Source: Mytilus edulis (lineage: Eukaryota). Taken from it: a stretch of 64,000 nt of DNA. The stretch spans positions 24,986,001 through 25,050,000 of the forward strand of contig NC_092355.1 of NCBI RefSeq assembly GCF_963676685.1. The letters are read 5' to 3'. The number at the start of each line of letters is the position of its first letter. Position 1 is the stretch's first letter. The notes beneath the pieces were generated by a model. It was given only the letters and a program-made list of their open reading frames with translations. It did no database searches and had not been told where the DNA came from. Position numbers and translations under genes: made by a program. Shown one piece after another: positions 1 through 64,000 of the stretch.

Positions 1-740
1 ACCCGTTACAGCGCTCGGTTTATACCCTGTAACTTATTCGTTCCTTAATCGCCACCAATACGCGCGGTATACGTTGCACCTTGAAATAAAACGATTATCG
101 ATTGCTTTCATGTCTCTGGTGGTAATTATGTGTTCTCTGAGTTGAAAAAACCTATTAGCACATATGTACCCATTTCACCGCTACACTGATACCCTGTTAC
201 TTATTCGTTCCTTATTCGCTTTTAAAACGTGTGTTATGCGTTGCACTTTAAAAAAGAAATATGTTTGTGTCTTTGGTGGTAACTGTCGGTTTTTAGAGGT
301 GAAATAACCCTAATAGACCATATGTACCCGTTTCAGCGCTCGACTGATACCCTGTTACTTATTCGTTCCTTATTCGCTTTAAATACGCGTGGTATACGTT
401 GCACCTTGAAATAAATCGATTATCGATTGCTTTCACGTCTCTGGTGGTAATAATGTGTTCTCTGATCTGAGTTGATTAAACCCTATTAGCGCATATGTAC
501 CCATTTCACCGCTCAGTGATACCCTGTTACTTATTCGTTCCTTATTCGCTTTTAAAACATGTGTAATGCGTTGCACTTTAAAAAAAAATATTTTTGTGTC
601 TCTGGTGGTAACTGTCGGTTCTTAGAGGTGAAATAACCTTAATCGAACATATGTACCTGTTTCAGCGCTCGACTGATACGCTGTTACTTATTCGTTCCTT
701 ATTCGCTTTAAATACGCGTGCTATGCGTTGCACCTTGAAA
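1..740 (-). repeat. Satellite array, inverted arm (~165-bp monomers alternating two variants)
   Basis: Recurrent ACCCTGTTACTTATTCGTTCCTTATTCGC...GTTGCAC...CTCTGGTGGTAA; reverse complement of the monomer at 741-3720; runs off the window start. Confidence 0.9.
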
Positions 741-3725
741 TATAAAGTAACGAATAGGTAATGAGGTATTAGCCGAGCGCTGGAACGGGTACATACGCGC
801 TAAAAGGGTTATTTCATCTCTAAGAACACATTGTTACCATCAGAGACATGAACACAAGTGAAAATCCTTTTCTAAAAGGTGCAAGGTACAATAAACGTAT
901 TTAAAGCGAATAAGTAACGAATAGGTAACAGGGTATTAACCGAGCGCTGGAACGGGTACATATGCGCTAATAGGGTCATTTCATCTCTTAGAACACATTG
1001 TTACCACCAGAGACATGGACACAATTGAAAATCCTTTTCTAAAAGGTGCAACGTACAACAAACGTATTATTAGTGAATAGGTAACGAATAGGTAACAGGG
1101 TATTATCCGAGCGCTGGAACGGGTATATACGCGCTAATAGGGGTATTTCATCTATAAGAACACATTATTACCACCAGGGATAAGAACACTATTGAAAATC
1201 CTTTTCTAAAAGGTGCAACGTACAACAAACATATTAAAAGCGAATAGGTAACGAATAGATAACGAATAGGTAACAGGGTATTAACCGAGCGCTGGAACGG
1301 GCGGGTACATGCGCGCTAATAGGATCATTTAATCTATAAGAACACATTATTACCACCAGATACATGAACACAAGTGAAAATCCTTTTCTAAAAGGTGCAA
1401 CGTACAACCAACTTATTTAAAGCGAATAAGTAACGAATAGGTAACGAATAGGTAACAGGGTATTAACCGAGCGCTGGAACGGGTACATATGCGCTAATAG
1501 GGTCATTTCATCTCTTAGAACAAACTGTTACCACCAAAGACATGAACACATTTGAAAATCTCTTTCTAAAAGGTGCAACGTACAACAAACGTATTATAAG
1601 TGAATAGGTAACGAATAGGTAACGAATAGGTAACGAATAGGTAACAGGGTATTAACCGAGCGCTGGAACGGGTACATGCGCGCTAATAGGGTCATTTCAT
1701 CTCTAAAAAAGACATTGTTACCACCAGAGATATGGACACAATTGAAAATCCTTTTCTAAAAGGTGCAACGTACAACAAACGTATTATTAGTGAATAGGTA
1801 ACGAATAGGTAACAGGGTATTATCCGAGCGCTGGAACGGGTACATACGCGCTAATAGGGGTATTTCATCTAAAAGAACACATTATTACCACCAGGGATAT
1901 GCACACAATTGAAAATCTTTTTCTAAAAGGTGCAACGAACAACAAACGTATTAAAAGCGAATAAGTAACGAATAGGTTACGAATAGGTAACGAATAGGTA
2001 ACGAATAGGTAACAGGGTATTAACCGAGCGCTTGAACGGGTACATGCGCGCTAATAGGGTCATTTAATCTCTAAAAACACATTGTAACCACCAGATACAT
2101 GGACACAATTGAAAATCCCTTTCTAAAAGGTGCAAAGTACAACAAACGTATTATAAATGAATAGGTAACGAATAGGTAACAGGGTATTAACCGAGCGCTG
2201 GAGCAGGTACATGCGCGCTAATAGGGTCATTTCATCTCTAATTACACATTGTTACCACCAGAGACATGAACACAAGTGAAAATCCTTTTCTAAAAGGTGC
2301 AACGTACAACAAACGTATTTAAAGCGAATAAGTATCGAATAGGTAACAGGGTATAAACCGAGCGATGGAACGGGTACATATGCGCTAATAGGGTTATTTC
2401 ATTTCTAAGAACACTTTGTTACCACCAGAGACATGAACACAATTGAAAATCCTTTTCTAAAAGGTGCAACGTACAACAAACGTATTATAAGTGAATAGGT
2501 AACGAATAGGTAACGAATAGGTAACGAATAGGTAACGAATAGGTAACCGGGTATTAACCGAGCGCTGGAACGGGAACATGCGTGCTAATAGGGTCATTTC
2601 ATCTCTAAGAACACATTGTTACCACCAGAGACATGGACACAATTGAAAATCCTTTTCTAAAAGGTGCAACGTACAACAAACGTATTATAAGTGAATAGGT
2701 AACGAATAGGTAACAGGGTATTAACCGAGCGCTGGAACGGGTACATGCACGCTAATAGGGTCATTTCATCTCTGATTACACATTGTTACCACCAGAGACA
2801 TGAACACAAGTGAAAATCCTTTTCTAAAAGGTGCAACGTACAACAAACGTATTTAAAGCGAATAAGTAACGAATAGGTAACAGGGTATTAACCGAGCGCT
2901 GGAACGGGTACATATGCGCTAATAGGGATATTTCATCTATAAGAACACATTATTACCACAAGAGATATGAACACAATTGAAAATTTGTTTCTTAAAGGTG
3001 CAACGTACAACAAACGTATTAAAAGCGAATAAGTAACGAATAGGTAACGAATAGGTAACAGGGTATTAACCGAGCGCTGGAACGAGTACATGCACGCTAA
3101 TAGGGTCATTTCATCTCTCATTACACATTGTTACCACCAGAGACATGAACACAAGTGAAAATCCTTTTCTAAAAGGTGCAACGTACAACAAACGTATTAT
3201 AAGTGAATAGGTAACGAATAGGTAACGAATAGGTAACAGGGTATTAACTGAGCGCTGGAACGGGTACATGCGCTCTAATAGGGTCATTTCGTCTCTAAGA
3301 ACACATTGTTACAACCAGAGACATGAACACAATTAAAAACGGTATATTTCAAGGTGCAACGTATACTTACCCCGCGCATTAAAAGCGAATAAGGAACGAA
3401 TAAGTAACAGGGTATTATCCGAGCGCTGGAACGGGTACATACGCGCTAATAGGGATATTTCATCTATAAGAACACATTATTACCACCAGAGATATGAACA
3501 CAATTGAAAATCCTTTTCTAAAAGGTGCAACGTACAACAAACGTATTAAAAGCTAATAAGTAACGAATATTTAACAGGGTATTATCCGAGCACTGTAACG
3601 GGTACATATGCGCTTATAGAGTTATATCACCTCTAAGAACCCAAATCTACCACCAGAGACAACAAAACAATTGAAAATCATGTTTCAAAAGGTGCAACGT
3701 ATGATACACGTATTATAAGCGAATT
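741..3725 (+). repeat. Satellite DNA array, ~167-bp monomer with variable internal GAATAGGTAAC 11-mer
   Basis: AAAAGGTGCAACGTACAACAAACG recurs (2292 and 2459, spacing 167); longer units differ mainly by extra 11-mers; about 16-17 copies. Confidence 0.95.
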
Positions 3726-3804
3726 ATAAGCGAGTGATGGAACGAATTAAACAAGGTAATAGCATGCTCCGAAACGATGTACACCCTGCTAACATGTTTA
3801 ACCC

Positions 3805-4105
3805 CACCACATTATGTTAGTATGTGCCTGTCCCTAGACAAGAGCCTGAAATAAGGTAGTTATCGTTTGTTTTTGTGTTACATATTTGTTTTCCGTTTAT
3901 TTTTTTGTATATGAAATACGGCCGTTAGTTTTGTTGTTTGAATTGTTTGAAATTGTCATATCAGGGCCTTTTATAGGTGACTACACGGTTTGGGCTATGC
4001 TCATTGTTGAAGGCCGTACATTGACCTATAGTTGATAGTTTCTGTGTCATTTTGGTCTATTGTGGGTTGTTGTCTCATTGGCAATCATACCACATCTTTT
4101 TTTTA
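3805..4105 (+). mobile_element. Truncated 3-prime end of Penelope-like element (same family as 46508-48549)
   Basis: Reverse-complement match to ~46510-46820 (GGCAATCATACCACATC, GCTCATTGTTGAAGGCCGTAC). Confidence 0.75.
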
Positions 4106-4330
4106 TGCAAGCGCTAACACGGTGATTTCATCCCTTCGAACCAAGATCCATCTTCAAACATACGGACATAAAGCAGTTAAAAGGTAGAACGTATAAAAAT
4201 CAAATAAGGAAAAAATGAGTATCGAACATAGAGTAAAAGGATCGGTTGAGCACAAACACAGATAAATAGGTCATAAAAAGATAATTTTACCTCAACAAAT
4301 TTAGAACTATTACCAGATATAAGAATATAA

Positions 4331-5832
4331 ACAACAAGAAGTAAGTGTAACAGGATGCTGTTACGAATTCTCCCAAACAAAGCTCCCATAACTCGCAATT
4401 CATATGGTCCCATGTTCATTTGATTTGATTTTTTGTCCCATACAAAAATATATATGGCTTACTGGTGGAGATCTCCACCATTTACAAGTATTCAAACAGG
4501 AGGGGGTGGTGGTGACCCCAGGGACTTTACCTACATTTCATTTCATTTGTTTTATTGTCCCCTACAAGAATATATATGGTTTAGGGGTGGGTAATGTTGA
4601 CCGTTTACAAGTTTTCAAACAAGAGGGGGTGGGATGACCGCCTAAGGACTTCCCTATTATCTCATTTTATTTGTTTTATTGTCCCCTACAAGAACATATA
4701 TAGTTTAGGGGTGGGGATCTGGACCATTTACAAGATAATAGTACATTCTCAAATTGAACGGGGTGGGGTGATCCCAAGGAACTTCCATTTAATTTCATTT
4801 GATTAGTTTTATTGTCCCTTACAAGAATATATATAGTTTAGGGGTGGGGATGTTGACCGTTTACAAGTTTTCAAACAAGAGGGGGTGGGCTGACCCCCTA
4901 GGGACTTTCCTTTTATTTCATTTCATTTGTTTTATTGTCCGCTACAAGAATATATATGGTTTAAGGGTGGGGATCTGGACCATTTACAAGATAATAGTAC
5001 ATTCTCAAATTGAACGGGGTGGGGTGACCCCCAGGAACTTCCGTTTAATTTCATTTGATTAGTTTTATTGTCCCCTACAAGAATATATATGGTTTAGGGG
5101 TGGAGATCTGGACCGTTTACAAGATAATAGCACATTCTAAAATTGAACAAGGTGGGGATGACCCCCGGGGACTTCCATTTAATTTCATTTGATTTGTTTT
5201 ATCGTCCTATTCAAGAATATATATGGTTTAGGGGTGGGGATTTGGACCGTTTACATGATAATAGTACATTCTCAAATTGAACGGGGTGGGGTGACCCCCA
5301 GAAACTTTTATTTAATTTCATTTGATTAGTTTTATTGTCCCATACAAGAATATATATGGTTTAGGGGTGTGGATCTGGACCGTTTACAAGTTAAAAGCAT
5401 ATTCTCGAATTGAAGAGGGTAGGGATGACCCCCCAGGGACTCTCCTATATTTCATGTGATTTGTGTTATTGTCCTTTAATCATTTCTGAAGACTGCATGT
5501 ATCTATCACTTACAGTTTTCAAGTTATATTAATTTGAAAATTTTAGAAAATAAAATCCCATAGGGTTCTATAGTAAACCCCTCCCTTCTTTCTGCCCCCC
5601 CCCCAAATACCCCTTAATAGACCTCAATGCACAAATGAACGATTGATGGCTCACCTAGACATATTAGTCTAACATTTTATGAAACCCTAAGTAAATCTGA
5701 CAAGTAGTTTTGGAGAAATGCTGCGGACAAGTTCATTTTTAAAGTGGGAAAGAAGAAGAGAAAGAAGAGGAAGAAGAAGGATAATAAAAAAAAATAAGAA
5801 CTGAGCAAAAACAATAAGTGTCCAAACTTTGT
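4331..5832 (+). mobile_element. Putative non-autonomous Helentron/HINE-like element with central ~110-130-bp tandem repeats
   Basis: AACAAG start, GTAACAG...CTGTTAC hairpin, internal tandem units (TTTATTGTCCCCTACAAGAATATATATGGTTTAGGGGTGGG), GAA-rich tract, end AACAATAAGTGTCCAAACTTTG; diverged second copy at 23134-24120. Confidence 0.6.
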
Positions 5833-6231
5833 AGGTAACGAATAGGGAATAGGGAATAGGTAACGAATAGGTAACGAATGGGGAATAGGGAATAGGTAAC
5901 GAATAGGTAACGAATAGGTAACGAATGGGGAATAGGGAATAGGTAACGAATAGGTAACGAATAGGGAATAGGGAATAGGTAACGAATAGGTAACGAATAG
6001 GGAATAGGGAATAGATAACGAATAGGTAACGAATAGGTAACGAATAGGGAATAGGGAATAGGTAACGAATAGGGAATAGGGAATAGGTAACTAATAGGTA
6101 ACGAATAGGGAATACGGAATAGGTAACGAATAGGTAACGAATAGGTAACGAATAGGGAATAGGGAATAGGGAATAGGTAACGAATAGGGAATAGGGAATA
6201 GGTAACGAATAGGGAATAGGGAATAGGTAAC
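5833..6231 (+). repeat. Compound GAATAGG / GAATAGGTAAC microsatellite
   Basis: Directly visible mixture of 7-mer and 11-mer units over ~400 bp. Confidence 0.95.
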
Positions 6232-8308
6232 CAACTTGACGTCCATAAATAAACACATATATTAAGAAAAAACCAATTTCAATTGTGCTATTTTTTTATT
6301 TATTTTTTTATCATTGTAGATTCTGCTCATTATAATGAAAAAGTAACAGTTATTATCACACGTTCATTATAAAGTACTAGTTACTAAATATCACCTTGAT
6401 CATTATAATGAGCAAGCAACTATGAATATCCTACAATCAATGTCATCGGTTTTTTTTTCTGTTTTCTGTTCACTCTAAAGGATCTAAAAAAGAGAGACAA
6501 ATAGTTATACACATTTCCCCTATCTATTTACGGAGAATTTCTGATATTCAAATATATTATGAATATAAATGTCTTATTCACGACTGTCATATCGGAAGAG
6601 AGAATATTTATCTATGTGTAGATTATGAAAGACACGTGTATGTTTGTCTCTTTTGAACTGTTTCACTTTCAAATAGAAATTACAGAGCATGTGTTCATAT
6701 TCTGCATACACTCATGTGGTTATACCAAGTGCTACTTACCGTTTAGTATTTTTTACAAATTGTTGAAGGTGTTTATCATTCCCATAAAACCCGATGACCC
6801 AACTTATAGGCTTAAAAAATATCGCAAGCCTAATTCTTACTCTAGTTGTGTTAGTCTATGATGAGACGAATTATGCTTGTTAAGTGATTTACTCAATGTA
6901 TAATCTTTTTGATATACTTGTAACTACTCAAGGAGGTTTCATTCAAACGTACATGAAACCAAAGGAAGACACTAAGAAAAAGGGGTAAAAATCATTTCAC
7001 TGTATAACTTGTTTAACACCAACCCATTGTCGGGCTTTTGAATTGCTTCTCTGGGTATTTGGCATGGTTTTTTTTTATGGATTTGCCTTTATTGATATTT
7101 TTAGAATTTCAATGTAAACATATTTTAACTCTTTAGGTTCAAAACCAAATGCATGTCATGCCTTTAAATACAGTAATGCATATAAATTTAGTATGGTTGA
7201 GTAAGTTTTGTTAAGGCAACTGAATATACGGACCAACAACATATTTTCCTTCTTTTAGTCGAAATATCACACACCCGTCGATTTTTACTGCACGGGTAAA
7301 ATTAAGACCCATTTCATTTTTTGTAAATAGAGTAACGATGATAAACATGTTAATTACTTTAACAATCACTCAATTCGATTTGTTAAAACTTTAAATGTTA
7401 TAATTCCGAGAGAAAAAAACGTCAACTTTATTGTACTCACTGAACAATCTTAATGGAATATTTCCAAAAAATTGAGTAAAAAAGCGAAACTTTTCAGTTA
7501 TCTGTTAAATGGGTTAGCTGGGATATTTTACTTGTGTACTTAAAACTATCGCAGAGACAATCTTGATAAGTTAGTACGTCTCAGTAAGTAATAAGTTCTT
7601 ATCATGAAATGTGTATTTTTGATATAATGCAAATAATATATGAATTAAACGCGATATAAGGTATACATCTATGAGACGGCAAATTAAAGAAACTAAACAA
7701 AAAGACATCAACATATCAACATAATGTTATCGACAACAGGCATGGATTAACGAATTATACATGTTATACATGTGATATCAAACATACAAAATATTTACCG
7801 ATGAACATAAGCATCTGATGCAGTACAATTGGTGCCAATAATGTTATCAAAGAATAAATAAATTTTCTCAACGATTGTAAATGAATATTTTTGTACATGT
7901 TATCTTGTTTATATATCATTTTGTATCGGCTTATTTTTACCATGACAATTGGGAAGTATTTAACATTTTTAATCGATTGTTCGCTCGATTGTTGTTGATA
8001 AATCTCTACAGACATATATCAAAGTTTCCAATGCAAAATAAATTTAGGAAGAAATGCAAAACATAAAGACATTTTTCCATCAAGTATTATACTTCTTCGG
8101 ATGGTTGTCGTTTTTTTTTAATTTACATCGGAGTTGTTTTTACATTTTTTATACATTGTATTTGAAAAAACCCCAAGAAACATGTAATCATATTTCTTTC
8201 TCTCTATCAAATGGTAATGGAAACATTGATCCATTGGTTTAAGCTTAACATTCAAAGGAAAATATCTCATGCATATTCATGATGACGACAATAATAAATT
8301 AATACTTA

Positions 8309-8395
8309 CTAGCATGTACCAGATTTGAGAGTGATATCATCAATAGCAATGTCACCCTGCCAAGCCTCAGTTATTGCAGACGCTTCTATGGTGAT
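8309..8395 (-). CDS. MAM domain exon 4 (ITIEASAITEAWQGDIAIDDITLKSGTC-stop)
   Basis: GTTGCAG acceptor, GDIAIDDI motif, terminal Cys then TAG. The G of TAG also starts a GTAAGT, so a further spliced exon cannot be excluded. Confidence 0.85.
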   Translation of the reverse strand: MTIEASAITEAWQGDIAIDDITLKSGTC

Positions 8396-11300
8396 CTGCA
8401 ACATAACATATGTGTTATTGGTATTGAAATACATTGGCACTAATATTTTTCACTTTCGTGTTTTAAATAAAAACGTTTTTAGATGTATTGTGAATTGTAA
8501 ATATTTTTTCTTTACATTGAGAAAATAAACCATAATATTTATTTGATTTTCTGTATGGCTGTAATTCATACTTGATCTGGATAAATTTTTGTTTTTGTTT
8601 TAAAGAATAAACAATATATACCAATATCTATTACTGAATTTGAGATTTCATGTAACAAGAATGAGTAAACGCAGTGAACATTTTTAGTGGTATCACGAAG
8701 ATTGAAACATATCATTGAAACATTTCTTAATATATCGATCAGAAGTCTCTTGATGGATACACAATAGTTACCACTTTATAACTAAATTGTGCTTTATCAA
8801 GTTACACAATACTTACCACTTTATAACTAAATTGTGCTTTATCAAGTTGCACAATACTTACCACTTTATAACTAAATTGTGCTTTATCAAGTTACACAAT
8901 ACGTACCACTTTATAACTTAATAGTGCTTTATCAAGTTACACAATACTTACAAGATAATAACTAAAGAGTGGTATGTCAAGTTACACAATACTTACAAGA
9001 TAATAACTAAATAGTGGTATGTCAAGTTACACAATACTTACAGGATGATAACTAAAGAGTGGTATATCAAGTTACACAATACTTGCAATATGGTTAATGA
9101 ATTGTTGAAAGTCTATCATCGCAGTTTCTTTAGTCACGTTAGTAAAAGAATACTTACAACATTAATATAACGAACAGATAAAAGGAAACTATTATGAATG
9201 TTCGAAATAGTTCCGTGACGGTGTGTCACTTCAATTTGGCATTCATGTTTGTGATATTTATCCATGTCATTTGGACTGCTTGATATTTGTCTCATTATAA
9301 ATCATATATAGATACCACTTTTCCGCATTTCCACATAATGGGTGCTTTTTACATTTTGACGTCAGCATGAAGTGCCTTGATAGCAATTTCTGCTAAGGGA
9401 TGTACTTAGGTGAGGGTTTGTGGAGTTTAAAAAATCAAGAATTTAAAATTGATACCTTAATAGTTGTCAAAGGTACCAGGATTATAATTTAGTAAGCCAG
9501 ACGCGCGTTTCGTCTGCATAAGACTCATCAGTGACGCTCATATCAAAATATTTATAAAGACAAACAAGTACAAAGTTGAAGAGCATTGAGGATCCAAAAT
9601 TTCAAACAATTGTGCCGAATAGCGTTTGTTAAGGAACAAAACAAGCTTAAAATATCGATAGGTCATGGAGCTCCTTTTCGAGATAACTGGTTTTTTTTTT
9701 AAATGGCGGTAAAAAGCTAACTTGGACTTTTATCTTATATTACATTGGTATTAATTGGGTCTCAAATCAATAGAAGAAAATCTAAAATCTGCTTCAACTT
9801 AAGCAAATGACCCTTTATGACCTTTTAAGTCTTATATATAAAGATAACTGGGTGTGAAAGGGTAAAATATTTTACATTGTATTGTATGAAAAAAAAAAAA
9901 CATGGAGTCTGAACATTTGACACAATTTCTAAAACCTCACATAAGTACATCCTTAACTCTTATTTTTCATACATTGTTTATAAATGAGTCGTAGTATACA
10001 TACACCAAGATTACTATATTGTGGGATATTTATGGTAGCAGTTTTCCAAGAGTCAGGATTAGGTTGCTCTCCTGTTTTTTCCCATATGCTACTCAAAGAA
10101 GATGTTTTATCTCCTGCAAATACTTCCAAAGCATCTATATGTTGTCCTTTCATATGGTACTGGAAGGACAGACACCAAGGACAGGCTGGAAAAAATCAGT
10201 TAATGATCAATATACTGAAACGACATCAATGAGACATGAAATTGAGGTGTGAAGAATGCAATATTATTCACGTACCTATTTTGTTTGCTCATTCTTTCAT
10301 CTTAAAGATAATTTCTCATCGGAAGATAGTTTTAAAGTGGCATTAGCTACGAGTTCGATTTGAAATTACATATATGTGGTGTTCTTTTTTTCAGACATTT
10401 ACCATGTTTATTGAAGCGGAGTAATTATGTTGTATTATAATATTGACGTCTGACGTAACTGACGTATTATTGAAAATCAAACTGCAGAAGTTTTTTTTAT
10501 TAGAATACGAAGTCTATAAAAGGACCAATGCAACCAACTAATTCAATACTAGTAACATAGAATATGTTTGTTAAATCATGTCAGTACCGAAGTTTATCAT
10601 GCGTTTATTGTTTTCTGTTGGGTATTACATTGATAATTAAGAACGTTTCGTTATTCTGGTGATCCGTTTATTTGACAATCGAAATGGCAGTCAGCAGGGT
10701 TTAAGAACATCCGTTGTTCGACCTGCGAGCTGTCAAATGCGTTTTGGTAAAATATACTTTTCCACTTTTCTGGTCTTTTTCAAAATGTTGTCTGTGCTGT
10801 ATTGAGACCCCACTGCCACTTTTTTTACATGCACACGTATAAAAATTGTGGTTTTTATCCAACGAAATTATAAGTTTGAACGTTTTAAATACTTATAAAT
10901 TCATTCACAGAAAAACAGAAAACAGCGATTTAATATTGTTAAACAAAATACCAACCTAAAAAATGTTAAACAATTTGTGTTAAACCATTCAAATATAAAA
11001 TTTACAGACACATAAACTATAACGTTGCGTAATCACTGGTATTAAACTGATAACCGTAACTGGAATTACGACTATCCCAATATGGCGACGGCAGATATAT
11101 GTAAAATCTTTACAGTCATTTTTCTCAAATGTAGCATGTTTTTGTCATTAGTTACTCAGCTGCAAGGTTTTTCTATACCAGTACATCATACTTGAATCGT
11201 AAAGGTGCACTGGAATTGTCTAAACGCTTTGAAAATTGCTGTTAAAAAATTCGGGATGATAATCGTAACTCAATGGCATTTTTTTGTTTCATAATCGTAA

Positions 11301-14300
11301 TTTCTTTACAAGATAATAGTAACTGAAAAATAATAAATGTGTCTTTCAGCATTTCAATGGTATTTTGTGTATTAAAATGCAAATGTCTAGTTAAACGATG
11401 ACATAACGCAAAATAAAAATAAATGTAGAAACTTACAGGTTAATTCTAGGACAAATTTACTTATATATCTCCATTTGTAACTGACAACACTATGCCAAAC
11501 CGTTTAAAAGAGGGACGAAAGATACCAAAGGGACAGTAAAACACATAAATCGAAAATAAACCGACAACGCCTGGCTAAAAATGAAAAAAACCAAACAGAC
11601 AAACATATAATTAATATATACATGTACCTGTTAAAGATATGGAAATGAAGCAGCTGTCGAGTAAGTTATTGTGGTAAGTAGATATTTTAATTTCTTCCAA
11701 AGTTTCAAAGTTGTGTGCGCGTTTAAAGGTTCTTTCGGTTTGTTTTGTTGTTTTGTTGTTTTGTTTTTGTTTTTTTGGTGGGGGGGAGGGGGGAAGTTGG
11801 GATTAGCAATATCCCATATCCCAAAAGTGCAATCCTTTTAATTCATTGTTTAAAATGAAAGTCCCGTATACCACATTTTAATATGCCATATGTTTTGCCT
11901 CTAATATGATGTTTATACTAATATTCTGTGCGAAATGAACAAATGTTTCCAACAATAACTTTATAATTGCATTATCGGATTTAACAGTTGATACTTTTAT
12001 CGGTGGATATGAATGTTTATATTGCCCTTTTCCTAATATTTCAATAAAAGTGCATATAGTTTAATTTTGGAGTGAACTGATAATTCCGGTTAAAATAGTC
12101 GTTCATATTTTTTCCCGTGGATTTAACTTTTTTCTGTTTTATACTGATATAATATATGATTTTAAAATCTTAATTCAAATGTTTTGATCAAATACCCATG
12201 TATGTAAGGACGTTTCGTTAAACAGTGTGGATGGTAAAGGATCTAGAATAGTTTATTGTTACTATTAAAATTTAAATTTATAACTGCCTCTCCGCTTATT
12301 CCCATATTATGTGACATTCCTAGTTCTTGGAAATTTCTGTATTTAAACATAGTTCGTGTTTTCCCCATTCCAAAATTTCCTGAAGCTTGCGGTTCACCCT
12401 TCCAATTTTATGATATACTTGTACGTAGCTGTTTTTATTAGAACTATTAATAATATACATGATATATGTACAAAAAGAAATGTCATAAGATGTTTGGACG
12501 TTTTAGTGATTAATTCATCACCATAATTTCTTACCCACAGTTAAAACACGAACGACTATTTGTAAAGAAGATACTTTTGTTCTTGGGTATCAATTTATGA
12601 TGTTTGACATCAATTTCTTTTATAAAATCATTGAGTATATATCATGTCTATTTAAATGAGTATCAACTTTGTAAACCAGTAACCTCAATATCTTTTACTC
12701 CACTCTTACTGACTATAACCTGTTTGAACGGGACTGAATGATGTCCAATACTAACTTATAGAATAGAAATACTAGGTTAATAAGCGGGCGGTAGTGCAGG
12801 ATAAAATGGATATATAATTTGTGTTATCAACTCTAATATATTGAATCTACAATCTTGTGAGCAACTCTTATTGGTTTTATCAAAAAGCCTTTTGAATCCT
12901 TGGTCGCTTTTTGCATGATGTATAGGTATTATTGGTATTATTGGTAACTGATATACAATTTTATGAGATCTTTTCTCTCTAACCAACACATTAACTTCGG
13001 CATATTTTTGTATTAACAAATAATCCATAAATCGAAACTCATTTAAATAAAAAAAAAATATTCACAAATCACCACAAAGAAGAGGCAACCATGTGAATCA
13101 GAAACATTCTTCTAAAGTCCGGTGATAACATTCATACTTTCAGGTAGTCTGTTATTTCGCGAACAGTAAAAGTAAAATGAACAAAATAACTGCGGAAACA
13201 CAATAACCAGTTATTATGAAAGTCATACCTTGTAAGTTTGTGGCTTCTGTAGTGAGTACAGCCTTTTCTTGAAATCCAATACCGCTTGCCTCTATGAACA
13301 TGTACCATGACCCCTCGGCTGCTGAATTAGGACCAGTGTCAGGCGTAGGGGTAGAATTCTAAAGCGACAACAGTTAAAACATAAAAAACAATAATATTAA
13401 TATTCATTTCTATCCACGTTTATGTACAAAAACATGTTGAAGGTGAACCTTATAAACTTATAAACTACCAAGCCTTGTAAGAGAGGGACGAAAGATACCA
13501 GAGGGACGAAAGATACCAGAGGGGCGAAAGATACCAGGATTAAAACTTTGTCAACTAGATTGATCAATACCGCCCGAACTATAAAATTTATAAAAGTACG
13601 ACGTTGCAGGGCATCGACGACCAATTTTTACAAAAGGGTTTTCCATATACAATTAAGGAATAAAATTGAAAATGAAAATCTATTTCAGAGGTTTAAACCC
13701 CTTGTTTTTGAAAATTCAAAACCATGAGCATATCAATTAACTAATTCACACAACTTACGTGTAAAACAATGTACATGTCTCAATCAATAGACCATGACTA
13801 ATGAAATTATGTCATATCAGGTTTTCGATACGAAATGTGCAAAGACTTATACAACTGTATACCCAATAAAAGGTATAAAACCACTAATTCAGGCCCAGTC
13901 GGAAAGAACATACAAGAATGTAATACATATTCTAAACAATATATGTCCTACACATAGCTGTATCACTGTCAATAGGTTAAATATTTAAATAGTTTTTTGG
14001 TATCAAATGAAAGCTTGGGGACTACGGATTACTGTAGAACCCTTGTTGAAAGTTTCTTATGATTATTAAACAAGTATATAAAACTATAATAAAAAGAAAC
14101 ATTGCCCTGTTGTTCAGATAACAAGTACCTGTTTTGTACTATCAAACATAAGGGAACCAGTACACTCTAGTATGCAATTAACGGTATGTTGAATTTTTCC
14201 TCACAAGTCAGGATAAGGTATAGTTTTGAATTGAAATTACTGCCACTTTATTTGAACTTCAGACAAAGTTGCCATTAATGCTTGAAATTGGTTTTATACC

Positions 14301-17105
14301 ATAATTGAGTAACCGCAGCACGTTTTTCTTATTGTAACAGTTGCTAACTATGTCGCAATGACCTTAACCTATGGCCATGTTAACTCAGGATCGATTGTGG
14401 TCTATGTTTGTAATTACATCTCGTAAGCTCACAGGTTATGTCTATTCTCAGTCAAGTAAAGTCAACCTCTTGCTTAATAGTAACTAATATTATTGAAATC
14501 TTTTATTCTAGATTTGTATGTTCAAACCAGATTCGGTAAAGTGCAACCACTTTTATCGTCATTGAATATGAGTATCCATTTCCAACAGAGTATCCAATTT
14601 TCTCTCCATTTACTCGTTTTTTTTTTAATCAATTAAAGTTCTGATAGTTGCGTTTTACATAGGTAAACAATCAACCAATCAACCAACCAAAATGAGTTTG
14701 GTAACGGCAAAGACAAAATATTGCCATATCTAAATTTCGTTGTTGCCGTTTTGTGCTGTTGAAAAAGCGTAAACCAACAAACAACTAAGCAAACAATTTA
14801 GATTTTGGGGGGTAGGCATCTAGTTTTTGCATCATTGTACAACCTCCAATTATTTTTTTCTAACGCTTATTTGAGTTGTTAAAGATAGTAACATACTAAT
14901 CAAATTGTTTTTTTTATTCGAAAGCGTTACCAGTTAGTTTTGAACTTGTGTGTCTAAATATCCATTTGCTATCTCCTTTTCTTTTTAAAACTAAACATCA
15001 TGTAGAAATGGTCGGGAATTGTACGACTTTCTGTTAAAAGTAAACTTGTTTTTGTTAAAGAACTTACAGCTTTCCGAGTCCAATCAAAATCATCCTGACT
15101 AGATTGTTTGAAAAAACATTGTTCAGTTGTCTCAAATCCACAGTTGTGCTTTATTTCTGGTATAACTGTAAATAATATTAAATCGTATTATGTTTAAGTC
15201 GATGGAATCATATATTAATATGATCAATCAGTAATAACTGTACATCTAATTCAGGGGTGTCTTTTGTCTATTTTGATTTAAATTTTACTACAACATACGT
15301 ACAATGTAGCATGTCGAAAAATATAATAAAAACTGTTTGTGTTCATATTTGTTGCTTTTAATTTTGCATCTGTCCCAACCAATAAGAATATACAACATGT
15401 ACAAATTGAAATGATTATCTGTCGATGGTTCTGTGATTCAGGAATCATTTTTGCTAAATTTATTCTACTACTACTATATTTGTCGACTTAATTAGCAGTT
15501 AACGTTACAGTCAAAACAAATAAAATAGCAGTATGAAGACATCATTAAGAACAAGGTCGCCCTACAAACAATCTACCTTAATTGTTTGGTCTTCAACGGG
15601 AAAAGTTCAAATCGGATAAAGTTTGTATAAATATGTTGATTTTAGATTTAATATGACGTTGTTGTTGCATGCACTAGTCGCCACTTTCTTTGAAGTCGAG
15701 TACCAACTATGTATGAAAGAGGAATAAAACACTTTTCTATGAATTGTTTCAAAAACAACTTTTACAGTTCAATATTATTTGCAACGTGGTAGCATGGTAT
15801 TTTATTCAAACTTGCCTTTGGATTCCTCCTCTCCGCAACATGGCTTTTCGTTGCAGCATCTGCCCTTATTAATCCATCCTTGTCCAAACTTTTGTTCACA
15901 CGTAAGACCTTTTGTTCCACATTTACCTTTAGAAGCCAGACATTGTCCAGTGAGTACTAAAGAGAACAGTACATCGATACAATATGATATCATTCGCTCT
16001 TGTTTATTCAGTGATGATGTATTACATGTTTTAATACTAAAGATATAAGTTCATAAAATGATAACAATTTCATTATTGAAAAAGTGCTAAATATTACCGT
16101 CAAATTGCTCAAAATTTATTTCGGCAGTTATTCTAGCAAATAGATAGAGATATACCTTCCAAGCTCTAGTATAACTTATTATCAGATCAAACATGGTATT
16201 TCACAGAATTTTGAGGGAAACATGGAAAAAATACATCTAAAAAAGAAGATGTGGTATGATTCACAATCATATTTATAATATTACCTACGTAAAATATAGG
16301 ACATAAATAAAAATGTGATATTTTTTAGAAAAGTGTGGATTTTTAATGTGTTATGATATTGTGGTATTTATAGTTTCTTGAAAACAACACCTCTCATTTT
16401 AATCTCCGCTGCCGGGGTTAAAAGCTGAAATCAGAATGTAAGTATCTACTTTCGTTTTCTTCAATTACTACTGTAACACGACACCTTACTTACACGTAAC
16501 TTATGAGTTAAGAGTACCCTTGCCAATTTGTTCGAATTGTTCACTATGTGCATACATATTCCTCTAAGCAGGGTTTTGTTTTTGGTGAAATGTATTGAAT
16601 TGAACATTAAATGTAAATTGTTTAAAATTTACTTGCAAAATCTTATTTATCAATGTCAGCATCCCCAAAAAGGAGATATTGATAACTTTACAACGCTCAT
16701 ACGCATTTCTCTAGTGAGGCTTTTGAACATCAACATTTTTCGACCTGAGTTTTTATTCCTCTTTAAATGTCTCCCAAACTCTTGTGTTCACAAATGTTGT
16801 AAACAAATTATCGGTTGAAAGCAGTCTTGTACGCTAATACTATTTTGATTTAACTTTGTTTATCTTGGCAAACCAAGTTCAAAGTTATCTTGCACTTGGA
16901 CCTTGTTTTGACCCTCGCTCCAAATCTCAGCACTATACACGCCAAAACATAAGTTTTTGGTAGTCATAAAAGCAATTCTAAAAAATCGTTTTTGATCAAA
17001 TAGCGAACAAGCTATACTACATGTAGTTATGACAAACTTACTGCCGCCATGAGTCACATAAATTGTGCAGAGGATGATTACAATCCAGCAACAAAACTTC
17101 ATCAT
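8309..17105 (-). CDS. Secreted protein: signal peptide + Cys-rich defensin-like module + MAM domain, 233 aa; join(complement 17042-17105, 15816-15956, 15068-15165, 13229-13358, 10004-10185, 8309-8395)
   Basis: Six exons splice in frame (64+141+98+130+182+87=702 nt, intron phases 1,1,0,1,0) with AG acceptors and GT donors (one GC). MAM hallmarks: CGFE..C..DDFDWTR, TPTPDTGP, GSWYMFIEAS, CLSFQYHMKG, W..A.I, GDIAIDDITL..GTC. Confidence 0.9.
8758..9090 (-). repeat. 45-bp minisatellite (~7 copies) in the last intron of the MAM gene
   Basis: CAAG anchor at 8798, 8843, 8888, 8933, 8978, 9023, 9068. Confidence 0.95.
9398..9952. mobile_element. Non-autonomous TIR element (MITE, Kolobok-like TTAA context) with a nested hammerhead-bearing repeat
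   Basis: Left GGATGTACTTAGGTGAGGGTTT versus right AAAACCTCACATAAGTACATCC|TTAA. Confidence 0.65.
9496..9537 (-). ncRNA. Minimal type I hammerhead ribozyme motif (Penelope-like terminal repeat)
   Basis: Minus strand GTCA-CTGATGA-GTC-ttatgca-GAC-GAAA-CGCGCG-TC-TGGC: intact core, stem II, palindromic stem III, stem I. Confidence 0.8.
10004..10185 (-). CDS. MAM domain exon 3 (ACPWCLSFQYHMKGQHIDALEV...WKTATINIPQYSNLG)
   Basis: TTTTTTCCAG acceptor, GTATGT donor, CLSFxYHMxG motif; overlaps supplied ORF 9953..10153. Confidence 0.9.
13229..13358 (-). CDS. MAM domain exon 2 (NSTPTPDTGPNSAAEGSWYMFIEASGIGFQEKAVLTTEATNLQ)
   Basis: CTTTAG acceptor, AG|GTATGA donor, TP..TGP and YMFIEAS motifs. Confidence 0.9.
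15068..15165 (-). CDS. MAM domain exon 1 (VIPEIKHNCGFETTEQCFFKQSSQDDFDWTRKA)
   Basis: TTTACAG acceptor, GTAAGT donor, canonical MAM N-terminal motif. Confidence 0.9.
15816..15956 (-). CDS. Exon encoding defensin-like module C-x6-C-x6-C-x13-CC-x4-CC
   Basis: CTCTTTAG acceptor; ILTGQCLASKGKCGTKGLTCEQKFGQGWINKGRCCNEKPCCGEEESK; AAG|GCAAGT donor; symmetric phase 1-1. Confidence 0.85.
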
Positions 17106-17109
17106 AATT
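17042..17109 (-). CDS. Signal-peptide exon (MMKFCCWIVIILCTIYVTHGG)
   Basis: TTTCAG acceptor, ATG at 17105, hydrophobic core, A|GTAAGT donor (phase 1). Confidence 0.85.
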
Positions 17110-17265
17110 CTGAAATGAATATTCTTCTAATATTAAGTCTATATTCCGGATTATTGAGAAAGTGCTAATTACCAGAAGCAAGCGCAATGCACTTGTATTA
17201 CTTAACGATCAATTTTGATTGCTATTTCAAGCTCGAAAAAAACTAAAACTAAAGTCCAAACTTAC

Positions 17266-17342
17266 AAATAAGGACAACCTGACGGGTTTGGATTGTTTAA
17301 TATAACACTTTCAAGGTAGTATGCATTGAAGCGGTTTATACA
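17266..17342 (-). promoter_or_regulatory. Probable non-coding first exon and TATA-like box of the defensin-MAM gene
   Basis: Minus-strand GTAAGT donor at ~17260-17265, ~150 bp upstream of the signal-exon acceptor; GTATAAA at ~17335-17341. Confidence 0.4.
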
Positions 17343-18594
17343 TTTTGCTTTCGAATTATTTTAATACCTTATTACGACATTTTTTAATCAATTTTCATTT
17401 GTTTAAAGATGAAGTCGTTAACCGGGGTTTCCAAGTCTGCCGAATGCCAAAAATATTGAAAATATTGAGATCACCTCTTGTTTTATTTAATGGGATTACC
17501 ATGTTTTAGTTTTACATGATGTTCTTTGTGATTTGTTTAATGTCTGAGATGACTTAACCGATTACAGTCGTGTTTATTATTTATCATTAAAAAACCGTGT
17601 TTAAATATTTTTTTTTTGAATCCACAGTCGGTCAATTCTGATTTTAATAAAACAATCTTCGATGTAAATGTCAAAACACAACCAAGCTCGCCAGACATGC
17701 GTTTCCTCTACACAAGACACAACCGTGACGCTTAAATCAAAGAAGATGGAATGCCAAATAGATCAAAAAAAATATTTCTAAACAATTACTTTAAAATCAT
17801 CAAATGAATACACCCAATAAAATCATCAAATGAATACACCCAATAAAATCATCTTTTGTTTTCAGTCTTTCAATGCAAACTGGTCTGCAAAGTTTGTTAC
17901 TGGCATTACAGCTGTATTTTTGTATTTACTTGATTAAGGGCTTGTAACAGTTGTTATCAGACAGTTGTACGGAGAATGAAGTATTGAAACGGATGAGAAA
18001 AAAGGTTAGTGCAAAGGTGATGAATATATAGTTGCTTGTTAATCAATTATAAAAGGTTATTAATAGATACATCACGAACAGAGAACTAGTAAAGCACAAA
18101 ATGGACTTAATAAGAGCAATTTGTTCTTATTGAAACTGATTTTCTTCTGCTGGTATCTAGTAAAAAAAAAAGGTAATAAGAATTAACATTAACAAATGTG
18201 AAAAGAACGGCGGAAGATTTTCAAACTCATATGTCAAAAAAAGAACCTGCAATGCCATGCATGTTTTTTGCAATGTACCGTTTTAGAGTCAGGACAAAGA
18301 AACACACAAATAATAGCTATCGAAAGTTACCAGACTAACTATTTTATACGCCAGACGCGCGTTTCGTCTATATTTTAATACGCTCCCCCGTCAACATTTT
18401 TATACGTCAGACACGCGTTTCACCATTATGTGGTGTTCAAAGGTCGAATACAATGTATACATTAAAATAGATTACAAGTTGAGATTGGAACAAATAATGT
18501 TTTCAATCTTGTACAATGATTTAGCACAAAAATGCTTTCGGCTTGTCGCCAAAAAATTTATTTGTTTTTTTTTGTAAAAACAAAACCTTAGTCC

Positions 18595-19000
18595 GGAAAA
18601 AATCCACAAAACCTGTTCAGCAAGTTAACTTAATAACCAGTCATTTAGACTGGTCAAAGTTAAACTTTGACCATATTTATGACTGCTCTGACCAGTCCTA
18701 GGACCAAAATCTCGTTAACTAGAAAAGCGGACTTGGTCCTAGGACTGTTTGGATGTCTGCTTGGAAACAGGTCCGTTATTGATATAAGTTAATATCGAAC
18801 CAGTCCTGCAATAAGTTAACATAAGTTAACTTCGAAACCAGTCCTGCCATAAAGGTAACATAAGTTGACTTTGAAACCAGTCTTGCCATAAAGTTAACTT
18901 AAGTTAACTATGATTTGACAATTCCGATCGAAACCAGACCTGTTCTCAAGTTAACATTTGACTGGTCTGCTCAACTCTTAGTTAACTTGTAACCAGGACC
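18595..19000. repeat. Cluster of short AAGTTAAC / ACCAGTC motifs, likely subterminal repeats of a decayed DNA transposon
   Basis: Many AAGTTAAC(T) and CCAGTC/GACTGG motifs in both orientations. Confidence 0.5.
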
Positions 19001-20561
19001 GCTCTACATCGAGTTTTCAAAAATATTTTTAATATCGTTGTTTCTTGGTATAGACATCGAAAAATAAAGTAAAATAAATACTTCCGTTATATAAACAGGA
19101 TTAAATACATATATTTGTGAATAAAGTACGCATAAAACGTTGCTTGTTGTCCAAATTTATCCGTGATCTACCTTTCTATAAATTAAAAAACCGATCTTAG
19201 ATACAATGCAACCGGGGATTGAATATATATTCCATTACCTATCAAATTCAACCATATTTGCACTTTATTATGTATATCTGTATAGCCTCATAGTAATCAG
19301 CCATATTTTTATGTAGGGTGTGAAAGTATAATACAAATGAAAGCAATATTGGAAAACCATAACTACAAAATAGTCCCTGCAGACTAACTTGTACAACAAA
19401 ATTATTTTACTGCATCAACCTAAACTGACCATATTTGCACTTTATTATGTAAATCTTTATACCCGCATAGTAAATCAGTCATATTTTATGTCAGGATTCA
19501 ATGTATAATACAAATTATAGCAATATTGGAATACAATAACTACAAATTTTGATATATATTCATCATATCGAGTCTAGCAAGAGAAGCTTGTGTGTGTTTT
19601 ATATGCAATTCAAGAAAAGCCTGTACGGACTGCCTGTTCAGTTTAATTTATAGAATTTACATCCCATACGTATTTTCCGAATAGCCCATTTTAAATATTG
19701 CCGGTTCATTTATATCATTAAAATAATATGCATAGGTCATGTAGGTACCGAATAGAATAACCTTTTTTTTCAAGTGTTCATTTATTTATTAAATTACAAA
19801 GTTTTTAAAATTTCTGAACTTTTTTCCATTGAGAAAATATTGTTATTTTCTTCTAATAAATTACATTATCATTTTTGAACATGAACAATTAGTATGGTAT
19901 CCGTATATATCATCCTATTACCCAATATGCACATTTCCATTGACATTCTTTAACTTTTCTATGAATAATTTTTTAGCTGACATATATTAAAATAATTTCT
20001 AAATATATGTCCTCACTATACAGATGTTGATTTGGTGATGTTAAATTCTTAATTGAATTGATTTCAGAAATTCAAAGTTTTGAGAAAATATGATTTTGTG
20101 ACTCTTTCTATGCTGCGTTTTATCTTAAGTTTCGAATACTATTGTTTGTTTGTGTTGTATGGTCCATTTGAGGTTTTTTTTCCCCATGGCATTGTCAGTA
20201 TATTTTTGACAAATGAGTTTGTATGCCTAGATGACATAATTTGTCTCTCATCTTTGTGGTTTGAATTTTGAATTCGTGAATATACCGAAATACAGTTACG
20301 GTTTTGTTTTTGGTTGTTGATATATTTTATTGCATGATTTGAAATCTTGAGTATTATCGTCTACTTTATCACCAACAGCGTTTATTTTCAATGTTGGAAA
20401 AAAATAATGGAAAGATATATGTCATTGAGTTTTAAAATATCGCAGTTTGTCTATAATAATTTTGTTTAAAAGAGGGGCGAACGATACCAGAGGGCCATAC
20501 AAACTCATAGATCGTAAAAAAAACAAATTTATGTTTTATTTTTCTTTTTTTTTTTCTTGAA

Positions 20562-21664
20562 AGCCCAAGTCACAAAAGATCTTACGATTTTTTTGTCGTG
20601 GAAGATCTATAAAACAGATGTCATGGCACTGTCGTGCAAAATGTCAAAAGAATATTCCGATTGGTCACCTCAGCTACAACATGTCTACGATGGGTACACG
20701 ACTGAGAAAAAAGAATTGTAATTGACTGTCGTAGGTAAGTCGCAAGTCGGTCGTTCGACAGCCGTACGACAATCGTGAGTTGTTTGGGCTTATTATTCAG
20801 GTTTTTATGTCATGGGATGCTCGTGTTACTGTCGTGTCACTGTCGTGCTACTGTTGAACGACTGTCTTGAAACATGCCAGGCTCCATCCGCAATAATCCA
20901 ACGAAATTACTGGCAGATTCCCGCTCCAACTCTTGCATCAGTGTATACTATACTGCCGAAACATCAGGCGCCGTTCGATCCATGGCCCTATTCACCAACG
21001 TCGGGCGTTTCGCTGGTTTCTATACTGTTTACCGGTTCGAATCAACGCTGGCAGAACCATATTTTGCTCTTGCTGGATTGTCCGGCAAGGCGCCCATTCA
21101 GCAGGGCCAAGCGTAATCGTTCTAGTGGAATAGCCATCCTCTTTAAACGGCAGACGGTATGTTTTTCCAAACATTCATTTCGCCGAATTGTATTCTTCTA
21201 AATAAAACAAAAATATGGTGTACGACGAACGTACCACTGTCGTACGACAGACAATCAATGTTGTGCGAGCAGCGTTCGAAGTTTGGTATTCGTGAGACAA
21301 TCGTGCGTCTGTATCACGAGTGTCTTGCGACAAGCGTAGGATTGTCGTACGACAGTCGTGCAATAGTCATACGATATTTCTTTATTAAAATGGTTTATAT
21401 TGGTACCTTTGACAATGTGTTTATCGCACGACAGTCGTACGACTGTGGTAAGACACTATCACGACAGCCATCAGACAGTGACACGACAAAAAATCGTAGA
21501 AAAAAAGGTGCATGTCCTATTTTCGTCCCACGACACACGACAGGGCCACGATGCTCAAAATATCGTGCAACTGTCGTACGATGATCACAAATGATCCACG
21601 ATTTGTCCAGTTTTCATGTCGTGGCGCTGCATCGATGTGTCGTTGGTTCGTTGTGACCAGGGCT
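20562..21664. mobile_element. Non-autonomous PIF/Harbinger-like TIR element (~1.1 kb)
   Basis: Imperfect TIRs AGCCCAAGTCACAA / TTGTGACCAGGGCT; GC- and CpG-rich island with many GTCGTACGAC/ACGAC subterminal motifs; no transposase. Confidence 0.65.
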
Positions 21665-22159
21665 TAAGTTAATATTGAGAACAACAACATGTTGCAAATG
21701 TTTTACCATACAGAAGAATTCTATTGATGTATTTATGTCACATATTGTACCACTGAATAACAATTTAACTGTTGTGTTCCTTTCCACAAGAGTAACATTT
21801 AATGCTTTGAAATACTGACTGTATATTATTTGCAATTAATCATTGTATTTTAATACCAACAACTATTGTATTTTGTTTATTGGCTTATATTGAATATGTT
21901 TTTTTCTTCTTCAAATGTTGGCATACTAGATAGCTAAGTTGAAGACACGACATTGGCTTTAGAAAATATCAGGCTTGTGTTTGCACATCAAAATGAATAG
22001 GATAGAACTATTCCATTTAGAATTAAACCATTAAAATTTGATCAATCATTAGATTAAAAAATAATATTGATCAATTTAGAGTTCAAACTATTCTAGAATG
22101 TTTAAAACAATTAACAAAGGTTAGTTTCATGTCATTTTTGATCAACATAGAATAAGGTT

Positions 22160-22430
22160 GATGTCCACTACAAAACTTTTTGTCCACTACGAAACGTGTT
22201 GTCCACTATGAAACTCATCAAAATGTCAACTACGTAACTTCATATGTGAAGTACATTCTAATCTTTATCGATAGAAAAATGGTTCTCCAATTCACATAAA
22301 AAAAACGAGAACTTCCTAGTATATCAAGTAAAACAAACTGGAATGTCTATAGGAGACATTAAAGTGCAATAAGATGTGCGTTTAGAAGCAGTTTCGTTGT
22401 GGACAATTTCAAATGTCCCCTACAAAACAG
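22160..22430. repeat. GTCCACTACGAAAC short direct and inverted repeats, probable MITE remnant
   Basis: 3-4 direct copies at 22163-22235 and inverted copy GTTTCGTTGTGGACA at ~22391. Confidence 0.45.
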
Positions 22431-23133
22431 TACAGAAATTATGAAAATAATATCATTTTAAAGAGTATTTAAGATTGCACTTTTCATTTATAAACAGCTC
22501 TATAATAGAGATATTCAAAATAAATCTTGAAATAAAATCTAAGATAAGTTGATTTTCCATTTTTTTAGGTCTGAAATTCACACTTTTATTGAAAAACTCT
22601 CTAATACTGTATCAAGGTTTTCAAAAGCGACGCATATATTACAAGTACGCAATTCTTGCAGTTATTCTAGTTGGTAGTTAACGTTGGAACCAGTCCACGT
22701 TTAGTGGTATAATATTAATCTAGTACGAGTTTGTAATAATATGAATGGACTTGCTATCCAGGGAGGAATAATATTAATCGGTTCTTCAATACGAAAGTAA
22801 TGAGACACAAATCAGAAAAAATGTTTACTTCTACGGGGATCAGGGGTGATGTCTGACTAACCTCCCCATAGCACATTGTAAATGTAAATGACTTCAACCT
22901 TCACCCTAAGTCCATGATGTCACTCCATACCAAGTTTGGTATAAAATGACAGGTGATTATAAAACAGTTGGTCAAACATTCTTGGACTTTACACTGCTTG
23001 AAAAAATTATATGATTTCTTTAAAATGAGCAACAAATGAACTTTTTTATAGGCCAAGAAATAATTCAAAAGATAATTAAAGTAAATTCAATCAACCTAGA
23101 TTCATTTTTTTGCATCAATAAAATTTTATAATA

Positions 23134-24120
23134 AACAAGAAATAACTGTTACAGGATGCTGTAACGAGGTCTCCCAAACAAAGCTCCCATAATTCGTCAT
23201 TCCTATTGTCTCCTGAGTTTGGGTTAAGTCTAGTACTTAATGGTTCGGTGAAGATAAACATGATAAAGTGATATGCATATGTGACGCTTACGAAATTGAC
23301 CCTGTATGTCATTCAAATCTTTTTGAAATGACGAACAGAAATAAGGATGGTTCAGGAATGGGTATCTCAATCGTTTACAAGTTCTAAAACAGGAGGGGGT
23401 TGGAAGACCCCATGTTATATTGTCCAATTCATGAATATATGTGGTTTAGTGCGGGGATCTCGACTATTTGCAAGTTCTCAAACAGGAGGGGTGGGTGACC
23501 CAAATGACGGCACCTATATTTCATTGATTTGTTATATTGTCCAATACATGAATATATATGGTTAAGGGTGGGGAAATTGACCGTTTCCAAGTTCTCAAAC
23601 AGGCTGGGATGACCCAAATGACTACCCCATTATTTCATTTGATTTTTTAAATCGTCCCATACATGAATGTATATGGTTTTGGGGCGGGGATTTCGATGTT
23701 TTGAAGTCCTCAAACAGGAGGAGTTTGGTGACCCCAGGGACTCCCCCTATATTTTATTTTATTTCTTATTTTGTTCCATACACGAATATATATGATTCAG
23801 GGGTGAGGATTGCGATAAAAGCAAATTTTCAAATTGAAGAGGGAAGGGATGACCCCAATTGAATCACCCTATATTTTGTATTTGTTTTATTGTATTCATC
23901 TCATTAATGAAGACTACGTGTATCTATCACTTACTGTTTTCGAGTAATACTCATTTGAAAATAAAATCCCTTAGGTTTCTACAGTTAACCCCTGCCAACT
24001 TTAGGCCCCTCAAAATACCCCTAAATAGTCCCGAATGCACAAACGAAAGATTGATGGCTCCTCTAGTTAGTCGTACATTTTATGAAACCCTACGTAAATC
24101 CAACAAGCGGTCCGAGTTGT
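23134..24120 (+). mobile_element. Diverged copy of the HINE-like element at 4331-5832
   Basis: Shared start (ACAGGATGCTGT..CTCCCAAACAAAGCTCCCATAA), related central repeats, shared GAAGACT..TGTATCTATCACTTAC and ACATTTTATGAAACCCTA blocks. Confidence 0.7.
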
Positions 24121-24628
24121 CATCTTAGACGGTCAGACTTGTCTCTGGGACGAGTTGTTCCGCATTTCTTAAAACATTGACCTGATTTGTCAACGTTTTG
24201 TTCATGCATAAAATAACAACAAGGTCAGAGATAAACGGAATAATTTGATAATAGAAAGGAATTTAAATGTGCATACATTTTATTGATATCAATTAAATAA
24301 TCACATTCTTCTTAAACTTAAAGAATATCGTGATTAACAATACTTTCGCTTAATCGGACTGTATAAATTATCATCAGATATAGGATGATAGCATCAGGTA
24401 GCTTTAAAAACTGCCTAAAAATGAGTTTTAATATTACACAATTATTTTGATCGTCATCTGCAAAGTCTGGACAAAAACTGTTTTTAAGTCTTGTTTAGTT
24501 TTTTTTGTGTCCCCCCCTTTTTCAGGCTTGTTGACAGCCATTAATTCAGTACAATTTAAACTATTCCCTCGTACGTAAATCAGTTCTGATAAAACTTCTT
24601 TTTAAAACTCGAGATGGCTCGTATGAGA

Positions 24629-24813
24629 CAATTGGCCGTTTCAGAATCTAAAGCATCAGGGGTAATTTAAATGTTCGTACCCCAAAATGAAAAGAACGTC
24701 TCGTCATTGGTTAAATTTCCATTGTTTATGACATTTTTAACCAATCAGGACATTTTAGTGTACACTTTTGAAAATATTACCCAGGATGCATTAGATTTTG
24801 AAACGGCGAATTG
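24629..24813. mobile_element. 185-bp MITE with ~38-bp TIRs
   Basis: CAATTGGCCGTTTCAGAATCTAAAGCATC / GATGCATTAGATTTTGAAACGGCGAATTG. Confidence 0.75.
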
Positions 24814-25444
24814 ACAGCAATATTATTTTGAAGTGCCATGCAATAGTTCCTCTTTAAGATAATAAAAGTTGACCTCACCATTGAAAACTGATAATTTTTG
24901 TACATGTTGTCAATTTTTAGATTATCCTACAGGGGTGAATATAAATTATTGATTGATTGATTAATTGTTGTTTGCTTTACGCCACATTAGCACACAAAAA
25001 AGGTTATATCGCGGCGTAAGCTTATTCGAATATTTTTACACTTTAAAGTATATTTTTAAAATCAGATAAAAGGTCTTTAGATAAACTGAAATTCTTGACT
25101 ACGACAAATAAAGATAACGTGGTAAAAATTTAAATAGTTTTAAATATAACATGGCATTTTTATATTTAATAAATTATTCCAACTTCTTTTAAGAATGAAA
25201 CAATATTTGTAAGGGGAACACTATTAAATAAATCATACGTATTATTGACATTCAATTGCTTCTTGCGAATATCAGCAAAGACAATACAGTTCGTGTTAAA
25301 TATAAAAGAAGTGAAATATTATAAATACCTAATGCCCAGGAAAATTCGAAACGGAAAGTCCCTAATCACATTGCAAATACATTTAAAATAGATAGGGGGA
25401 AATATTCATATGAAATATAAACAAGCAAACTAGTTACAAGTACC

Positions 25445-25866
25445 CATCCACGTCCACTTGTATGTTTGTCCATCTGATGAGTTAAGCCTTTTTCAACTGA
25501 TTTTTATACTTCGTTCTTATGTTGTACTGTTAAACCACTGTCCCAGGTTATGAGAGGGTTGGGATCCCGCTAACATTTTCAACCCCGCCACATTATTTGT
25601 GTATGTGCCTGAAATTCAGTGGTTGTCGTTTGTTTATGTGTTACATATTTGTTTTTCGTTCATTATTTTATATAAATAAGGCCGTTAGTTTTCTCGTTTG
25701 AATTGTTTTACATTGTCATATCGGGGTCTTTTATAGCTGACTATGCGGTATGGGCTTTGCTCATTGTTGAAGGCCGTACGGTGACCTATAGTCGTTAATG
25801 TCTGTGTCATTTTGATCTCTTGTGGACAGTTGTCTAATTAGCAATCATACCGCATCTTCTTTTTAT
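25445..25866 (+). mobile_element. 3-prime terminal fragment of Penelope-like element (family of 46508-48549)
   Basis: Close reverse-complement match to 46510-46945; more decayed copies at ~27530-27870 and 44965-45560. Confidence 0.8.
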
Positions 25867-27874
25867 AGTTAACTCACAATATATTTTAAATACAAATTAC
25901 AGGCCTATCTATGTACAATGATCAATAATATTGACTGTTTCAATTAATTGTACAAACAATTTTACTTTTTTTACTCAGAACACTTCACAGAAATAAAATA
26001 TTAGTAGATTTCACATTTTGTATAAAAAAAGAACACATAAACCAAAACTGACAATATTTACACGTTATTATGACAATAATATGGCGGTATCACAAATCAG
26101 AAAACAAATTTCAACTTAGAATTAAGAGAATCAGTTTTCTTTCTTCTTTCGATGTACTGCACTATCGCGAAAAATACTTTCATATTTCATGTTGGTATGT
26201 TTATAATCGAATATAGGGCTTCATCCTCCCAAACTGACCATATTTAAATTTGTTTATGAAAATTATATGACGATATTATAAATCAGTAATTAATCCAACC
26301 CAAGACGAATAGTAAATGACAGCAATATCTGTATCCATTTTTGTCTCTCAGTTGAATTTTAAAAGCACATTGGATACCTTTGTTGTGATCGTCAAAAGCC
26401 CTCGGCAAACTACATGAGCTAAAAATTATTCGAAAATATACTGCAATCTCCGAAACAGCGGTTACGTTTTCTTTACTACGCTACGTTATCTTTAAAATGA
26501 TAGTTTAGCGAAGCAACGTCACCACTGTATATCTGCTGTTTATGCCTTTCCCTTAATGATCGATTTTGTAATTGCATCAGCAAATTTAGAATGTCTTTTC
26601 AAAATAAAAAGGCAAAATATATCTACACGAAAAAAATGATATACAAAATTAAACATATATGTCAATATTCATAACAAGTTAACAAGTTTGCTTATTTATA
26701 TTTCATATGAATATTTTATAAAAGTAGTACTATAAGTACTATAAGTTTCAATGAATATTTCTGATGACATATTCAACAAGATTTCTTTTTTTCAGAATGG
26801 TAAAAACAAAAATAACATTATGCAAGAATTTTTGTTATTTGTCTGTAAGGTACCCTCATTACGACCCTCATACACATGACTCATCAGTGGAGCACACATC
26901 AGCATACGGATGAAAAAAGATGAGTATCACTGATAACCAAATCGTTCTGTCAAATCCTCGATTAATTTAGTAAACGTTCCCGTGAAAATAAAAAAAAGAT
27001 AAAAAAAAAATTGCATTCATAGAAAAGAGTTGTTAGTTTATTTATAAATATAATAGCATGTTCCAGATAGATGCAGGGGGTGTTTTACTAATTGTCTGGT
27101 CGCTTTATTTTAAAGAGAGTGCTTATTATAATATATAATGATCAGTTTTGAAAATAAACGTGTAAGTAAGTACAAAATTGGGAACATTTACCTTATCTCT
27201 TAAAGTAATATCGTGCTTAAGAATTCATATAGAGTAAACAAATATTTTAAATAGTTTGTCCCGATCTTTATACAGGGTGTTATTATCTATGACTATGATC
27301 TGTCGTTTAGTATTCATTTAATGTGGTGTCTTTACTTTACGAAAGAGTGTGTTTCTCTGAATATGTAAAATATTTTTCTTTGTTCATTTAATGTGTCGTC
27401 CTTGCATTTATAATTATGATAATGGGTGTGCTTTTTAAATCTGAATCTGTTTTTCTTTGTTTATGTGGGATGTTATCCTCACATTTATAAAGATATGTCC
27501 ATTCAGATGTAAATCAAATATAATATGGACCTGTTGAGTCGAGCCCTTTTCAACGGATTTTTATAGTTCGTTTATATGTTGTTCTGTTACACAATTCACC
27601 CTGGTCAATTAAGGTTTAGACACCTGCAAAAATGTTTAACCCTGTCATATTCTATATATGCCTGTCCCAAGTCAGGAGTCTTTTTATTAGTTGTTGTAGT
27701 TTGTTGCTGTTTCATTGTTATGTACATATATAAGGTCGCCAGTTTCTCGTTTCAATTGTTATACTTTATGGAATAAATTTTGCTTATTGATAAAGGGTCG
27801 TACTTTGACCTATATTTTTAGTTCCAATGTTATTTGTTTTGTTTTGGAATGTTGTCCCAATGGCAATTATACCA

Positions 27875-30800
27875 ACTTAAGTTTGTAATTATAGCAAAAG
27901 TTGCTGGAACATTATTTACTTATTTTATGTTTAACATTTAATATATCAGACTTGTTAGAGAAAATTAAAATACATCTATGATACAGACAAGGTGGGCGAA
28001 ATTGATTTGTGACAGACTCTGCTTTTCTTTGTAATCTAATTGATTATGCAGTTTCTACACTTTATAATTATGCAAATATTACGTCTATAATATTTTATTC
28101 AAACCATGTCAACTACCGATTAATTTTAAACATATTATGCTTACGTCTGTGGAATTTTACATGTTACCTTCAAAAAGTACATGCAATATAAATGTACACA
28201 TGAAAAGTTCCTTGATTCAGGAATTCATCTTTGAAAATAAATAAAGCTGATCGAATTACATGAAAATCTTAGATTCGAGTCTTCTGTCACAATCGCTTTT
28301 GTCCTTCTATAGGGAACTGTCAGGATTATGTAAATGTTGTCAATGAAAAGAGAAGTCTGTAGGTACCTTTTGCACCATCTGATGTACTTGAATAGAATAG
28401 CCCTGTATTCCGGTTTCTTTATTTGTTACTTGTGAGCTCGGACCTTTTTATTAAATTTTCCAGTTTAGCCTATGTAAAATCCTTGCAGTCAACACATTCA
28501 CTAATCAATACAGTATGTTCAATCTATTGATTTACATGTCATGTTTTAATTTACGAAGAATATCTGTCAACTGTGGAAATAATTTACATTGCTGGTTTCA
28601 AAGTTGTCATATTATTTGCAGCACACCCCAAGTTTTTACTGCAAATTCCTCTTTGTTCTACCAATAATAATTCTTGTCTGATTTCATTTTCCATGCTGCT
28701 GACAATTATATGTAAAGTTGTCCTTTTTAGTCAGTTCGTTCATCCTGGTACTTGGAAGGTTTGATTTCATAACGTTGAATACGTTTGTAAAGTTTGGTCC
28801 ATGACTTCATCAAACACTATCAGTTCTGTATTGTCCTATCTTTCTTTAGACATTCGGAGTTATTTATTTACGTTGTTAAGCTTAATAATTACCGTTTAAG
28901 GAGGCTCGAGGGTATACAAATTTCAGAAAAAAATAAACATTTGTTTTTTCATTACACATTTTATTTCTGACTTTATTAGTTGTTACTTTATCATATGGTA
29001 CAAAAATCATTTAAATAAAACAATTCGTTTTGGCCCCATATGACTTTTAAAATGTATATATCATTGGAAAAGCTGAAAATGATCTACCTTTGGTGCAAAA
29101 ATGCATTTTTTTGGCATTAAAATTGAAATATCTTTTTTTAACTCATCGGTGACCTATATTATCAGATTATTATTATTATTTTCAAATAAGCTTTTCTTAA
29201 ACTAAACTATTGTAAAATTTTAGAGATTTTTGTAATTTAGGTTTTTTTTCATTTAGATATTACCTCTTTTTTTAATAAGTTCAACAGTTTTAAATTCCGG
29301 TCCAGCAACGAGTGGTCAAAAAGACCTGTTAATTACAACATTTCCACAAACGTGCAGTTCATTGATTGACTACATTATGGATTTGCTTACTTGGTGGATT
29401 TTTTGTAGTTCATAAAAATGACCTTGCTTTTGGTGTAAATAACATAAATTAGCTTTTTCATGATCTGTAAGCGAGTCATCGTATATGCATGTCATCGTTT
29501 TTGTATTTCATTTTGTCGCTTTATCCGGAATTTGTGACAGTTTTTGTGGTACATTATTGATCATGAAACTGTTCTATGATCCTTTCTTTATGATAATTTC
29601 TGCCTCTTACTAGTATTATTCCATCTTGTTTTCCTTTATAAATGACAGTATAGTCATTATCTTTTATAACAGCTTGTATGCTGGGTTGTTTTTTAGGTCT
29701 CTCTAATAGATGCGTTTGTTTGCAGCTTTTAAACTAATTTGGTACTTAAAAGACTAAAGATGTGTGGTAAAATTTATCTTAAAAGGTGAATGTCTGTGCC
29801 TCCTGCTGTGCCATAAGGTAGCACTCCACAGTTAGGAAATAAAACTAAAATTGAACCACAAAATGTTTCATCATCTTCTATTCCTATTGTCTCAATTGTA
29901 ATTATACCACCTTAAGTTTGTAGTTATAGAAAAAGTTGATGGAACATTATTTACTTATTTTATGTTTAACATTCAATATATTAGACATGTTAGAGAAAAT
30001 TAAAAATACATCTATGATACAGACAAGGTGGGCGAAATTGATTTGTGACAGACTCTGCTTTCCTATGTTAATTTAATTGATTATGCAATTTCTACACTTT
30101 TTAATGATGCAAATGTTACGTCTATAATATTTTATTCCAACATTTTATTTACCGATTGATTTATAGTTATATTATGCTTACGTCTGTGGAATGTCACATG
30201 GTTCTTTCAAAGAGGACATGCAATATAAATGTATACATGAAAGGTTCCTTGATACAGGAATTGATACTTGGAAAATAAATGACCAATAACTGATAGAATA
30301 ACATGAACATAATAAAATCGAATCTTCTTTCACAAGCGCTTTTGTCTTTTTGTTGGGAACTATCAAGATTATGTAAATATTGTCAATAAAGAGAGAAGAG
30401 GAGACTATGGCTTATACCATTGTTTGTTAGGAAGTTCTGAAACTCTTGAACTAAGCGTTTATTTTTAGCTAAGGTTTAAATATCTTTATGAAATACTGTT
30501 CCATTTCATATAGGTATATTTAGAACCACCTGTTGCACTTGAAAAATGGTAATATTTTAAATGTTCCATTGACGCACGTTTCATTGTGTATTCTGAATAG
30601 AATTTGCCTGTATTTCGGATGCTATTTGTTCTTGTGAATTCGGACCCTTTCAATTAATTTTCCAGTTTGGCCTATGTAAAGTTTCTTGCAGTTAACACAT
30701 TGAATTATATTGATTTATTTTCGTTTATACATTCACGGAGTAATTCTGTCCAATGTGGAAATATTTTATACTGCCGGTCTCAAAGATAATTATCATTATG

Positions 30801-31060
30801 TGAAGCACGCACAAGTTTTACTGCAAATCACTTTTGGTTCGAATCTAATTTTAATTAGATACATTTTTTTCAATTTATAAGCTGCGGAAGCTTATAAATA
30901 TGGGAAAGCAAATTTACAGATCTAAAATTGTTGGGTTGATGTTTAGACGAGTTGTATATATATATATATATATATCAGTTCTTCCATCCTTGTACCTGGA
31001 AGGTATGATTTCATAACGTTGAATATGTTTGGTAATTTTGGTTCAAGAGTGCATACAAAT
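27875..31060. repeat. Diverged local duplication (~27875-28800 and ~29910-31060)
   Basis: Shared blocks such as ATACATCTATGATACAGACAAGGTGGGCGAAATTGATTTGTGACAGACTCTGCTTT at ~27970 and ~30006. Confidence 0.85.
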
Positions 31061-34000
31061 GAAATTGGTTCTGTGTTATCCCATTTTCCTAATGGCGTTC
31101 AATTTCATTTCCAACTCTTTCATCGAATGCTAATTATCGCCTGATTCTTGTTTTCAGGAAGCAACGGGTCTCACATTTGAAACAAAGAAAACATACATTG
31201 ATTATGTTTTAAGTAAGAATATAATTCGAATAATCAATAAATACACAACATCTACATCATGCTATAACTATGCGTGAAGATCTTTATGATATGTTATATG
31301 TTCCTTATATCGTAACTACAATCCCGTTCCGTTTTCAAGAATATGAACTACCGAATTATACTATATACCGGGTTTCTTATAAAATGACGGGTGCCACATG
31401 TGGAGCAGGATCTCCTTACCCTTCCGGTATCACCCCAAGTTTTTTTTATGGGTTCGTGTCGCTTAGTCATGTACCAAATCAATAAAATGGCAGTTGTTAT
31501 TTCATAGTTCATGTCTGTGTGTGTGTTGCTATTTCGTTGTTTGATTATTTACAATGTCCATTAAAAACAAGTGTGGCGTAAACGTCAATGAGCCGCAACT
31601 TAGCGACACGAATAACCAAAAGACATGTTCAAGTTTGATGTTAAAATAAAATGTGCGTTTTCCTCAATGAGACAGCATCCCAGCGACAAAAGGACAAGGT
31701 ATGATAAGAGGCATATTTGGCCCCCCTTTTTCCCGATTTGAGAAACTTATAAGTTGAAACCCATCCCGCTTGTGAAATGACCTATAGTATCTGTTCTTAA
31801 ACGTATCGCCTTATTTTGTTGAATTATGTTCCCAGTTTTTTGCAAAAAGAGACCTCAAAAAGGCCATGAACAACGAAAAGTGTTAAAAATCTACAATTTT
31901 GTGACGTTTGAAGACAATATTCAACATCAGCGCCAACGTAGACCATCCTGAAATAATCAACCAGCTACTCTTCTCTACTATATCTTTCATCTTATGAAAT
32001 ATCATGGTGGTCTACGTTGGCGCTCATATTTTAAATTGAAAAAAAATAAATATCCGTTTGTTTACAATTTTGACAAATCGATATAATACGGCAAATGAAC
32101 CGGTCCGGTTCCGACACTATTCCGGTAGCTAGATGCAGACGGAAAACCAAGAGTTGCTGTACCCTACCAAGCACTCTCAAGAAAATACGGGTAAGCAACA
32201 CATTTCCAACCCAAATCTTAACTACAGGCAAATAAAAAAAACTGGAATTCTGCATGTTTGCAATAAGCAATTATAAATGCAAATGTAAGTTTTATTTACG
32301 AGTCTGCCGGGCAAGTGGATCAGGCCTTGACGGCTTGAGCTTGAAAACGATTGCATTTTGTATACAAATAATACGTATCGTTGCCTGCCCTCAATAACTA
32401 GGAATATACTTTTGATAATCATATTTTGCAAGATTCAAGATGTTTCTTGTTAGAAATTCTTGTGTATGTCGCTCCTGTAGGGGGAGGGTGTCTTCTTTCT
32501 TCATTTTTAAAAAATATCTCCAGGGGTTAATAATTAATCAAAATATCAAGCATTCATAGATTTAACGTATTATCACCAAACATATTACAGATAATACGTA
32601 AGACGTGAAATTAACACAGGCTATATAAGCCCGACGCAGACGACATAGGTTTGTTTACATAATAAAAGAGTGACGTCCCCTGAAAATTGATGAATTAATT
32701 TTTCGTTTATATTTTTTTCCAACATGTAGAAATACGGTTTAAGTATGATTCATAATTGGGTTATCATTAATAAATACCTTTTTTTTTTAATTTTGAAGTA
32801 AATTGTTTAATTCAATTATTTTACTTTGAACTGGAAAATTTTATAATGTACCAGTTACGGAGATGTAGAGGCTTAAATAATAGAAGAACAAATCATATAT
32901 CGTTTCGAAAATACCGACTGTGCAAATCTGTATAGCCAGTCAAGGTCGTCAAAAACGTCCATTTTTTGTTGCTTGGTATAAAAGTGACTGTGCCAAAACT
33001 GTATAGCCAGTCCAGGCCTGATAACTTAAATAAAAAGACAATCAAGGACGTTAAAATCTTCCATGTGTTGTCGTTTTGAACCATGACCGTGCATGACGAA
33101 ATCTCAAGTTAGACACAACAAGGTCGGAGGTTAAATGACAAACTTGATATTGAATATTTAAGATGTCATGCCGGCAAATTCTGAAAAGGATAACTAAGAA
33201 AGTAAAACGCTCCCCATCCTGAAACAAACAAACAAATGTATGAAAAGTTTCGTTGCAAATGGGGAAATGAACCTGTTTTATCATTGCTTGCGTAACGTCT
33301 CACTTGTATGAAGTTGTAGTGTCTTCTATAATAAAAGTATAAAGTCTACACGCCACCAACGCAAAACGTATCTTGAGACGCACTAAGAAAAAAAATAAGT
33401 GTAACCCTTGTCCCTCCGTCCGCCACAAAATTTGTTTCCATCTCTAACTTTAGTTTTTCTCAACCAAATGATATGAAACTGATACACAATGCTTATTGCC
33501 AATAAAAACAGATCAAGTTCGAATTTGGGTGGTGTAACCCTTACTATATATATATATATAATTTACCGAAAAGGGGGGGGGGTATCATAAGTGTTCAATG
33601 AACACATGCTCCATTTAATTTAGATTGTAAGCACTCTTTCAATATTGTTGAATTTGATAAGCTGTCTTCATAAACTAAAAGTTTGTGGTTTATTTAGCAT
33701 TTCTTTTCTTATAGCTCAACTTGATAAATCCCTAAATACAAAGCCCAAAGAAGAGTATACCGGAAAAATGTAGAACTAGTTACACGTATATCCGATAGAA
33801 GATTTAGGTAAATCATACAATATCCGCTTATTTTATACCAGTGCTCATGCATTCCAAAATATATCCATTCCAACCACTTCTGCTACAGTAAATGTACAAC
33901 TCTTCGGATGTACTGCAACACTGCAACATTTATAAACTATGATTTCCGTATACTCATATAACAATATACCAGTATTCAAATGGTGCATAATCACACGGAA

Positions 34001-35094
34001 AAAAAAGTTCCGGCTTAAAGTTTAGCAGAATCATTTTCCCAATTCACTTGTAATAACAAATTATTATTAAAGAAAATGTAGATCTACTTTGCAATCTTGC
34101 AATATAATTTTTTGATAGTTTTTTTTAAAAAAGATCTCTCTTCACACAAGAAAAATAAGAAGTGATTATCTTTCGTGTTTTTCGCAGTTCTTATTTATGA
34201 TGAACACATAAAGAAATACAATTGAGACTGGAAATGGGAATAACCCGACCAAAGAGAAGACAACTAAAATTGAAAGAGAATATATAACACCCCCTCCCCA
34301 TACAAATGTAAATTGAAAGGCCTTCCACAAAGTCACCATTTTAATTAAGGGTGTATCCTAAAGGCTAAAACGAAGTGTACAAGTAACGCAATATTGTTTA
34401 GTTTTTATTTGTACATGTCATGTTTTGATTAAATACCCCAAGATCGATTATAAATTTTACGTATTGTAATGTAGTTCAAAAAGTGCTAACATTGCTACGC
34501 AAGTAGATTTTGAAACATTGTTCTTGATTTTGAAATATCAATCAAAGATTAAATTCTTACGGCCTTATCCTGTTTATTTGTTTATTTTCAAATCATTAAA
34601 GATTCATCATCAACTATAATTATGCTTTTTTTTTTTACATTTTGCAGCACTTTTGAAATTCCAGCAAGATGGTCATGATCAACAGCATTGATACATGTTA
34701 TATTGGATTCATAAAATAGGTAATTTATAAAATAAAAAATACTACATACAAAAATATACTCCTTATCTGTCCTCACAACGATTTATGTGTTCGTAGAAAC
34801 CAAAGTAGATGGTTGTGCATATATGAAAATAAGGAGTTTGGTATGATTCCCAACTAGACAACTATCCACAAAAATTCAAATGAAGTAGATTTTAACCATT
34901 ATATGAAAAAGTTGGGACTTTATCAATGAGAAAAACCCCATGTCATACAGTTGACTATACAAGGTCCAAACATAAAAAAAAATGTAAATAGACAATTGAT
35001 AAAACTAACGACCAAATCTATAACAAAACAATTATATGGTTATCATATTTATATAAAATATATACATTAACTCGGAATGTGGTATACGTTTACA

Positions 35095-36330
35095 TATAAA
35101 ATACAAGAGACAAGACAATGTAAACGAGAAAATGAACAGGAAACAATATCAGTGAGACAGGACAATGTTAACGAGACAAGAGACAAGACAATATACATGA
35201 AACGAGAAACAAAAGACAAGTACAAGACAATGAAAACAAGAGACAATATACAAGAGACAAAAGATAATGAAAACACGACAAGATACAAGAGACAATATTA
35301 ATGAGACAAGATACAAAAGAAGATGTAACCGAGACAAGATACAAGATACACGAGATAATGTAAATGACACAAGACACTAATTTAATGAGACATGACACAA
35401 GAGACATGACACATCACAATGTAAACGAGACAAGAAACAAAATACATGAAACAATGAGACCTTATTTTAATGGGACAAGACACAAAAGACATGACAATGT
35501 AAACGAGACAAAAGAGCAAGACAATGAAAACAAGAGACAATATACAAGAGACAATATTAATGAGACAAGATACAAAAAAAAATGTAAAGAAGACAAGAAA
35601 CAAAATACATGAGACAATGTTAATGTCACGATACCTCATTTAAATGAGACAAGACACAATAGACATGACAATGTAAATGAGACAAAAGAGCAAGACAACG
35701 AAAACAAAAGACAAATAACAAGAGACAAAAGACAATGAAAACAAGACTAGATACAAGGACAATGTCAATGAGACAAGATACAAAAGTCAAGATACAATTT
35801 TAATGAGACAAGACACAAGAAACATGAAACAATACAATGTAAACGAGACAAGATACAAGATACATGAGACAATGTAAATGAGACAAGACACCATTTTAAT
35901 GAGACATGACACAATAGACATGACGCATGACAATGTACACGAGACAAGAAACAAAATACATGAGACAATGTAAATGAGACAAGCCGCCATTTTAATGAGA
36001 CAAGACACAAAAGACATGACAATGTAAACGAGACAAAAGACAAGTGACTCGACAATATGTATTAGACAAGAGACAAACGGAAATAGAAACGGGACAAGAT
36101 ACAAGGTAAACAAGACATGATACAGGCTGCAAAAGACAATGTACACCGGGACAAGAAACACAAGACAGTGCACAAGTAACTGTATTCATGTGACGATATA
36201 CAATGTAAATGAGACAAGAAACAAAAGACAATGTACACGAAACAAGATACAATGGACAAGAGAAGACAATGGGACCGAGACAAGATACAAACAGCAATGT
36301 AAACAAGACAAGAGACAAAAGACAGTTAAA
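35095..36330 (+). repeat. Degenerate ACAAG/GACAA low-complexity tandem array inside the transposon
   Basis: Strongly strand-biased GAGACAAGA/ACAATGTAAA units; source of many spurious ORFs. Confidence 0.9.
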
Positions 36331-36397
36331 CCAGGTGATGCAAGCAAATATGTATATGAAATATTTTTTATTTTTTATTTTATTTAGCCACATAGCT

Positions 36398-38475
36398 ATG
36401 GCTAAAAATTACAGTTGTGGTCTCTGCAAAAAGACGCATTTAACAGTCAAAAACAGAAGAACAATAGTAAATGAAAAAATAATAGATTATCTGGCCAAAA
36501 CTCTTAAAAGGAATATTGATAATGCAACTACATGTATATGCTTGCAATGCAGGGCACAAATATACCGGGATATGAAAGACTAGGTACAACTTGCCAGCCA
36601 AACGATGATGATGATCCAGATTTTTTGGCAGAAGAAATATTACCAACAGAACTGATAAGCCCCAAATCTATACAGTTAAACCTTTCATCTACATCTAAAT
36701 CTCATAGACGTTGTACTGTTTGTCAGAAAAATAGTAGTAATCGACATCGACAGGTAGTTGTACCACATGAGGCTCGAACTCAGGCTTTCATTGACAAATG
36801 TATCGTTATACCAGCAAATAGCAGATGTTGTCCCAATCATCTTTTGGGAAACTATTTTACACAAGAGTCTATTTCAAAGATACCAGAAGTAAATAACACT
36901 ACACTTTTTAATAGAAGTGACATCACTGATCTATTAGACAGGGTTCGAGGAACATTGACATTAAATGGCAAACTTAACTTTGACTGTGTACACTCATTGT
37001 CAGAGGAGGACTACCAAAGACTGACTGGTTTAACAAGAAATCAGTTCGAAGCTGTTGCAAATACAGTTACTGACCTCAGGAAATCTGAAATAAGATCTGT
37101 AAAGACATGTTTGGCCATCCTTTTAGTTAAACTAAGGACTGGACTTTCAAATTCAATTTTAGCAACATTATTCTCATTAGAAATACACCAAATTCAAAGA
37201 GCGACGCATGCTGCTAGATCCTCTTTGATGAAGTCATTTGTGCCAAAGTTTCTTGGCTTTCAACATATGTCCCACGAGAAGTTCACTAGAGACCACACCA
37301 CTCCAACAGCAAGAACTTTGTTTGCAGATGATCAACAAGAGACTGGTATTCTTGTCCTTGATGGGACTTATATCTACCTACAGAAAAGTTCCCACCATCA
37401 TTTTCAAAAGCAGACATACAGTATGCATAAAGGGAGATCCTTAGTAAAGCCCATGATGATTGTTGCAACAGACGGGTATATTTTAAATGTCCTCGGCCCA
37501 TATTATGCTGATGGTCATAACAATGATGCTTCTATCATTAAGCATGTATTTAAGACTAATGCTGACGAAATTAACACATGGATGCACGATGATGATGTCA
37601 TGGTTGTAGATAGAGGCTTTCGTGATGCGGAAGAATTTTTGAAAAAATTAAATTTCAAAGTTGAGATGCCTTGTTTTCTAAAGAAAGGTGCAAAGCAGCA
37701 AACAGTCGATGAAGCGAATACCACTCGACTTGTAACTAAAGTGCGCTGGGTAGTGGAAAGTGCAAACGGCAGAATCAAACAGTGGAAATTTTTAGATAAA
37801 GTTGTTGCCAACCACTACGTTCCAACCATTGGGGACTTTGTACGAATTGTATGCGCTCTTGTTAACTGTTTTAGGCCGCCTCTCATAAATGATTTTGGCA
37901 ATGATGATATAGGAAAAGAAATGATTGAAAAGGCTCAATTAGACAACCATGTCATACTATATGTAGAGGAGCACAACCTTCTGAGAAGAAAAACTGTATA
38001 CAAGGAAGTTGATGGTGCAACTGAGCTTATCATGTTCCCAAGGATATCTCTAGACCATCTGAGACAAATTACTATGGGTATTTACCAAATTAAGTTAGCT
38101 AAAAGGTATACAGATGCCCATCAGGAGGACGACAACTATGCATTGTACATTTGCAAGGATAGGCCAGATCTGTTGCGAGTAAAAATGCAGTCTCGCCATT
38201 CATCTTCTAGATGCTATCATTTGTGGTTGGAGTACGATGAGAATGATGTCAGTGGGTGGTATTGTACATGTAAAGTTGGGTCACGTATGGTCGGGTGTTG
38301 TGCTCACATCGCCAGCGTTGTTTGGTATCTTGGATATCAGAAGTGGAATATTGAGGCTGCTCAATCTGTCAATGCTTCCGGAAAGTTTTCAAGTTCCATA
38401 CTCAATGCTAAAGATGTTCCTGAAGAGTCTGACATGTCTGACGTAGAAAGTGTTGATTCATATGTAGAAGAATGA
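36398..38475 (+). CDS. DDE transposase (Harbinger/IS5-like, DDE_Tnp_4-type) with N-terminal Cys zinc finger and C-terminal SWIM finger; one frameshift at ~36575
   Basis: Long ORF 36532..38475 with VLDGTYIY, VVDRGF, RWVVESANGRIK catalytic motifs, HTH-like LVKLRTGLSN..LATLF, SWIM CTCKVGSRMVGCCAH; upstream frame from ATG 36398 has CGLC...CLQC. Confidence 0.9.
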
Positions 38476-40212
38476 CATTAACAAACTCCTCGCAACTGTT
38501 TTTGTTTATTCATAAGATGTTTATTGCTGTTATAATCTAAATTAAAAGAAGGGTTCACATTCCATATGTCATCACATTTATATAATTGTTCTTAAAAAAC
38601 ACGTTTTTTAACCACAAGACTTATTTTGTATGAACTTGTAACGTAAGACGTGGAAGACTAGATTTTTTTTTCTTCAATTTTTTCAATTTTCCGCTTTGTT
38701 TACACATGTTTTTTTTAACTCCAAGCACTTGATAATACACATGTGACTTTGTTTAACTCAGGAATTTGTTGTGTTTGGTCACGTGTGTCGTGTAATTCTG
38801 TCAATTTTCTTTATTACTATTGGTAACAAAATTAACATAATGTTAAAGCACGTTAAGATATCTAATCAATTTGTAGAGTTTTAGTAGAATATTTCATACA
38901 AAGTACATTGTTATAATTGTTTGCAGTTGTGACTACCGGAGACCTAGTGTGTTAATTTCAAGAAATCTAGCAATATAATATTTTTTTAGAGAAAAATGTA
39001 ATAGTTCTAGGAGGTCGCCCTTTTTATGCATTTTCCCTATATGAAGTGTGGACGAACACTGAACTTTGCAAACTTTTTTATGCATTTAAAATGTCCCTGT
39101 AATTGATTTAGTTCCCTAACAGATAAAAAAACGAATTCTAGAAGCAACACACATTTGTTACAGAATACTTTGTGATCCCCTTCTCATTTGTCAATAGCAT
39201 TTTTAGACGTTTTGTGTTTTAATGAAGTCGAATATTCTCCTCTGTATATGCTTTAGCTGGACGCCAGTATAATAGTTACTGAAAAAGTTATAATTGAACT
39301 GACTTTTTGATTTCTATCAAGTCTTTTATACAGAACTAGAAAATCGGATGAGTAGATATGTGTACAATGAAAATAGTAGTTGTCTTAAATTTAAACCTGA
39401 TTGATAGTTGCTTATAACATTTGTGTTGCAATGCAATATATAGACTTCTCAAAAAAAAAGTATTGATAAAGATATCAATACTTTAGTGTACTCAATGCGA
39501 AAGAAAGTTTTTAAAAAACACCAAAAACTCATGCTTGGGATTAAACAAAAGAATCATTATTAAACCGTTGCTAGGCACTATTTTTTTTTATTGAAATGTT
39601 GTTGATATATATGAACTTCAATGCAATTCATTTTATTTCTTACAGTTATTTGTTTTCATATGAAATCATTTTGTTTTTATTTACAATAAAATGATTGTGC
39701 TCACATTTCTTTTAAATTATCATTTTGTGTCTGTTGCTAAGCAATATTTGTGTTGCTATGGTCGATATCAACATCCATATAAAGAATAGTGATGACTGAT
39801 CGATCATATCAGTCTTAAAACCAGTTTAGATTTAAAATCTACAAATATTGCTATTTTTGTATATCCCAGAGGGAAAAACTAACCAAACTTTGAACTGTTG
39901 CTAGGCAACAATCTTGTTGCTAAGTTGTTGCTAAGCATTTTAATTTACTGAAATTTAACGTGAACATTCGTTCGTAACTTCAGGTTCCTATAAAGTGAAC
40001 AATAGCATTTAAAATTGAGATCATTTGTTTAGATAATACTGTCCATAAGAGATAATTTGGCTTTTTAATAAAACCGTTGCTAGGCAACCATCCCCTGACC
40101 AGAACATAAAAAAATCATTGTTTTATCAAGTTTCTATACAAAGGCTATCAATGATATGAATATAAGCTCATTTTGAGAGGGGGCCAAAAACACCCCTTAT
40201 CATACCTTGTCC

Positions 40213-42415
40213 TTTATGTATAAATGAACTAATCACTTGACTCATGCTACCAACTATTTTTTTCTCTCGATTTTTGGGGTATTTCCCGGTAAATAAAATT
40301 ACTGTTCGCATGCACTAGTTAATACTGATGAAAGTGGCATTAACGCTAAAAGTCGATAAAATCCATCATTGTTTATTTCAGACGATCATTGGTTTGTTAA
40401 ACAAGAATCTTTTAACTTGATTTGTTATTTCACCATAGGAATGTTTTGCATCACAAACTTGTTACTATAATTTTTGCATTATGTCTGTAATATTTGCCGC
40501 TTTGACGTTTACGCCACACTTGTTTTTAATGGACATTGTAAATAATCAAACATGCAGTTAAGGTGTTATTTCATATCTGATACAAGATGAAGAGAAGATA
40601 AAGGGACCTAAGAGGAAATGGAAGAAATGGTCTTATTAAAAAAAAATGATGTATTTGATCTTTCGTATTTCGGTTGTCTATAAATATAGTTCCTGACATT
40701 TGGATGAATGTCAACTATAAGAACTGTGTCTTTTAGGTGGGAAACCAATGGCTTAAAATGATAAGTTATGTATTTCTTTTATACGGAAGATAATCATCAT
40801 TTTTTAAACATAATGTTTTTTACAGATGCATTGTGAATTTCGGTGTCAGATTTGTATGGATGGCAAATCTTTCTATTTAACAAATGAAATAGAAAATCGT
40901 AGGTTAAAAATTAAATGCAACTTTTCCAATGTGTCTATTGACTCCATTTAAATATCTTAGCAGTTCAAATATGTTAACAGTCGAGTATATGTCAAGATGC
41001 TCTAGGGAATTGCAACCTTTTTCTTCATTTAGTAACTGTATACCTCAAATGAGTGAAGCCAAAACAAATTCTTCACCGGGAACTCCAGAGCTGAAACATG
41101 AAGACTTCAGTTTAGCAGGGATTTAAATCTAAGGCTAGTTTTTGGTCATTTTTGCACATAGGAACTTTACAGAAACAGTTAGTGTGAAACAGTTGTGCTT
41201 CACGGCGACATGTCTTCTTAACTACAGAATGATGCATTGAAATAGAGACTGCACGATACATTTACAGAATTTTTGAAATTCTTCGACAAATAAAATACCC
41301 TTTCATTTTAAAAATAAACATTCTATATCTAATGGTGTCGACCTAAAGTTGCAAGACAAGTTTACCTTAACTTTGAAAAGTTTAACTTAGTATAGAATTA
41401 TAAACAAAAGGTAAACTGTGGTGGACACAAGAACCTTAGAAAGCAGTTCCTACCTATATTGTTAAGTCCTTCCAACCTTTTAAAACAACTTTTTTAAGTC
41501 CTTTTTTTTTTCTTTAAAAAAATTTTAATTAGCGTTTTCATCATACTCAGGGATTAAAAGTATCTTTACTAAGAGGTATCGACGAAATCATTAAATTCCC
41601 TGAAACTGCTTCAATACCAGCGGCAACTATTACAGTCATAATGCACAAATTATAGCAACAAGTTTGTGATGCAAAACATTGCTCTAGTGAAATAACGATT
41701 CAAGTTAACACATTCTTGTTTACAAAACCAATGATCGGTGTAGAACACGTCTGAAATAAACAATGATGGATTTATTTAATGCCACTTTCATCTGTATTAA
41801 CTATTGCATGCGAACAGTATTTTTTATTAGCGATAAATACCCCAAAAATCGAGAAAAACATAAATATTTGGTAGCATGAGTCAAGTGAATAGTTCATTTA
41901 TACACATATTTTGTTGCTGGGATGTTGTCTCATTGAGGGAAACTCACATCTCTTTTTAACGTCGAACTTACACATGTCTTTTGGTTATTGGTATCGCTAG
42001 GGTGCGGCTTATTGACGTTTTCGCCACACTTGTTTTTGATAGACATTGTAAATTTTCAAACATACAGTTACGGTGATAATTCATATCTCATACAAGATGA
42101 AGAGAAGATAAAAGGACCTAAGAGATAAAAAGAAGAAACGATTTTATTTAAAACAAAAATGACCTGTTTGGTCGCTCGTATTTCGGTTGTCTATAAATAT
42201 AGTTCCTGTCATTTTGATGACTGTAAACTATAAGTACTGTGTCTTTTAGGTGGACATCAATGGCTAAAAATTATTAGTTATGCTATTTCTTTTATAGGGA
42301 AGATTATCATCATTTGTTAAACATTATGTTTTCTTCAGATGCACTGTGGATTTAATTGTAAGATTTGTATGGATGGCGAATCTGTCTATTTAACAAATAA
42401 AATAAAAAATTTCAG
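40213..42415. repeat. Local duplication with internal inversion (40213-40500 inverted vs 41620-41908; 40502-40900 direct vs 42013-42410)
   Basis: Direct sequence comparison of shared blocks. Confidence 0.85.
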
Positions 42416-45400
42416 TAAAAGCAGGTAAATTAGTCCATAGAAATAATATACAATTACTGTCTCTTGAAGAGGTAGATATGCAGTTTTATTAACTTTTGGA
42501 AAAAAAAACTGATATTCACTTAAACCGATACACCGCAGTGAATATCAGTTTCAGTTTTCCGAAAGTTTAGTAATGGGGGGTTCACACATTGCCAATTATT
42601 GCTATTGTTTGAGATCAGACAGCGATACGACACGAAAAGTGAAAAAGTCGGATTACTATCCTCAATTATCTGGAATGTCCTATTATTGTCTGAACGCAGT
42701 CGTTTAAGTTCGTAACAGATTCCCAAGGGTCGGGAAGGGTCCGGATAGTTCGGCAAAGCATCCCGACAGTTAGATGCGTCCTGTAACATTCGGGGAAACT
42801 CAGCCGATTTTGTCTAGCAAGATTACAATCGTGCCTATGTCGTAACAGATTCTGCTGTATCGGAACGATTTCCTAACAAGGTTCTGGGTATTCTGGACGG
42901 TGTCCTCTGGAACGAGACTGATCTGGAGAAATTTTTCATTGCTGTTTTTCTGCCGATTGAGCCCAGATGGCATCCAGATCTTGTCGATTGCGAACCGTTT
43001 TTGCAGAAACCGTTCCGAAACAGTTCCGTTATTATTTAGGGGTAGTCTTGTGTGCTGACAAGCATGTTTGAACACACCACATGCATTTTGTGCAAATCAG
43101 GACCCGTAGTTAAATGATTGTCGTTTGTTGCTGTCATATTTGATTTTAGTTTATTGTTTAAGGGTATGCCATAATAAGGATTAATTATCTATGAAAATGT
43201 TAACTAACCCTACGGTTAAGCATTTGAAAGTCAAAGTTGTTATCATCTCGTCATATGATCGCTGGAGGATAATTGTCTCATTGGCAATCATAAAGAAAAT
43301 TTGCGCCAAATTTTTGTCGTGTTAATGAACGGCAATATGTTGACAATTTTGCAAGTATTCTGGCATCAAAGTTAATCTTAAAAATGAAAAGCGTATTTGA
43401 ATTCACAATTGAATGGTCCACATATAGGCTCATCTACCTGTAAAAGATATAATCATTATCTTGTTACTAAATTTGTAAAATGATGTATCCTAAAAGTGTG
43501 TGTTATCTTAACAGTAACATAAATTATATTGTAAACATGTAGCTATAACGAATTTAAATGAGCGAATGAAAAATTCAGAGTGTCAACTAACCATAAGTTT
43601 TCAACTAAATTATAAAACTTAACAGTACTTTGATTCCACATGTTCCATAAAACCCATGTGCCAAAAAAAAATATATTGTTCGGATGTATGTTTATATTAT
43701 TTCATAAAGGGGACATTCCCTTGATAAAGAGCGTTACGGATACGCAGCTAGAATGCGTCACTTTGTTTTGCTTTAAAACATACTTTGATTTCATTTCAAG
43801 ATTAAGATGGAATTAAATGAAAATATCATTATCCTTGACTTCACAGATTTTACTTAATAAATACTGCTGGACCCATAACTTCATAATAAGAACAATAATG
43901 TATGATGGTATTTTAAATGCAATTCTTCTCATCAGAAGACTTACTGAATTGAAATTACTGTATTATAAGAGAGATTTAACACATTCAATTATATGTCCTA
44001 AATATGAATCGCAGAATCTATCCGTACTAATCATGTTATTATTTAAAGTATTGTAATATCACAAATTATAAGGATGTTACCTTAGTTCCCTCTAATTGCT
44101 GAATGATATTTCATAGTTATGTATAAAATAGTGAGATGTGCAATGATAAAAAGACGTTGATATTAGTAGTTTATAGGGTACCGTACATTCCTCTATAGTA
44201 AACAAAATCAATACTGTGAAGTCAGACATAGAAGGCCCGGGGATGTCAAAATGTAAATATATCCGAACGAAAAAACAAACGGCCTGATTTATCATGTTTA
44301 TGAAAATAGCTATAAACGGAAAACGGATATTACAGACTATCCATGGATGTAAGTACCTCTTCATGACAATGATTAAGTAGAGATTGTTCTCAACATTGAT
44401 GTTTTGTTTCAAAACTAAATATATGTAAGTCTTTCTAAAGAAAATATCTTTTATCATGCAATTTTTAACCGCAAATGGATTTGGTTATTTCATGTTATGT
44501 GCCCCCTTTCAGTCAAATAGCTCACATATCAGTCAAGTAGTTATGCAGTGACATTGTTTTTTAGGTTTATGAACTTCTGATCAAGGTAATCGAGAAAAGA
44601 GACTCGGGCAAATACAATTTGGAGTGTTATTTTCATTAACTATCAAAAAAAAAAAAATATTTTTTAAGTATTAATATACGAAAAAATATTGTGCGCATAA
44701 AGCCCCAATTACTATTCTAGGTACAGTCCCTGTCTAAAAATAAATAAAAAAACCAACTGAAAATGAGCTTTCAATACATTGACAAAACTAAACATAAAAA
44801 GGTGGCTTTGAAAGGTAGAAAATAACCACAGTTACTGTAAACTATGTTTAATTAATTTATATATATATGTATGCTTTTTAACTGTTGTATTGACCGCTTG
44901 TAAACGTCAGTGAATGTCATACATTTAGTGTTTTCATGTATATATATATTCTTATCATATATAAAAATATAAAGATGTGGTATGATTGCCAATAATGCAA
45001 CCCTCCACCAGATACTAAAATGACATAGAAGTTAACAACTATATGTCACCGTACAACATTCAGCAATTAGCAAAACTCATACCACGAAGTCATCTATAAA
45101 AGGCCCCGAAATGACAAACGTAAAACAAATGTGAAAACTAATGGCTTGATTTATATACAAAACAATGAACGAAAACAAATATGATATACAACAAAAAACG
45201 ACAATTACTGATTTACAAGTATAATACATAAAGTGGCGAGTTTTAAAAATTTTGCAGGCGTCCAACCTTCCCCCTTACCTGGTACAATGGTGTAACAGTA
45301 CAACATAGGAGCAAACTATAAAAAATCAATTGAAAAGGTGTTAACTCAAATCGATGCAAAGCAGAAAAACAAGTAGCACATAACATAGACCGGACGTTTT

Positions 45401-46507
45401 AGGATATTTATACATCTCTACAATAACAAAAAATATCTCAATTAGCACATATCTAACATCCAATTGATTTAGTGTAAAGACATCATTAACAGAAAAACAA
45501 CATGACCTTGTGCAATACCAAAATACAGGTATAGACAGATTGTTGAAACTTGACTGAGAATTTGTATATCACAATAATATTAGTTTGGTTTTAATTTACT
45601 GATAAGAGAATCAATATAATGTTGTTTGTTGTTATGTTTTTTTGGTTTTTTTTTATGTTTTGTTGTGTTTTGTTGTATTTTATTTTTGTCTTTATTTTTG
45701 AGATTGCTTTTCCTTAATTTTTCTTTGATTTCGAATATGAAACGGCCTAGCCCTGAAGCTTGTTTTATTTCCAACGATTAAACTTATATGTAATGAGTCT
45801 TGATTTATCTTGGAATCTCGAATGGATTGAGGAGTAACTTTCACACATTGTTGTTAATATAATTGAATTCTATGCGATTGTCATGCAAACTAGAGGTTTA
45901 GCTAACAATAAAACCAGGTTTGATCCACCATTTTCTATATAAGGAAATACCAAGTCAGGAAAATGATACTTGTTTTCCATTATTTTTTATGTGTTTGAGC
46001 TTTTGATTATGCCATTTGGCTCTCATTTTTGTTCTTCTTCCTTTGATTTGACATTTTAATCGATTTTTTGTGGACTGTTACACTAATGTTGAATGAAATA
46101 ATGCGTCAATGCAACAAAACCAAATGACATTTAAAAGCAACTGAAATCTTCAGCAGGTGTTAAAGCTTTTTATAGATTTTATCTAAGCTCTAAATTGTCT
46201 TGAGTAAAGAAAAGTGTCCACGACGATCTGTCATTATCACCAACTTATCCAGCAGATCTAAGTATATATAACATTTAACTATTTTTGCGGAGTAGGATCG
46301 GCTTGACCTTCCGAAGCACATGAGATCACCCAAGTTTTTAGAACCTCGGGCTTTGGTATTTAAAGGTGGTATTTTTAAACTGGTGTTTGGTGTTTGATCG
46401 TTTTGCTTTTTTGCCATTGCATTGTCAGTTTGTTTTCGACTTTTGAGTTTAACTGTACCTTTGATATTTTCCACTCTGTTTTACATATCTGCATTTCATC
46501 TTATATG

Positions 46508-48549
46508 AAAAAGAAGATGTGGTATGATTGCCAATGAGACAACTATCCACAAAAGACCAAAATGACACAGACATTAACAACTATAGGTCACTGTACGGCC
46601 TTCAACAATGAGCAAAGACCGTACCGCATAGTCAGCAATAAAAGGCCCCGATGAGACAATGTAAAACAATTCAAACGAGAAAACGAACGGCCTTATTTAT
46701 GTACAAAAATTGAACGAAAAACAAATAAGTAACACATAAACAAACGACAACCACTGAATTACAGGCTCCTGACTTGGGACAGGCACATACATAAATAATG
46801 TGGCGGGGTTAAACATGTTAGCGGGATCCCAACCCTCCCCCTAACCTGGGACAGTGGTATAACAGTAAAACATAAGAACGAACTATAAAAATCAGTTGAA
46901 AAAGGCTTAACTCATCAGATGGACAAAAATTCAAGTGGACGTGGCCCGGTACTTATACATCCCGACACAAAAAGACACAATGAACAGATCTGAGAGTACT
47001 CGCAGTTATCTGACAGCTAATTCAAAGCCACTAAAAACTACTAAAAAAATCATGCATCTAAGACTAAACTATCAATCCGTACACATCCAACATCCAATAT
47101 ATTTAGTTTAAAGACGTCATAAAAAGCCAGAGAAAAACATGACCTTGTGCAATGCCAAGTTACAGGTATCGACAGATTGTAGATCCATGGATATGTATAT
47201 GCATATAACATACTAGTAACATTTACTTAGCTTTTAATTTACTGATAACAAAATCAATATTTATACCAATAAAAACAATATTCAATTATTTTATTGCAGT
47301 GTTGAATAGGTAAACTTTTAGAATAAGTTTATTTAAAGGAGCGACAAGTTTACATGGATCATTTCTAAATTTCCGGATACGGTAAACAACATTTCCGTAA
47401 AAATGAGGATGTGCTATCCCGTTTGAAATAAGTTTTCTACAGGTACAACCAAACTTCAAAACCAAATCTTTATATCTATGGAAAAATTTAGTAAAGGTTT
47501 TAAGTAATTTATGGTAACGATATCCCTAGTTTAATAATTTACAAGTAATACATAGGTTGAGTTCGTTAAAATGAAAAACGTTACAACAGACATGGGCATA
47601 GCAAACTATGTGTTCAAGTTAGATGTGATATATAAACACCGTAAGATGGTGCCAAAGAAACATCACCATCTAAAAATGGAAAATTAACAATAGGGAACGA
47701 AAAATCATCTCTTTTGTCGTAAATTTTAGTGTGGAGTTTCCCGTTTTAAACCGAAATGTCTAAATCCAGGAAAGGACAGTTATTACCGAATAAATTTGAT
47801 TTATTTAAAATAAGTTCCTTGGGGTAAATTTCAGCAGTATATTGAGAAAAGTCTTGATTATTTAAAGAAAAAATATCATCAAGATAACGGTAAGTGTTGT
47901 TGAATTTATCAATTAAATGCAATTTCGACGAATCTTTACTGAGTTTAGTCATGAACTGTGATTCATAACAGTACAAAAACAAGTCTGCTATTAAAGGGGC
48001 ACAATTAGTGCCCATGGGGATATCTAAAACCTGTCGATAAACTTTGTTGCCGAAATGTACATAAATATTATCAAGGAGAAAATTAACAGCTTCAATCATC
48101 TCATCACACCTCCAGTAAGTATATCTAGCATATTTACCTTTCTCATTAGAGAAGAAGGCTTTACATGAGTTGCAGCAAATATATCTACATTCAGCTTTAC
48201 CAAACGACCATTTAATTAAATAGGAAAACTTTTGTTTAATAAGATAGTGTGGAAGTGTAGTGGAAAGAGTAGAAAAATCATAACTATTAACAGAATCAAA
48301 AGGACCATCAAAAGCACGTAATTTATCTAAAACATCCAAAGAATTGTTTACACTCCAAAAATGGTTTATACCACTATGTTCATATATTTTATTACAATAG
48401 TTTATGATAAGCTCTTTAATAGTAGTTAATGAACTAGTTAAGTGCACTGAAAGATTAGTTGTAGAACACTTACTAGAGGCCGAGATGAAACGATATTTAA
48501 ATGGTTTTTTGTGTCGTTTAGGTAGCCAATACATAGTAGGGACCTTCAA
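46508..48549 (-). mobile_element. 5-prime-truncated, decayed Penelope-like retroelement (Naiad-type RT, no C-terminal endonuclease) with 3-prime UTR
   Basis: RT ORF followed by stop/frameshifted IYDKRDDFSFPIVNFPFLDG..YGVYIS; terminal ~450 bp reiterated elsewhere in the window. Confidence 0.85.
47746..48549 (-). pseudogene. Penelope-like reverse transcriptase fragment (267 aa open segment)
   Basis: YWLPKRHK, YDFSTLSTTLPH, IPMGTNCAPLIADLFLY, YRYLDDIF, PFLDL motifs; premature stop at 47746. Confidence 0.9.
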
Positions 48550-48883
48550 ATGTTCAGAAGAATATATACTTTTATCATTTCATAAACTGCAGCCTCATAA
48601 TAACCAACCATAGGGGAAGTATTTATATGTAGCCCTTTTAGAGTTTATTTTATGTGGCAATAACGTCTACATAACAAACATAATAAATATCAACAGTCTT
48701 TTTCATTGAAACTTTTGAAACGATTTATGTAGGATTCACTAGTTTACAAAGATAATTGCTGTTTTTACATGTTATAGATCATCGAAACAGGTCTGGGCTA
48801 AGCTATACATTTTGGTCTTTTTTTTATATCAATTCTTCAAAGTCTTCATCAGGTGTTGGACTTTCAAATATTGTCACTTCGAT

Positions 48884-48925
48884 AATTACTGAAGAGATAT
48901 TGATTGTCGAAATGGGCGTCTGGTA
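48884..48925 (+). ncRNA. Minimal hammerhead ribozyme motif
   Basis: TTA-CTGAAGA-GAT-attgatt-GTC-GAAA-TGGGCG-TC-TGGT; core intact, stems weakened. Confidence 0.6.
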
Positions 48926-50129
48926 AAGTAACATTTGTACAGCCAATCATAACTAACACATACCAACATAGATAAGGAAATGCAAGAGAAAACCCATTAT
49001 TACAGACATATCATCATCTGAACGAATGTCTGATACAGGTTTTACCGCTTAGACCTGTATAACATGCATCAATCGGTCGTTGATTTTTAATTAAATTTTT
49101 CATATTTGAATATTTAAATATTCAAAAATGTCCGTTTTTAGAGTTGTCAATTATAATTCGTTAAATTTTCAATTGATGAAACTTTTCCCTGTGAATTTTG
49201 TTACCGTTATTTTTAATTTAAACGCCTTTAAATATCTTTTAGTTTAGTTTATTTGTGTAACTATTAAGATTTTCATAAATTTCTGACGTGTTTTTGAAAT
49301 TGGAGTTGGTCTCGCTCTGTCGGCAGCATTTGGCTTTATAGTATACACCATTGCCAAGGTACTTAAAATCGATAATATTGGAATATTTTCAATGCTTCTT
49401 TCTTCACCGTCCTTACTTTGTGAAGGTACAATTGCCAGGTGGTACAACATTACACCAGCTTAAAATAACTGTATTCCACTTGCTGTATGAGACTGGAATT
49501 CTATTCAAACATGTCAAAACTGAGAAATTTCGAATAAATGTTTCCTTTTTGTTTTCTAGTACAAGTGCGTCCGGCGCGCTTTTCTTGACTAATCAGGAAC
49601 GTTCAAACGAAAATAGTTTAAAGATAACGATATATAAGCCTAAAACAAGTAACGAGGTTTATGGCTAATACTAGTATGCTGTTATTTGAATTATCTGTAT
49701 TTATCTAGTAATTTCTCAACTCGATGAGCATGTGAATATATTTTATCAAATGAATGATATAATGAATGAACATTTACTGCTCATACATTTTTGAATTTAT
49801 CGAAACACTTATGCTATTTAATTCACTATGTTGTTATCAAATTCGCTAGAGAGAGACAGCAGTTTGAATTTCGTTAATTCATGGACTTAAATCAAAACAA
49901 AACAAGACGAATTACGTCGACAGGATAAGCATTAAGGAATGCAACACATTCGGTAAACACACATATCGGACTGATTTTAGTGCATTTCATGATCTTGGAC
50001 AGTTTACACATTTGTCTTGCTAGTTGAGACAAAAACACTGTATATCGGTCAATCAATTAGAGATGACCTTTTTAGTGTCGTTTTATATCGTTCTTCTACA
50101 TATCAGGATTACTACCTTGAAGGAAAAAA

Positions 50130-50620
50130 TGGGGCAAAAGATACCAAAGGGACATTCAAACTCATAAATCGAAAATAAACTGACAACGCCATGGCTAAAA
50201 AAAGAAAATCAAACAAACAAACAATAGTAAACAAAACACAACATAGAAAACTAAAGACTAAGCAACACGAACCCCACCAAAAAACTGGGGGTGATCTCAT
50301 GTGCTCCGGAAGGGTTAGTAGATCCTGCTCCACATGTGGCACCCGTCGTATTTCTCATTTTAGTAATAACTCGATTTTAAGTCTAATTTTGTAGGTCACA
50401 TTTGTGAAAAGGGAAAGGTATTGTAGTTACGACATTAGGAACATACCCGCTACTATCTGTGAAACGGATCTTCCATAAGGGTCAACCAACTTGTGATGGC
50501 GTCCGTAAAATTTACGTAGGGATGATTTGGACTTCTCCATTTGGAACTCTTGGTTTAATAGCTTACTTGTGAGCAGTTACCCTCTATCAAGGAAATCATG
50601 ATAGGAAATACAAGCCCGGA
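50130..50620 (-). mobile_element. 3-prime end of a second Penelope-like family (RT C-terminus + UTR)
   Basis: Minus strand reads RACISYHDFLDRG*LLTSKLLNQEF..SLRKFYGRHH; terminal AAAGATACCAAAGGGACA block recurs at ~11510, 13480-13540 (x3), 20470, 46290-46470; related segments at 31290-31470 and 52545-52820. Confidence 0.8.
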
Positions 50621-53600
50621 AATAACAGTGCAATTACATTCTGGATCAATGAAATTCGAACAATAAAGCCAGAGTATGTACTAACAATGTCTTCTTATAT
50701 ATTATATGATTTGGTTCATTGCATATTTTGTTCTTAATGTCTAAGAAATACATATTAGTGAGCGTTGTAGATTTTTCAGACTATTGCTTTTTTTTTGTGA
50801 CGTTTTGTGCTATTTCATTTGTGTATGTCATCCTTGATATGCAGAAGAAAATGTTATTGCTTATTCATATAAAGCAGCAAAACCTACATAAAAACCCTCG
50901 TTTTGAGATCTTGAAAATTAATATTCAAATAGGAGCATTAACTTAAGTCTTATTTTGCTACAAGATGCAGTTATTGAGATAATGGTGTGTGCTAAAAAAT
51001 AAAAAATAAAAAAAACCTCCAAGGTAAATTTGGAAAGTGGAATGTCTATTAAAACTGACACAAGCATCTGCCCGAATTGATTACTAAAGAAACGAAAGAA
51101 AAGTAACCGTCATATTCCTGACTAGGTACAGGCATTGTTCGAAGAAGGACGTAAGGTGATGTAATAGCCAGAAATGTAATAATATCTTGTTTCGTGTAAA
51201 GCTCGTGCTCATATATATGTTGAAAAAACACTTTGCATGAAACGGCCTTGTTGGTAAAAATAAATGCAACAGTAGTATACCGCTGTTCAATAGTCATAAA
51301 TAGATTAAGCAATAATAAATCCGGGTCACAAAACAAAACCGAAGGAAACACATCTATTATAAGAGGAAAAGAACGGAATAACAGAAACACCGAACTGCTA
51401 CAAAAACAAACCCCAACCTACATAGAAACGGATTATTTAATAACAATTTCTGTATTCCAAATACGTAAGTCTAAACCTGTCTTTGACCGCAATGTGATAA
51501 CACATGAGTCTTTCCTGCACTAAAATGCCTAGATTATATCAACATTTATATCTATCAATAAATGAACATAGATTTAAAAGCCTAAAAACTTTTACTATGT
51601 TTCAATTTCGGGGGCTCTTGTCATGCTCCTCCTTTTATGCGTCTGAAGCGCTTTTCTGAATAAACATATATCAGGAATGCGAAAATCTTATTATTTGAAT
51701 GTAAATTACGTCGAAGCTTTAAGAGCGTATTTCACGTTGTGTTGTTGGTTTCCCGTCTTATTAAAATATAGATATACAAATTAGGAGTACGGCTATGATT
51801 GTCCAGACATGATAAGACAATTGGATTCAGGGTCCAAATGATCTGGATGTTTGCAACTATAGATCACCGTACGTCCTTAAAAAAGCAAAACCTATAAATT
51901 ATAATCAGCCCTAGATAGGTCCACCATAATAAAATACGAAATTATTTCAACAAGGAAACCTAAGGCCTGAAACAAAAACGTTAACGTAGAACAGACAGCA
52001 ACTAAGAAGCATCTATTTTCGGTATATTTTGTATATACTTTAAATAATATAGATATAAGTCATATAAAATTTAATGGATTTAAGGATTTCTTTTTCGTTC
52101 TTAATATGATTACTCAAAGCTTGCACAAAAACTGAACATGACTAAATAAAATTTATTTCAAGGTCAAGGTTCAATTTCTTTACAAACATCAACCCGAAAT
52201 ACAATATAATCCCAAGAAATAAACAAAATAACAATTTAAGAAAGCTTAACATGCTTAACATAATGTTTTGTAAAAAAACGGAACATGCTTGAAAGAATAT
52301 TGCCACGCCATTTAAAAAAAAGTGAAGGACAGTTGCTACGATCATGTTTTTTTTTATGCGAAATCAACATCACTCTCCTTGTAAGACACATAGTTTTTAT
52401 TCCCGCTTTCGTATATTTTAATTTTTTACAACCAATTGATATCACATCCACCACCATATCATACTGAATACCTTCTTTTAAAGATATCATTGCATGAACC
52501 GTCTAAACTACATTTTATATCAACATGAATACCTTCTTGTAAGAAAATAACAATCAAAACCAAGGAGTAAACAAAGACTCACAAAACCAAAGGACATTTA
52601 CATCAACAGTTATAAATAATAATTGAGAAACAACACGAAATCCACTAAAAACCGGGAGTGAAATCAGGTGCTCCGGAAGGGTAAGCATTTCCTGCACCGT
52701 ATACGGCACCCGTCGTGTTATTTCTTTGTTCAGTTCGGTAATGATGGAAGGTTCTTATGACTGAGGAAGCATATCAGATATGATTTCTGACACACTTTTG
52801 TCATAATGGCCAATCAGCTAACATAGCATTGGATGAACCGTCTAAACTACATTTTATATCACCATGATTAGAAAATATTAAGACTCAGCATAACCATTTA
52901 ATATCTAATGCATTATCCCCTTTTACAATGAAGGCCGTACAGTTGCCTATAATTGCTTACATCCACTTCATTTGAACTTTGGTGGATATTTGTCTCATAA
53001 TTAGTAATCATACCATAAACTTTTTTATTTAAACTTGAATCAGAAATTAACGGTTTGATACCAAAAACAAGACAGGTGCATATAATGCTGAATTATGAGA
53101 CTATTGTAAAGAGATATTTTGCTATGATTTTTCTTTTCCAACTCACGCTACTCGGCTGAGTTGGAGTTGTCAAGAATTATATGTCGTCATGAACCCAACA
53201 TCATTGACATTGCCTTGGAAAATATAAATATAACAGGATAACAATTATTAATCTGTTAATACGCAATCGTGTCGTAATACAATCTCACATCGGCGGCTTT
53301 AATTTGCTGTCAATTAAGGTCATAATAAACATGATAAAGCAAAAAATTCACGAAATTGGACATTGCTTATGTGTTATAGTGAGTTTAATTCTGTAGCATT
53401 GGTGAATTCATCTGGCGAGAGGGGTTTGGGGAAAGGGGTTTGGGGAGGGGGGCCTAGATGACCCTAGTTCCAAGCTTTTGTTAAAAAAAAAACAATTTCA
53501 ATAAATTTTCTAATTCGATTTCAACCCTTTCCTTTTTCTATCATCTTAAAAACGTGTTATATTGTTCTTTTATTTGTCTTTGTTCTATTATTAATATTAC

Positions 53601-53844
53601 TTTTACTGTTTGGTCTGTTTTCTGTAATATCCATTTGACGTGGCTCGGTACTTATACATCCCGTTAATGTGTTTGTATTATCTTTCATTTTTTCTGGTGT
53701 GTTTTGTATGTGCGACTTTTTGTGTTTCCTTGGTTCATATGACGTGACTCTGTACTTTTAAAGATCCCGCCATTATGATATTGTTCTATTATATGTCATA
53801 ATGTTATTGTTCTTTTATAAATTTGAAAATACTTCGAACGACAA

Positions 53845-54003
53845 AATTGTTTTACTCGCGTAGTGGTATTAACCATATGTGGATTCATAAAAATTCTAAA
53901 CAACTTCTGGATAATTTTAAATCTCGGTCTGTTCCTGAAATTAGTTCTAACATGACTTTTGATTTTTTAACTCTGTATACCACCATTCCTCATGTGAAAT
54001 TAT
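53845..54003 (+). pseudogene. Penelope-like RT fragment
   Basis: SRSGINHMWIHKNSKQLLD...TFDFLTLYTTIPHVKL, homologous to the RT at 47746-48549. Confidence 0.8.
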
Positions 54004-54149
54004 ACTTTTTTGGAAAAAACTTTGAACGACTAAATTATTTTATATTTCTTCCTATATGACGTTTATATTTTCTAACGTCATACACGCGTAGCAATGCATG
54101 TGGTTTTTAAATTTGATAGATGCTTTTTGTACTTTTTAGTTATATATTT

Positions 54150-54470
54150 GTTTGTTTTGAGATTGTGTGACACAATGATGACTGCTGTACCCATAGTGTG
54201 AATATTTTACCTATTATGTCTGTTTTGTTCACACATCGTTGTAAATGTAATGGAATTTGATGCGACTGTCATACAAGTGAGAGGTTTAGCGCTATAAAAC
54301 CAGGTTCAAACCACCATTTTCTACAATTGAAAATGCCTGTATCAAGTCAAGAATATGACAGTTGTTATCCATTCGTTTGATGTGTTTTATATTTGATTTT
54401 GCAATTTCATTAGGGACGTTCCGTTTTGAATTTTCCTCGGAGTTCAGCATTTTTGTGATTTTACTTTTTC
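54150..54470. repeat. Interspersed repeat, inverted copy at 58378-58560 and partial copy at 45845-46020
   Basis: CTATAAAACCAGGTTCAAACCACCATTTTCTAC..TCCGTTTTGAATTTTCCTCGGAGTTCAG shared. Confidence 0.75.
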
Positions 54471-55063
54471 ATCCTTTGAGGATAATACCTGTCTCCTTTT
54501 TGTTGGAAATCACTGTAAGGTATTGTGTCCTCACTGCTTTTCAACTTTGTACTGTATTTGGTCTTTCATCTTTTCTTATTCGAGAGTCACTAACGAGTCA
54601 TTTGTAGACGAAACGCGAGTCTGGCATACACAATTTTAATCCTAGTATATAATGATTTTATTCATATTACAATGTAGTATGCTTTTTATAAATACCGAAT
54701 CATAAGTTGGTTTTATATTTTTTTTATAAATTTTACTAAATTCCGATTATTTAACAAATAATAAATGAGGAAGACATGTATTCTTGTGTATAAAATTGAC
54801 TGACACGTCGACTTAGATTTTCAAGGAAATCGCGAATAAGGTAAGATTCCCCGTGCAATACTGTCATAATTCATAGTCTTATCTGGTTACTAGTATATTG
54901 TTCAGACTCTTAGTAGTCGATCAATCTATTCTCTGACTTTCAAAACATAGCGCTTAGTGAAGAAGCAGCAGGTGGAGGGTTGGAAATAACAGTCCTCGCT
55001 TCAACACAACTATACAAATGGCGTTTTTTTCTGTCTTTTTTGTAAATGGTCTAAAGCTAGTTA

Positions 55064-55271
55064 CTGTGGATTCATTTATTTTCGTGGATATCAATTTTCG
55101 TGGATTGTTGAAAACTTTAACATTCGTGGATATTTCATTTCATTGTTTGCCATTCTCTGTATACAAAACCTATTGAAAATATGATATTTGTTGAATATTT
55201 GAAGTCGTGGTTCACCTTTACCCACGAAACTCACAAAAATTTGTATCCAACGAATAGTAAGGAATCTACAG
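55064..55271. mobile_element. MITE with TA target-site duplication
   Basis: TA|CTGTGGATTC ... GAATCTACAG|TA with internal TTCGTGG/CCACGAA repeats. Confidence 0.75.
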
Positions 55272-55902
55272 TATCTTGTAAAATTGACCCGATCAATTAC
55301 TCTCCCTTTGCTTTTTTGTCAGATAATTACAAATTGATTATTTCGATGAATTTCAGATTTTATCGCTCAACAATTAATTTTCAGTTGACAGTTTATGATA
55401 CATAGTATATTCCTTTGAGACAAAAAGTTAGAAAACACAAAAATTAATTTAAAATGTATAGACATTTTGAACAAATTTTATTTAAATTGATGTTTGTGTC
55501 TCAAAATTGTTCACATGCAATTTCTTTTAATCGATGTCGCCAATTGTGAATTATTTTTATTTCTGTTAAAAAGCAGTTTCGAAGAACCATTCGATAACTT
55601 TTAAAATAATCAGGATGTGACGACTTAATTTGGCTGCTGGTTCTTTGTTTCATAGGCAAGAAATGTGTGTTTCCATTATATTTGTGCATCCTTATGGTCA
55701 ATTGATTGAGATAAACTAGGATTTTCTCAGAAATAGAAAATAAACTTGGATAGCATTTACTTTATCATTTGATGAGTATTTTTTTAATCTCCCAGATTAT
55801 ATCAAATATGCATTAAAATGGAAAATATTGGATTAAGCTCTAAAAATGAGAAAAACCTAAATATGTTTTTGAAAAATTCAAGGATTTTCGATGAATTTTC
55901 GT

Positions 55903-56055
55903 TCAAATGCATAGCACTTACTGATTATAGTGAGCCAATATCAAATGCATAGCACTTACTGAGTATAGTGAGCCAATATCAAATGCATAGCACTTACTGA
56001 GTATAGTGAGCCAATATCAAATGCATAGCACTTACTGAGTATAGTGAGCCAATAT
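55903..56055 (+). repeat. 38-bp minisatellite, 4 near-identical copies
   Basis: TCAAATGCATAGCACTTACTGAGTATAGTGAGCCAATA at 55903, 55941, 55979, 56017. Confidence 0.95.
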
Positions 56056-57532
56056 AGGATCTAAAAGAAACAATTCTCATTTGGAGAGGTACGAGCCTGC
56101 ACAACGTTAACTTGGGCGTTTCTTTGTTTCTCTTTGCTTTTGCAAAATGGCCTTCTAAATACATTCGATTAACTCTATATCATCACTCTTTATTTGACCT
56201 TGATCTTTTTAACAGCAAATGCTAATTGCTAATTTCTATGCATTGCTGTAGATTTTATCAGTTAACAATTAATTTTATGAAGTTGAAAATTAATTATGTT
56301 TAATGTTTGCAGTTTTCCTTTGAGACACAAGGTCTCAACTACAAACAACAGAATAACTATTTGAGCAAAGATATTCATACTAATTATATTTTAAATGAGA
56401 AGTATAGTTTCATAATTTTGCATGACATTTTTTTTAATCGATGTCAGTCCTTGTGAATTATGTTATTTCTGTTTGATCTTAGAAGGAATATTGAAGATTC
56501 ATTCGATTTCTTTTAGAATCATCAGAATGAGGCGAGTTAACTTAGCTGCATGTTTTCTATTTTATGGGACAAACCTATCCGTTTCCGTCATTTTTGTGAA
56601 TATACATATGGTCAACGGTAAGTATTGATTATGTTGAAAGAATTGAAATAGACGGAGATTTTCAAAAAAACAACCGTATTTTTTATGTTCTCTCTTCGTG
56701 CGATTCTATACTTTTGAGGGGTAAGGGATTTAAGATTATAAGACCTAAATTTTTCTGGAATAAGATAACAGGAAAGGTTATGTGTGTGTTATGTATCCAT
56801 GGTTAACAGTAAGGAACTAGTGGGAAATAATGTGTGTTATTTATTAAGTAATCATCATGGGAAATGTAAGTGAAATAGTCGCAAAAAATGAACAAGAACC
56901 GTTGATTTCAAATATCAGATATTAATTGTAAATTCCAAAAGGAGAAGTAAGAAAGAAAGGGTTTTACATATATTATGTATATCAGATATCTTGGATTAAT
57001 TCTAAGTACTAGGTAGAATACAACCGATTGATTTTCGTTTATTTATCTATTTATTTATTTATTTGCTTGTTTTTTTTTTATTTGTTTTGTTTTTTACCAC
57101 TGTGGTTAATTCCGTACTTTACAGAAGATTCAGTGAATTAATATATGTTTAGTCTATCTTTAGATTGTTTATTATGTATTTTAACATGTAGAAATCAACA
57201 ACATACTGAATTGTCTAAATAGCTACTAAACACTACTGTATTGGCTGCAAACGAATTGTCATAATAGTACTGAATGTACAGTAGTTGATACGTCTGAAAA
57301 TAACTGAAAGAATGAATATGACAATAAACTTGATATTAAGATCAAAATGACAAATTCAGACTAAATTCATGTACTAGTGAACAATGTATTGCATGTATAA
57401 AAAGGCAATGATAATTAATACCTGATTGAAACAGACACATATAGAAAAAGTTATGCTGTTTAATACAAAAATTTCCAAGAATTAATACCACTCTGCACTC
57501 ACCATACTATTAATTTACATGTTTATTAACAG

Positions 57533-57763
57533 GTCAGAACATTGCTTTAGGGAAACCGACTAAACAGTCATCTGATTTTTACTTGGGAAATATTCCGCAG
57601 TTCTCATACTTAGCAGTGGACGGAAGTACAAGCAACCAACATAGGTTTGATATTCCCGGATGTACTCATACAGAAAATGAATTAAACAGTTGGTGGTCTG
57701 TCGATCTTGGTGCAATATATCTCATATCTCGTGTTATTATTTGGGGACGAAAAGATTGTTGCA
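57533..57763 (+). CDS. F-type lectin (fucolectin) domain, N-terminal exon
   Basis: AACAG acceptor, A|GTGAGT donor, phase 1-1; QNIALGKPTKQSS..AVDG..CTHTENELNSWWSVDLG..VIIWGRKDCC. Confidence 0.92.
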
Positions 57764-59151
57764 GTGAGTACTATTGATTTATGTTACATACAATGGGCAT
57801 TCTGTATATATTTGTTCAGTAAAACGGACGAAGATAATAAAAAGTAGAAATTTTACAAATAATACTGGTACTTAGATCCAAAACGAGTTAATTGCAAAAA
57901 CATGTATTTTATTGTCTGAAAATGTAGCTTTTCTTTTTGTTCTTTTCTTTTTTAAGTTCTCCAAATACATTTTGATAGGCTTGTCAATTCTATATTTTAG
58001 AGCCACCGATATATATGTGTAGACTTTGTCATAATGAATACTAGCCTTTCAATTTCTTGATGTGTTTAATTTTTTAACAATCACTACACATTCTAGTTGA
58101 TAGATATTTTTCATGTACATGTATACATGTCATACGCGTTTCCAAAATTGATTTCTTACATGGTTGCTATTACTACTAATATCGAGAATATGAAAGAAAA
58201 CAATGGATCAATTATTCCAAAATAACACTAAAAGGATCACTAGTGCATCTTGAAATTATCATATAATCTGTAAACTTTCAAATACATGTACATGTTTTAA
58301 TTAGTTAAACATCTCTTGTATATTACTTTTATAGTGAATAGCAGCTTGCCGTTGTGAAAATCACATAAATCAATTAAAAAGTAAAATCACAAAAATACTG
58401 AACTCCGAGGAAAATTCAAAACGGAAAGTCCCTAATCAAATGGCAAAATCAAAAGCTCAAACACATCAAACGAATGGATAATTATAACAACTGTCATATT
58501 CCTGACTTGGTACAGGCATTGTCTTATGTAGAAAATGGTGGATTGAACCTGGTTTTATAGGCTAAAAAAAGAAAGTTGCCAAAAACTTAACAACTGAAGG
58601 ACTCTAATGAACGCCAAACGGAGCATGACTTGATGCATCGACAGGAAGGGTGTCCCTTGATCATGTTGATATGATGCATACATCACCTGCTATACAAATC
58701 CATACTCAGTCAAAGTGTCATAAACAGGAATATGAAATTAATCAATGAATTAACGATTTGACGTTTTCCGTGATTGGGGCCTTAAAAATTGTGTAAGTAT
58801 ATAGAGTATATATCAGTCATTCCTCAAATCTCTGCATTATTTATGTTGGGTAATGTTAGGAGAACAGCCGTGGTTATGATGTTCTCATAGTGGGAACATG
58901 TATGAGCGTAATATTTTTATTGAGGTTTGTAAACGCAAAATAATAGACAGAAGCTAGGCTACTACCAAAATGAGGAGTACCTATTTGGAAAGTTGAATTC
59001 ATCACGTTTGTCACATACTTTAGGCCAACATTAAAAATATCTTTGTTTCCCCTCCCCAACTGGGGTTATCAGGGTATGGGTAGGTAGGAAGGCAAATTAT
59101 TTTATTTTATTTCTTGATATAATTTTTCTATATTGAATTTTTACAAAATTC

Positions 59152-59812
59152 AACAGGTAAGATAAGTCAAAAACAGTGGGATATTCCCTGTATTCAGTGT
59201 ACACCCCAGTTTTCTGGTGTTAAAAACAGTTTACAGGGACCTCCTTTTTCCTATTCATTTTATGGTATGAATCAACAAAAGCACACATTCTTAGATAACA
59301 ATGTTTAATGAAAGCAAGTGTTTAATAAGTTAAAAATCAAGCTTATTTCAAGTTTAATTTGATGCATAACTCACAACAAAACAATTCCTGTGTTCACCAA
59401 TTCATACCTTGATCATCAATTATGAGATGACAAAAAGATATGTTAATCTCTCGGGAACTAAAATTCAATGAATAAAAATTTTCAATAGAAGTGAACATAA
59501 TTCAGTAATGTTCAGTTACACCTGGATCATGCAGCTTGGTCAATTAATTCCTAAACAAAAGATGTGTATGTTTTTTTCGAGTTCTAGAAAAAAACAAGGC
59601 TTCACTTATTCGTGTTTTGTTGTACCCAGAATTCTTTGAGTATTTACAAATTCAACTGATGAATAACATAAAACGTGCCCTTTAATAAATTTATGCCATA
59701 AATTAAAAAAAAACACATTTAAACTGGTCTTGTTTACACCAGAAATCATGGAGGTTCCCTGAAAGCAGGGAATTCACGTATCCAACATTTTCTGACTTGT
59801 GCCCAACCTGTT
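59152..59812. mobile_element. Decayed MITE with long imperfect TIRs in the lectin intron
   Basis: AACAGGT..AAGTCA..TTCCCTG..TTTCTGGTGT mirrored by ACACCAGAAA..CAGGGAAT..TGACTT..ACCTGTT. Confidence 0.55.
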
Positions 59813-60538
59813 CGAAGTCGAAGACAAAGTAGATTGATTTCAAAGCACGATTCAGACCATTTTTACTCAAAGATTGTATCCTTTAAATAGGAACGGAGGT
59901 TAAAGACAAAGCCAATCAAGGTGCACTCAGTGGGTTAAAAGATACTTCAGATTTTTTATTTTCAAATATCACTCTTGCACACAACACAAATCGTGTGGCA
60001 AGGCTTATGTTTGTTTTCCTTGATTCCGAATCATATAGACGCTTCAATGCAAAAAGGCCTTGATTTAAAACGCTTGTTGATTACAGCATCGGAAAGGTAT
60101 GACAAAAAACTAACGCACGTTTACTACAGCATCAGAAAGATGTCACCAAAAACCAACGTAGCAGCAAAAAAAAAACAAATTGGACAAGAATGGCCAATAA
60201 AATTTTCGAGCCGCGGCGATTTTACCGGGTTGGTCGGGACAAACAGTATTTTATTTTTGGCCTTACTTAAAAATCGTCTTTCTGTGTCAATATCTATGAA
60301 ATATGAAGATTTGAACGAAATGGTGGTAGTATAAATCTTTAATTTCAAGTTCACTGTGATAAATGAGCTACAAGCACTCACTGAAATGTAGGTGTTTGAG
60401 TGACAGAACATGGTCAATATATATAAAAAAGGAATTAAAAAAATATAGTAAGATTTGTGTTTGTCTTTGAGTAGGTTATTTTTAATTCTCCTTCATATGA
60501 GTTTAACCCCAGTGTCAAGCGACGCTTGTATGAGTGAA

Positions 60539-60705
60539 GCCAAGGTGGTCGTGTGGTATACCGCACCGGATACAGTGCAGGCGATTTGGTGTCACGATAT
60601 CTCAGTAGCATGGGTTCGAATCCCGGCAAGGGAAGAACAAAAAATTTGCGAAAGCAAATTTACCGATCTAACATTATTGGGTTGATGTTTAGACGAGTTG
60701 TATAT
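60539..60705 (+). mobile_element. tRNA-derived SINE
   Basis: Box A TGGTCGTGTGG, box B GGTTCGAATCC; 3-prime tail TTGGGTTGATGTTTAGACGAGTTGTATATA also at ~30905-30975. Confidence 0.7.
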
Positions 60706-61085
60706 ACATTATGTACACAGCAATGTATCACCATCATTGCTGGTGATCCGATGGATAAATCTGTTGTAGAGTTGTCAGTGACTCAGACATACTTATATAT
60801 ATATAAATTGAAAACTACGTTCAAACCTATGATTGCGTTGGATAAAAACCACATTTTTTATACGTGTGCATGTAAAACAAATTTCGTTGTAGAAGGGTCT
60901 AAACGCATTTGACTAACAGGTCGAACAACTGATGTTCTTAAACCCTGCTGACTGCCATTGGCGCTTGCTAAATAAAATTGATCACGAGATGTAACAAAAT
61001 GGATCTTAAACACTAAACAGACAACGATAAACTTGTGGCCAAGATGTTATGCCACAAACACAAGGTGTCCATATTTTTTTTTGTA

Positions 61086-61127
61086 CACCAGATCTAGATT
61101 TCGACAATATATGTCTCTTCAGTGATG
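61086..61127 (-). ncRNA. Minimal type I hammerhead ribozyme motif
   Basis: Minus strand CATCA-CTGAAGA-GAC-atatatt-GTC-GAAA-TCTAGA-TC-TGGTG: all stems pair, palindromic stem III. Confidence 0.8.
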
Positions 61128-61943
61128 TTAGGGATCGAAACGTTATTTGAAAGGCCATATAATTTACTCTCAATTTCAGATAGACTCTTGAATTTTAAGA
61201 GTCAATATAGGATGAACGGATCATATAAACCGGAGGGAAAATATGATACAAGCCTAAACGAAAAAATATAAACGAGTCTAAATTGAAAACTACATTCAAA
61301 GCTATGATTACGTTGGATAAAACATGCAAAAACCGCAATTTTTATACGTGTGCATGTAAAACCAATTTCGTTGTAGAAGGGTCTAAATCTTTTCGATTAA
61401 AGCATTAATGGTGACCGTAATACTTTTGCAGTGTAAATTTCGGGCGTCCATCCTCATCTTGAAAGTTGCAATCATCTCGTTTTTCGTATATAAAAGTAAG
61501 ACGTTGTCAAGCTATGCCAATATCAAGATATAAAGCAGACATTCTACATTTAGAAGAATCCTAAATCTCAAATTCACTGGAATATATAAGTTGCAAGCAA
61601 TCACTGAAATGCTGGTTATTTCTAACTAAATCACCATTTTCTTGAAAGCAGTTAGAGTATTAAAAGACATTTTTGTGATTTTTTTTAATTTCGACTGTCT
61701 ACTTCATGAGTTGTTCCAATTCATTTAATGAGGATTTAATCATTTAGATCGCCATTTTGCTCTGTATTTTACCACCCACCATAGAGGTAAATATCTACAT
61801 TGCAACATATAACAATGGATTGTGTGTCCTGTGGATATTTTGCATAATATTAAAAGTAGTATAAAAATATGTGATAATGTAACCCTGCTTATGCAATAAA
61901 ACTGATATAATTAAAAGTAATATATATAAATGTATGATTACAG

Positions 61944-62210
61944 TTCGAAGACTTTCGTCATTTAGCATTGATGCTGCTATGCCTGTAAAGCCCCATAAAT
62001 GTGGACCCTATCAATTTGGTACCTGGACAGACTTTGACAAGGGAGAGATTTCCGAATGTTATTACCAAAAAGTGAAAGTCGACTTTCTTAACGCAACCTG
62101 TCAGCAAAATACAGTGGGACAGTTCGTTCGTATTCAGTTAGATAAGACAAATCCTCTTACATTGTGCGAAGTTGAAATATTCGGCAGACAGTTACCGTCA
62201 GTATATATAG
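61944..62210 (+). CDS. F-type lectin domain, C-terminal exon
   Basis: TACAG acceptor, AG|GTATAA donor, phase 1-1; IRRLSSFSI...C...TVGQFVRIQL..PLTLCEVEIFG. Confidence 0.9.
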
Positions 62211-62409
62211 GTATAAGAGATGAGCTTTATTTCCTTCATAGTTTTTCTTTATTAATGATTTTGTTTTGTATTATTTTTATCAATTTTTGTGTCTTCGTGT
62301 AAATAGCTTCATTGGATTTTTTACATGGATACATGTACTTGAAATAGCATAAAAAATCAACGGTAGATTTTTTTCTGTAGAATTTTAAGATAATTGTCTA
62401 TGGCTTTTT

Positions 62410-63380
62410 AATACCAATGCTTGCATCATTTCAAAAACATTATTCACATTCATCTGTCATTTTAGTGACTAATTAAAGGCATATGAATTAAAAAAAAAAC
62501 ACAAACACTTTGCCAAATAAAAAAACGGTGCACATTTCAAGCTGATATCCGAAAAGTTAGTGTTTAATGCATATTTTTTTCTTCATATTTCGATAGTGCA
62601 TTTCAAAATTCACTTTGTGTTTAAACCTTACGGAAATTACAACGAGGGATCTTTTCTGTATCATATGCATTTATTTTATACTTTTGTGTTTTTACCGCAC
62701 TTTTAAGCACCGCTTTTGGGCTATTTCGTGGCGCCCAGTTTATATAAGTGGTGGAAGTCGGAGTGCCCGGAGAAAACCATCGATAGGAAAACTGACAATC
62801 CTAGTCAATTAAGATTGGAGTCGAGTGCACCCGCACGAGCGGGGTTCGAACTCACAACCTCAGTGTTGACTGGCTAGTGATTACAGTAGTAACTACTTAG
62901 ACCACTCGGCCACCGAGGCCCCCTTCTGTATCATATACCCTTAATATGAAACAATTAACTAAACCATACCATATTTCCTTTTTTGTATGATAATCAGTAA
63001 TTTTCTAAATTGTGAAATACTTGTGAAATACTTATTGAAGAAGGTTTTTCTAAAACCAGCATGGCTTTATAGTACCAATGATTGCATCATTCCAATAACA
63101 TTATTCGAATTCATCTGTTGTTTTATTGACTTATTAAAGTCATATGTCTTAAAAAACACTTTGCCAAATAAAAAAAACGTGCATATTTCAAGCTCATATG
63201 CGAAAAGTTAGTCATGTATGCATATTTTTTTTTCATATTTCGATAGTGCATTTCAAAATTCACTTTGTGTAAAAACCTTACGGAAATTAAAACGAGGGAT
63301 CGTTTCTGTATCGTTTAACCTTAATATGAAATAACTAAATAAATTATACAAGATTTCCTTTTTTGTATGATTATCAATAA
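62410..63380 (+). repeat. Tandem duplication (~62410-62995 with SINE; ~63070-63380 without)
   Basis: Shared ACACTTTGCCAAATAAAAAAA..CATATTTCGATAGTGCATTTCAAAATTCACTTTGTGT..AACCTTACGGAAATTA blocks. Confidence 0.85.
62667..62923 (-). mobile_element. Full-length tRNA-derived SINE (V-domain-like core) with 13-bp TSD
   Basis: Minus strand GGGGCCTCGGTGGCCGAGTGG (box A), GTTCGAACCC (box B), GGTTTTCTCCGGGCACTCCG core; TSD TTCTGTATCATAT at 62654-62666 and 62924-62936. Confidence 0.88.
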
Positions 63381-64000
63381 TAAGCAATATTGATGAAATC
63401 TTTTCTGACCAGCATTACTTAGCATTGACCTCTGTTATAAGAAAGAAGCTCTGGAGAGGATGAAAAGTTCATTATAAAATGATACTTCTGTTTTAATTTC
63501 TTTAACTACGTATACAGACCAAATCCGAAATTTGAATATGAATCATTCATGCTTATAAATTGGGAAAAAAACGTGACTTGGTTGTCCTTGTCATTATAAC
63601 TTTAGAAATTATTATTGGAGAATAAAATAATTTGGGCATATAGCTATGAATATTGAAATATACTTTTGAAATTATGGTCTCTGTTGCAAATTTTCTTTTA
63701 TAAATCAAAACAATATTAACGTTAAAACATTACTGCCCAAGATGTTTAATACAATTGATGTCTTTCTAGGAATGTCCGATGCCAAAACAAGGTCTCACAG
63801 TATTAAGAAATTATTACATTATTTAATTGAATGTTTAAGTTCTTATTTCTTTATAAATCATTTAAAAATCATCCAGCATTGTATTTAAAGGTGTTAGTTT
63901 CTAATATAGTTTCTAATACCGAGTACAGATGTTTAATAAAAAAACATTCAATGGCCAACATATGGCATTAGTGGTGATATATGTACTCATCTTTTATTTC

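Follow-up and report, generated by a model that had tools for sequence, protein, structure and literature searches.

The gene examined here lies on the minus strand of a 64,000-nt stretch of the Mytilus edulis genome (contig NC_092355.1, positions 24,986,001 to 25,050,000; hereafter the window, with positions counted from its first letter) and, judged by sequence comparison, belongs to a superfamily that is restricted to Mytilus and has about 100 genes or more. The same comparisons show that its signal-peptide exon and a symmetric phase 1-1 exon, encoding a small cysteine-rich module, constitute a leader cassette with interchangeable binding domains, and that the family arose by repeated exon shuffling or cassette exchange. 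We hold, with reasonable though limited confidence, that the observations as a whole are best explained by a cassette family with a predicted defensin-fold head and a putative multimerising mechanism. The family is apparently undescribed so far, as no description of it was recovered in full-text literature searches, which included keyword searches of two C-type lectin surveys.

The predicted gene joins six coding exons (minus strand, 17105-8309) into a spliced ORF of 702 nt (233 aa) whose only stop is the terminal one, and the gene product consists of a signal peptide, a cationic module with seven cysteines and one MAM domain. Exon 1 (17042-17105), read from the sequence, carries the ATG and a 21-aa signal peptide and ends in phase 1 at a GTAAGT donor. 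An acceptor-like 'ttcag' is positioned 4 nt upstream of the ATG, and an untranslated exon is therefore probable further 5'; 12 further loci, some of the MAM type and others of the lectin type, keep exon 1 together with the acceptor at the same distance from the ATG. Exon 2 (15816-15956; 141 nt, phase 1-1) encodes the 40-aa seven-cysteine cationic module and an acidic tail (GEEESK). The linker and the opening part of the MAM domain, with its first two cysteines, are found in exon 3 (15068-15165, MAM profile positions 1-24), the second MAM quarter in exon 4 (13229-13358, colinear with full-length homologs and without a Pfam match alone), the MAM core with a CPWC motif in exon 5 (10004-10185, profile 74-125, E 2.2e-8), and the end of the domain with the last cysteine and the TAG stop (8311-8309) in exon 6 (8309-8395, profile 133-157). 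The first candidate polyadenylation hexamer, a pattern match only, occurs 189 nt past the stop (8117-8122, minus strand). Exons 1-6 are entered in phases 0, 1, 1, 0, 1 and 0, all are open and flanked by good splice sites, and every intron is GT-AG bar intron 2, which has a GC donor. Similarity searches used single window exons, or full-length database homologs, as queries. Aligned exon by exon and in colinear order, the RefSeq paralog P0031 of M. edulis is 87, 72, 53, 69 and 67% identical, which shows that the gene model is not due to chance. At the level of sequence the window is thus confirmed to hold an intact gene for a predicted 233-aa secreted protein, and the signal peptide, the seven-cysteine phase 1-1 exon module and the single MAM domain proposed in the original prediction were all borne out.

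Assignment of the C-terminal part to the MAM family (PF00629) was secure with exon 5 alone (34.6 bits, above the Pfam gathering score of 26.4, E 2e-8); the profile was colinear over exons 3, 5 and 6 (positions 1-24, 74-125 and 133-157), and the full-length homolog P0003 matched positions 1-158 with 103 bits. MAM domains have two conserved cysteines near the N-terminus, one in the motif C-L-x-F-x-Y and one at the end. The window protein has five cysteines in this part, of which Cys 77, 85, 149 and 233 are the canonical four and Cys 146 (ACPWC) is extra; no defects were seen in the MAM part, and the product ends at the last MAM cysteine, with paralogs ending 3-4 residues beyond. In RefSeq the paralogs are labelled 'MAM domain-containing GPI anchor protein 1/2-like'. 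MDGA1/2 comprise six Ig domains, an FN3 domain, a MAM domain and a GPI-anchor signal, whereas Pfam searches of the 228-234 aa Mytilus proteins detected MAM alone. The window protein thus resembles MAM proteins such as meprin, RPTP-mu and MDGA1/2 in having one canonical MAM domain with four conserved cysteines, and differs from them in lacking Ig, FN3, protease and phosphatase domains and a hydrophobic GPI signal at the C-terminus. The MDGA-like name is misleading because the other domains and the GPI signal of MDGA are absent.

Six-frame searches of the M. edulis genome gave 116 module matches on 11 large and 2 small contigs; 103 reached E<=1e-3, which sets a minimum for the genome, and only 4 contained stops. 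All true matches came from five Mytilus species; phmmer matches outside the genus (P0005, P0008, P0016, P0017 and P0025) covered short stretches only and were rejected as spurious, with record look-up identifying P0005, P0008 and P0016 as an archaeal TPR protein, a stick-insect protein and a metagenome protein. Database proteins begin with a near-identical signal peptide and the module and continue with MAM, Lectin_C, Sushi+Lectin_C or Fibrinogen_C, and the 64-aa cassette is 74-89% identical among lectin, fibrinogen-type and MAM proteins. Across 20 genomic loci of 10 kb, the module was followed by MAM in ten, a lectin domain in eight, a Sushi-lectin combination in one and an unknown domain in one, and a homologous signal exon was found upstream of the module in 13. 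The module tree required at least nine partner changes against a minimum of four and contained three well-supported groups with mixed partners. Among the database partner assignments, those of P0049, P0007 and P0012 derive from older automatic gene models, which may be chimeric. Exon shuffling had been proposed originally as the event that joined one peptide module to a MAM scaffold, and it proved far broader, with the cassette preceding MAM, C-type lectin, Sushi plus lectin and fibrinogen-related domains. The architecture of the window protein itself was found in RefSeq models of four Mytilus species (228-234 aa) and in ten of the genomic loci.

The module as defined originally (47 aa, pI 8.55, K+R 8, D+E 5) has a net charge of +5 over its 40-aa core and the cysteine array C-x6-C-x6-C-x13-CC-x4-CC, that is, a spacing of 6,6,13,0,4,0. 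Its exon is entered in phase 1 four codons 5' of the first cysteine. Phase-1 entry before the cysteine region was present in 20/20 loci checked, and the frame of the module exon is kept across loci, from an acceptor ending in ttag through two bases and 40 codons to a phase-1 donor. Among 35 unique modules, seven cysteines were present in 34 and the exact spacing in 30; the median net charge was +4 and nearly all members were cationic. With pooled pN/pS at 0.25 for the lectin cluster and 0.50 for the C7 MAM cluster, the module is under purifying constraint; the value of 0.93 in the window's own small C12 cluster has very few changes behind it. No dibasic site follows the module, and a search for stand-alone short precursors with a module-only profile among proteins of 25-80 aa returned just three ORF fragments from genomic contigs.

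Trans-defensins have the array C-x6-C-x3/4-C-x9/13-C-x4/6-CC, with disulfides C1-C5, C2-C4 and C3-C6. Like the big and beta-defensins hBD-1, hBD-2, AvBD3 and Cg-BigDef1, the module is about 40 aa long and cationic, and its outer cysteine spacings fit. The best AlphaFold model of the module had a pLDDT of 84.3 (the other four of five were unconfident, at 47-55), with helices at residues 3-7 and 19-23, a two-residue strand at 11-12 and strands at 27-32 and 38-42. A structure search of 48,161 chains gave 24 matches with Z>=2, of which 23 were defensin-fold peptides, led by hBD-2 (Z 4.5); re-examination of Foldseek's own matches gave hBD-1 at Z 4.7 and an rmsd of 1.7 Å over 35 of 36 residues, and AvBD11 was also among the structural matches. 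The predicted N-terminal helix and three-stranded sheet resemble those of defensins at Z 4.5-4.7 and rmsd 1.7-1.9 Å. Taken absolutely, the match scores are low, with no Foldseek E better than 0.45 and every Z under 5, which is expected for a module of 40 residues. An AlphaFold model of full-length P0031 had a mean pLDDT of 59.6, with the module and the first half of the MAM domain below 50. Searches with 21 module members against Pfam families, and with the module-only profile against PDB sequences, gave no match at E<=10, and the ESM Atlas gave no usable module match.

A phase-1 intron 5' of the cysteine domain has been described as a hallmark common to big and beta-defensins (PMC7203481), and the intron of the same phase just 5' of the cysteine-rich coding part of the window gene is a further likeness to both (PMC7203481). 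Several features set the module apart. It has seven cysteines against six in defensins, the additional one giving a CC pair at C4; its C2-C3 loop counts 6 residues rather than 3-4; and the hydrophobic N-terminal domain that big defensins carry is absent. The cysteine domain of defensins is encoded on the last exon and is freed as a small cationic peptide, whereas the module is encoded on an internal symmetric exon and stays joined to a 165-aa domain. The earlier description of the module as defensin-like is thus upheld for its predicted fold, the outer spacings of its cysteine array, its charge and its phase-1 intron, and was not matched by detectable sequence homology; the structural comparison, made with the one confident model of five, returned almost exclusively beta-defensins. 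On balance the modelling favours a beta-defensin-type fold, with moderate confidence, while true common descent with big or beta-defensins is doubtful.

The most serious alternative makes the module a stalk or oligomerisation domain, disulfide-rich, lineage-specific and evolutionarily unrelated to defensins, in which case the likeness in cysteine array, charge and predicted fold would be convergent or reflect a bias of the predictor towards a common small fold. In its favour, the searches recovered no defensin family or PDB chain with sequence homology, a single model of five was confident, and the module was not confidently modelled in the full-length protein. The C2-C3 spacing of 6 rather than 3-4 and the seventh, invariant cysteine point the same way, as does the internal position of the module, which would leave it unreleased with no dibasic site behind it. 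Its placement N-terminal to lectin-type domains, similar to the cysteine-rich heads of collectins and ficolins, and the purifying selection acting on it would also suit a stalk. Such a domain would not, however, readily account for a search of 48,161 chains that returned almost only defensin-fold peptides, for a phase-1 intron 5' of the cysteine domain as in big and beta-defensins (PMC7203481), or for a positive charge in nearly all members. We consider this explanation a clear minority possibility, with the defensin-type fold the favoured one.

The cysteine counts bear on how a defensin-fold head might work. An inter-domain disulfide between the seventh module cysteine and the extra MAM cysteine had been suggested; as a general feature of the family this was not supported, with the extra MAM cysteine absent in P0030 and P0036 and odd cysteine totals in 12 of 18 mature family proteins. 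The seven module cysteines are kept with every type of partner domain, and this conservation together with the odd totals fits an inter-chain disulfide better than an inter-domain bond. In the mechanism that we propose, the C-terminal domain would bind a target, and the N-terminal defensin-fold head would hold six cysteines in three internal bonds, leaving the conserved seventh free. This free cysteine could cross-link chains into covalent dimers or oligomers and would thereby give single-domain binders multivalency, and the cationic surface of the head may also contact microbial or host membranes. A multimerising role for the seventh cysteine is plausible, if somewhat short of an even chance, and direct antimicrobial activity of the module seems rather unlikely; the protein may have an immune or mucosal role.

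Collectins and ficolins carry an N-terminal cysteine-rich segment and a recognition domain, and parallel this arrangement in that they too are secreted with a short cysteine-bearing head before a C-type lectin or fibrinogen-like domain; the unpaired cysteines of the Mytilus family are candidates for comparable inter-chain bonds. In contrast to collectins and ficolins, the Mytilus protein has no collagen-like stalk, its head is predicted to be a folded, disulfide-rich domain of 40 aa, and multimerisation is only inferred for the Mytilus family. Defensin-type modules also serve as building blocks of larger proteins in AvBD11 and in lepidopteran X-Tox, in which each defensin motif has its own exon (PMC4558851), but these proteins repeat defensin modules whereas the Mytilus protein joins one module to unrelated binding domains. 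Within the genus, CRP-I is a Mytilus-restricted cysteine-rich family with a conserved leader (PMC4558851), and the present family shares its restriction to the genus, richness in cysteine and conserved leader. Membership of CRP-I was rejected on account of the CRP-I array C-C-CC-C-C, its pro-region with a dibasic site and its cysteine part on the last exon (PMC4558851).

A second alternative concerns expression of the window copy, which may be produced as a free peptide of about 52 aa rather than as a MAM fusion, if the GC donor is skipped and transcripts stop at an AATAAA near the start of intron 2, or may be a silent recent duplicate. Intron 2 begins at position 15815 with AAAG/GCAAGT (GCAAGT at 15810-15815, minus strand), the sole frame-keeping donor in this copy, as the next GT (15811) leads to a frameshift into a stop. 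Read-through of this donor would reach an in-frame TAA (15804-15802) after four codons, with an AATAAA read directly from the sequence overlapping it (15801-15806, minus strand), and a short form lacking MAM is thus possible. Three further points favour this reading: the copy has lost 2 nt after GCAAGT that are kept in five paralogs, it lacks RNA support, and pN/pS in its C12 cluster is near 1. Zero depth was recorded over exons 1-3 in two runs guessed to be RNA, but the words common to these runs and the window were intronic repeats, and the result is not evidence of silence. Against either version, all six exons are open, the splice sites are good and the MAM part is undamaged, and AAAG/GCAAGT agrees with the strong consensus that GC donors typically show. 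The intron 2 junction is shared by the RefSeq models of five paralogs or orthologs, and the paralog models P0031, P0034 and P0030 use the homologous GC donor, ACAG/GCAAGT. The TAA is peculiar to the window copy, the five paralogs having the 2 extra nt and no stop, and a regulated switch would therefore not be a feature of the family; a stand-alone short precursor was likewise not found in the protein collection searched. We regard this alternative as improbable. Fusion by the model of two genes, one for a peptide (exons 1-2) and one for a MAM protein (exons 3-6), might be read from the non-canonical donor and the lack of RNA support for this copy, but is very improbable given that exon 3 has no start codon, the MAM part has no signal peptide of its own, independent RefSeq models from four Mytilus species share the same 228-234 aa architecture and the exon order is repeated in ten genomic loci.

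In mussels, lectin-like recognition proteins and cysteine-rich defence peptides both form very large, variable repertoires, and they are normally treated as separate classes. In the cassette family a defensin-shaped module on a symmetric exon is fused to at least four kinds of recognition domain across more than 100 genes, and Pfam-based domain surveys are blind to it because no Pfam family matches. If the predicted fold and the free cysteine hold, they would account for multivalency in mussel lectins with a single domain, and RefSeq names that mislead, among them 'MDGA-like' and 'perlucin-like', would be put right. An exon-shuffling route has been proposed for defensin evolution (PMC7203481), and the same two conditions would make the family a concrete case for it (PMC7203481). 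More speculatively, and with a low probability of being right, the signal-peptide and module cassette may be a genus-specific universal head, either covalently linking MAM, C-type lectin, Sushi-lectin and fibrinogen-type proteins into homo- and hetero-oligomers through its conserved unpaired cysteine or giving each of them a membrane-active defensin arm. Such a head would show, in a living genus, a trans-defensin exon moved by exon shuffling, and in either role it would provide mussels with a combinatorial repertoire of recognition-plus-effector molecules.

The gene lies on the minus strand of the window and comprises six coding exons (17105-17042, 15956-15816, 15165-15068, 13358-13229, 10185-10004 and 8395-8309), each boundary of which was checked, in AT-rich animal DNA (approximately 31% GC). 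The spliced exons total 702 nt and encode 233 codons with a single terminal stop, with entry phases of 0, 1, 1, 0, 1 and 0. Exon 2 (141 nt) is symmetric, phase 1-1, and encodes a module with a cysteine spacing of 6, 6, 13, 0, 4 and 0, followed by an acidic tail, GEEESK. The pI of the 47-aa module is 8.55, with a net charge of +5 for its 40-aa core. Exons 3, 5 and 6 matched the Pfam MAM domain colinearly, exon 5 alone passing the gathering score. The joined protein was assembled by a local script for length, stop and cysteine counts alone, and database searches were run with single exons or full-length database homologs instead. The original prediction of an intact spliced reading frame with a phase 1-1 module exon and a MAM domain was correct throughout, and the gene appears real and intact.

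Several repeats were observed in its introns. A 45-bp tandem repeat (7.3 copies, 92% matches) at 8758-9084 in the last intron accounts for a repetitive ORF at 8787-8921, and an 18-bp tandem repeat is located at 13482-13537. At the intronic stretches 11499-11697, 13290-13687 and 16076-16274 the summed depth of contigs was very high in each of the four sequencing runs, peaking at about 1.5e5 at 11.5 kb of the window, with many contigs ending or joining there. These stretches are high-copy interspersed repeats, and because of them two small runs appeared to hold 6-8% of the stretch.

Intron 2 begins with a GC donor (AAAG/GCAAGT), and the remaining introns are GT-AG. Splicing at the sole nearby GT would change the frame and run into a stop within exon 3. 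Among the sequencing runs none is recorded as RNA, and two that were guessed to be RNA had zero depth over exons 1-3. Indirect support for the GC junction in the window copy comes from RefSeq paralog and ortholog models that share a 228-234 aa architecture: P0031 (M. edulis), P0030 (M. galloprovincialis), P0003 (M. trossulus), P0036 (M. californianus) and, in shortened form, P0034 (M. edulis, 214 aa, lacking the end of the MAM domain). Furthermore, the RefSeq proteins at two paralog loci, L023 and L024, can be obtained solely via the homologous ACAG/GCAAGT donor. Three older automatic models (P0001, P0032 and P0033) splice at a weak GT 7 nt beyond the GC donor. At 15808-15815, 2 nt that follow GCAAGT directly in five paralogs (L002-L006) are missing from the window copy, which consequently lacks this in-frame weak-GT alternative; the same difference places an in-frame TAA, overlapped by AATAAA, at this position. 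A short form of the window copy ending there may exist, but a conserved switch is unlikely since the in-frame TAA is absent from all five paralogs.

The 46-aa exon product had 116 six-frame matches in the M. edulis genome (103 at E<=1e-3) on 11 large and 2 small contigs, and just four contained internal stops. The window gene is one member of a family that exceeds 100 genes. In 20 loci inspected the exon frame was uniform, with an acceptor followed by two bases, 40 codons and a donor in phase 1; the usual donor was AAA T/GTAAG, and the acidic extension with a GC donor was found only in six chromosome-12 MAM copies. L002/L021 is a MAM-type paralog with a GC donor. Some 28 kb ahead of the window lies a convergently oriented paralog, L003/L022 (G000:C12:24958288-24958425), which has the same signal exon, an 89% identical module exon, the GC donor and MAM exons; more module copies occur on the same contig at 25.81, 64.11, 65.45 and 65.55 Mb. 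In one copy, L020/L035 (G000:C11:24234891), the first cysteine is replaced by serine and the 8 kb downstream contain no recognizable partner domain, so that this member may have decayed or may have a partner of another kind. Among 1.84 billion representative proteins, phmmer returned 25 matches at E<=0.001, the credible ones all from five Mytilus species. The few matches outside Mytilus covered short stretches only and were rejected as spurious.

In database proteins, a near-identical signal peptide is followed by the module and then by a MAM, C-type lectin, Sushi plus lectin, Sushi alone or fibrinogen-related domain. Over its first 64 residues, the lectin-type P0042 shares 86% identity with the fibrinogen-type P0049 and 67-77% with MAM-type proteins. 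Of 20 genomic stretches of 10 kb, 10 had MAM exons after the module exon, 8 had lectin exons, 1 had Sushi-lectin and 1 had nothing recognizable; a homologous signal exon lay upstream in 13. In the window (17106-17112), as in 12 loci where the surroundings of the signal exon were read, an acceptor-like 'ttcag' or 'tacag' precedes the ATG by 4 nt; it is common to MAM-type and lectin-type genes and suggests a further, unannotated 5'-UTR exon upstream. A maximum-likelihood tree of 36 modules, built on only 40 columns and possibly including some chimeric older gene models, required nine partner changes versus a minimum of four. Three well-supported groups contained mixed partners, and one identical module was paired with both lectin and fibrinogen-type domains. 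Four older automatic Mytilus models (P0004, P0007, P0011 and P0012) place the module mid-protein or near the C-terminal end, where it follows a transposase-like region, a fibrinogen C-terminal piece or Sushi-lectin domains, or is flanked by partial MAM segments; these are probably chimeras of neighboring genes. Every partner type is also represented by RefSeq models. Together with the partner changes and mixed groups, this makes shuffling of a two-exon leader cassette, with the window gene as one product, well supported, and extends the exon shuffling originally proposed to the whole family, with its MAM, lectin, Sushi and fibrinogen-type partners.

No member of the family matched a Pfam family at E<=10, the module profile matched no PDB sequence, and no match was found in the ESM Atlas. 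Comparison with CRP-I ruled out that identity. Of the AlphaFold2 models of the module, computed from an alignment of 39 rows, one was confident (mean pLDDT 84.3) and four were not (47-55). The confident model has a helix (3-7), a short bridge (11-12), a turn (19-23) and two strands (27-32 and 38-42). Its top Foldseek matches were almost all beta-defensins, at non-significant E-values (0.45 upward) and query-normalized TM-scores of 0.52-0.59. In an independent structural alignment against 48,161 representative chains, only 24 reached Z>=2, of which 23 were defensin-fold peptides (beta- and alpha-defensins, crotamine, the platypus defensin-like peptide, sea-anemone toxins and one centipede toxin). 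The top score was that of hBD-2 (Z 4.5, rmsd 1.9 A over 37 residues); when Foldseek's own matches were re-examined, hBD-1 reached Z 4.7, with 35 of its 36 residues aligned at an rmsd of 1.7 A. A phase-1 intron 5' of the cysteine domain links big defensins and beta-defensins (PMC7203481). The corresponding intron of the module is also in phase 1, and the module is cationic family-wide (median net charge +4). Given these structure matches, intron phase and charge, the fold of the module is likely of beta-defensin type, in moderate support of the defensin-like module originally described. Common descent with defensins is considerably more doubtful because of the lack of sequence similarity, the longer C2-C3 loop and the seventh cysteine.

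The original prediction had paired this cysteine with an extra one in the MAM domain (ACPWC). Seven cysteines occur in 34 of 35 unique modules regardless of partner, but the extra MAM cysteine is missing in P0030 (ASPYC) and P0036 (ASSWC), the partner domains of fibrinogen-type and Sushi-type members have no cysteine to spare, and of 18 mature family proteins, 12 contain an odd number of cysteines. These patterns argue against an obligatory inter-domain disulfide as a family feature and agree better with an inter-chain bond or a free thiol, although the window protein, with its even total of 12, could have either arrangement. In the lectin cluster the pooled pN/pS of the module was 0.25, and in the C7 MAM cluster it was 0.50, so the module is constrained and not a hypervariable effector; the value of 0.93 in the window's own small cluster derives from very few changes.

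The MAM part of the window protein belongs to PF00629 as a standard member. 'MDGA1/2-like', the name used by RefSeq, is unsuited, as the family proteins, unlike MDGA1/2, lack Ig and FN3 domains and a GPI signal. The head may be likened to beta-defensins in its working and, probably, in its folding, but shares neither their sequence nor their nature as free terminal-exon peptides. A full-text search of part of the journal literature, including keyword searches within bivalve C-type lectin surveys and a big-defensin review, found neither this head described nor any fusion of a defensin to a lectin or a MAM domain. A full-length AlphaFold model, made for the paralog P0031, was of insufficient quality for reading geometry. 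The window gene would fall in a class of secreted lectin-like or MAM proteins with a previously unnamed head, for whose predicted defensin fold we have moderate confidence. Such proteins may be soluble, secreted binders whose C-terminal domain would recognize the target and whose N-terminal defensin-fold head would multimerize chains via the odd cysteine, possibly adding a cationic, membrane-contacting surface.

What the first reader, a model, noticed from the sequence alone, without database searches (positions are those of the whole stretch)
31692..40212. 8.5-kb DDE-SWIM transposon inserted without target-site duplication, shown by an empty site in the same window
Seen: removing the TIR-bounded element gives CATCCCAGCGACAAAA|TTTATGTATAAATGAACT. 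The uninterrupted paralogue (reverse complement of 41891-41924) reads CATCCCAGCAACAAAA TATGTGTATAAATGAACT, the same length, so no bases were duplicated. Known: AAA|TTT targeting with no TSD is the hallmark of Spy elements, whereas PIF/Harbinger make 3-bp and ISL2EU 2-bp TSDs. Here the transposase has Harbinger/ISL2EU-like motifs (DGTY, DRGF, RxxVExxxGRIK) fused to a SWIM finger, and I see no second Myb/SANT or YqaJ gene. Inference: a blunt-cutting PHIS-group lineage with a distinctive single-protein architecture.
Basis: partly seen in the sequence, partly recalled or inferred. Interest (0 to 1): 0.8.

Follow-up and report, generated by a model that had tools for sequence, protein, structure and literature searches.

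The report
Spy-type DNA transposon in a mussel

Summary
Window 31692-40212 is an 8,521-bp element with 34-nt imperfect inverted ends (GGACAAGG...). It sits in a 1.54-kb tandem repeat. After removing it, the flanks have the same length as 76 of 76 uninterrupted repeat units.

Other copies in this Mytilus genome are flanked by AAA (25 of 29 left ends) and TTT (29 of 30 right ends), with no duplication. For a 3.5-kb non-autonomous relative, a contig from another sequencing run joins AAA directly to TTT with no shared bases. That is a precise empty site.

The interpretation as a distinctive new lineage is not supported. The AAA|TTT target, absent TSD, GGANNNNG terminus and single ORF of about 700 aa with an N-terminal HTH are the published definition of Spy (PMC4122938). 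TSD-free integration has been shown experimentally, including activity of an oyster element (PMC11304231).

The SWIM-like CxCx9CxH motif is real and nearly invariant in 102 relatives from bivalves, insects and rotifers, so it is family-wide. 'SWIM' does not occur in the main text of three Spy/PHIS papers.

The window copy is damaged. A 25-nt deletion puts its N-terminal CxxC...CxxC module out of frame.

I could not run a phylogeny against named Spy sequences.

The parts
31692..40212 (+). Whole Spy-type element, 8,521 bp.
   Evidence: Termini. The same termini occur at 29 other left ends and 29 other right ends in the genome.
31689..31691 (.). Host AAA, the left half of the target.
   Evidence: All 76 empty repeat units carry AAAA here. 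25 of 29 left flanks genome-wide are AAA.
31692..31725 (+). 5' terminal inverted repeat. It starts GGACAAGG, which fits GGANNNNG.
   Evidence: I6.
33396..33545 (.). Short high-copy repeat nested in, or shared with, the 5' non-coding region.
   Evidence: query positions 1267-1416 match many unrelated loci at 77-88%.
34821..35035 (.). Second short high-copy repeat in the 5' region.
   Evidence: query positions 2692-2906 match many loci at 74-79%.
35109..36307 (+). Degenerate minisatellite built on the heptamer GAGACAA.
   Evidence: It holds 27 of the 28 plus-strand GACAAG hexamers of the element.
36398..36580 (+). N-terminal CxxC...CxxC module (61 codons, MAKNYSCGLC...CLQCR...). It is out of frame with the main ORF.
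   Evidence: The module is in frame in relatives P0008, P0095 and P0097 and in the C13 copy.
36575..36576 (+). Point where this copy lacks 25 nt that are present in the 98%-identical copy on contig 13. This causes the frameshift.
36532..38475 (+). Main transposase ORF, 647 aa from an internal ATG.
   Evidence: 99% identical to a Mytilus edulis protein, P0001.
36712..36840 (+). C2CH module, C61-x2-C64-x35-C100-x2-H103, with THAP-like spacing.
   Evidence: C61, C64 and C100 are in 102 of 102 sequences and H103 in 101 of 102. No Pfam THAP match.
37117..37215 (+). HTH_Tnp_4-like helix-turn-helix.
   Evidence: E = 0.025 in this ORF. 11 of 15 relatives match at E <= 0.01.
37357..37866 (+). DDE_Tnp_4 catalytic core with D277, D360 and E409.
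38230..38331 (+). SWIM-like finger, C578-x-C580-x9-C590-x-H592.
   Evidence: Pfam E = 0.0017, below the cut-off. The cysteines are in 102 of 102 sequences and H592 in 99 of 102. The model places the CxC pair at the end of a strand and the CxH pair at the start of helix 591-601.
40179..40212 (-). 3' terminal inverted repeat.
   Evidence: I6.
40213..40215 (.). TTT, the right half of the target.
   Evidence: 29 of 30 right flanks genome-wide are TTT. The empty units of this repeat read TAT here.
31538..31691 (+). Left part of the interrupted 1.54-kb host repeat unit.
   Evidence: I1.
40216..40501 (+). Right part of the interrupted host repeat unit.
   Evidence: I2, I3, I5.
41619..42062 (-). Uninterrupted inverted paralogue of the host repeat. 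The empty site lies between 41909 and 41908.

Best explanation

Its transposase is about 700 aa when full length. From N to C terminus it has a CxxC...CxxC module, a C2CH module, an HTH, a DDE_Tnp_4 core and a SWIM-like finger.

The inferred mechanism runs as follows. The transposase binds the GGACAAGG... termini. It cuts flush at both ends. It then joins the two 3'-OH ends to directly opposite phosphodiester bonds in the middle of a palindromic AAATTT target. No gap is left to be filled, so no target-site duplication arises.

Shown here: the anatomy, the AAA|TTT flanks, the absence of any duplication, and precise empty sites. Inferred: the zero-stagger chemistry, and any role of the zinc modules.

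This particular copy inserted into a unit of a 1.54-kb tandem repeat. It has since lost 25 nt, which puts the N-terminal module out of frame, so it is probably not autonomous. Related non-autonomous elements of 3.4-4.7 kb share its termini. At least one of them is absent at its site in another sequencing data set.
For: 1. Paralogous empty sites. 76 of 76 uninterrupted host units have exactly the length of the filled site minus the element.

2. A precise empty site elsewhere. On L091, a 3,482-bp family member, an X15 contig joins position 400 to 3883, skips 3,482 nt with skipped ends GG..CC, and shares 0 letters between the two sides. Two X23 raw reads run from position 400 into TTTTACGAAAAGATCAA, which equals the right flank.

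3. Flank tallies. AAA at 25 of 29 left ends and TTT at 29 of 30 right ends. 0 of 12 paired rows (11 elements) show a direct repeat beyond AAA/TTT.

4. The terminus GGACAAGG fits the published Spy consensus GGANNNNG (PMC4122938, section 11).

5. One long ORF and no second gene.

6. DDE_Tnp_4 at 8.6e-20 and a weak HTH_Tnp_4 match.

7. Spacing of D(82)D(48)E here, and D(80)D(48)E in the Magallana gigas relative P0082. The published range is D(79-80)D(44-62)E.

8. Relatives at 40-72% identity over about 90% of the length occur in bivalves (including oysters), a gastropod, Hymenoptera, Lepidoptera, Hemiptera and bdelloid rotifers. These are broadly the host groups reported for Spy.

9. Published Spy transposases are about 700 aa from one ORF. 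cgSpy integrates without a TSD in human cells (PMC11304231, sections 2.2 and 2.6).
Against: No named Spy, ISL2EU or Harbinger reference sequence was available, so clade membership rests on features and not on a tree.

The first D-D spacing is 82, not the published 79-80.

The filled site reads AAA|TTT, but all 76 paralogous empty units read AAA|TAT. One base therefore has to be explained by a substitution specific to that unit.

The 2014 paper states that most Spy transposases appear to have no zinc finger, whereas this family has three invariant Cys/His modules. That could be a detection failure, because Pfam also misses them at its cut-offs. It could also mean a separate branch.

At 8.5 kb the element exceeds the published 1,165-5,910 bp range for intact Spy.

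The second protein search did not bring up the insect species named in the Spy papers.
Confidence: 0.87

Rival explanations
1. A separate, undescribed PHIS lineage. It would have converged on AAA|TTT insertion without a TSD and would be marked by the DDE-SWIM fusion.
For: 'SWIM' occurs 0 times in the main text of three Spy/PHIS papers. The 2014 paper says most Spy transposases show no zinc finger. The D-D spacing is 82 against the published 79-80. The named species of the Spy papers, other than the Pacific oyster, did not appear in the top 120 hits of either protein search.
Against: Every structural hallmark of Spy is met, including the GGANNNNG terminus. The oyster relative P0082 has the published D(80) spacing. 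The size and single-ORF plan match published Spy. The SWIM-like motif scores below Pfam's cut-off, so the domain searches used in those papers would probably have missed it.
Confidence: 0.08
2. An ISL2EU or PIF/Harbinger element whose AAA and TTT are the outermost bases of its own inverted repeat, with a short duplication lost or unrecognised.
For: AAA...TTT extends the inverted repeat by 3 nt (I6). Repbase once filed the oyster Spy elements as ISL2EU (PMC4122938, section 11). The C2CH module has THAP-like spacing, and ISL2EU carries a THAP domain.
Against: The empty alleles keep AAA and T.T or AAATTT (with 0 shared letters). The triplets therefore belong to the host. 0 of 12 paired rows show a repeat beyond AAA/TTT. 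There is no YqaJ or Myb/SANT ORF.
Confidence: 0.02
3. The apparent empty sites are products of precise excision, not sites that were never occupied. In that case they would say nothing about the insertion chemistry.
For: Spy excision footprints are not described in the passages I read.
Against: 76 of 76 tandem-repeat units have the same length and the same AAAATAT sequence. Their uniformity across arrays on several contigs indicates an ancestral state and not 76 separate excisions. Even under precise excision, the filled site still has no duplicated bases.
Confidence: 0.03

Closest known systems
[quoted passage not shown]
   Same: AAA|TTT target with no TSD. GGANNNNG terminus. A single transposase ORF of about 700 aa with an N-terminal HTH and a DDE_Tnp_4 core. 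Invertebrate hosts, including bivalves.
   Different: The host genus Mytilus is not named in the passages I read, and no paper in the library holds both 'Spy transposon' and 'Mytilus'. The length is 8.5 kb against the published maximum of 5.9 kb for intact elements. The D-D spacing is 82 against 79-80. The three conserved Cys/His modules are not mentioned in the main texts.
ISL2EU.
   Same: Related DDE_Tnp_4 core. Reported as the sister clade of Spy. Its N-terminal THAP finger is a C2CH finger, like the module here.
   Different: ISL2EU makes a 2-bp TSD and carries a second, YqaJ-exonuclease ORF. Neither is present here. Pfam THAP does not match.
PIF/Harbinger.
   Same: DDE_Tnp_4 core and HTH_Tnp_4. 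Preference for AT-rich targets.
   Different: Harbinger makes a 3-bp TSD and needs a second Myb/SANT protein. Neither is present here.
SWIM fingers of MULE/MuDR transposases and FAR1/FHY3 (recalled, not tested here).
   Same: A CxCxnCxH motif placed C-terminal to a DDE transposase core.
   Different: The catalytic core belongs to a different superfamily. The match to Pfam SWIM stays below the gathering score in every member scanned.

Membership tests
Spy (PHIS superfamily) | Insertion between host AAA and TTT, with no duplication or loss of target bases. | tested here: met
   76 of 76 paralogous empty units have equal length. A precise empty-site joint 400->3883 shares 0 letters between its two sides. 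AAA at 25 of 29 left ends and TTT at 29 of 30 right ends. Caveat: the empty units of this particular repeat read TAT, not TTT.
Spy (PHIS superfamily) | TIR with the terminal consensus 5'-GGANNNNG-3'. | tested here: met
   GGACAAGG at both ends of the window copy. In the listing, most other left ends start the same way and a minority differ by one to three bases.
Spy (PHIS superfamily) | A single long ORF encoding the transposase, with no second gene. | tested here: met
   One 647-aa ORF, about 700 aa in intact relatives. No Pfam match better than E = 0.034 in 9 other ORFs.
Spy (PHIS superfamily) | D(79-80)D(44-62)E spacing. | tested here: inconclusive
   D(82)D(48)E here. Among 102 relatives the spacings are 80-82 and 45-48. 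The oyster relative P0082 has D(80)D(48)E.
Spy (PHIS superfamily) | HTH motif N-terminal to the catalytic core. | tested here: met
   HTH_Tnp_4 at E = 0.025 at residues 196-228. 11 of 15 relatives match at E <= 0.01. Helices are predicted there.
Spy (PHIS superfamily) | Placement inside the Spy clade in a DDE-core phylogeny. | not testable with these tools
   No named Spy, ISL2EU or Harbinger sequences could be obtained.
ISL2EU | 2-bp TSD. | tested here: not met
ISL2EU | Second ORF with a YqaJ exonuclease domain. | tested here: not met
ISL2EU | N-terminal THAP zinc finger. | tested here: inconclusive
   An invariant C-x2-C-x35-C-x2-H is present. No Pfam THAP match was found: window ORF to E 0.1, 15 members to E 0.01, 10 members to E 10. 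The Atlas lead to Lin-15B scored only 0.76.
PIF/Harbinger | 3-bp TSD and a second Myb/SANT ORF. | tested here: not met
SWIM zinc finger (PF04434) | CxCxnCxH signature and a score above the Pfam gathering score. | tested here: inconclusive
   The signature is present, with the cysteines in 102 of 102 sequences and the histidine in 99 of 102. The Pfam score is 18.3 bits against a 19.6-bit cut-off. Weak matches at the same place occur in 4 of 15 members at E <= 0.01 and in 8 of 10 at E <= 10. UniProt names some relatives 'SWIM-type domain-containing protein'.

The most novel reading that the evidence does not exclude
All Spy transposases carry three conserved zinc-binding modules that the Spy literature has overlooked. 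These are an N-terminal CxxC...CxxC module, a THAP-like C2CH finger shared by descent with ISL2EU, and a C-terminal SWIM finger. The SWIM finger would be required for assembling the symmetric complex that joins both ends without stagger at AAATTT.
Probability: 0.3. Interest if true: 0.4.

Novelty: new member of a known kind. Interest (0 to 1): 0.25.

Why it matters
The practical value is modest.

It adds Mytilus to the hosts of Spy. Spy is the only eukaryotic cut-and-paste group known to insert without a target-site duplication, and it is now being developed as a gene-transfer tool.

It shows that mussel genomes hold several diverged Spy families. In one search, 18 of 74 matches were near full length without stop codons. 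At least one non-autonomous relative is absent at its site in another data set, which suggests recent activity.

The invariant C2CH and SWIM-like modules give concrete residues to mutate in the published cgSpy and cvSpy assays.

It does not change what is known about how such elements work.

Tried and rejected
Structure and profile searches. A profile of 15 relatives against PDB sequences gave 0 matches at E <= 10. The AlphaFold2 model (pLDDT 85.9) searched with Foldseek against PDB gave nothing at E <= 0.001. The best rows were Mos1 (2.2e-3), the SETMAR transposase domain and HIV intasomes. That fits an RNase-H-like DDE core, but nothing identifies the small zinc modules.

ESM Atlas. Residues 41-135 gave only a 0.76 lead to a Lin-15B cluster, which is below the level that counts.

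THAP. No Pfam THAP match was found. The window ORF was scanned to E 0.1, 15 members to E 0.01 and 10 members to E 10.

RNA families. Rfam on 29000-45000 gave 0 matches, so the host repeat is not a known RNA gene array.

Link to published Spy species. A second protein search with the ant relative P0097 was meant to reach those species. It returned the same family and no species named in the Spy papers apart from Magallana gigas.

The 64%-identical intact family. I looked for its 5' terminus in 2.6 kb upstream of the ORF on contig 14 and found none. Its ends therefore remain unknown.

Rejected idea: AAA/TTT are part of the TIR with a TSD beyond them. 0 of 12 paired rows show such a repeat.

Rejected as unsupported: the internal GAGACAA minisatellite as a transposase-binding array. 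GACAAG occurs once in each TIR and otherwise almost only inside the minisatellite. None lies in the subterminal regions.

Literature. 'SWIM' has 0 occurrences in the main texts of PMC4122938, PMC4482050 and PMC11304231. 'SWIM' together with 'ISL2EU' occurs in 2 papers. I saw only their titles and abstract openings in the listing, and neither concerns transposase domains. 'SWIM' with Harbinger, transposase and zinc finger gave 5 papers, none about PHIS SWIM fingers by title. 'Spy transposon' with 'Mytilus' gave 0 papers. Supplementary tables of the Spy papers were closed. These include domain table S3 of the 2014 paper and Table S1 of the 2024 paper. They may list domains or Mytilus elements that I could not see.


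Full report
**What is there.**
The window comes from a 1.37-Gb genome in 2,368 contigs. The best protein match is 99% identical to a Mytilus edulis entry, so the genome is a Mytilus mussel.

At 31692-40212 lies an 8,521-bp element. Its ends form a 34-nt imperfect inverted repeat with 30 of 34 matches. The tool reports 37 nt at 89% when the flanking AAA/TTT are included. The left flank ends in ...GCGACAAAA and the right flank begins TTTATGTAT...

The element interrupts one unit of a 1.54-kb tandem repeat. That repeat forms long arrays on contigs 12, 5 and 2, with 575 first-look candidates. An uninterrupted, inverted unit lies 1.7 kb downstream in the window.

**Is there a duplication?**
I took 30 loci of the host repeat and cut out the segment between two anchors on either side of the site. 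All 76 segments found are 45 nt long. The loci overlap, so some units are counted more than once.

The interrupted unit is 28 + 17 = 45 nt once the element is removed. Nothing was duplicated or lost.

All 76 empty units read ACAAAA|TATATG, while the filled unit reads ACAAAA|TTTATG. The AAA and two of the three T are therefore host bases. The middle T differs from every empty unit.

The simplest account is a substitution in that one unit. The two units in the window differ by 11-14%. A TAT-to-TTT change would have created the preferred AAATTT target. I cannot show this, so it stays a small open point.

**Other copies.**
Searches with the terminal 209 nt of each end returned 40 scored matches each, from 89 and 254 first-look candidates. 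Among the fetched loci:
- 25 of 29 distinct left ends are preceded by AAA.
- 29 of 30 right ends are followed by TTT.
- Positions further out are variable.

Twelve left-right pairings could be made, representing 11 elements of 2.4-11.5 kb. One element has an internal duplication and so gives two left ends. None has a direct repeat beyond AAA/TTT. One pairing, on contig 11, has TTT on both sides.

**An empty site from other sequencing data.**
I fetched a 3,482-bp non-autonomous member with 400 nt of flank on each side (L091). It has no ORF of 70 aa or more inside the element. I laid four public runs on it.

- One contig of run X15 joins position 400, the last A of AAA, to position 3883, the first T of TTT. 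It skips exactly 3,482 nt whose ends are GG..CC. No letter is shared between the two sides.
- Two raw reads of run X23 run from position 400 into TTTTACGAAAAGATCAA, which is the right flank. They then diverge.
- Flank depth is low in the raw-read runs, as expected for single-copy DNA at about 1.4-fold sampling.

This is one contig with 30 nt on its shorter side, plus two reads. It agrees with the paralogous evidence that AAATTT is uninterrupted host sequence at the empty site.

**The protein.**
The 647-aa ORF (36532-38475) matches DDE_Tnp_4 (8.6e-20), DDE_Tnp_1, HTH_Tnp_4 (0.025) and SWIM (0.0017; 18.3 bits, below the 19.6-bit cut-off). The catalytic residues are D277, D360 and E409, which gives D(82)D(48)E.

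Intact relatives are 670-726 aa. They begin with a CxxC...CxxC module that the 647-aa ORF lacks. In the window that module sits in another frame at 36398-36580.

The 98%-identical copy on contig 13 has both parts in one frame. Compared with it, the window copy lacks 25 nt between 36575 and 36576. The window copy is therefore damaged.

The contig-13 copy is itself broken further on. Its matches come in three pieces, with about 2.4 kb between the last two.

The annotated M. edulis protein P0001 starts in the minisatellite ORF and skips the zinc module. That looks like a gene-model artefact around the same deletion.

**Conservation.**
In an alignment of 102 relatives at 39-72% identity:
- The DDE triad is invariant, with spacings of 80-82 and 45-48.
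- C61, C64 and C100 are present in 102 of 102 sequences, and H103 in 101 of 102.
- The SWIM-like C578, C580 and C590 are present in 102 of 102, and H592 in 99 of 102.

These relatives come from many bivalves, a vent gastropod, an ant, a parasitoid wasp, a butterfly and bdelloid rotifers. A whitefly and a mealybug also appeared.

The AlphaFold2 model (mean pLDDT 85.9) places the CxC pair at the end of a four-stranded sheet region (537-578) and the CxH pair at the start of helix 591-601. As I recall the original description of SWIM, that is a strand-then-helix layout of the same kind. This is recall and not a test.

Pfam SWIM matches stay below the gathering score in every member scanned. THAP never matches.

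**The rest of the element.**
No other gene was found. Outside the transposase there are only minisatellite ORFs and nine ORFs of 50-79 aa with no meaningful Pfam match.

The 3-kb stretch 32130-35090 recurs in full in the contig-13 copy (98%). It recurs in parts, at 81-92%, in copies on contigs 6, 8 and 4. It is therefore part of the family and not a later insertion. Two short stretches inside it are high-copy repeats.

A 1.2-kb degenerate GAGACAA minisatellite lies just upstream of the gene.

The family proper has about six copies at 88% identity or more. None has a full undamaged ORF in this assembly.

The abundant non-autonomous elements share only about 430 nt at the left end and about 500 nt at the right end with it, at 74-77% identity.

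**Comparison with what is known.**
Han et al. 2014 (PMC4122938; abstract, sections 11-13 and passages read) define Spy by four traits:
- insertion at AAA|TTT without a TSD;
- a single long ORF with D(79-80)D(44-62)E;
- an N-terminal HTH;
- variable TIRs ending in GGANNNNG.

They list Crassostrea gigas among the hosts. They also already propose blunt, non-staggered joining.

Han et al. 2015 (PMC4482050; passages read) place Spy beside PIF/Harbinger, ISL2EU, Pangu and Nuwa. The last four all make TSDs, and most have two ORFs.

Diaby et al. 2024 (PMC11304231; sections 2.1, 2.2, 2.6 and passages read) report the following:
- 182 Spy elements, 4 of them in molluscs;
- transposases of about 700 aa from a single ORF;
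- intact elements of 1,165-5,910 bp;
- transposition activity of a bee element and an oyster element in human cells;
- 8,810 mapped cgSpy integrations without a TSD, about 60% of them at the consensus motif.

The element here meets every structural criterion. The one exception is the first spacing, 82 instead of 79-80, and the oyster relative has 80.

**What I could not do.**
There is no tree against named references. Membership in the Spy clade therefore rests on the defining features, the size and the host range. It does not rest on phylogeny.

**Verdict.**
The thing is a Spy transposon, so it is a new member of a known kind and not a new lineage.

The one point that may be new in print is that the family carries invariant C2CH and SWIM-like modules and an N-terminal CxxC pair. 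These are absent from the main texts I searched, and they contradict the 2014 remark that most Spy transposases have no zinc finger.

**Earlier findings of this scan.**
The look-up by place returned two notes on unrelated genes elsewhere in the window. The look-up by words returned nothing. Neither affected this reading.

Noticed in passing
window 31538-31691, 40216-42410; arrays at G000 C12:59.78-59.81 Mb, C12:65.93-65.95 Mb, C5:64.78-64.79 Mb, C2:37.48 Mb: The host sequence is a 1.54-kb tandem repeat with hundreds of units (575 first-look candidates). It has no Rfam match and no long ORF. In the window, two units lie in inverted orientation.
   Followed up: partly
window 35109-36307: A 1.2-kb degenerate minisatellite built on GAGACAA lies inside the element, just upstream of the transposase gene. 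It contains 27 copies of the hexamer GACAAG, which also lies in each TIR. The contig-13 copy is about 520 nt longer between its left end and the gene, which may reflect a length difference in this array. I did not check that.
   Followed up: partly
protein P0001 (Mytilus edulis entry), corresponding to window 36209-38475: The public gene model starts in a minisatellite ORF and splices past the CxxC...CxxC module into the main frame. That looks like an annotation artefact around the 25-nt deletion.
   Followed up: partly
L091 (G000 C5:68081196-68084677) and about 11 paired copies listed: A non-autonomous family of 3.4-4.7 kb without ORFs has nearly identical Spy termini (254 first-look candidates for the right end). 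One copy is absent at its site in another run's contig, which suggests recent mobility.
   Followed up: partly
L091 3004-3146: A stretch of about 140 nt inside the non-autonomous element has 10-40 times the read depth of its surroundings, and thousands of reads run on into unrelated sequence. It is a very abundant short repeat nested there.
   Followed up: no
G000 C14:2633161-2634963, C11:22126958-22128760, C6:60264596-60266398 and 14 further places: At least 17 further near-full-length Spy-like ORFs without stop codons occur at 42-64% identity to the window protein, in several families of 596-721 aa open frames. The mussel genome therefore holds a diverse and possibly active Spy population. 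The ends of these families were not found.
   Followed up: partly
window 33396-33545 and 34821-35035: Two short high-copy repeats of about 150 and 215 nt lie inside the element's 5' non-coding region. They match dozens of unrelated loci at 74-88%, some of them in tandem clusters.
   Followed up: no
protein P0138: A 431-aa fragment of this animal transposase family is filed under a bacterial symbiont bin (Candidatus Thiodiazotropha endolucinida). It probably reflects host contamination of that metagenome bin.
   Followed up: no
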